A DNA stretch of 64,000 bases, taken from Sminthopsis crassicaudata. Taxonomy: Eukaryota. The translations under genes were made by a program, and so were the position numbers. This document shows positions 1-64,000 of this stretch, in pieces (within the stretch, counting starts at the first letter, position 1; every line of letters begins with the position of its first letter). The notes beneath the pieces are model-generated. The model saw nothing but the letters and a program-made list of their open reading frames with translations. It ran no database searches and had not been told where the DNA came from. Location: NCBI RefSeq assembly GCF_048593235.1, contig NC_133617.1, positions 627,482,958 to 627,546,957 of the forward strand, given 5' to 3'.

Positions 1-12166: not shown

Positions 12167-13654
12167 AGAAAATCCTTCAAATATTGAGAATGTTTAGGCG
12201 ACATTCCTAATCCAGATGGCTAACTACTTTTATTAAGGTTATATTTTAAAATTACAGATAAGCATTTCAGTTTTTCTTACGAAATAAAATATCAAATAAA
12301 GTTTGTTCAAAATTAAAAAAAAATAAGAAGAAGATTTATGGGAGTCAGCACAAGGGTCAGTGTCAATGCTGGAGGTTATTGCTTGGTGAGATAGCATAGG
12401 GTTTGGTGTTGGGGGTGGGTAGAGAAAAAAGTAGTCCATTGGATAGGGAATCAGAGTTTGGGTCAGGAATTAGTGGATGGATGAATAAATCAATGAATCA
12501 ATGAAATGAATGAAAGAAAAAAATTTATTAAACACTGTATTAATATACAAAGCACTGTGTTAAGAGCTTTGCAGATAGGAATAGAAAAATAAAATAATCC
12601 CTAGTCTCAGGGACCAATGCTAACAGAGGATAAAGCACTTATAGATTTCACCTTTAAGTTATACAGAAAGCTCTAGAAAAGCAGAGTGCAATAAATATTT
12701 TAAAAATATTATCAGTTTATAGTGTTAAATAATTTGACAGTGCCAAGGACTTAAGTGTCAATATTTTTTTTTCTTCTGGATTTTCAGTAGCTGTGTTAGG
12801 AGTCAGAGCTTCAGCATGCACAGATTCAGTTGCCAGATTCAAACTTCTGCAGGGATTTCCCCCAGGATGATGGCTTCATGAGCTAGCATTGAGGGCTGGT
12901 AGTCTGAGGGGTGCTATCACTACTGGAGCAATTGAGCTTTCATGCCCATCAGAGACCGGTAGTCAACCACTGATGTGTCAAAGGTGGACTCTTCCTCCAT
13001 AGTGATTATTTTCTTTACTAATTGCTGCAAGACCTTGGCTAGAAGCAGGGCTGATGGTCAGAACTATGGGTATCAGGGTCTTTAGCTATCTTCATCAAGC
13101 TTAAGAGGAGGGATGATTAGAATGGCACCATTTGTTTGACTTCCCTGCCTCTCACCTTTCCCTGAGGATGGTTTGCTGACTCAGCTGGGCCGGCCTGCCC
13201 AGTCTGTTGGTGGCAGGTGGTGACCAGCACTTAGTGGGATCCTTCCCCAAAGGAGTTGCTTCTCTGACTAATTACTGTTTGCCTGGAAGCAGGACTGGTG
13301 GTATGGGGGATGCTGATAATCCCAGGCTTTTGGAAATAGCTGTCAATGGCAGCTGGTCAACAAGTTGATCATGGTGAGAATAGTGGGCACCTTCTCCACA
13401 TTAGTTATTCCCCTTAGTGCTTAGCACTAAGCTCTAGTGCTGGAAGGGTAGTCTAATTACCTCATTTTACAAATGAGGAAACTGAGACCCAGGGAGTCAA
13501 AGTATCTTCCCCAAACTCCCACAGTGAGTGACAGGACCTGGATTGTAACGCAAGCCTTTTGATTTCAAGTCCAGTGCATTTTTCACTGTCTTGCTGCCTC
13601 CTAGGAATACCTTTCAGCCTGGGTGAGACTAACAACTCCTTGTGGTATAGCAAG

Positions 13655-14030
13655 ATAATGGAATATTATTGTTCTATAAAAATGATGAACAAACTGATTT
13701 TAGAAAGGCCTGAAAAGATTTACATGAACTGATGCAAAAAAGCAGAACCAGGAATACATTGTACACAATAACAGCAAAAATGATCAAACATGAAAGACTT
13801 GGTTCTTCTCAGTAGTTCAGTGATCCAAAGCAGTCCCAATGATCTTTGGGCAGAATATGCCATCTGCCTCTAGAAATAGAACTATGGAGGATGAATGTAA
13901 ATCAATGCATGCTATGTTTACTTTTTTCTGTTGTTTTTTTTTAATCTCATAGTTTTTACCTTTTGCTCTGTTTTTCTCTCCCACCATGATTCATAAAGTA
14001 ATGTGTGAAATAAATTTAAAAGAAAATAAA
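13655..14030 (+). mobile_element. Older LINE-1 3' fragment
   Basis: aatggaatattattgttctataaaaaatgatgaacaaactgattttagaaaggcctgaaaagatttacatgaactgatgc L1 3' motif. Confidence 0.75.
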
Positions 14031-15696
14031 ATAAGTTTTTGTTATTGAGTGAGAATAATTCTTGGTGTTGGAGAATGTCTATGATAGACAAGGTCATCTA
14101 CTAATCAAAAGAGAACTAGATTTTCTAAGCCAAGAGAAGGGGCAAATGCAAGCCTTTATATTGGAGAGCCTGGGGAAGATCTGGGGGAGAGAAGTGCCAG
14201 TTTATCTGGATATTGGGCTGAGAAAAAAGTGAGGCTTGATTGGGCAATGATCCAATGGATGGCTAGATGGTGAAGTGGACAGAACAGAGGGCTTGGAGTC
14301 AGGAAAAGCTAAATTCAAATACTGCTTCAGACACTTCCTAGTTGTGTGACTTTGATAATCTCCTAACCTCTTTTTTCCTAGGTTTCCTCAATTATAAGAT
14401 GGGGCTAAGAGTAGCATTTAATCCATAGAATTGTGAGGATCAAGTGAGATCATATTTGTAAAGCACTTATGACAGTTCCTGGCACATAACGGATGCTACA
14501 GAAATATTGCTATTATTATTGTTTCTGAAAGTTAATCATCAGATGTCCTGGAACTTTCCCCTCCTCACCAACATTTATTCAATGAAGCCTGTGAGAGAAG
14601 CAGGAAGGACAGGAAAGGTAAGGAAGAAAATAGGAGAGAGAGGAAGGTGAATAATTAGGGTAGGAACAAAGCTGAAGCTGAGTTTCTGCCTCTGTTGGGG
14701 CTGGGGAAGACTGGCCTAAGTGGATGAAAATACTGCATACTATAAAATTTCTAACCTGCTATGGGAGGAGGAATTGTCCTCAGGATTAGGCAAAGGCAAC
14801 CGACCGTTGCTGCTGTTGCAGCTGCTGTGGGGCAGAACCTTTCCCCCACACACTCACACACATGGCCACATTTCCTACCTTGGAGCAAAATCCAGGTTGC
14901 AGCTTTGAGTGAAGGACCAGACAGACCTTGACCATGGAACCTCCTTGCTGCTTCTTCACCTGGACCCTTGAAGGGATCACTAAAGGTAGGGGGTGGAGCA
15001 ACCACCTAATGAGGGAACACAAGCTTAACTGTGAAGTGTATGATCTCCTTGAATTGTGTATGCGGCCATCTCTCACCTTAATGAGCTATATTATTTTGAG
15101 CTAAGGGAGAATAGATTCACAATATAAAGCAGGAGGATGGGAGAGGGAAAGTCTATAGAGAGTATCTGGGGTAATACCTGATTTATTTTTATGAACAAAC
15201 TGAGACTCACAGAAATTGCCTGGCTCCTGCATAAATTTGGTATCTAACAGTGATATACATATAAAAGTAACAATCATTGGGGTTTGAAGTACAGACCATA
15301 AGATTCCACCCATAAGGAAACAGGTTTAAGGTAGAGAAGGGATTTGACCAAAGTCACATAGGGGGAAGCTGGGATTAACATAATTCTTCTGACTCCAAGT
15401 TTTGTACTTGTGCCATCCCATCCCATGGAGTCTCATGACAGTGATGGTGGTGGAAGAGCTTGTTTCTCCAGTTTCTTCACTTTTTCACCCAATGCTGTCT
15501 TCACAGAATGCAGTAGCCTAATTTCTAATTCCATCTATTGTGAGAACAGTGACTAGGCATGGATGGTTTCAGTTAAAGGAACCTGTATTATCCAGTAGAA
15601 AAACATTTTTCTTGGCTTCTAAACAAGTAGAACTATCCCCTTTCTGTTAGTTTCTATGTCAAGAGCTGTTTGTTGGGGAGAATATTCTTGGTATCT

Positions 15697-15725
15697 GTCT
15701 GTCTCTGTCTCTGTTTCTGTCTCTG

Positions 15726-15757
<32 letters not shown>
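15697..15757. repeat. (TCTG/TCTCTG/TC)n compound microsatellite
   Basis: Directly visible. Confidence 0.9.
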
Positions 15758-15968
15758 GTCTCTTACCAAGCTCAAATTAAAGTTTCAGTGGGTTTAGTAA
15801 TAAAACCCATCCTGACTGAAGGGAGGGAAGGGAAGGGGGAAAAGAGAAAAATGGAACCTTCCCTGAGGGTGATTTATAACTGATCCACACACCTAGAATG
15901 AGTGCAATATTCTAGAATTATCTATGACCTCATGATATATCTCCTGAGATAATACTGAAGTGGGGAAA

Positions 15969-17409
15969 ATGAAGTTGTGGCTGTGGCTTTGGCTAACAGG
16001 GGTATGGGCTGTGGGAGCAGGTAAGGAGCCCAGGTAACTGAGAGCCAGCTTCAGACAGTGGGTAAAGGTGCTGTTTGAGGAATACAGGGAATTAGGGGAA
16101 GAGACATAGTCCCTTTTTATCTCAGGAAGTATTAATGGGTCTCTCTTAAATGTTTGGGCAATTATATAAGCTTCTGTGGGGTTAAGATGACCTCCAATTC
16201 CAGTGGAGACCTTGCTTCATTTCAGATGAGCTGCCCCAAAGACATGGGAGGGTAGGTACCCTATGTAGAAATTCAGCAGTCTGAGGGTGATCTGAGGTGA
16301 CCTTGAACTGGGGAACCCTTACTTATACCCAATACCTTATGGTCCCTATATGATGCCCTCATCCTGAACAAATAGGAGCTAATAGATACGCCCCATCCTG
16401 GGACAGCTGGCCAACCTTGAATGCTCAATGACTTGGTCAGTCCCTTTAGTTTTATTACAGTATTTGCTGAGTTAAGTCAACCTCCAAGGTAGAGGTGCAC
16501 ATTTAGCTGATTTTTTCCCATTGGATTCCAGCCATTTATCCCCAGGGTTCCATGGACATGACCCCACAGGACTCTCTATTTCTTGAAGATAATCCCAACT
16601 TCTTTGATTATCCAGATTCAGCCAAGGACAAAATTCTGGCTGTCTCCAACTTCATTGGAGAGAAACCTGTTTACTTCACTTCAGATTCAGGTGCGGGTAT
16701 TTGAGAAGCCCCTTCTTTCTGAACCTCAGGAACTCAGGATCTCAAGAGGTTATTCTCCCATAGACTTATGAGTGACAGTGTAAGCAAGTCATATTTCTCT
16801 GAAACTTTTCTCTGCAAAATGGGGGTGATGCTACAGACCCGAGGGATTGTGGGAAAAAGTACTAGGAAAATTATAAGAATTTAAACTGGTACTATTCCTC
16901 AATGATCCCCATTCCTGACCCTAATTTTCCTAGATGTGCCCTTAAAGAAGACATTTGTAGAAAACTTTAAAAGGTTTACATTTTATGTACTAATACCTTA
17001 TTTCTGGCAACCCTTTGAAATAGATATCCCTGTTTTACATGAGGAAAGGGGCTCAGAAAGTGAAGGGAATTTGCCTGGCTCAGGAAACTTGTGAACCTGA
17101 CTGAACTTTTGACTCTGAAGTTTAAAATATCTGAATTTTCCTCCTCTCTCCCAAATAGGCTTCAAATCCAGATTCTTGCACCAAATACTCTTTGGTTCAT
17201 TCATCCTCCTCCTTATCATCATCCTCTACCAGTTCTTCACCCACATGTAAGGCCCTGCCACCCCGCTCAGGGCCCTCAACTCCAGACCACCAACCTCATT
17301 CTGTGATCTACGGGATCCCTGTTGCTTGTGATGGGGGAAGAGAGCAATGGCCGTTCTTAACTAATAATTCATTCTTGTGCTCTACAGGAGTTGCCAAAAG
17401 GGATCCTAA
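15969..17409 (+). CDS. FIMP1: Fertilization-influencing membrane protein (C16orf92/FIMP orthologue), 106 aa; exons 15969-16020, 16532-16690, 17159-17246, 17388-17409
   Basis: All introns are GT-AG with consistent phases (1,1,2; total 321 nt). Translation MKLWLWLWLTGVWAVGAAIYPQGSMDMTPQDSLFLEDNPNFFDYPDSAKDKILAVSNFIGEKPVYFTSDSGFKSRFLHQILFGSFILLLIIILYQFFTHMSCQKGS has a signal peptide, the FIMP FFDYPDS...FIGEKP motif, a TM segment and a QKG-type end. Syntenic position. Confidence 0.92.
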
Positions 17410-17478
17410 GGAGATAAAGAATCCACCTCTGCTCACAGCTCCTTGACCTCTCTACAAACTCCTCTCTACAAACTACTA

Positions 17479-17484
17479 AATAAA
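17479..17484 (+). terminator. Poly(A) signal of FIMP
   Basis: AATAAA 70 nt after the stop codon. Confidence 0.8.
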
Positions 17485-17552
17485 AACTCATTTCCTACTG
17501 TGGCTGTTCTACTAAGAGCATAGTCTCTTTCTTCCCATAATCACAATGCCCT

Positions 17553-17692
17553 GGGGCAGCTAGGTGGCTCAGTGGATAGAGCACCATCCCTGAAGTCAAG
17601 AGGACCTGAGTTCAAATGTGCCCTCAGAGACCTAACTCTTCCCGGCTGTGTGACCCTGGACAAGTCACTTAACCCCAATTGCCTCAGCAGAA
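17553..17692 (+). mobile_element. Young marsupial tRNA-derived SINE (WSINE1-like)
   Basis: ggggcagctaggtggctcagtggatagagcacc...gagttcaaat...gtcacttaaccccaattgcctc; near-identical copies elsewhere in the window. Confidence 0.9.
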
Positions 17693-17802
17693 ATAATTCC
17701 AATGCCCTGTCTCCCCAGCTCCTCTCTTCGTTCCCACTCCTCCCTTCCCTCTCCCCAAATAATTGAGATGAGGCCCTAATGGCATTCACGCTGATCTCAT
17801 CT

Positions 17803-17808
17803 TTTATT
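17803..17808 (-). terminator. Likely poly(A) signal of TLCD3B
   Basis: TTTATT on + (AATAAA on -), about 910 nt after the TLCD3B stop. Confidence 0.65.
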
Positions 17809-18718
17809 AGCGGTCTTTATGTAGCGCCTCCCAAGGTTCCCCCTGCTCCTGGATCTGGAGGAAGCCTCAAGAGGTCTGTAGCACCAGGGACAGGTGGGAG
17901 AGGGCAAGAAGGCCAAATCATGTAGCCTGAAGGAAGAGCCCTAGAGCCCCTCCCCCAGCTTCCCCCAAGTGGGGCCCTCAGCACTGGAGAGGCTGGGCCA
18001 GGTGGTGGTGTGGGCCTGCCCCAAGAGACTAATACAAACCTGGGGAAATAAATGAAATCCCTAAGGGTCTGTAGAGATGCTAGGCTGCCTGTGCAGGAGA
18101 GGAGCTAGCTAGCTCTAAGGGGTAGCCAACCTGACCCCCGGTGAGACACAAAGAGGTTTGGGGTACCTCTCCCACCCAGAGGGATGCATGAGATTAAGAG
18201 CTGCCCTCCCCTAGACTACAGCAGAAGGGGAAGGGAAATAGGCGCGTCCTTGGCAAAAGGGAGAGAGCCCTCCCCTGCTTTACTCCTTGATCCTCTACAA
18301 TTCCTGTTTAGTCCATCCTATCCGAAATTGCTGTGGAATAGGGCGCCTTCCTCTTTAATTTCCCTCTTCTAGGCCCCTTGCAGATTATAGTTGGAAAAAG
18401 GGTATCCCTGGAGTTATATAAGCAGGAGAGTGCCTCCTAATTTCCACTTTTCTAGTCCCTACGCAGAGGAGAATGTTGGCCATTTCAAACCCTCTGTCCC
18501 TAAGTCCCAGGCACCCTGGGGACAAGAGAGGTAGCTGTTTCCTACAAGCCTGGTCCCTGTTCTATCCCTTTATCATCTTACAGGGAGAAGCTTTCCCCCA
18601 ACTTCTCCATCCCTATCCTCAGGCCTAGGACCACTGGAAAGGCCCCTGGTCCCCATCCCTACCCTTCAGTCCTGGAGCCCAATTCCTGGAGGGAATGGGT
18701 GTCCCCACTCCACTCCCC

Positions 18719-23722
<5,004 letters not shown>

Positions 23723-23729
23723 GGCTCAA

Positions 23730-24290
23730 GGATTTGGGAAAGGGAAGAATGAGTAAAGCGATAAGGATTGGGAAAGCTGAGGCCTGTGAGGAGTTGGAAG
23801 TGAAGAAGATAGAAAAGGGGTTTGGTTAGGGACAGAAGTAGAAATGAAGAGAGAGCAGAATGAAAAAAAGAAAGAATATAGAAAGAAGAGACACAAAGAG
23901 GATGGAATGGGGAGAGAGGAAATAGAAACAGGAAGGACAAGAGAAAAAAAGAATAAAATGAAAATGGGGGAAAAAGAAAGGAAAGGAGAAATGATAGGAA
24001 CCTACGAGGAGAGAGAAAGAGGGAAGAGAAAGAAAAATAGAAGGAAGGAAAGAGATGAAGATGGAGAGGGGAGGGGATACTATAAAAGGAGAGAGAGAGA
24101 GGGATAGATAGGGGACAGAGAAAGGGTGAGGATGCAGACAGGAAAGGGACAGAGCAGGTAGGGGGTTACGCAAAGAGATAGGGAGGGCCTGAGAAAGGGG
24201 GTGGGGGTTTGTTGTTCCAACCCTAAGGGGGAGGAGGGAAAGCGGGGGAGTGGAGGGGAGGCTGGGGAGGGGCAGATGGGCAACGGGTCA
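23730..24290 (+). repeat. Polypurine low-complexity tract upstream of TLCD3B exon 1
   Basis: About 560 bp strongly dominated by G/A on the + strand. Confidence 0.8.
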
Positions 24291-26311
24291 GCACTCCGTG
24301 CTGCTCTCCCGCCTCCGCCGCCTCCTCACACTGCCACAGTCATCGCTGTCTCTCTGACAGACACGGAGATGGCACATGGCATTATATAGACCAGGCCACC
24401 CAACCCCCTGCCCCCTTGGTGGGGATCAGGGAGGGAGGGAAAGGATAGGGAGTCACCGGCTTGGGTGGGCGGGGGAGGGGTGGGGAAACGACAGCACCGA
24501 CCAGACACCAAGAAACCGGACCTGCAGCAGCGTCTCCCCATGCAGCTCTGAGCCTCAGCGGCTGCGACAGAGATGGGGGGAGCAGAGAAAGGGGGATGGG
24601 GGGGAGGCCCTTAAAGAGACAGTGGCTGCGGCAGAGGGGGCTTATGGGGACACAGACCTGATCGAGTCATAGGAAGAAAGGGAGGACTGCTCTCCGGGAA
24701 AAAGGTAGTCCTATGATCTTGCAGTTACCTAGAAGGTAGCCCCTAGCCCTAGTCCCTCTACCTCTATTCCTGACCCCATTTCTCTATCAGCACTTAGAGG
24801 ATGCCTGAAACCTCCTCCTTCCCTACCTTAAATAATGTCCCTAGCTGACTTTACCCTAGAGGGACCAGGGCTAGGAGTATGATCACTGCAGACTGGAATT
24901 CCCTTTGGTGGAAGGAGGAGGAATTGGCCTATTATCTCAGAAGTGTCACTCTCCTCTTCTCTGGAGGATTTGTCCTTGGAGAAGAAAGTTAAGGAAATTG
25001 AGTGAGAGAGAGGAACTGGGTGGGCAATAAATTGATGAAGGATTATTAGGGAACAGATAAACCCCGCTTTTCTGGAATTTCCAAAGCATGCTCCTCCCCA
25101 CTCTCTCCTCTATCATTGTAAAGTCAACCCTTCAGTTCTATCCCTTCCAACCTAGTCAATAGTAGTAGTAGAGATAATAATAATAATGGTTCAAGATAGT
25201 TCTACAAAATAAAAAGTATTTTCCCCTATTTTTCAGATGATGAAACAGATTCAGAAGTGATTTCCTCACAGATCCACAGCTAGAGACCAAGTCAGAATTT
25301 AGGTTTCCAGACTCCCAGGCCAGTGCTATTCTCACTATAATCTATCTTCTCAACCTTTGCCCCTCATCTCTAATCTGTCCTACCCTGTCTTCAAGTCTCC
25401 TGCTTCTTCCCTGTGGCCCCTTCCACCTTCCTCCCCCCACATTTCCCATTCATAATACAATTCTACCCCAGGTCTTAGCATAGCATCTTGCTGCTCCTAG
25501 ATCAATCATTCTTTGTCCCAAGACCCTCCGGAGACCTCTCAATTGCTCCATTATTTTTCTCTTCTGCCTCCCCCATCTCCCTTGCCTCAATGAGGTAAAA
25601 GACTCTGGAATTCAAGATCTTGTGCTGCCCCTCAGTGGTCAGCTGCTGGGACAGCACTCTGGATAGTCTCAGGCCTAAAGCAAGGGTGGGTTGCTTGACC
25701 CTGAATTTTAAATGTCCTCAGACCTCCTTAGGAGAACACAATTGTTCTATCGGGATCTCAGTGGTGGGGTGGGATATGATTTTAGGATAGGACTGTCTCC
25801 ACATGCTAAACTATTCAACTCACAGATGGACACACACCCATGTCCCTAGGGCAGGAGTTAGAAGTGGTGGAGTTTTGATTCCTTAATTTGGAGGAGTCAC
25901 GGGGAGTTGTTAAGATTAGAACTTTAGTTTCAGATGTTTTATAAGTTTAAGGTACAGTTTAAAAAGAAACTCCTTTTTCCTACAGCTAGAGGCTTCATAG
26001 GATCAGAGGGTCACAGATAAATTTAGAGCAGGAAAAATATGAGAGATCATTTAGTCCAACCCTATTATTATACAGAGAAGGAAATTGATGCCTGCAGGAT
26101 TAAGTGCCTTTATCTTGAATAGATCTTGGCAGGATTTCTGTGGTCAAAGACAAATTTATAGTAATTTGAGTGGGTTTTTTCCCCCAACCCACTTTCCATA
26201 CCTCACAAAAGGGAGGGACCAGATAGAAAAGCCAGGAAGATTCTAAATTCTTCCTTAAGTATCTGATTCCCACTAAGCCCTTTAACTCTGCCCTCACCCT
26301 AACCATCTTAC

Positions 26312-26436
26312 TTGGATGCCACCAAGACAGCCTCCTTTTTCTCCATTTGCAGACTGGAATGCTTCTGCAGGCTCCAGCAAAGGATGGTAAAGAACAGTGG
26401 GAAGAAAAGGCAGCCTACTACAAAAAGTAGGGACAT
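26312..26436 (-). CDS. TLCD3B: Alternative first coding exon of TLCD3B (MSLLFVVGCLFFPLFFTILCWSLQKHSSLQMEKKEAVLVASK)
   Basis: ATG at 26436, 125 nt, donor AA|GTAAGA, phase 2 matching exon 22548-22631. Same length as, and similar to, the proximal first exon; resembles the mammalian MALLFLLGCVFFP-type isoform (recalled). Confidence 0.88.
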
Positions 26437-26939
26437 ACCTGCCTGGGTGGAGGGAGCAGAAAGGGCAGTGAGTGGTAGGACATTATCTCTGAAATGCCCA
26501 GTAACTCCTATTTATTCACCTTTCTCTCCGTAGCTACTTCCTGTGTCCACACCCTGGCCATTATCTGTTACCAATAGGACTCCAATGACAACACTCTCCC
26601 AAATCACCATTCAAACAGGACCCTTCAAAGAATTCCCCTTCAACCCACTCTAACTGGTGCTTTCTTAGTTGTCCATGGCTCTTAGTTGCCCCAGAGGTCC
26701 TCCACATCTGTCTTTCAGTTGGTTTCCTTTTGCTCTGAAAACTCCAGCCTCTCACTTGGAGACACTTCCTCCCAGTACCTTTTAAACTTATCCCACCCCC
26801 CTACTCTCATCTATCCCAAGTAACCACCTTCCCTCTCTTTCACATAAATCCTCAGAGAGCCTTACTTCTGAGGGACAAGAAGAATGGAAAAGAAAAGTTA
26901 GTGATTTTCTTCTCAGCTCCAGAAATTGCAGAGGGAGTG

Positions 26940-26953
26940 GGATTAGCTAATCC
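26940..26953. promoter_or_regulatory. Perfect palindrome of two CRX/OTX2 (K50 homeodomain) sites
   Basis: GGATTAGCTAATCC, 504 bp upstream of the alternative TLCD3B ATG. Confidence 0.6.
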
Positions 26954-27599
26954 TCCTTCAAGAGATCTTTCTCCCTCTTTAACTCTCTATATACATATTT
27001 ATATTTGAAAACAAAACAAACCGAAAAACCCTAAAAACATTCCTTTTTCCTCTTAAGGAAAAGACGAGGGGAAACATCTAACATGCAATTTTTAAAAATT
27101 AAAAAGCCATCCCCTCCCCAACCCCCCCAAATCCTCTGTTATTTGGAGGGGAGGGGAGGGGGGAAACCCAAGGGTGGGAGAGTGGGTCCGTAGTCCTCCA
27201 TTCTCTTTCAGCTCAACGGTCCTCTCCTAATCTGTCCCGTCTAAGACGCGGTTGAGAGTTTAAGAGGCACAGCAAAGGCTGGAGAGGGGGCGCCGGGCGG
27301 TAGCTTTCGCTCCTGGGCGTCTACTTGCGCCAACATGCGGGGCACGGGGCCACTAGCAGCGGTTGGGAAGGGCAGAAAGGGCCCCGTGCGCGTGGACTTC
27401 GCTGGCCAGTCTATCGGGGTGAGGAGAGAGGGGAAGAGAATGCTTGTCGAGGAGGAAAGAGGATGACACTAGCTGGTCAGCCCTTCGTCCTGCCTCCTGC
27501 AGCTCCAAGTTGCAGTCTCTCTGAGATTCGGACAAGGGTTTGACTTCCTCTCCACTCCATCTTAGTGGCTGTTGGAGAGGGATAAAAGATTTTGATAAT

Positions 27600-28010
27600 A
27601 GGGATCCCTCCATCGGTGCAAATGATCATTTCTTCAAATTTTCTCATCCAGGGTAATTCTTTTCCATGTTTTTACAGAAATCCTCCATTAAAAATCCATG
27701 CATAATGCTCCCATACTCTGTTTCTTTTAATATCTCTCATGGACAAATATGCCACTTGGATTGCCCATCTACTTTCTCTCATTCTGTCTGCATGACAGGC
27801 TGTCATACTAACTGGGATAATATTTTCTCCCCATTTTGATTCTTCAAAAACCATGATGTTCCATAATGTGCAGCAGTAGAGTACAACTGGGAAAATTAAA
27901 GAGATGAGCTGTGATGACACAGAGCAGTTTGAGGTTATTGAAAGCACAGCATAATTTCTCAAATTCGATCCTACCCAATCTTCTGAGGACATTGGCTTAA
28001 ATATAGGAAC
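27600..28010 (-). mobile_element. RTE-clade LINE 3' remnant
   Basis: Minus-strand translation ...RMRESRWAIQVAYLSMRDIKRNR...KTWKRITLDE...DHLHRWRDP resembles the RTE ORF C-terminus (R.W...V..W.P...KR..GRP..W). Confidence 0.6.
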
Positions 28011-28209
28011 CATGGGCCCTTAGCCAGGGATAGAGGACACTGAACAAAGGCTGCTAAAAGTTAATTTGCCTAGAATCTTGAAAATCTAATGAAAACTCTC
28101 TAAATTAAAAAGGAAAGAGTACGGAAACATATATATATATATATATATATATTTCCAGTTGTCCCCTCCCCCAAAGGCAAGAGAGGGAAGTCTTTGGACT
28201 ATAGGTCAA

Positions 28210-40144: not shown

Positions 40145-42549
40145 ATGGATGTGAGTCACTGACCCCACTCTTGCTCCTTGACCCTACCCTGCTGATTCTC
40201 CCCAATCCTAAATCCTTTGTTCTACAAATCTTGCTGCCCTTAGTCCCCTCTCAATCCCAACCACATTCCTCCTCTTTTGTGTCCCTGAAGCCTCCACACT
40301 CTCTCCCTATCCTCTAGTTACCCCTTCCTCCTTGTACCTATAGTTCACAGAGGCTTCCTCTAGCTCATGGAACTCAGGCCGGGGTCCTCTGGTGAATGTC
40401 TCCTTGCCCATTCCAGCCATTGTCTTCATCAGCGTGGTCGCCTATTTGCTGCTGCTTGGCCTGGTGCTGCTGGCCAGACGTTACCTAGTGGTGAGGAGGC
40501 ACCCAGAGAGGGGAGGGAGGTGTGAATGGCTATACTAGTATAGGGGAAAAGGAAAGAAAGCCTCAGATCCACTTCCCCAGCTCTGGCTTCTCCCCAAATG
40601 CCACATTTTCTTTCTACTGTGATGCACATTCCTCCAGGACCCAAGAATTTCCTTGAAATTTTCCCTCATAATTCTAGCTTCTTGATTATCAACTCCTGTC
40701 CCTTGTAAGAAGCCAGGAAGCTCTCCCAAGGTGCTATATTTCCATTAGACTATAAATTGCTCCATATGGACAAAAGGAAAAGAGTTATGAGGAAAGCTCA
40801 GGAAATCTCTCTGACTCTCAGGAGCAGGACTGTTGCACAGACTGCAGAGGGCCCTGCAGGAAGACAGACACCCATGGTCCCTTTGAGTGTTGCCAGGGCT
40901 GCGCTGAAGCCTGTGACTTCCCTCTACCCAATCCAACCAGATGCTTGGATGCCTGCTGTCCCCAGCCCATGGAAGCAGTGAGTTATTCCCTTTGACTGAG
41001 ATATCCTTGACTATCTTATTCCTCCTTCCAATTATCAATTCCTTCTCATCTTGACATTCAGTCCAATTCACCTAACCTTGCTAAGCCCCCTCTCTGTCAC
41101 AAAGATATGCTTTTAAATATATTTTATTAATATACCTAAGGGAAGGGACAGGTAAGTCACAAATTATTCTGCAGCATATCTCTTTATAGTCATACAGTTT
41201 ACTAACAAGTCAGAAAACACAAGATCCCACTTGTTTTATTTACCAAGAAAAATTTTATTTAAAAGAGCAAACTGCTATCTGAAGGGATTTCTTCCATTCA
41301 TATTTTCCATGCCTATTCAAAATCTCCTAAGATTCTGTGAAAGTTGTAACAACAGAGATAATTTTATTGGACCTTCTGATCATTAATATAAAATAATAGA
41401 GAACATAATTCAGTCGTTCATATTTGCAGACTTTGAATATTACAAAGTCTCCTAAGCAAGAAATATTATCATCCAGAAGAGGTCAGCCTAAGTATATTCA
41501 CAGGAAATAAAAGAGTAACTAACCATTGTTGCCCAGACTATAATATTCAATGCATGGACAACCAAGAGAACAACAATGGAGCAACTGTTCCATTAGTACC
41601 TATCATTCTTAAACTTCAGATAATAGTGACATGGACTTGGAATTGAGCAGGTAAAAGAGGGCAGCCTTGGGGAATTGGGTATTTCTTTTAATGACATCAG
41701 CTTTTCTCCCTGAATCAAAGGTCCAGTTTTTAAAACACTTCCTGTGATGATGTAATTTCCAAAGAAATAAAATGGTGTCATCAAAGGGCAATTAGAGGTA
41801 CATAGTGGGCATGAGTAGGCTGTAACATATTGCTAATTAAGAAAAGTGGCATAAAGAATATCTTCAGAAAGACCTATGACCTGAAAAGAAAGTGAGCCAA
41901 TCTTATAAAGAAGAGCCTGATTGCTTTGTTGGTATCTATGTAATATCAAGAGACTCAGAGAAAGGCTTCAGTCTGATGGAGGATAAACAGGAATATTCAT
42001 AAATGGAATTTGGCTGGCAGTATATATCATTTGAGGACAGACACATTGAGAAGGCCATAGATTTGTTGAAATATCAAAGTATGTCAAAGTATCCCTAAAG
42101 AAAGAGAGGTCTCCAAGAGGAATAAAAAAAATTCACATTTTTAAAAAGTTTTTTCATGGGCAGGTAGTTTTTTTTTTTTTCCATTCTAGAAAACTTGTAC
42201 AGTATTTATTTAGAATTTATATTCATTACCTTTTGCCAAAACTATTTTAGGCAACTTACAAAGTTAATTTATATAGTGTAGCACCTGTCTTTTACTTATG
42301 GCTTGTTCTAGTTCTAAATTTTATATATTATGAAAGCAAGGAAAAAGACAAAGGTGAAATACATGATGATTATCTCACATGAATTTCAAACCAAATTAAA
42401 TCTCTTAAATGTATTTCCCCAGAAATGAGAGTTTTAATCAAGTTGATTAAAACTCAGCACTTAAGTTTTCTACTGACTGATTTCATTCCACATCATTATG
42501 GTTTTATCTTTCTGGGATATTTCTGATCATTGTGCTACTAGCATAAAGA

Positions 42550-42592
<43 letters not shown>

Positions 42593-44888
42593 CACGTGTA
42601 ATGTCTTGTCCTCCTCTGTACTGGGTTGTACAGACATACACACACCAACACTGGAGATAACATGATCTCCTAATGAATATGACACCTAATCCTGAAACTT
42701 CTGATCTTGTAAATGCCATTTTCCTATTTCTGGACTGGGCAGGTCTTGATCAGGCTTTTTAACTGTGACTGATATCTAGTCTTCTTTCTGGCTTTAAACA
42801 TTTGACCTTTTAATTCCATACTCCTCTAGGAGAATTCAGGGTGGGGAGAGGGAAGGGGGGAAGTGCTTCAGTTTTGGCTGGCCTAAATCCAAATATAGTG
42901 CTCTAGAGGGAGAAAAGGAAGAAGTAGAATATTTCCCACATACTGCTCTTTCAGTGACAAATTGTTCCTACTCCTTGGAAGACAGACTCTCTAACCATTA
43001 TCTCTTTCTCTTAGTTGGTAGTTGAGCTTTTTGGCCATTTTTCCAATCCTCTTTTGTGATTCTGAGAGGGGAAATTAGCTGTCTTTAAATGGAGTCAATT
43101 GCATTTACTTCTACATGAGAATCTATTTTAAGACTAGGCATGAAACATTGTTATAGTGATCTTGAACGATATATCAACTTTCATCTCCCCACTATCCTTT
43201 AAAAGCGACATAGCAAAAAGGGCAATAGATTTAGAATCAAAATATGAGTTCCAATCTAGCTCTTAACATTCATTATATCCATTCAACAAATATTAAGTGC
43301 CTATGTGATAGGTACTACATAAGATATCATGCCAGAGGCCAAGAATACAAAGACAAAAAGCAAAGTCCATGATTCTGTGAAATTTATACTCTACTAGGAG
43401 GAAACAATGTGTAAACAGATAAGTATTACATAATGATTTGAGAGAGAGAAAAGGCTTAGGAGAACCAGGAACAATTTCTCAAAGGAGATGGTATATGAAA
43501 TGACCTTTGAAGAAGCTAAAGGGAAACTGGAAAGGATGTGTTCCTGGTATGAAAGCAGTTTGTGCACAGGCTTAAAAGTGGGAAATGGGACACATAGTTT
43601 GAGGAACAAGAAGCTGACCAGTTAAGAGAATGAAGTACATAAAGGAGAGTAATGGCAGACTGGGACCTGGTTGTGAAGGAAACTGCTACCTGAGAAGTTT
43701 CTATTTTACCCTAAAAGGCATAGGGAGGCACTGGAGGAGCGGTGATATTCTCTGACATATGCTTTAGAAAAATAATTTTAAGGATAGCTTAAAAGAGATT
43801 AGACCTGGAATTCAAGTAGAAGGCTGTTGCTGTAGTTACAGTAATAGGTGATGAAGCCTAAAGTAGGATTGTTGACCATATGAGAGAGAGAAAGGAACAA
43901 CTGGGAGGAGAAGGAACATTAACAAGAATTGGCAACTAACTAAAGGGGTTAAAAAAGGAAGAAGTAGGGATGAGTCCCAGCTTACAAACCTGGGTTATTG
44001 GAAGGGTGATTGTATGCTGAACAGAAATGAAGAAGCTTAAGGAAGGGGAAATAAAGAATAATGTTTTTACGATGTTGGAATTTGAAAGGCATAAATCACG
44101 AACAGGAGATGTCAAAGTAGATAGTGATGCTGAACTGAAGCTTAGAAATAAAACAAGGTTTGGAAGTCTTCTATATGGATATGATTATTAAACTGGTGAG
44201 GGTTTAATGAGATCACTGAAGGAGCAGAGAGAGAAAAGTGTCCATAGTTTGGGGGTAGGACACAGGCAATGTTCCAGCAAAAGAGATTTTAAAGGAGTGG
44301 TCAAAGACAACCTGTAGAGAACAGTGCCACTAAAACTATTGAAGAGATAGTATCCAGGAGAAACTGGGTAGCAATGTCACCTGAGGTGAAGGCAAGAAGA
44401 TTGAGATACCTGTGGGATTTGGCAACTTGGAAAAATACATTTTATTTGAATTAAGTTAGAAGCCCAAACTAGAACCAATTGAGAGGTGAATAGGAGGAGG
44501 TAGAAAACCTGATTATAGACTGCTTTTTTTAGGATCAAGGGCAGACATTTATCCTTTCTGAACCTTGTTTCTTTATTCATATAAATCTTTATCCATAAAA
44601 ATGCTTATAATGGCTCACTGAGTTGTGAATAAAGCACTTTGAAAAGTGCTTCTCTAAATGGGAACTATCATATTTTGTTTCCTACAACACTCCTGTAAAC
44701 TCTCTGAACTTCACAACCCTTAGCATTTCCTCTTTTAACTTTTCCTATCATTCCTTTTCATCCTTCTCCCTCAGGGTTGGGCTCCCCAGTGCCCCAGATG
44801 CTTCCCACTGTGTGACTGTGCCTGTGCCTGCCAGCTGCCCGACTGTCAAAGCCTCAATTGCCTTTGCTTTGAAATCAAGCTCAGATGA
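40145..44888 (+). CDS. Uncharacterised 140-aa single-pass membrane protein with a cysteine-rich tail (orthologue of human LOC112694756, upstream of ALDOA); coding exons 40145-40150, 40344-40490, 40822-40977, 44775-44888
   Basis: All-phase-0 GT-AG introns; 423 nt. Translation MD|FTEASSSSWNSGRGPLVNVSLPIPAIVFISVVAYLLLLGLVLLARRYLV|EQDCCTDCRGPCRKTDTHGPFECCQGCAEACDFPLPNPTRCLDACCPQPMEA|GWAPQCPRCFPLCDCACACQLPDCQSLNCLCFEIKLR. Matches the recalled human uncharacterised protein (LPIPAIVF, CAEAC.FPLP, CQLPDCQSLNCLCFEIKLR). The second acceptor could be 40344 or 40353. Confidence 0.88.
41200..42120 (+). mobile_element. Degenerate RTE-like LINE remnant
   Basis: Decayed motifs such as cttcctgtgatg (LPVM) in an RTE-like order; many stops. 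Confidence 0.4.
42551..42589. repeat. (TG)n microsatellite
   Basis: Directly visible. Confidence 0.95.
43290..44520 (-). mobile_element. LINE-2 remnant
   Basis: cattcaacaaatattaagtgcct L2 3' end followed by typical purine-rich reverse L2 sequence. Confidence 0.6.
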
Positions 44889-45427
44889 TGATCGTTTGTT
44901 CACGGTTATGGAACATGACCTTCCAGAGGACCTGTCTACCGCAAGTGCTCAGAAACATTCCCTGAGAGTAGGGTCCCCATCCCATTGGAGCCCCAAATGG
45001 CTTGCCCACCTGTTCCCAAGGGCTATTCATCCTTTTGTCTTCATTGGACCTAAGCAGAGAAGATCCAGACTCTCCTAGCAAGATGCAGAGAGCAGTTACC
45101 CTAGAAGAAGAAATCCCTCTTGAGAGCTGAGGACGGGACCTCAAGCACCTTGGAGAAAATCCATGAGAGGCTAGTTTTCTTGAGTAAATCCTGCTCATCC
45201 TTACCCCTACCAATAGAGAGGAGTGAAGGGACATGACTCAAGTTAGGACTGGTAGTATTCATTTGTCCTCAGAAGAGGCTGAGTTCAGGAAGTTCTGTGC
45301 AGAGTTAAGATTTCAGGGTGACCTTTGTTGTTCAGTCACGTCCCACTCTCCATGACTCTGTGAACAATGCCATTCATGGGCAAAGATACTGGAGTGGTTT
45401 TCCATTTCCTTTTCCAGTGGATTAAGA

Positions 45428-45470
<43 letters not shown>

Positions 45471-45813
45471 TATTTGACCAAGGTCACCCAGTTAGTAAGC
45501 ATCTGAGGCTGGATTTGAATTCAGGACTTACTGCTTTCAGACCCATCATACTATCCAATGAGCCATTCAGCTGCCTCAGGGTGACCTATGTGCGATTTGT
45601 ATTGCTGCATCTGCCAGCTCCCCATTCTCTTAGGAAATATGTATGTGCCTTTCTGTTCCCAACTCTGAAATAAGTACTCATGAATAAGAACTGACACTAT
45701 TGAGTCCAGAGAGAGAATCAAGAGAGGCCTAAGGTTGGGAGAAAGGAGACTTGATACTAACTACTTTATGACTTACTACCGTAGAGATTTCAACCCTGTA
45801 TCTCCTTTGGCAG

Positions 45814-45864
45814 GCAGGGCAGCATCACTGATCACGATAGAAAAGGATGGCAACTCAACTGCTG
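45814..45864 (+). other. ALDOA: Upstream 51-nt ALDOA exon with an in-frame ATG (45847)
   Basis: Acceptor tctcctttggcag, donor CTG|GTGAGT. ATG GCA ACT CAA CTG CTG ends in phase 0, in frame with the ALDOA exon starting at 48937. Confidence 0.6.
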
Positions 45865-46020
45865 GTGAGTGGGATGTGGTTACATATGCCTGCCTTTCTC
45901 TGCCTGCTTTTGCCTTCTATCTGCTGGATCCCTCTCTACCGAGCAGAAGACCTTCTTGGTCACTCCCCCTCCTCTAATTTCTTCCCCTCCCCTGTTCTAA
46001 GCCCTATTCTGGCCCGAATG

Positions 46021-46214
46021 TCAGGGGCTTCAGGTTTCCCCTAAATATAGTTCCCTGCCAGAGAAGCTGGGATGGGGAAAGGGCAGGGGTCACAAGAGAA
46101 GGTCGGGAAAATTCCAAGAGGAGGGTGGGGAGTGAGTACTTTATAACTCCAACCAACCCCTGCCTGAGCACTCACTGCCCAGGCTTGAGTCTAAACCCTC
46201 CAGACTCCATTTAG
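46021..46214 (+). promoter_or_regulatory. ALDOA: ALDOA muscle-specific promoter (pM) and short muscle exon
   Basis: MEF3 TCAGGTTTC 46030-46038, MEF2 CTAAATATAG 46041-46050, NFI half-site TGCCA 46056-46060, TATA-like TTTATAA 46140-46146, donor TAG|GTGGGT at 46214/46215. Confidence 0.75.
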
Positions 46215-46479
46215 GTGGGTATTGAGAGGGTAACCGAGCAGAGAAAATGGGGTGGGCTGGATTCTTGGGCGGGAGAGAATGAGGGAGTGAAAATAAGAAT
46301 TGGTGAAGAAAAAGTGAGGTTTTAATAAGGGTGAGGGAGGGGGAGGTGGGGGAAGTTGGAAAGAGGGAAAGGAATGAAATGCCAGAAGTCCAGGGAAATC
46401 TAAATTCTAAGCAAAGGAGGGGGCATGTGATTTGGGAACTAATTGGGCAGATGGGTAAATGCACCAAAGGACAGAATGA

Positions 46480-47990
46480 CCTCTCGCTTCCCTACAGCCT
46501 GGGCCCCGCCCTTGGGTTTTATCTAGCGGGAAGGGGATGGAGCCAGCAGCCTCCGCTCGGGCCCCCAGGTTTAGCATTCTAGCCAGTTGAGACCTGTCGC
46601 TGGTGGCTCCTGCAAGATAGGGCGCGGCCCCGGGATGGCTGGTTAGAGGATTGCGCTAAAGTTGCGCAGCTGCATCTCGGAAGGGGAGCGGAGGAGGGGA
46701 GGGGACCCACGGCGCTTGAGCGGACCTTTAAGGAAGACCGGGGCTTGGGAGGAGGTCCGATTTCGCGGGAAGGTTATTGCAAGCTGCAATGAAAGGGTGG
46801 AGGGGACGAAAATGGAATGGGGCATAGAGCTGAGAACCTCTCCAGGAAGTTTGGGCAATCAATCTGGGAGGGGAAAATACAAGGAAATAGTGCTTGGGTA
46901 AATCACCCCTAGGTCTAGCTTCCTCCTTTCCTCCTCCGCCACCTTGCTAAATCTTCTGGCGCTCCCCCCCCCCCCCCCAGCCCATCACCTGCCAACATTC
47001 ATCTATCCTTTTGTACACCCCTCCCCCATCCTAATATTCCCTCAGGACGAAAATGTGTGCGTCACGCAGTCCTAGGCTGGGATGGGGGCGGCGAGGGGGG
47101 GAGGGGTTGGGGTTGCAGCTGCCTGGGGTTTGGGGGGGGGGGTGCGCGACCCAAAAGGACGTGGTCCCAGTCACGTCCGAAGGGAGGGCGGGAACAGAAG
47201 CAGAACATTTCTTCCCCCCTCCCTTTTTTGGAGCTCTGGGAGCGTTGCTGCGTATGGTCATCCGCTGTCCCTGGCTTTAGCATTCTCGCTCGTTGATTGG
47301 GCGAAAACAGTTTTCCCCGCCCCTTCCGCCCCCCCAACCCCCGGGTAGGAGGCGCGGTCTCTTTAAATGGTCAGACTCCGCCTTTGCTCCGCCCCCCCTG
47401 AGTTCAATAGGCGACGTTCGGATTCGGAGAGCGCAGAAGTTCGGCTCCGACCATAAGCAGTCTTCTTCCTGCCGGTAAGCCCACCACCGAGGCCCGCAGC
47501 CCGCTTCCCAAGGCCAGGTGAGCGAGCCTGATGGGCTGAGGGAGCTCGGATCTTAGGCTACGGGGAGCGCCCGATAGAACCCCTGCGGCCGAACCCGTAC
47601 CTGTGCCCCGGCCCGCGCTGCCTTTTGGGACAAGGTGGCGCTGGGAACAGGCAGGTCGCTGGTGCCCTCATCCCGCTTCACAATTCCCGGACTGGAATCT
47701 TGATGCTTTGTGCGCAATGCGACAGCCGGGGCGGAAGGCTGAGTCACGCGGGGGAGGGCGCGCCCGAGAGCTGCCCTCCGCCGGGGAGAGAGTGGGGGAG
47801 GGGAGTGGGGGCATGAGGGTTCTAGAGCCCAGCCGGGCTGAGGATGGGAAGAGGACGACTTGCCACGAGGGCGGAATGCGAAGGGGGTACAATTGTGGGC
47901 ATGGCTCGGTCCGGTCCCGGTGTTTGCGGGCAATAACTACCTTAGGAAAATGTAATGAAGGGGGTGAGACGGAGAAAGGAAACCCGACTA
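46480..47990 (+). promoter_or_regulatory. ALDOA: ALDOA housekeeping promoter CpG island with non-coding exon ending at 47474
   Basis: CpG-dense; HRE pair 47157-47178, reverse CCAAT 47296-47300, GC boxes, TTTAAAT 47362-47368, donor CCG|GTAAGC at 47474/47475. Confidence 0.8.
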
Positions 47991-48963
47991 CAGGGGAAAT
48001 TCCCATCGGGGTTTGCTATCGCCTTCCACTAATGCCTTCCATCTCATCCTATAGCTTTTCTTAATCGGGAATGACCTTGAACCACCCAAGTTGCAGCTGT
48101 GGTTGGAATGATGCAAAGGAGCAATCTAGAGGGACAGTGCCCCCCCAGGACATGTCTGACTTGCTGCTGCCTCCCTTTTCACTGCCTCTTTTAGCTCCTG
48201 TAGCAGTCAGCTGACTGGGAATGATGGAAGGCAGAGACGTCTTCTAAAATGGAGGCTGGGCTCTTGCCCTTCACAGGGGTCAGCCTAATACCTCTAGTCA
48301 TTCACTATGTTTATTTTTGTGGAAGTATCTCCAAGCTTACTGGGCAGAGCAGCCTGACCTTGAAATGCCCTTGATGGATTGATTTGCAAGGAAAGGATAT
48401 GTGGTATAAAGAAAAGAAACAGGAGTTTAGGGGATTAGGAAACCTGAATTCTAGCTCTGGATTTTGGAGATTGTCAGTTGGGTCGGAGTCTATTTGCTGC
48501 CCCGAAATACGCATTTCACTTTCATCTGAGGTTCTAAGCTTGCTTTCCTTTCTTGAGTTTGTTGCTTTATTAAATGAGAAGATTGAGGCAGACGTTTATT
48601 TAACTGGCCCTTGTGTGCATCTAAGTAAGGTGACCCTAGAGCTGAGGGCCCAAGTTAATTTCCTTTTATTGTAGCCCAGACTTCTCAGTGTTTGTTTTCT
48701 GCTAGAGTAGCCACACCCTGGATTTGGATCTCCACCCTAGGTTTTAGAAAGGTGAAGCAAAAAAACAAAAAACAAAAAAAAAAAAAGGAAAAAGAAAAAT
48801 TAGGGAAGTAGAACTATATAGAGCAGGGGAAAGAGAAGTTGGGTAGCAAGAATGGTCTGATCTTGAATTACATAATAAACAGGATTATGCCATTATTACA
48901 GAAAAGTCTAGTTTATACTTTACTATCTCCACCCAGGAAACTACCAACACAGCCAAGGAAAAC

Positions 48964-51651
<2,688 letters not shown>

Positions 51652-51820
51652 GTCAAGGCCTTCCATCTGGGTATGCCCTAACACTCCAGGCCATCCCTCA
51701 CAGTCCAGGAAGAGGCTGAGATCCCAGAGCTTTGTGCTGACCTCTCCCATCACTCCTAACTTGTGTGGTGTTGTTGCTCTCTGGTGAATCTAGTGACCCC
51801 CTCCTCAGCCCACTTTTTCC

Positions 51821-51826
51821 AATAAA
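51821..51826 (+). terminator. Poly(A) signal of ALDOA
   Basis: AATAAA 170 nt after the stop, with a GT-rich downstream region. Confidence 0.9.
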
Positions 51827-52105
51827 CAACTATTTAACAAAGAGTCTGATGCCTGTGAATGGAGCATTTAGCTTAATGATTTTCTTTTGTTGGATTAAAT
51901 CTTTCTGTTTTGTACTGGCTTGTCCTATCAAGTAGAACTGCCTTGGGGTGGGGGGAATCATTAACCTCCTGTGGAGGGGAATTGGGAGTGCTTTATAAAT
52001 AGGAAATAAGTGTTTTGCTAGCTTATAATACAAGCTATAAATTAGTTGTGGATCATTGGAGAAGAGTAAAAGTCATTCAGACTACATCTGTGTATATGTA
52101 GTACA

Positions 52106-53384
52106 TGTGTACCAAATCTCTTCCTCAAGTGAGATTCCTAGTGGGAATGATGAGGTAATAGGGAACCTCAAAATGATGAGGTAACTTGAACCAAATCATG
52201 AGATAAATACCTAATAATGAGGTATATACCTCAACAGAATTAAGTGAGGTCTAGTGGCAGGATTCTGGGTACAGGGAGTCACATGGAGCTTCCCTGCAAC
52301 CCCCTTAGGAATCGGCGCAAGGATACAAAGTTAAATCAGGTCTAGTGGCGGCGAGAGTCCCCTGTAAATGAATTTACAGGCCCAAAAACTAGATGGGTAA
52401 AAGATGCTTATTGCAGGGTTTGGAAGCAAGGTTAAGGTCTGGTTAGTAAAAGGCATTAGATAGAGGAAGCTATACACCAAAAGCGGCGGGGACAGAGAAT
52501 CTCTGATGCAAGCATCTTAGCTGGCATCTTTCAAATCTCTGAACCAAAGATGGCTCTAGCTTTGCTCTTTTTATCTGCTTGAAGTAATGGGCGGAGCTCA
52601 GGTTAATTCCTAGAAGGCCAGATTTTTGGCGGGCTTTATCCTAGCCAGCTCAGATCCAGTGGGGGGCTGGGTACAAGCCCAGACTAGTTTGACCAGATCT
52701 TGATTCAAAGGTCCAAGTCCCAAAGGAAGTTGGAGATCAAACAAGGAATACCAAGGGGCTACCGCCCTCAACAGGAATATTGATGTGGATCACAAGAACT
52801 TTCATTTGGGGACTTTTAGGACTCATTGTTATTTTAGATGTTCAGCATTTCTAAGGCAGAGATGTTAAGATGGCCCCAGAGGTTAATTATTCCTTAAGAT
52901 TCTGTCCTCCCCTTGAAAGTCAAGGTTGTTCTCAAACATTGTCCTATGTAATCCTATAATTGTGGGTTTTACTATTATGGATGGACCTTAAGATTCCTCC
53001 TGTCTCTTAATACATGATATTGTGTATTGAGAAAGCACGGTTCCATAGGAAGACCTTTTATCATTAGCTTCAACTATACAAGTTTTAATTTAGAAATGTG
53101 CAATTCTTAAGGGAATACATATAGAGGAGGGCCTTCTAATTTTTAAATAAATAGCTTCTTTATCCCAATGCAAATTTGCCCCAAGATAAATTGTCCTGAG
53201 TCAATCCTTATAAATCTGATTGCTGAATAAATCTATTTAGTCATTCTTAGATTCTGGGAAAAGCTCAGCCCCAAAGGAAACTTTCTTAGAAAGTCTTTAC
53301 ATATTTGTAATTAGCACATTTCGGTTATATTTTTATTAGATATGACACACCAATTAGAATCCGTCACTGAGCATTTCCTATACA
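52106..53384. mobile_element. LTR/ERV-derived insertion of about 1.28 kb
   Basis: TG at 52106, CA at 53383-53384, flanked by GTACA (52101-52105 and 53385-53389); internal short repeats (tgatgaggtaa). Confidence 0.55.
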
Positions 53385-54559
53385 GTACAGTGGTCATACA
53401 TAAGAGTAACCAAAACGGAGACTAGAAATTGAAACTTCAACTGAACTACACATATTTTATTTGGAGGTGATTAGGGAATTATGGCATGATAAAATACTGG
53501 ATTTTCATACAGGAGAAGAATTGGGGCTATATAAAAAATTTTCTTGAAGCAGTTGGGGTTAAATGACTTGCCCAAGGGAGACACAAAGACCTATTGTCTG
53601 AGACTGCATTTGAACTTGGGTCTCTTGACTTCAGAGCCATTCTGCTATCTAGCTGTTCCTGGGCTATATTTTTTTCATGGGTAATAGAAGTTAACAGGGT
53701 ACAGATTTTGAAAGTAAAAAACTGGTTCACAAAAGGGAGTGGACTGTCTCCAGAAGTAATGGGTTCCTAAAGTATTTGAAAGTCTAGTGAGGGCTGATCA
53801 CTTGTCATGGATTCCTTTTCAGGCATGAGTGGACTGGATGCTCTTTGAGGCCCATTTCAACTCATTCAATGGACAAAATTACCTACTTCGACCATAAGGC
53901 TCAGGGAGAGGAAGTATCTTGGATTGTTTAAAGGAAGAGTCTGGGCCTCCAGATTCCCAAACCAGGATTTCTCTTTATTTCCTCATTCAAACTCCAGTAC
54001 TGACACTCTAGCCAAGACTAATATGGGCAAAAGGCCTACAGTTGGGTGGGAAAGATAAGACAAGTAACTAGTGTAGGAGGCAAAATAACAGTAAAAAGTT
54101 TTTGGCCTTGGGAATCAAGAGAAATGACTACCAGGCATAGCCCATACTAGTTTTAAGACCACAGGCAAAACACTTAAAACTTTCTGACTGAATCTTGGTT
54201 TGTAAAATGGACAACTTGCCTGTTTAACATTTTGAGGAAAAAACATATAAAATGTTTTATGTTTATTAGTTGGCAGACGCTAAGAGGGCGTTGCCATAGG
54301 GTGGCTGGGTGGCGCACTTAAGGCACAGAGGTGCCGGGCCTGGAATGAAGACTCATTCCCGAAACCAAATTTGGCCTTGAGGCTTCTAGCGGTGTGATGT
54401 GGTGTGATCCTGGGCAAGTCTCTTAACCCTGTTTGCCTCAGCCACCCCCCAAAAAAGATGAGCGGAGAAATAAATGAGAAAAACCACTATCTTTGGCCAA
54501 GAAAAACCCAAATGGGGTCATGATTGAAGGAACAGGAAAAACGCTGTGGATCTCATGGA

Positions 54560-55760
54560 GAAGGTTTAGGGAACTCCACACGAGATTATCCTGAAAAGAT
54601 GGGCAAGGTGGAATACGGGGAAATGGAGGAGTAAGACTGAAAAAAGATGAAGAACGGCATAGGCCGGGCTTAAGCCCCGGACAAAAAGATCGACAGTGCA
54701 GTCCAACTCCAACTCAAACTGCGTCAGCCGATAGATCCCCGAAAACAGAGAGACGAAGAAGGGGAGACGCGTTTGAAACCAGGGCCGACTACGAATTAGT
54801 CAGCCATCACCTCGGACGCATTATTTCCGCCCTCTGAACCCCACTTTTTTCAACCAACTATCACGCATAATACAATTGTACTGTAGGCTGAAACGATAAT
54901 AAAATCCTATCTTAGAAAGGGACCCGCCATAGCGCTTCTGGGAGGGGCCTTGCAATAATCTATACAGGAAGCCCTCTTAAGACTCGCTTTTCAGGAATTA
55001 CTTCCGCCCTCAAGCACAACATCCGGTTCCTTGGCCCGATTTTTTTTTTTCTTTCCGCCCTCTTTCGGAAGACGGAGAGGGGTGGGGGCGTGGAACCTCT
55101 GACGCCACTTCCGCTGTGCGACGGAAGTGGCCTTCGGCTTCCGCGGCGGGGCCGGAAGCAGCAGCAGCGGTGGCGGCCGGGAGCGGACGGAGGCTCGAAG
55201 GTGGAGCCCAGACCCCGCGGCTCGAGAGTGGGGTCCCGGAGCCGCCGCGTCGGTAATACCCTCAGTAGTCCTCTCTCACCCGTGAGCCACCGTCTAGCTC
55301 TCCTGGCTAGCCTATGAGCTCCGCTGTGCTGGAGTTCCCCCATACCTCCCGGAGATCCCGGGCGGCGGCCGGAGTGAGGCACCGGGCCGGGCCTGGGGCC
55401 TACGAGGGGTTAGGGGGTGGGGAAAAAATGCGGAGCCCCGGGCTTGGTGAGCCCGTGGCTGGCGCGGGGTGGCGCGGGCCACATTATGTGACTGATCCGC
55501 TGACTCTGTCTCTTCACCCTTGTTTCCAGGAGACACCCGTGCGGGCAGGCGGGCGGAGTAGGGAGGGGCTCGGCCCCCTGGGTGCGTCTCCCCCCCCCGC
55601 CCCCCGTACCGGGGGGGCCGCGTGAGGCGGGGGGACCATGGCGGAGATCAGTGATCTGGACCGGCAGATCGAGCAGCTGCGCCGCTGCGAGCTCATCAAG
55701 GAGAGCGAGGTCAAGGCTCTGTGCGCCAAGGCCAGGTGAGCCTCCAGAACTCTCGCGAGG
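54560..55760 (+). promoter_or_regulatory. PPP4C: PPP4C CpG-island promoter and non-coding exon 1 (donor at 55252/55253)
   Basis: CpG-dense, several ETS/GABP CCGGAAG/ACTTCCG motifs, donor TCG|GTAATA, acceptor ttgtttccag at 55529. Confidence 0.8.
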
Positions 55761-58700
55761 CAGATAGGAGCCCCCGAGCCAGGTCTGAGGGTGTCTCTTG
55801 TGGGGACAAAACTCCATGCTCACAGGGAACTGACCAGGTTGCCCCTGGCAACTGTAAAATGGTAAAGTCACTAGAGAAATCCTATTGAAAGTTCTACTCA
55901 AAAGGAGGAATAAATCTAACAGCCCCAGCCTTCGGGAAGGGACCCCTTCGCTGCCAGGAATAAGCGATACAAACCGAAAAAGCCGTCCCTACTCACGGGG
56001 AGCCGGGTGGGTGCTGGGCTTTGTGCTGGGCCTTAAGTTCCCGTAGGGGTTCAGAGAAGACCAGGGAGGGTGATGGGATCGGCCAGGGTTTCCAGGAAAC
56101 AGGCGAGACTTCAGCTGGGCCTTAGAATTAGATCGAAGTGGATCAACGGGAGTTAAGAGGTGAGGGAGGACAATGTGAGCAATAGGACAATATTGTGGCA
56201 AGAATGAAATTGAGTGTGGACTAGGAACGATAAAGAGAGCCTCTTAATCATGGGCAACCTTGAAAGCCAGGCAGTTTAGGCTTGATAATAGGGTACAGGT
56301 GAAGCAAAGGAGTGACATGGTAAAAAAAAAAAAAACACTTTGTTGGCCCGTGGTACCCAGATGAATATAGAAAGGAATACTGAGGTGGAGTTCATTTCTT
56401 ACACTGAAAACAAGCTGGGTATGAGCTCTTATGCCCTGACTTCTTCTTGTTCTTTGTCCTTCATTCTGGAAGAAGACCATGACCTCAGGGAGGTGATGCC
56501 GTGACCTGCAAGTGAGTTGCATTTAAGTGAGGGAGAGTTGTGCAAAGTCACCAGCTTCACTCTTCCAAAGCCATTTGGATTCGGGCCAAGCTCTCCCAGT
56601 GCATCCAGGGTCATCCCAGTTGTCATGAACTCTATTATCTTAACAATGGACCCAGATGTCTCTGGAGTAGAAAGAGAGGCCCTACCTGCTATGAAAGTTT
56701 GGTATTTAATTCCCTGGTAGCCAAGTTGGAAGAGACTGACTTGCTTATAAAGAAGTAGACTAGTGCTAATGAGAGCCCTGCTATTCTTTAAGAATTTATG
56801 GAGCACTATTCCCACTATTGGAACCATGTTTTTACTAGTTTGAGATCCAATTGATACCTTGATATACCACCAGATGAGATAATATTTGACTCCTGTGATC
56901 CTAAGAGAAGACTGGGCCTTTACTTTGAGAGAACCCATCCTATACTAATATCATGAATCCTTTTTGGTTTTCCAAGACTCAAAGTAACTCTTCTTCTCTT
57001 TAGGCTTCTTCCTTTTTTCTTTTATCTTAGACCCTTAGAAAGCAAGAGAAACTTAAAAATTATTCATCTAAGAGTGAGAATTATCCTCTCTTTTCTCTCA
57101 TCCCTCACAAAAAAAGGCAGTTTATACCATAAAGGCATACACAATCCAGAGCGGAAAGATGTGTAGTTATTATATGGAGTAAAGGGCTGTTATTCCAAGA
57201 GGTATATCCAAAATACTATAAAATTTCAGAGGATGGACAGGTATGGGTTAGAAAGATTTGGGAAAATGTCACAGAGAAAACGGGGACATTAAGTTGAGAC
57301 TTTGAAGGAGGAAGTATTCTGTAGAAGTAAAAGCATGAAGGACTTGCATGATCAAAAGTGGATTGGTGGGGAAACAAAAACATTTTTGAGAAATGAACCG
57401 GTTCCCCAGTTTGGCCAAGAATGTTATGCAGAATAGTGCTGAAGATGATCAGGGAACAGGCATGATATATAAAACACACTGACTGAACTTTGAAGTAAGA
57501 AGACTTAGGTTCAAGTCTCATCTCTGTCATGTTCTTTGTGACTTTTGGCAAGTGACTTTCTCATTTATCAAACTCAGTTTTCCTCCTCTGAAATGGGAAT
57601 TTGGATTTGGATGATCCCTTTGATTGAAGTTTGTGATTCTATGAAGTCTGTGTATGGGGACACTTAAAAGCAAGCTGAGGGAGTCTTGGATACTTGATTT
57701 TTAGGCAACGGATGCACAGGTATCCTTACTTTCTCTTGGTGTTCCCCTCTTCAATGTACAACTCAGACGCTATCTTCTGCACAAGGTCTTTTTCTGTTTA
57801 TCTTCCTTCCTCCAGTTACAATATTGTCCTTTTTGATTACTTTGTATTATTTTGCATCTTTTATATTTATGTATTTGTATTTATGTTGTCTCTTCTGTAG
57901 AATGTAAGCTCTGAGAGCAAGTACTGTTTTGTTTTTGTCTTTGTATCCCCTGCACCTAACACAGTGTCTCTTGAATGTAGTGGGTGCTTAATAAATGTTG
58001 AATTAAAGTGAATTGAGGCTTTGGAGGTTTTTGAACAAGGAACCAATGATATCCTCAGAACTATATCTTAGGGAAAGATTGATTAAAGAAGGCAGGGAGA
58101 ACAGAAGAGTCTCCTGATCCACTCATGAATTCTATTTGGGTGCCAATACTCTACAGGCCAACTGAATAGATCTCCAGTAAGGCAGGGTCAGACTTGACCT
58201 TGAATAGAGGTAGGATAGGGGCTATTGGTCTGGCTATGACAACCATCTCCTTGTGTCTTCAGAGAGATCTTGGTGGAGGAGAGCAATGTACAGAGGGTGG
58301 ACTCCCCCGTCACGGTGAGTAGTCTTATCCCTCTTCCCCATCCCTAAATCTGATCTGGTTTTATGCATATCCACCCATCCCTTGTTAGACTTGCTAGTAC
58401 ATAGCACTGCAGAAAGTGTTCGGTCCTTCTTTCATTTGTGTGCACACACAGGAATAGGAAAGTGCTGGACTTGGAGAGTATGGGTTGGAATTCTGCCTCT
58501 ACTCCTTAGTCCTTTAGTGTGACCACTCTAGTTAATAACTTTCTTGGTCTAGATCAAGAACTCTAACCCTTTTTGTGGCCTGGACCCCTTTAGCAGTCTG
58601 CTGAAGCCCTCTGAATTCCTCAGAATCTATATTTTTAGATCTCTGAAGTCCACAGCATTACAAAGGAAATTGTTTTACATTGAAATGATTATCACAGTAT

Positions 58701-61700
58701 GTTTTAAAGGTTCATGGACACATGTACCCTACGATACCCCCAGGTTAAGGACTCCGGGACTAAATGAACTCCTGTTAGGTCCCTTCTAGTTGTAAATACT
58801 GTGCCCTATGCCTTGGTCTGATTTTACACATGTGCATATGGGCACAAACACATTTGGAATCTAGCTTGGTCCCACATCGAATTGGAATTCCCTTTAATGG
58901 AGGACTGGCTTGGAGTTCTCTAAAGTCAGACTCTTGCTTTCAGGAGTCTTGTGTCATTGTTTTACTCGTGCCATTATTAAGCTACCATTATCCAAGTGGT
59001 TAACAAGAAAGAAATTTAGATCTCAGGATACACGATTTAGGGACTGAGCCACTTTGTACCTGCTGCTTCTGCCTGGGCTAGCTGAAGAACTCTAGGCTGT
59101 GCTGGGGGGGGGGGGCTATAAGGAAGGGCCTCTTCCTTTCTTTCTTAGCTGCTTCCTGGCTGGGTTAAGTTTTAGCCCTGTCACTGCCTAATCTTGGGGC
59201 AGGTTACTTCAGGTCTCTTGATCTCAGATTCTTATCTGTAAAACAAAGGATTAGACTAGATGTTCTTTCAGATTTCTTCCAGCTCTAATATTCTGTGATT
59301 CTTATGCCAGGTGTGTGGAGATATCCATGGACAATTCTATGATCTCAAGGAACTATTCAGAGTGAGTATGTGTGTTTGTGTTGGGATGAAGCTAGGGGGA
59401 AGGGGCTATCATTCTGATCCTTCGATTTAGTGGCAAAAAGCAGGTTCATAAAGAAATTTCTGGAAAACTTCTTTAATCAAAAGGAATGAGAGCTTTTAAT
59501 CTACTTGAAGATAGAAGGTAAAGGGGAAATTTGATGTAGGCCAGTCCTGAATTTGGTTCTATTCATATTCAGTGGTATTATTAGGGACATTTCAACATGG
59601 AGTGGGCTTTTAATTTGGACAAGCATGTGTATGTGGTTTTCAAAAGAGTTTGGCATGGTGAACCAAGTGGTACAAATGAAGCCTCCTCTCCCTTCCCAGG
59701 TGGGTGGCGATGTCCCTGAGACCAACTACCTCTTCATGGGGGACTTTGTGGACAGAGGCTTCTACAGCGTTGAAACATTCCTGCTGCTGCTTGCCCTCAA
59801 GGTGATTAAGCTAAGTACTCTTGATTCTGTTCTCGGAACCTAACCTAGAAAGTTTCCTCCTACTATGCCAAACAGCACTACCAAACCATCAGACAACCCA
59901 GGCCCAGTCACCTCAGACTTTATTCCAGATGTTCCCCAACAGCCTTATCTGAGGAAACTTTTTCAAATTACATCTTTACCCCAACTCCATGGCCAGTTTT
60001 TCCTAGACTGTCATGTACCCATACCTACCACTTGTGACCATTATCCCTACCACGCCCTTACCTTTTCCAGGTTCGGTATCCTGACCGCATCACTCTGATT
60101 CGGGGGAACCACGAGAGCAGGCAGATCACACAGGTCTACGGCTTCTATGATGAGTGTTTGCGAAAGTATGGCTCAGTGACTGTGTGGCGCTACTGCACTG
60201 AAATCTTTGACTACCTCAGCCTGTCCGCCATCATCGACGGCAAGGTAGGAAGGAGCTAATGTTGCAGACGGAGGTCGTCCCAATTGCGGGATCAAGGTGA
60301 ACTGTGAGGCTGGAGGGGGTTGAATTTATGGCCAGGGAAGATATCTGTCATCTGGGAGGCAGTCAAAGGAAACAATGAACCTCAGTCTTCCTCCCATTCT
60401 CCTCAGATCTTCTGTGTGCATGGGGGCCTCTCTCCTTCTATCCAAACCCTGGACCAGATTCGAACGATTGACCGGAAACAGGAGGTGCCTCATGATGGAC
60501 CCATGTGTGACTTGCTCTGGTCTGACCCTGAAGGTGAGGTGTTGAGGGTGGAAGATGAAATGGGGTAAAAGAGCAGATTACGCCACATGTTCATGTGTTA
60601 TTTTGTTAGGGAGTTTGATCCTTATTTAGAAGACTGGTAGGAAGTACTAGTGGGGCGAGGGGAAAGGTAATTCAGGGCAATAGAAAATAGACTGTAAAAG
60701 AAAGGTTTTAATTTTTTGGTTCTTGGAATGTTTTATTCCCTGGTCAGTTTGGGGAATTAAGTTTTGGAGCATGTTCTTTATGAGAGGAGCAGCAGTGGAA
60801 TTTTTAATTTGTGGGGATATTGTGCATTAGCTACGGAAATCAGCCCAGTGACTTAGCCTTTGCCCAAGGCACCATGAATCTAAGGGACTTTCTCATTTGG
60901 ATAACAAATGTGGGAACTTTCATCTCAGGAACAGCATTATAAGAGATATTTGACTAGGGGAACCTGGGTCCTTTTAATCAGCCAGTGACCAAAAATAAGC
61001 ACTTAATGGGGTGATTGGGAAAGACATTAGGAATTTAATCATAGCATTGAAAATTAATGTAAAGGTCATGGGAGTGCTTAAAGAAGCCTTAAGATAATTT
61101 AGTTTCAGTTTCTTTACAAATAAGGAAGAAAGCCAAAGAAGTTGTGACTTACCTAGAAATGAGAAATAGGTAAAGGAACTCTATCCAAATCAACACCTCT
61201 GACTTCAAATCCATTACTTCAAACTAGTTCAGGAATCTATTTAATAAATTGTCATCCTGCTGCTTTCCCGGTGATTGGATTCTTATTAACTTCCCAGTGA
61301 GCCCATTTTCATTACAGAGGAACTGATGGTTAAGATGATCATTCTTATTGAAACAAAATCTAGCTCCCAGTAATCTTACACCTTCTTTTAAAATTGTATT
61401 TCTATTCTCTAAAGTTATGAAAAAGTAGGATCACTTTTCCACATTCCTCAGATATCTGAAGACCACCGTCATGGTGTGACATTTAGTCATTGTAGATTTG
61501 CAAAGCACATCACATTCATTTTATCATTGCTAAAACAGCCCTGTGAGGCAGGCCCTGCCAGTTTGACAAATTGAAGAATCTGAGCCTTGGATTAAGTTAA
61601 TTGTCCATGACCACACAGCTAGTAAATGTTAAGGTTGAAATTCAAACTGTCTCTTTGACCTAAAAATATTGAAGTTTTCCCCTAATGCTACATTGTAGCC

Positions 61701-62341
61701 AAACATCATCCTCTGCTCTTTCCACCTTTTCCCAGATTTTTCAGCATTCCAGTTTAGTGTAGGGAAGTAGGTGTCAAGCATTGACAAAGCTGGGTTTGTT
61801 GAATGAGAAGAGGGAAGCCCCATTAAGTTCTCTCTCATTCTCTATAGACACGACGGGCTGGGGTGTTAGTCCCCGAGGAGCTGGCTACCTGTTTGGCAGT
61901 GATGTGGTGGCCCAGTTCAATGCGGCCAATGACATTGACATGATATGCCGAGCTCACCAGCTGGTGATGGAAGGCTACAAGTGGCACTTCAATGAAACTG
62001 TGCTCACGGTGTGGTCAGCACCCAACTACTGCTATCGGTAAGTGGAGTGGGAGGAGACAGTTTCAGAGGGAGAGAAGCCTTGGTACCCTTAGGCCAACTT
62101 GGAAAGAGAGAGGGCTTATCTCCTTAGAAGTTGGTGGGAGTTGGGAGAGGAGCCCTGAGGAAAATTTTCTGTGTTCTGTACCTTAGATAACTGACCTTTT
62201 TCTTTGAATAGCTGCGGAAATGTGGCAGCCATCTTGGAGCTGGATGAGCACCTCCAGAAAGATTTCATCATCTTTGAAGCTGCACCCCAGGAAACCCGGG
62301 GCATCCCTTCCAAGAAGCCAGTGGCTGACTACTTCCTGTGA
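55638..62341 (+). CDS. PPP4C: Serine/threonine-protein phosphatase 4 catalytic subunit, 307 aa; coding exons 55638-55735, 58263-58314, 59311-59361, 59700-59801, 60071-60244, 60407-60533, 61848-62037, 62212-62341
   Basis: 924 nt, all [37 protein letters not shown]..., GDIHG, GDFVDRG, RGNHE, HGG and WSAPNYCY motifs, C-terminus KKPVADYFL. Confidence 0.98.
56460..56690. mobile_element. Marsupial SINE-like remnant (Mar1/WALLSI-type) in a PPP4C intron
   Basis: gaagaagaccatgacctcagggaggtgatgcc...gtgcaaagtcaccagc and ggacccagatg..ctctggag motifs. Confidence 0.45.
58556..58757. mobile_element. Non-autonomous hAT/Charlie-type DNA transposon (MER-like)
   Basis: Degenerate terminal inverted repeats (...taacc / ggttaa...), internal ggacccctttagcagtctgctgaagcc, and gtctagat-like target site on the left. 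Confidence 0.55.
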
Positions 62342-62711
62342 CCCCACCCAAGCCCCTCTTACCCCTATCCTTTACTCCTCTCCCCAGCCTCAACATCCTT
62401 TGGACCACTGTGACTCTGTCCTCTGCTGTTCCTGTTGCCACCATCTGCAGGACAGGGTCTCCCAGGGTTGGGGGAGGATTTCCCCTTCTCCTCTCTAGGA
62501 TCTCAGAGGACACTGGGAGAGCAGAGAAGCCTCTCCCATCCTGTGTTCTGTCCTAGGCAGAGGTCAGGGGGCAAGGAGGACAAGCTTTGATCCAATTTCC
62601 TCCTCCCCCAGATTCTTTGTTTTGAAGTTTCTGGCGATTTTTTTCTGGTTTTCTCTTTTTTGTTTGTTTGTTTTTAGATAAAAACTTTGGGGAAAAATGA
62701 AAAAAAATTCT

Positions 62712-62717
62712 AATAAA
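62712..62717 (+). terminator. Poly(A) signal of PPP4C
   Basis: AATAAA about 370 nt after the stop. Confidence 0.8.
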
Positions 62718-63207
62718 AGAAAGAAAATGACCTTTTGTTCTTACCTCCTTCTGGCTCAGTGGGAACAGTTATACTATAAAACTATGATCCTAATGCACAT
62801 TTCTACACAGCACTATGAAGGAAGGTGCTAGAGTAATTACTACTGCACCCTTTGGGAGATGAGTCAGTAGCTCTAGCAGTGGTAACTAACATTGCCATCT
62901 GAAAGCAAGTCTCTGTGTTCTACCAGACAACTCTGGTTAGTTAGAGAGCATCAGGCAGGCCCTTCTGCTTCCCAGCTGATTTCTCCATTATTTCTGTGTA
63001 GTACTCTCAGGACCTGGGGTCCCGAGTATGTATCTCTTAGTACTTAGAAACCGGGCTGATTGGTAGACAGGAGCCCTCAGATTAGAATCCTTCTTGGAAA
63101 TGAGAGAGCTTTGGAAAGAAGAGGGCTTTGAAATCACCTTAGAGCAGGAAGCCAACTCTACCCCCAATCTAACAGATTTGTATAACATCACACAATGACT
63201 CAAAAGT

Positions 63208-63213
63208 TTTATT
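63208..63213 (-). terminator. Candidate poly(A) signal of TBX6
   Basis: TTTATT on + (AATAAA on -), about 540 nt after the TBX6 stop. Confidence 0.55.
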
Positions 63214-63750
63214 TTAGAGGAAATAAAAAAGCCTGGAGCCCAAAGGTGTTTGGTGAGAATAGTAATTACTGTACATTTGGCAGTGGGGGTGAAGACAGTC
63301 TGCTCTACATCCCTGGGAGACTTTCCCCACATGGAGGTAAGGTATGTAAATGTAAATTGTTCAGGCAGTGGTGTGGTAAGGGTGAAGAGCCTGGGGTGGA
63401 GGGCCTAGAGGCCTTGGAACTCCCTTAGCTGGGCTGCCCTTGAAAGTTCCTGGTGATGGCCCCTGACCTGTCCTTTTGGTGAGGCCGGTCTCCTGCTGGC
63501 CCAGCCCCCACCCTCCATTCACACCCAGGTGAGAGCCCAGGAAGGGGAAGCTGGAGCAGCTGGTCTCCCCCCAGCCTACCTCCACAGGCTTTGAAGCAGG
63601 AGGGGGGTGTGAGCTAAAGCTGAAGTGTGAACTGAGTGGGGGGAGGCTTGGCTGAGATGAAGGAGGCAAAAGCAGCCATTTGGTGCAAAAAGGAGATGGC
63701 CCCAAAAGTCACCCAGGCTCCAAGAAGAGTTGGTGGTAAATGCCTCTAAC

Positions 63751-63973
63751 TTAATAGAGGGGCTTGCTGCTAACATCCAGGTAGCCCCCAGGGGCTGCGT
63801 AGGGGAGAGGGAAGGGCCCCCCTTGGAGGAAGTGAGGGGCAAAGGCTGATGTTGGAGGGGCTGGCGGATATCCAGGACCAGAACCCCCATTCCCCGGAGA
63901 CAGCTCTAGGAAGGGTGCCTGGTAAGATGAAGGACGAGACAATGGATCTGCAGCCTCCGAGAAAGAAGAGGTC
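63751..63973 (-). CDS. TBX6: T-box transcription factor TBX6, last coding exon only (gene continues beyond the window)
   Basis: Acceptor ttcttcctgcctctcag, then (R)[73 protein letters not shown]-stop, the TBX6 C-terminus; convergent with PPP4C as in human. Confidence 0.93.
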
Positions 63974-64000
63974 CTGAGAGGCAGGAAGAAAGCCAGTTAG

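What the first reader, a model, noticed from the sequence alone, without database searches (positions are those of the whole stretch)
40145..44888. Conserved, uncharacterised single-TM microprotein with a 20-cysteine tail hidden upstream of ALDOA
Four all-phase-0 exons encode 140 aa: a short N-terminus with an NVS sequon, a TM helix (IPAIVFISVVAYLLLLGLVLLA) followed by RR (N-out, tail cytosolic by the positive-inside rule), and 20 Cys in the last 89 residues (CC, CxxC and CxCxC clusters), ending CLCFEIKLR. It matches the recalled human LOC112694756 product, whose exons were long treated as the non-coding N exons of ALDOA. An intact frame in a marsupial implies strong purifying selection, and I know of no described function. 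Hypotheses: a heavily S-palmitoylated membrane adaptor (CYSTM/cornifelin-like), or a membrane-tethered metallothionein-like Zn/redox sensor co-transcribed with the glycolytic enzyme.
Basis: partly seen in the sequence, partly recalled or inferred. Interest (0 to 1): 0.82.

Follow-up and report, generated by a model that had tools for sequence, protein, structure and literature searches.

The report
Ancient cysteine-rich membrane microprotein beside ALDOA
A real, spliced and strongly conserved gene for a 140-residue membrane protein with a cysteine-packed tail lies just upstream of the glycolysis gene ALDOA and is transcribed with it; gene catalogues already list it, but I found no paper that says what it does.

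Summary
Four GT-AG, phase-0 exons (ATG 40145 to TGA 44888) encode 140 aa: a short N-terminus, one TM helix, and 20 Cys in the last 89 residues. RNA contigs from four runs show all three junctions. The product is identical to an NCBI model from a dunnart (LOC141563771 isoform X2), and its orthologues are named "LOC112694756 homolog".

It is protein-coding. ML dN/dS is 0.13 (2dlnL 212 against neutrality). The last coding exon gives 0.02-0.07 although synonymous sites are saturated. It occurs in mammals, reptiles, amphibians, coelacanth, lungfish, a ray and teleosts, and also in hemichordates and echinoderms, with the same phase-0 intron positions.

No Pfam family or solved structure matches, and no paper in the library goes beyond gene lists. 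AlphaFold is confident only for the TM helix.

The same RNA contigs run on from exon 4 through a 51-nt exon into the first ALDOA coding exon. In this animal the ORF is therefore the first cistron of an ALDOA distal-promoter transcript. Adjacency to ALDOA holds in the amniote loci checked, but not in a teleost or a hemichordate.

Existence: already annotated. Function: unknown. My best guess is a type III membrane protein whose cytosolic tail binds metal, is S-acylated, or both.

The parts
38988..39069 (+). Alternative non-coding leader exon inside a CpG-rich stretch. Its 3' end is 39069 (donor GT at 39070). Its 5' end is unknown; it reaches at least 38988.
   Evidence: Contigs of X10 and X26 carry 82 and 42 extra letters before 40114. 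Those letters match 39038-39067 uniquely. Sequence read.
40116..40150 (+). Exon holding the start codon (ATG 40145, then GAT). The context has C at -3 and G at +4. This is the first AUG in the observed spliced leader.
   Evidence: In runs X11 and X9 the exon instead continues unspliced upstream of 40000, which points to an alternative leader.
40344..40490 (+). Coding exon 2: N-terminal ectodomain remainder, TM helix and the RR stop-transfer (residues 3-51).
   Evidence: AlphaFold pLDDT is 90-98 over residues ~21-50.
40822..40977 (+). Coding exon 3: first cysteine-rich block (residues 52-103, 11 Cys). It is 156 nt, the same length as in eutherians and the hemichordate.
44775..44888 (+). Coding part of exon 4: the nearly invariant C-terminal module (residues 104-140, 9 Cys) and the TGA stop.
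   Evidence: dN/dS is 0.02-0.07 with saturated dS. Residues 116-140 have the lowest mean column entropy in the 46-sequence alignment.
44889..45169 (+). Non-coding remainder of exon 4, ending at a GC donor (45170-45171).
   Evidence: Joint reported as 45167>45812 with 4 ambiguous letters. Only a +2 shift gives a near-canonical GC..AG intron. No RNA depth lies between 45170 and the repeat at 45379.
45814..45864 (+). 51-nt exon joining the microprotein transcript to ALDOA. Its ATG at 45847 is in frame with the ALDOA start and would add 15 residues.
48937..49075 (+). First common coding exon of ALDOA (ATG 48964). The microprotein contigs end 28 letters into it, about where k-mers start to be shared with the other ALDOA mRNAs (my interpretation).
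   Evidence: A downstream exon matches Pfam Glycolytic at 2e-28.

Best explanation
This is a genuine, translated protein-coding gene. It is the dunnart orthologue of human LOC112694756 and of the fish genes named si:ch211-198p11.6, and it belongs to an unnamed family that predates vertebrates.

Shown here:
- The exons are spliced as predicted.
- The protein sequence is under strong purifying selection while synonymous sites drift freely.
- The TM helix, a juxtamembrane R-x-C-L motif and a C-terminal module (consensus CDCAC.CQ.P[DE]C...NC.CFEIK.R) are kept from echinoderms to mammals, together with the phase-0 intron positions.
- In this animal the ORF is the first AUG-initiated cistron of a transcript that continues into ALDOA.

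Inferred:
- The protein inserts as a type III (N-out, C-in) single-pass membrane protein without a signal peptide.
- The cytosolic tail therefore stays reduced.

Proposed mechanism (about 40% for this exact split): membrane-proximal cysteines, such as the R-x-C-L cysteine, are S-acylated. The invariant distal cysteines (C118, C120, C127, C132, C134 and neighbours), embedded among invariant non-Cys residues, form a fixed metal-thiolate (probably Zn) knot. The conserved TM helix, with invariant P24 and mid-membrane Y36, docks the protein to a membrane partner as a small accessory subunit.

On this transcript ribosomes should translate the microprotein, not ALDOA. Fourteen further AUGs intervene before the ALDOA start. 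The link to ALDOA is therefore shared transcription from the distal promoter in amniotes, not a shared polypeptide or an ancestral operon.
For: Gene reality:
- Exact exon mapping.
- Three splice joints in four RNA runs.
- Identity to NCBI model P0036.

Selection:
- Pairwise dN/dS 0.11-0.35, Fisher p 1e-6 to 1e-11.
- Third-position changes exceed first- and second-position changes about 2- to 6-fold.
- ML omega 0.13, 2dlnL=212, p~5e-48 against omega=1.
- Dunnart-bat exon identity is 0.67-0.82, while flanking intron and post-stop sequence cannot be aligned.

Age:
- The profile search finds tetrapods, coelacanth, lungfish, a ray, sturgeon and teleosts.
- A hemichordate query finds three hemichordates and five echinoderm species.
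- Intron positions and phases are shared with Ptychodera and Larimichthys.

Topology:
- 0-1 K/R in the 15 residues before the TM and 1-4 after it in every orthologue. The N-terminus has almost no positive charge.

Tail as a specific module:
- D117, A119, C120, Q123, P125, C127, C132 and C134 are invariant in 46 sequences.
- The Cys total varies from 17 to 29 with both parities, which argues against an obligate disulfide domain.

Transcript:
- Joints 45169>45814 and 45864>48937 lie in the same contigs as the coding joints.
- First-AUG status and intervening AUGs.

Synteny:
- A TLC-domain gene, the microprotein gene, aldolase and a PPP-type phosphatase in that order in alligator. Aldolase lies directly downstream in echidna, bat, spiny mouse and dolphin loci, and by gene table in opossum and aardvark.
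Against: - No direct evidence of translation was available: no Ribo-seq and no peptides.
- The stop codon lies 281 nt before the next exon junction, so the conjoined mRNA meets the usual rule for nonsense-mediated decay. That could keep protein levels low.
- AlphaFold gives no confident fold for the tail (pLDDT 38-49 even with 46 sequences).
- No metal-binding or acylation family matches. The metal versus acyl assignment therefore rests on conservation pattern alone.
- The dunnart has lost two otherwise near-invariant cysteines: Y49 (C in 37/46) and F113 (C in 44/46).
- Annotated exon-skipping isoforms lack the TM or the first Cys block, so a soluble form may also matter.
- Contigs are assemblies. 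They show the junctions but not full-length molecules.
Confidence: 0.55

Rival explanations
1. The cytosolic tail binds no metal. It is a multiply S-acylated cysteine array that lies flat on the membrane. It would sort the protein to a lipid domain or modulate a channel or transporter, as the lipidated cysteine-rich tails of MDFI and MDFIC do for PIEZO channels.
For: - The predicted tail is cytosolic and membrane-tethered, with CC, CxC and juxtamembrane Cys.
- The total Cys number drifts between 17 and 29, as expected if many sites are redundant.
- The tail has no confident fold.
- A precedent for lipidated Cys-rich auxiliary subunits exists in PMC12266723.
- Weak language-model resemblance to palmitoylated type III viral membrane proteins and to MDFI (noise-level scores).
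Against: - Redundant acylation sites rarely need invariant spacing or invariant non-Cys residues.
- Here D117, A119, Q123, P125, N131, F135 and E136 are fixed for more than 500 My, and exon 4 has dN/dS of 0.02-0.07.
- No Pfam MDFI, CYSTM or PLAC8 hit.
Confidence: 0.3
2. The orientation is the opposite (type II, N-in, C-out). The cysteine-rich tail is then a luminal or extracellular disulfide-knotted domain, perhaps shed as a ligand.
For: - Dense cysteines with conserved spacing are typical of small disulfide-rich ectodomains.
- Automatic annotation names some orthologues after agouti, delta-like or keratin-associated proteins.
Against: - Positive charges lie on the C-terminal side of the TM in every orthologue, and the N-terminal side has virtually none.
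- Cys parity is as often odd as even.
- There are several vicinal CC pairs.
- No EGF, agouti or other ectodomain family is detected.
- The automatic names only reflect Cys content.
Confidence: 0.1
3. The exons are only non-coding leader exons of ALDOA. The ORF is either fortuitous or acts purely as a translational brake (a uORF) whose peptide sequence is irrelevant.
For: - The exons are spliced to ALDOA in every assembled contig.
- The stop codon position predicts NMD.
- A mouse muscle Ribo-seq study lists Aldoa among genes with changing 5'UTR-to-CDS footprint ratios (PMC11413183).
Against: - dN/dS is 0.13 with p~5e-48, and synonymous sites are saturated while the peptide is kept.
- Homologues with the same exon structure exist where no aldolase gene lies within 10 kb, in a teleost and a hemichordate.
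- Sequence just beyond the stop codon evolves like intron.
Confidence: 0.03

Closest known systems
RefSeq 'uncharacterized LOC112694756' (human) and its annotated homologues, including fish genes named si:ch211-198p11.6
   Same: - Same gene. The window's product is letter-for-letter the NCBI dunnart model P0036.
- Orthologues share the TM helix, the C-terminal motif and the exon structure.
- In the amniote loci checked they also share the position directly upstream of ALDOA, with a TLC-domain gene upstream in alligator and in this window.
   Different: Nothing differs in kind. The dunnart has Y49 and F113 where most orthologues have Cys. No function is attached to any member in the searched literature.
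Metallothioneins (Pfam PF00131 and related)
   Same: - Very high Cys density.
- CC, CxC and CxxC spacing.
- No predicted fold without metal.
- Likely a reduced cytosolic environment.
   Different: - This protein is membrane-anchored.
- It contains aromatic residues and has invariant non-Cys positions.
- No Pfam metallothionein hit in 46 members.
- Metal binding is untested.
CYSTM (PF12734) and PLAC8/cornifelin (PF04749) cysteine-rich small proteins
   Same: They are small, cysteine-rich, membrane-associated eukaryotic proteins.
   Different: - By my knowledge CYSTM proteins are tail-anchored, with the Cys stretch at or in a C-terminal TM. Here the TM is N-terminal and the Cys tail follows it.
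- PLAC8 proteins lack a TM.
- No hit to either family. Only noise-level language-model scores of 0.45-0.53.
MDFI/MDFIC/MDFIC2 (I-mfa domain, PF15316): lipidated cysteine-rich auxiliary subunits of PIEZO channels
   Same: They have a cytosolic, very Cys-rich C-terminal region that acts at the membrane through lipidation (PMC12266723, PMC13080014). This is a functional analogy for rival 1.
   Different: - They have no TM helix.
- No detectable sequence relationship (atlas score 0.46).
Conserved proteins encoded as upstream cistrons of polycistronic vertebrate mRNAs (for example the cases surveyed in PMC13303939)
   Same: A conserved ORF lies 5' of, and on the same spliced transcript as, a well-known main CDS.
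   Different: - Here the upstream ORF has its own four coding exons and a separate, much older evolutionary history.
- It is not linked to aldolase outside amniotes in the loci examined.
- ALDOA has other promoters that bypass it.

Membership tests
LOC112694756 / si:ch211-198p11.6 orthologue family (unnamed, no Pfam entry) | Significant full-length sequence similarity | tested here: met
   - phmmer with exon 3 alone: 6 of the 7 hits at E 7e-13 to 6e-11.
- Profile hits at 1e-74 to 1e-9 across vertebrates.
- The product is 100% identical to P0036.
LOC112694756 / si:ch211-198p11.6 orthologue family (unnamed, no Pfam entry) | Architecture: short uncharged N-terminus, one TM helix, a basic stop-transfer, and a Cys-rich tail ending in the C.CFEIK.R-type motif | tested here: met
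LOC112694756 / si:ch211-198p11.6 orthologue family (unnamed, no Pfam entry) | Shared gene structure: a tiny first coding exon, a TM exon, one or more Cys exons and a C-terminal exon, with all introns in phase 0 | tested here: met
   The same layout is found in the window, bat, spiny mouse, dolphin, alligator, Larimichthys and Ptychodera. Ptychodera has one extra 78-nt exon.
LOC112694756 / si:ch211-198p11.6 orthologue family (unnamed, no Pfam entry) | Amniote synteny: directly upstream of ALDOA, downstream of a TLC-domain gene | tested here: met
   - Window: TLC-domain ORFs at 18.7-20.2 kb on the minus strand; aldolase from 48.9 kb.
- Other species.
Metallothionein | Match to a metallothionein profile | tested here: not met
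   No Pfam hit at E<=1 in 46 members or at E<=10 in four members.
Metallothionein | Stoichiometric binding of Zn, Cu or Cd through thiolate clusters | not testable with these tools
   This needs ICP-MS or spectroscopy on purified tail.
CYSTM (PF12734) | Profile match, with the Cys-rich module at a C-terminal TM (tail anchor) | tested here: not met
   No Pfam hit. The TM is N-terminal at residues ~24-46 and the Cys tail follows it.
PLAC8 / cornifelin (PF04749) | Profile match to the PLAC8 domain | tested here: not met
   No Pfam hit.
Keratin-associated / SMCP / LCE proteins (names given by automatic annotation) | Profile match to the corresponding Pfam families | tested here: not met
   No such family appears among the hits at E<=1. 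The names vary from species to species for one orthologue, as expected when naming follows Cys content.
Upstream-cistron (bicistronic) protein genes | ORF and the downstream main CDS lie on one spliced transcript | tested here: met
   Contigs in X10, X11 and X9 run from exon 1 through exon 4 and the 51-nt exon into the ALDOA start exon. Full-length molecules were not seen.
Upstream-cistron (bicistronic) protein genes | Both cistrons are translated from that transcript | not testable with these tools
   No Ribo-seq or proteomics was available. Fourteen AUGs between the two ORFs make ALDOA translation from this isoform doubtful (inference).

The most novel reading that the evidence does not exclude
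The protein founds an undescribed, deuterostome-wide class. It would be a membrane-tethered metal-thiolate module: a fixed Zn or Cu knot on a conserved single TM helix that serves as an accessory or sensor subunit of a membrane machine. In amniotes it would have been captured by the ALDOA distal promoter, so that its dose follows a glycolytic gene. It would then be an overlooked dosage-sensitive gene of the human 16p11.2 BP4-BP5 deletion/duplication interval.
Probability: 0.2. Interest if true: 0.8.

Novelty: already known. Interest (0 to 1): 0.55.

Why it matters
The gene's existence is not new. RefSeq models it in this species and in many others, and clinical papers list human LOC112694756 among the genes of the 16p11.2 BP4-BP5 interval (PMC11354020).

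What this work adds:
- The protein is under very strong selection.
- The family reaches back to the common ancestor of vertebrates, hemichordates and echinoderms, with its intron positions intact.
- It has no Pfam family, no solved relative and no functional paper in the searched library.
- In a marsupial it is made from a transcript that continues into ALDOA.

This makes it a well-defined member of the 'dark' proteome. It is small, ancient, membrane-bound and chemically unusual. In humans it lies inside a copy-number interval linked to autism, obesity and developmental delay, where candidate-gene lists routinely pass over it. Because a teleost orthologue is not next to an aldolase gene, a fish knockout could test its function without touching ALDOA.

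Tried and rejected
- Pfam on exon pieces, whole proteins and all 46 aligned members found nothing meaningful.
- A profile search of PDB sequences gave only chance hits at E~1.
- AlphaFold2 with 12 and then 46 sequences gave a confident TM helix but a tail at pLDDT 35-49. I ran no fold search because matches to such a model are meaningless.
- ESM Atlas features for the whole protein returned its own clusters, then type III viral membrane proteins at 0.67-0.76. For the tail alone, scores were <=0.53 (NB, CYSTM, MDFI, PLAC8). All are leads at noise level.
- Literature searches used the gene names LOC112694756, AC093512.2, ENSG00000285043, Gm57854, LOC103691235 and ch211-198p11.6, plus peptide strings. 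They found only gene lists or nothing. I could not verify from the tools that AC093512.2 is the same gene as LOC112694756.
- Searches for the classical papers on ALDOA leader exons found nothing relevant, so the 'N exon' claim stays untested.
- DNA for the opossum and aardvark loci could not be served. The exact proteins from Petaurus, Mustela and Latimeria were not on record. No marsupial-marsupial dN/dS could therefore be computed.
- Conservation along the TM helix showed no clear helical periodicity, so I make no claim about a single interaction face.
- My first reading of the 51-nt exon as out of frame with ALDOA was a one-base coordinate slip. It was corrected: the exon is in frame.


Full report
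**1. The observation**

- ATG GAT at 40145-40150 is followed by a GT donor.
- Exons 40344-40490, 40822-40977 and 44775-44888 translate without stops to 49, 52 and 37 residues.
- All introns are GT..AG and phase 0, and the total is 140 aa.
- An exact spliced mapping of a database protein onto the window returned the same coordinates.
- Exon 3 has 11 cysteines and exon 4 has 9. The hydrophobic segment is followed by RR.

**2. RNA evidence**

Among public runs holding this DNA, several held about 0.42 of the sampled words of a stretch in which exons 2 and 3 make up 0.46. That is the signature of spliced RNA. I laid four of them (X10, X11, X26, X9) on 40000-45990.
- The runs come from four studies and two organism labels.
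- They gave contigs with the joints 40150>40344, 40490>40822 and 40977>44775. Intron depth was zero apart from stray low-depth pieces inside intron 3 in X26 and X9, and the contigs had 0-1 mismatches.
- Exon 1 begins at 40116 behind an acceptor.
- In X10 and X26 it is preceded by a leader exon ending at 39069, in a CpG-rich stretch.
- In X11 and X9 the leader instead runs unspliced upstream of 40000, towards the masked stretch 39547-39760. I did not look into that stretch.
- One low-depth contig in X26 uses an internal acceptor at 40417. That shifts the frame and is a minor isoform.

**3. The transcript runs into ALDOA**

The same contigs do not end after the stop codon.
- Exon 4 continues to 45169. 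There a GC donor is joined to a 51-nt exon (45814-45864), and that exon is joined to 48937.
- The exon starting at 48937 carries the ALDOA start codon (48964).
- A downstream exon matches the class-I aldolase Pfam family at 2e-28.
- The contigs stop 28 letters into the ALDOA exon. I interpret that as the point where k-mers start to be shared with the other ALDOA mRNAs.
- None of the four runs covers 45170-45378, so I saw no separately terminated microprotein mRNA.

On the spliced leader that is visible, the microprotein ATG is the first AUG (C at -3, G at +4). Fourteen further AUGs lie between it and the ALDOA start codons. By the scanning model, which is an inference, this isoform makes the microprotein rather than aldolase. 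Its stop codon lies 281 nt before the next exon junction, which satisfies the usual rule for nonsense-mediated decay.

The ATG in the 51-nt exon (45847) is in frame with ALDOA and would add 15 residues.

**4. Identity**

phmmer with exon 3 alone against 1.8 billion representatives found seven proteins, all mammal-like. A search with one of them returned 65 proteins.
- One is P0036, an NCBI model from Sminthopsis crassicaudata. It is identical to the window's product over all 140 residues.
- Many are named 'uncharaterized LOC112694756 homolog'.
- Other names (keratin-associated protein, SMCP, late cornified envelope-like, Mst84Db, agouti, delta homolog) change from species to species. They reflect cysteine content only.

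**5. Selection**

I retrieved genomic loci for echidna, alligator, a bat, a spiny mouse and a dolphin. I mapped their exons and built a codon alignment.
- Nei-Gojobori dN/dS is 0.11-0.35 for all 15 pairs.
- Among eutherians dS is 0.29-0.49, which is ordinary neutral divergence, while dN is 0.03-0.07. Fisher tests give p from 9e-7 to 1e-11.
- Third codon positions change about 2-6 times as often as first or second positions.
- For exon 4, dN/dS is 0.02-0.07. Between dunnart and bat, 16.5 of 22.8 synonymous sites differ, against 4.5 of 88 non-synonymous sites.
- A codon model gives omega 0.13, and fixing omega at 1 costs 106 log-likelihood units (2dlnL=212).
- Between dunnart and eutherians only the coding exons can be aligned. 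Introns and the sequence just after the stop cannot.

The conservation is therefore on the peptide, not on a nucleotide element of the ALDOA leader.

**6. Age and range**

A profile of 12 orthologues found turtles, squamates, alligator, axolotl, Bombina, coelacanth, lungfish, a ray, sturgeon, bowfin and many teleosts. The teleost genes are named si:ch211-198p11.6. It also found a hemichordate. Querying with the hemichordate protein then found two more hemichordates and five echinoderm species: sea stars, crinoids and a brittle star. No bird is among the listed hits.

Alignments show a shared core:
- an LP.PA start of the TM helix, with an invariant proline and an invariant mid-membrane tyrosine;
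- a basic residue and R-x-C-L after the helix;
- a cysteine-rich middle;
- a C-terminal module in which D117, A119, C120, Q123, P125, C127, C132 and C134 are invariant in 46 sequences.

The gene structure is shared too. The croaker and Ptychodera genes have the same tiny first coding exon, TM exon, Cys exon and C-terminal exon, with all introns in phase 0. The Cys exon is 156 nt in Ptychodera, as in mammals. Ptychodera has one extra 78-nt exon.

**7. Synteny**

In the window, TLC-domain ORFs lie at 18.7-20.2 kb on the minus strand and ALDOA starts at 48.9 kb.
- The alligator locus has a TLC-domain gene, the microprotein gene, aldolase and a PPP-type phosphatase in that order.
- The echidna, bat, spiny mouse and dolphin loci all have aldolase directly downstream. 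So do the opossum and aardvark loci by gene table.
- In the Larimichthys and Ptychodera loci there is no aldolase within 10 kb, by gene table and by tblastn.

The family is therefore older than its association with ALDOA.

**8. What the protein looks like**

No Pfam family matches any of 46 members, and no PDB chain is related by sequence. AlphaFold2 is confident only for the TM helix: pLDDT 90-98 with the 46-sequence alignment, against 38-49 for the tail.

Across about 70 orthologues the 15 residues before the helix hold 0-1 Lys/Arg and the 15 after it hold 1-4. The N-terminus has no signal-peptide-like segment. This predicts an N-out, C-in (type III) orientation with the tail in the cytosol.

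The number of tail cysteines ranges from 17 to 29, with odd and even counts. '20' is therefore not a family constant, and an all-disulfide domain is unlikely. The NVS sequon of the dunnart is not conserved and sits within a few residues of the helix. The dunnart also lacks two cysteines that nearly all others have (Y49, F113).

**9. Mechanism**

Shown: a spliced, selected, ancient coding gene for a single-pass membrane protein, expressed in the dunnart from an ALDOA-conjoined transcript.

Inferred: type III topology and a reduced cytosolic tail.

Proposed, at about 40%: the membrane-proximal cysteines are S-acylated. The distal, invariant cysteines, set among invariant non-cysteine residues, form a fixed metal-thiolate knot. 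The conserved helix docks to a membrane partner.
- The main rival, at about 30%, is a purely S-acylated tail. Its precedent is the lipidated cysteine-rich MDFI/MDFIC subunits of PIEZO channels (PMC12266723).
- An inverted topology with an extracellular disulfide domain gets about 10%.
- The idea that these are merely non-coding ALDOA leader exons is contradicted by the selection tests and by the homologues that are not linked to aldolase.

**10. Novelty and verdict**

The gene's existence is already known to annotation pipelines and appears in 16p11.2 gene lists (PMC11354020). AC093512.2, which I take from memory to be the Ensembl name for this locus, tracks 16p11.2 copy number in iPSC-derived neurons (PMC8131375). 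I found no paper that studies the protein.

The additions here are the strength of selection, the deuterostome-wide range with conserved introns, the absence of any family assignment, and the RNA-level link to ALDOA in a marsupial. This is a good candidate for functional work, not a new genomic element. Interest is 0.55.

Noticed in passing
window 45814-45864 and 48937-49075: A 51-nt exon with an ATG at 45847 is spliced to the ALDOA start exon and is in frame with it. It predicts an ALDOA isoform with 15 extra N-terminal residues. The joint is RNA-supported in three runs. In these contigs the exon is entered only from microprotein exon 4.
   Followed up: partly
window 45170-45813: The intron between exon 4 and the 51-nt exon can only be phased as a GC..AG intron (donor AG|GCTAGT). 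This is a non-canonical but known class.
   Followed up: partly
window 40150>40417: Run X26 has a low-depth contig that uses an internal acceptor 73 nt into exon 2. This shifts the frame to an early stop at 40486-40488, so it is a minor, probably unproductive isoform.
   Followed up: no
window 39547-39760: A masked or gap stretch of 214 N lies between the CpG-rich leader region and exon 1. Two RNA contigs run 236-281 letters upstream of 40000, which reaches to or into this stretch.
   Followed up: no
window 38936-38968: A short ATG-initiated ORF (10 codons, then TGA) sits in the CpG-rich region upstream of the visible part of the leader exon. In the tammar wallaby model P0034 a similar upstream ATG is annotated as an in-frame N-terminal extension, which is probably an annotation artefact.
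   Followed up: no
window 18625-20234 (- strand): ORFs match the TLC domain (PF03798, E 3e-10 and 5e-7). They are presumably exons of the TLCD3B-like neighbour and fit the 16p11.2-type gene order.
   Followed up: partly
window 42551-42589 and 45379-45467: A (TG)n microsatellite lies in intron 3. Downstream of exon 4 there is a repeat-like segment followed by a 39-nt A run. Short RNA contigs at very high depth (up to 340) hit 45379-45411, as expected for a dispersed repeat expressed elsewhere.
   Followed up: no
proteins P0037, P0040, P0043, P0046 (no TM) and P0044, P0045, P0047-P0049 (no exon 3): Because all introns are phase 0, annotated isoforms that skip the TM exon (91-107 aa, including the only mouse entry seen, Gm57854) or skip the first Cys exon (87 aa) stay in frame. 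A soluble cysteine-rich form may therefore exist.
   Followed up: no
L006 21125-21202 (Ptychodera flava): The hemichordate gene has one additional 78-nt phase-0 exon encoding a further cysteine-rich segment. Echinoderm proteins carry an even longer insert at the same place.
   Followed up: partly
hit lists: No bird protein appears among the listed homologues, although alligator, turtles and squamates do. This could be real loss or the usual gaps in GC-rich avian microchromosome assemblies.
   Followed up: no
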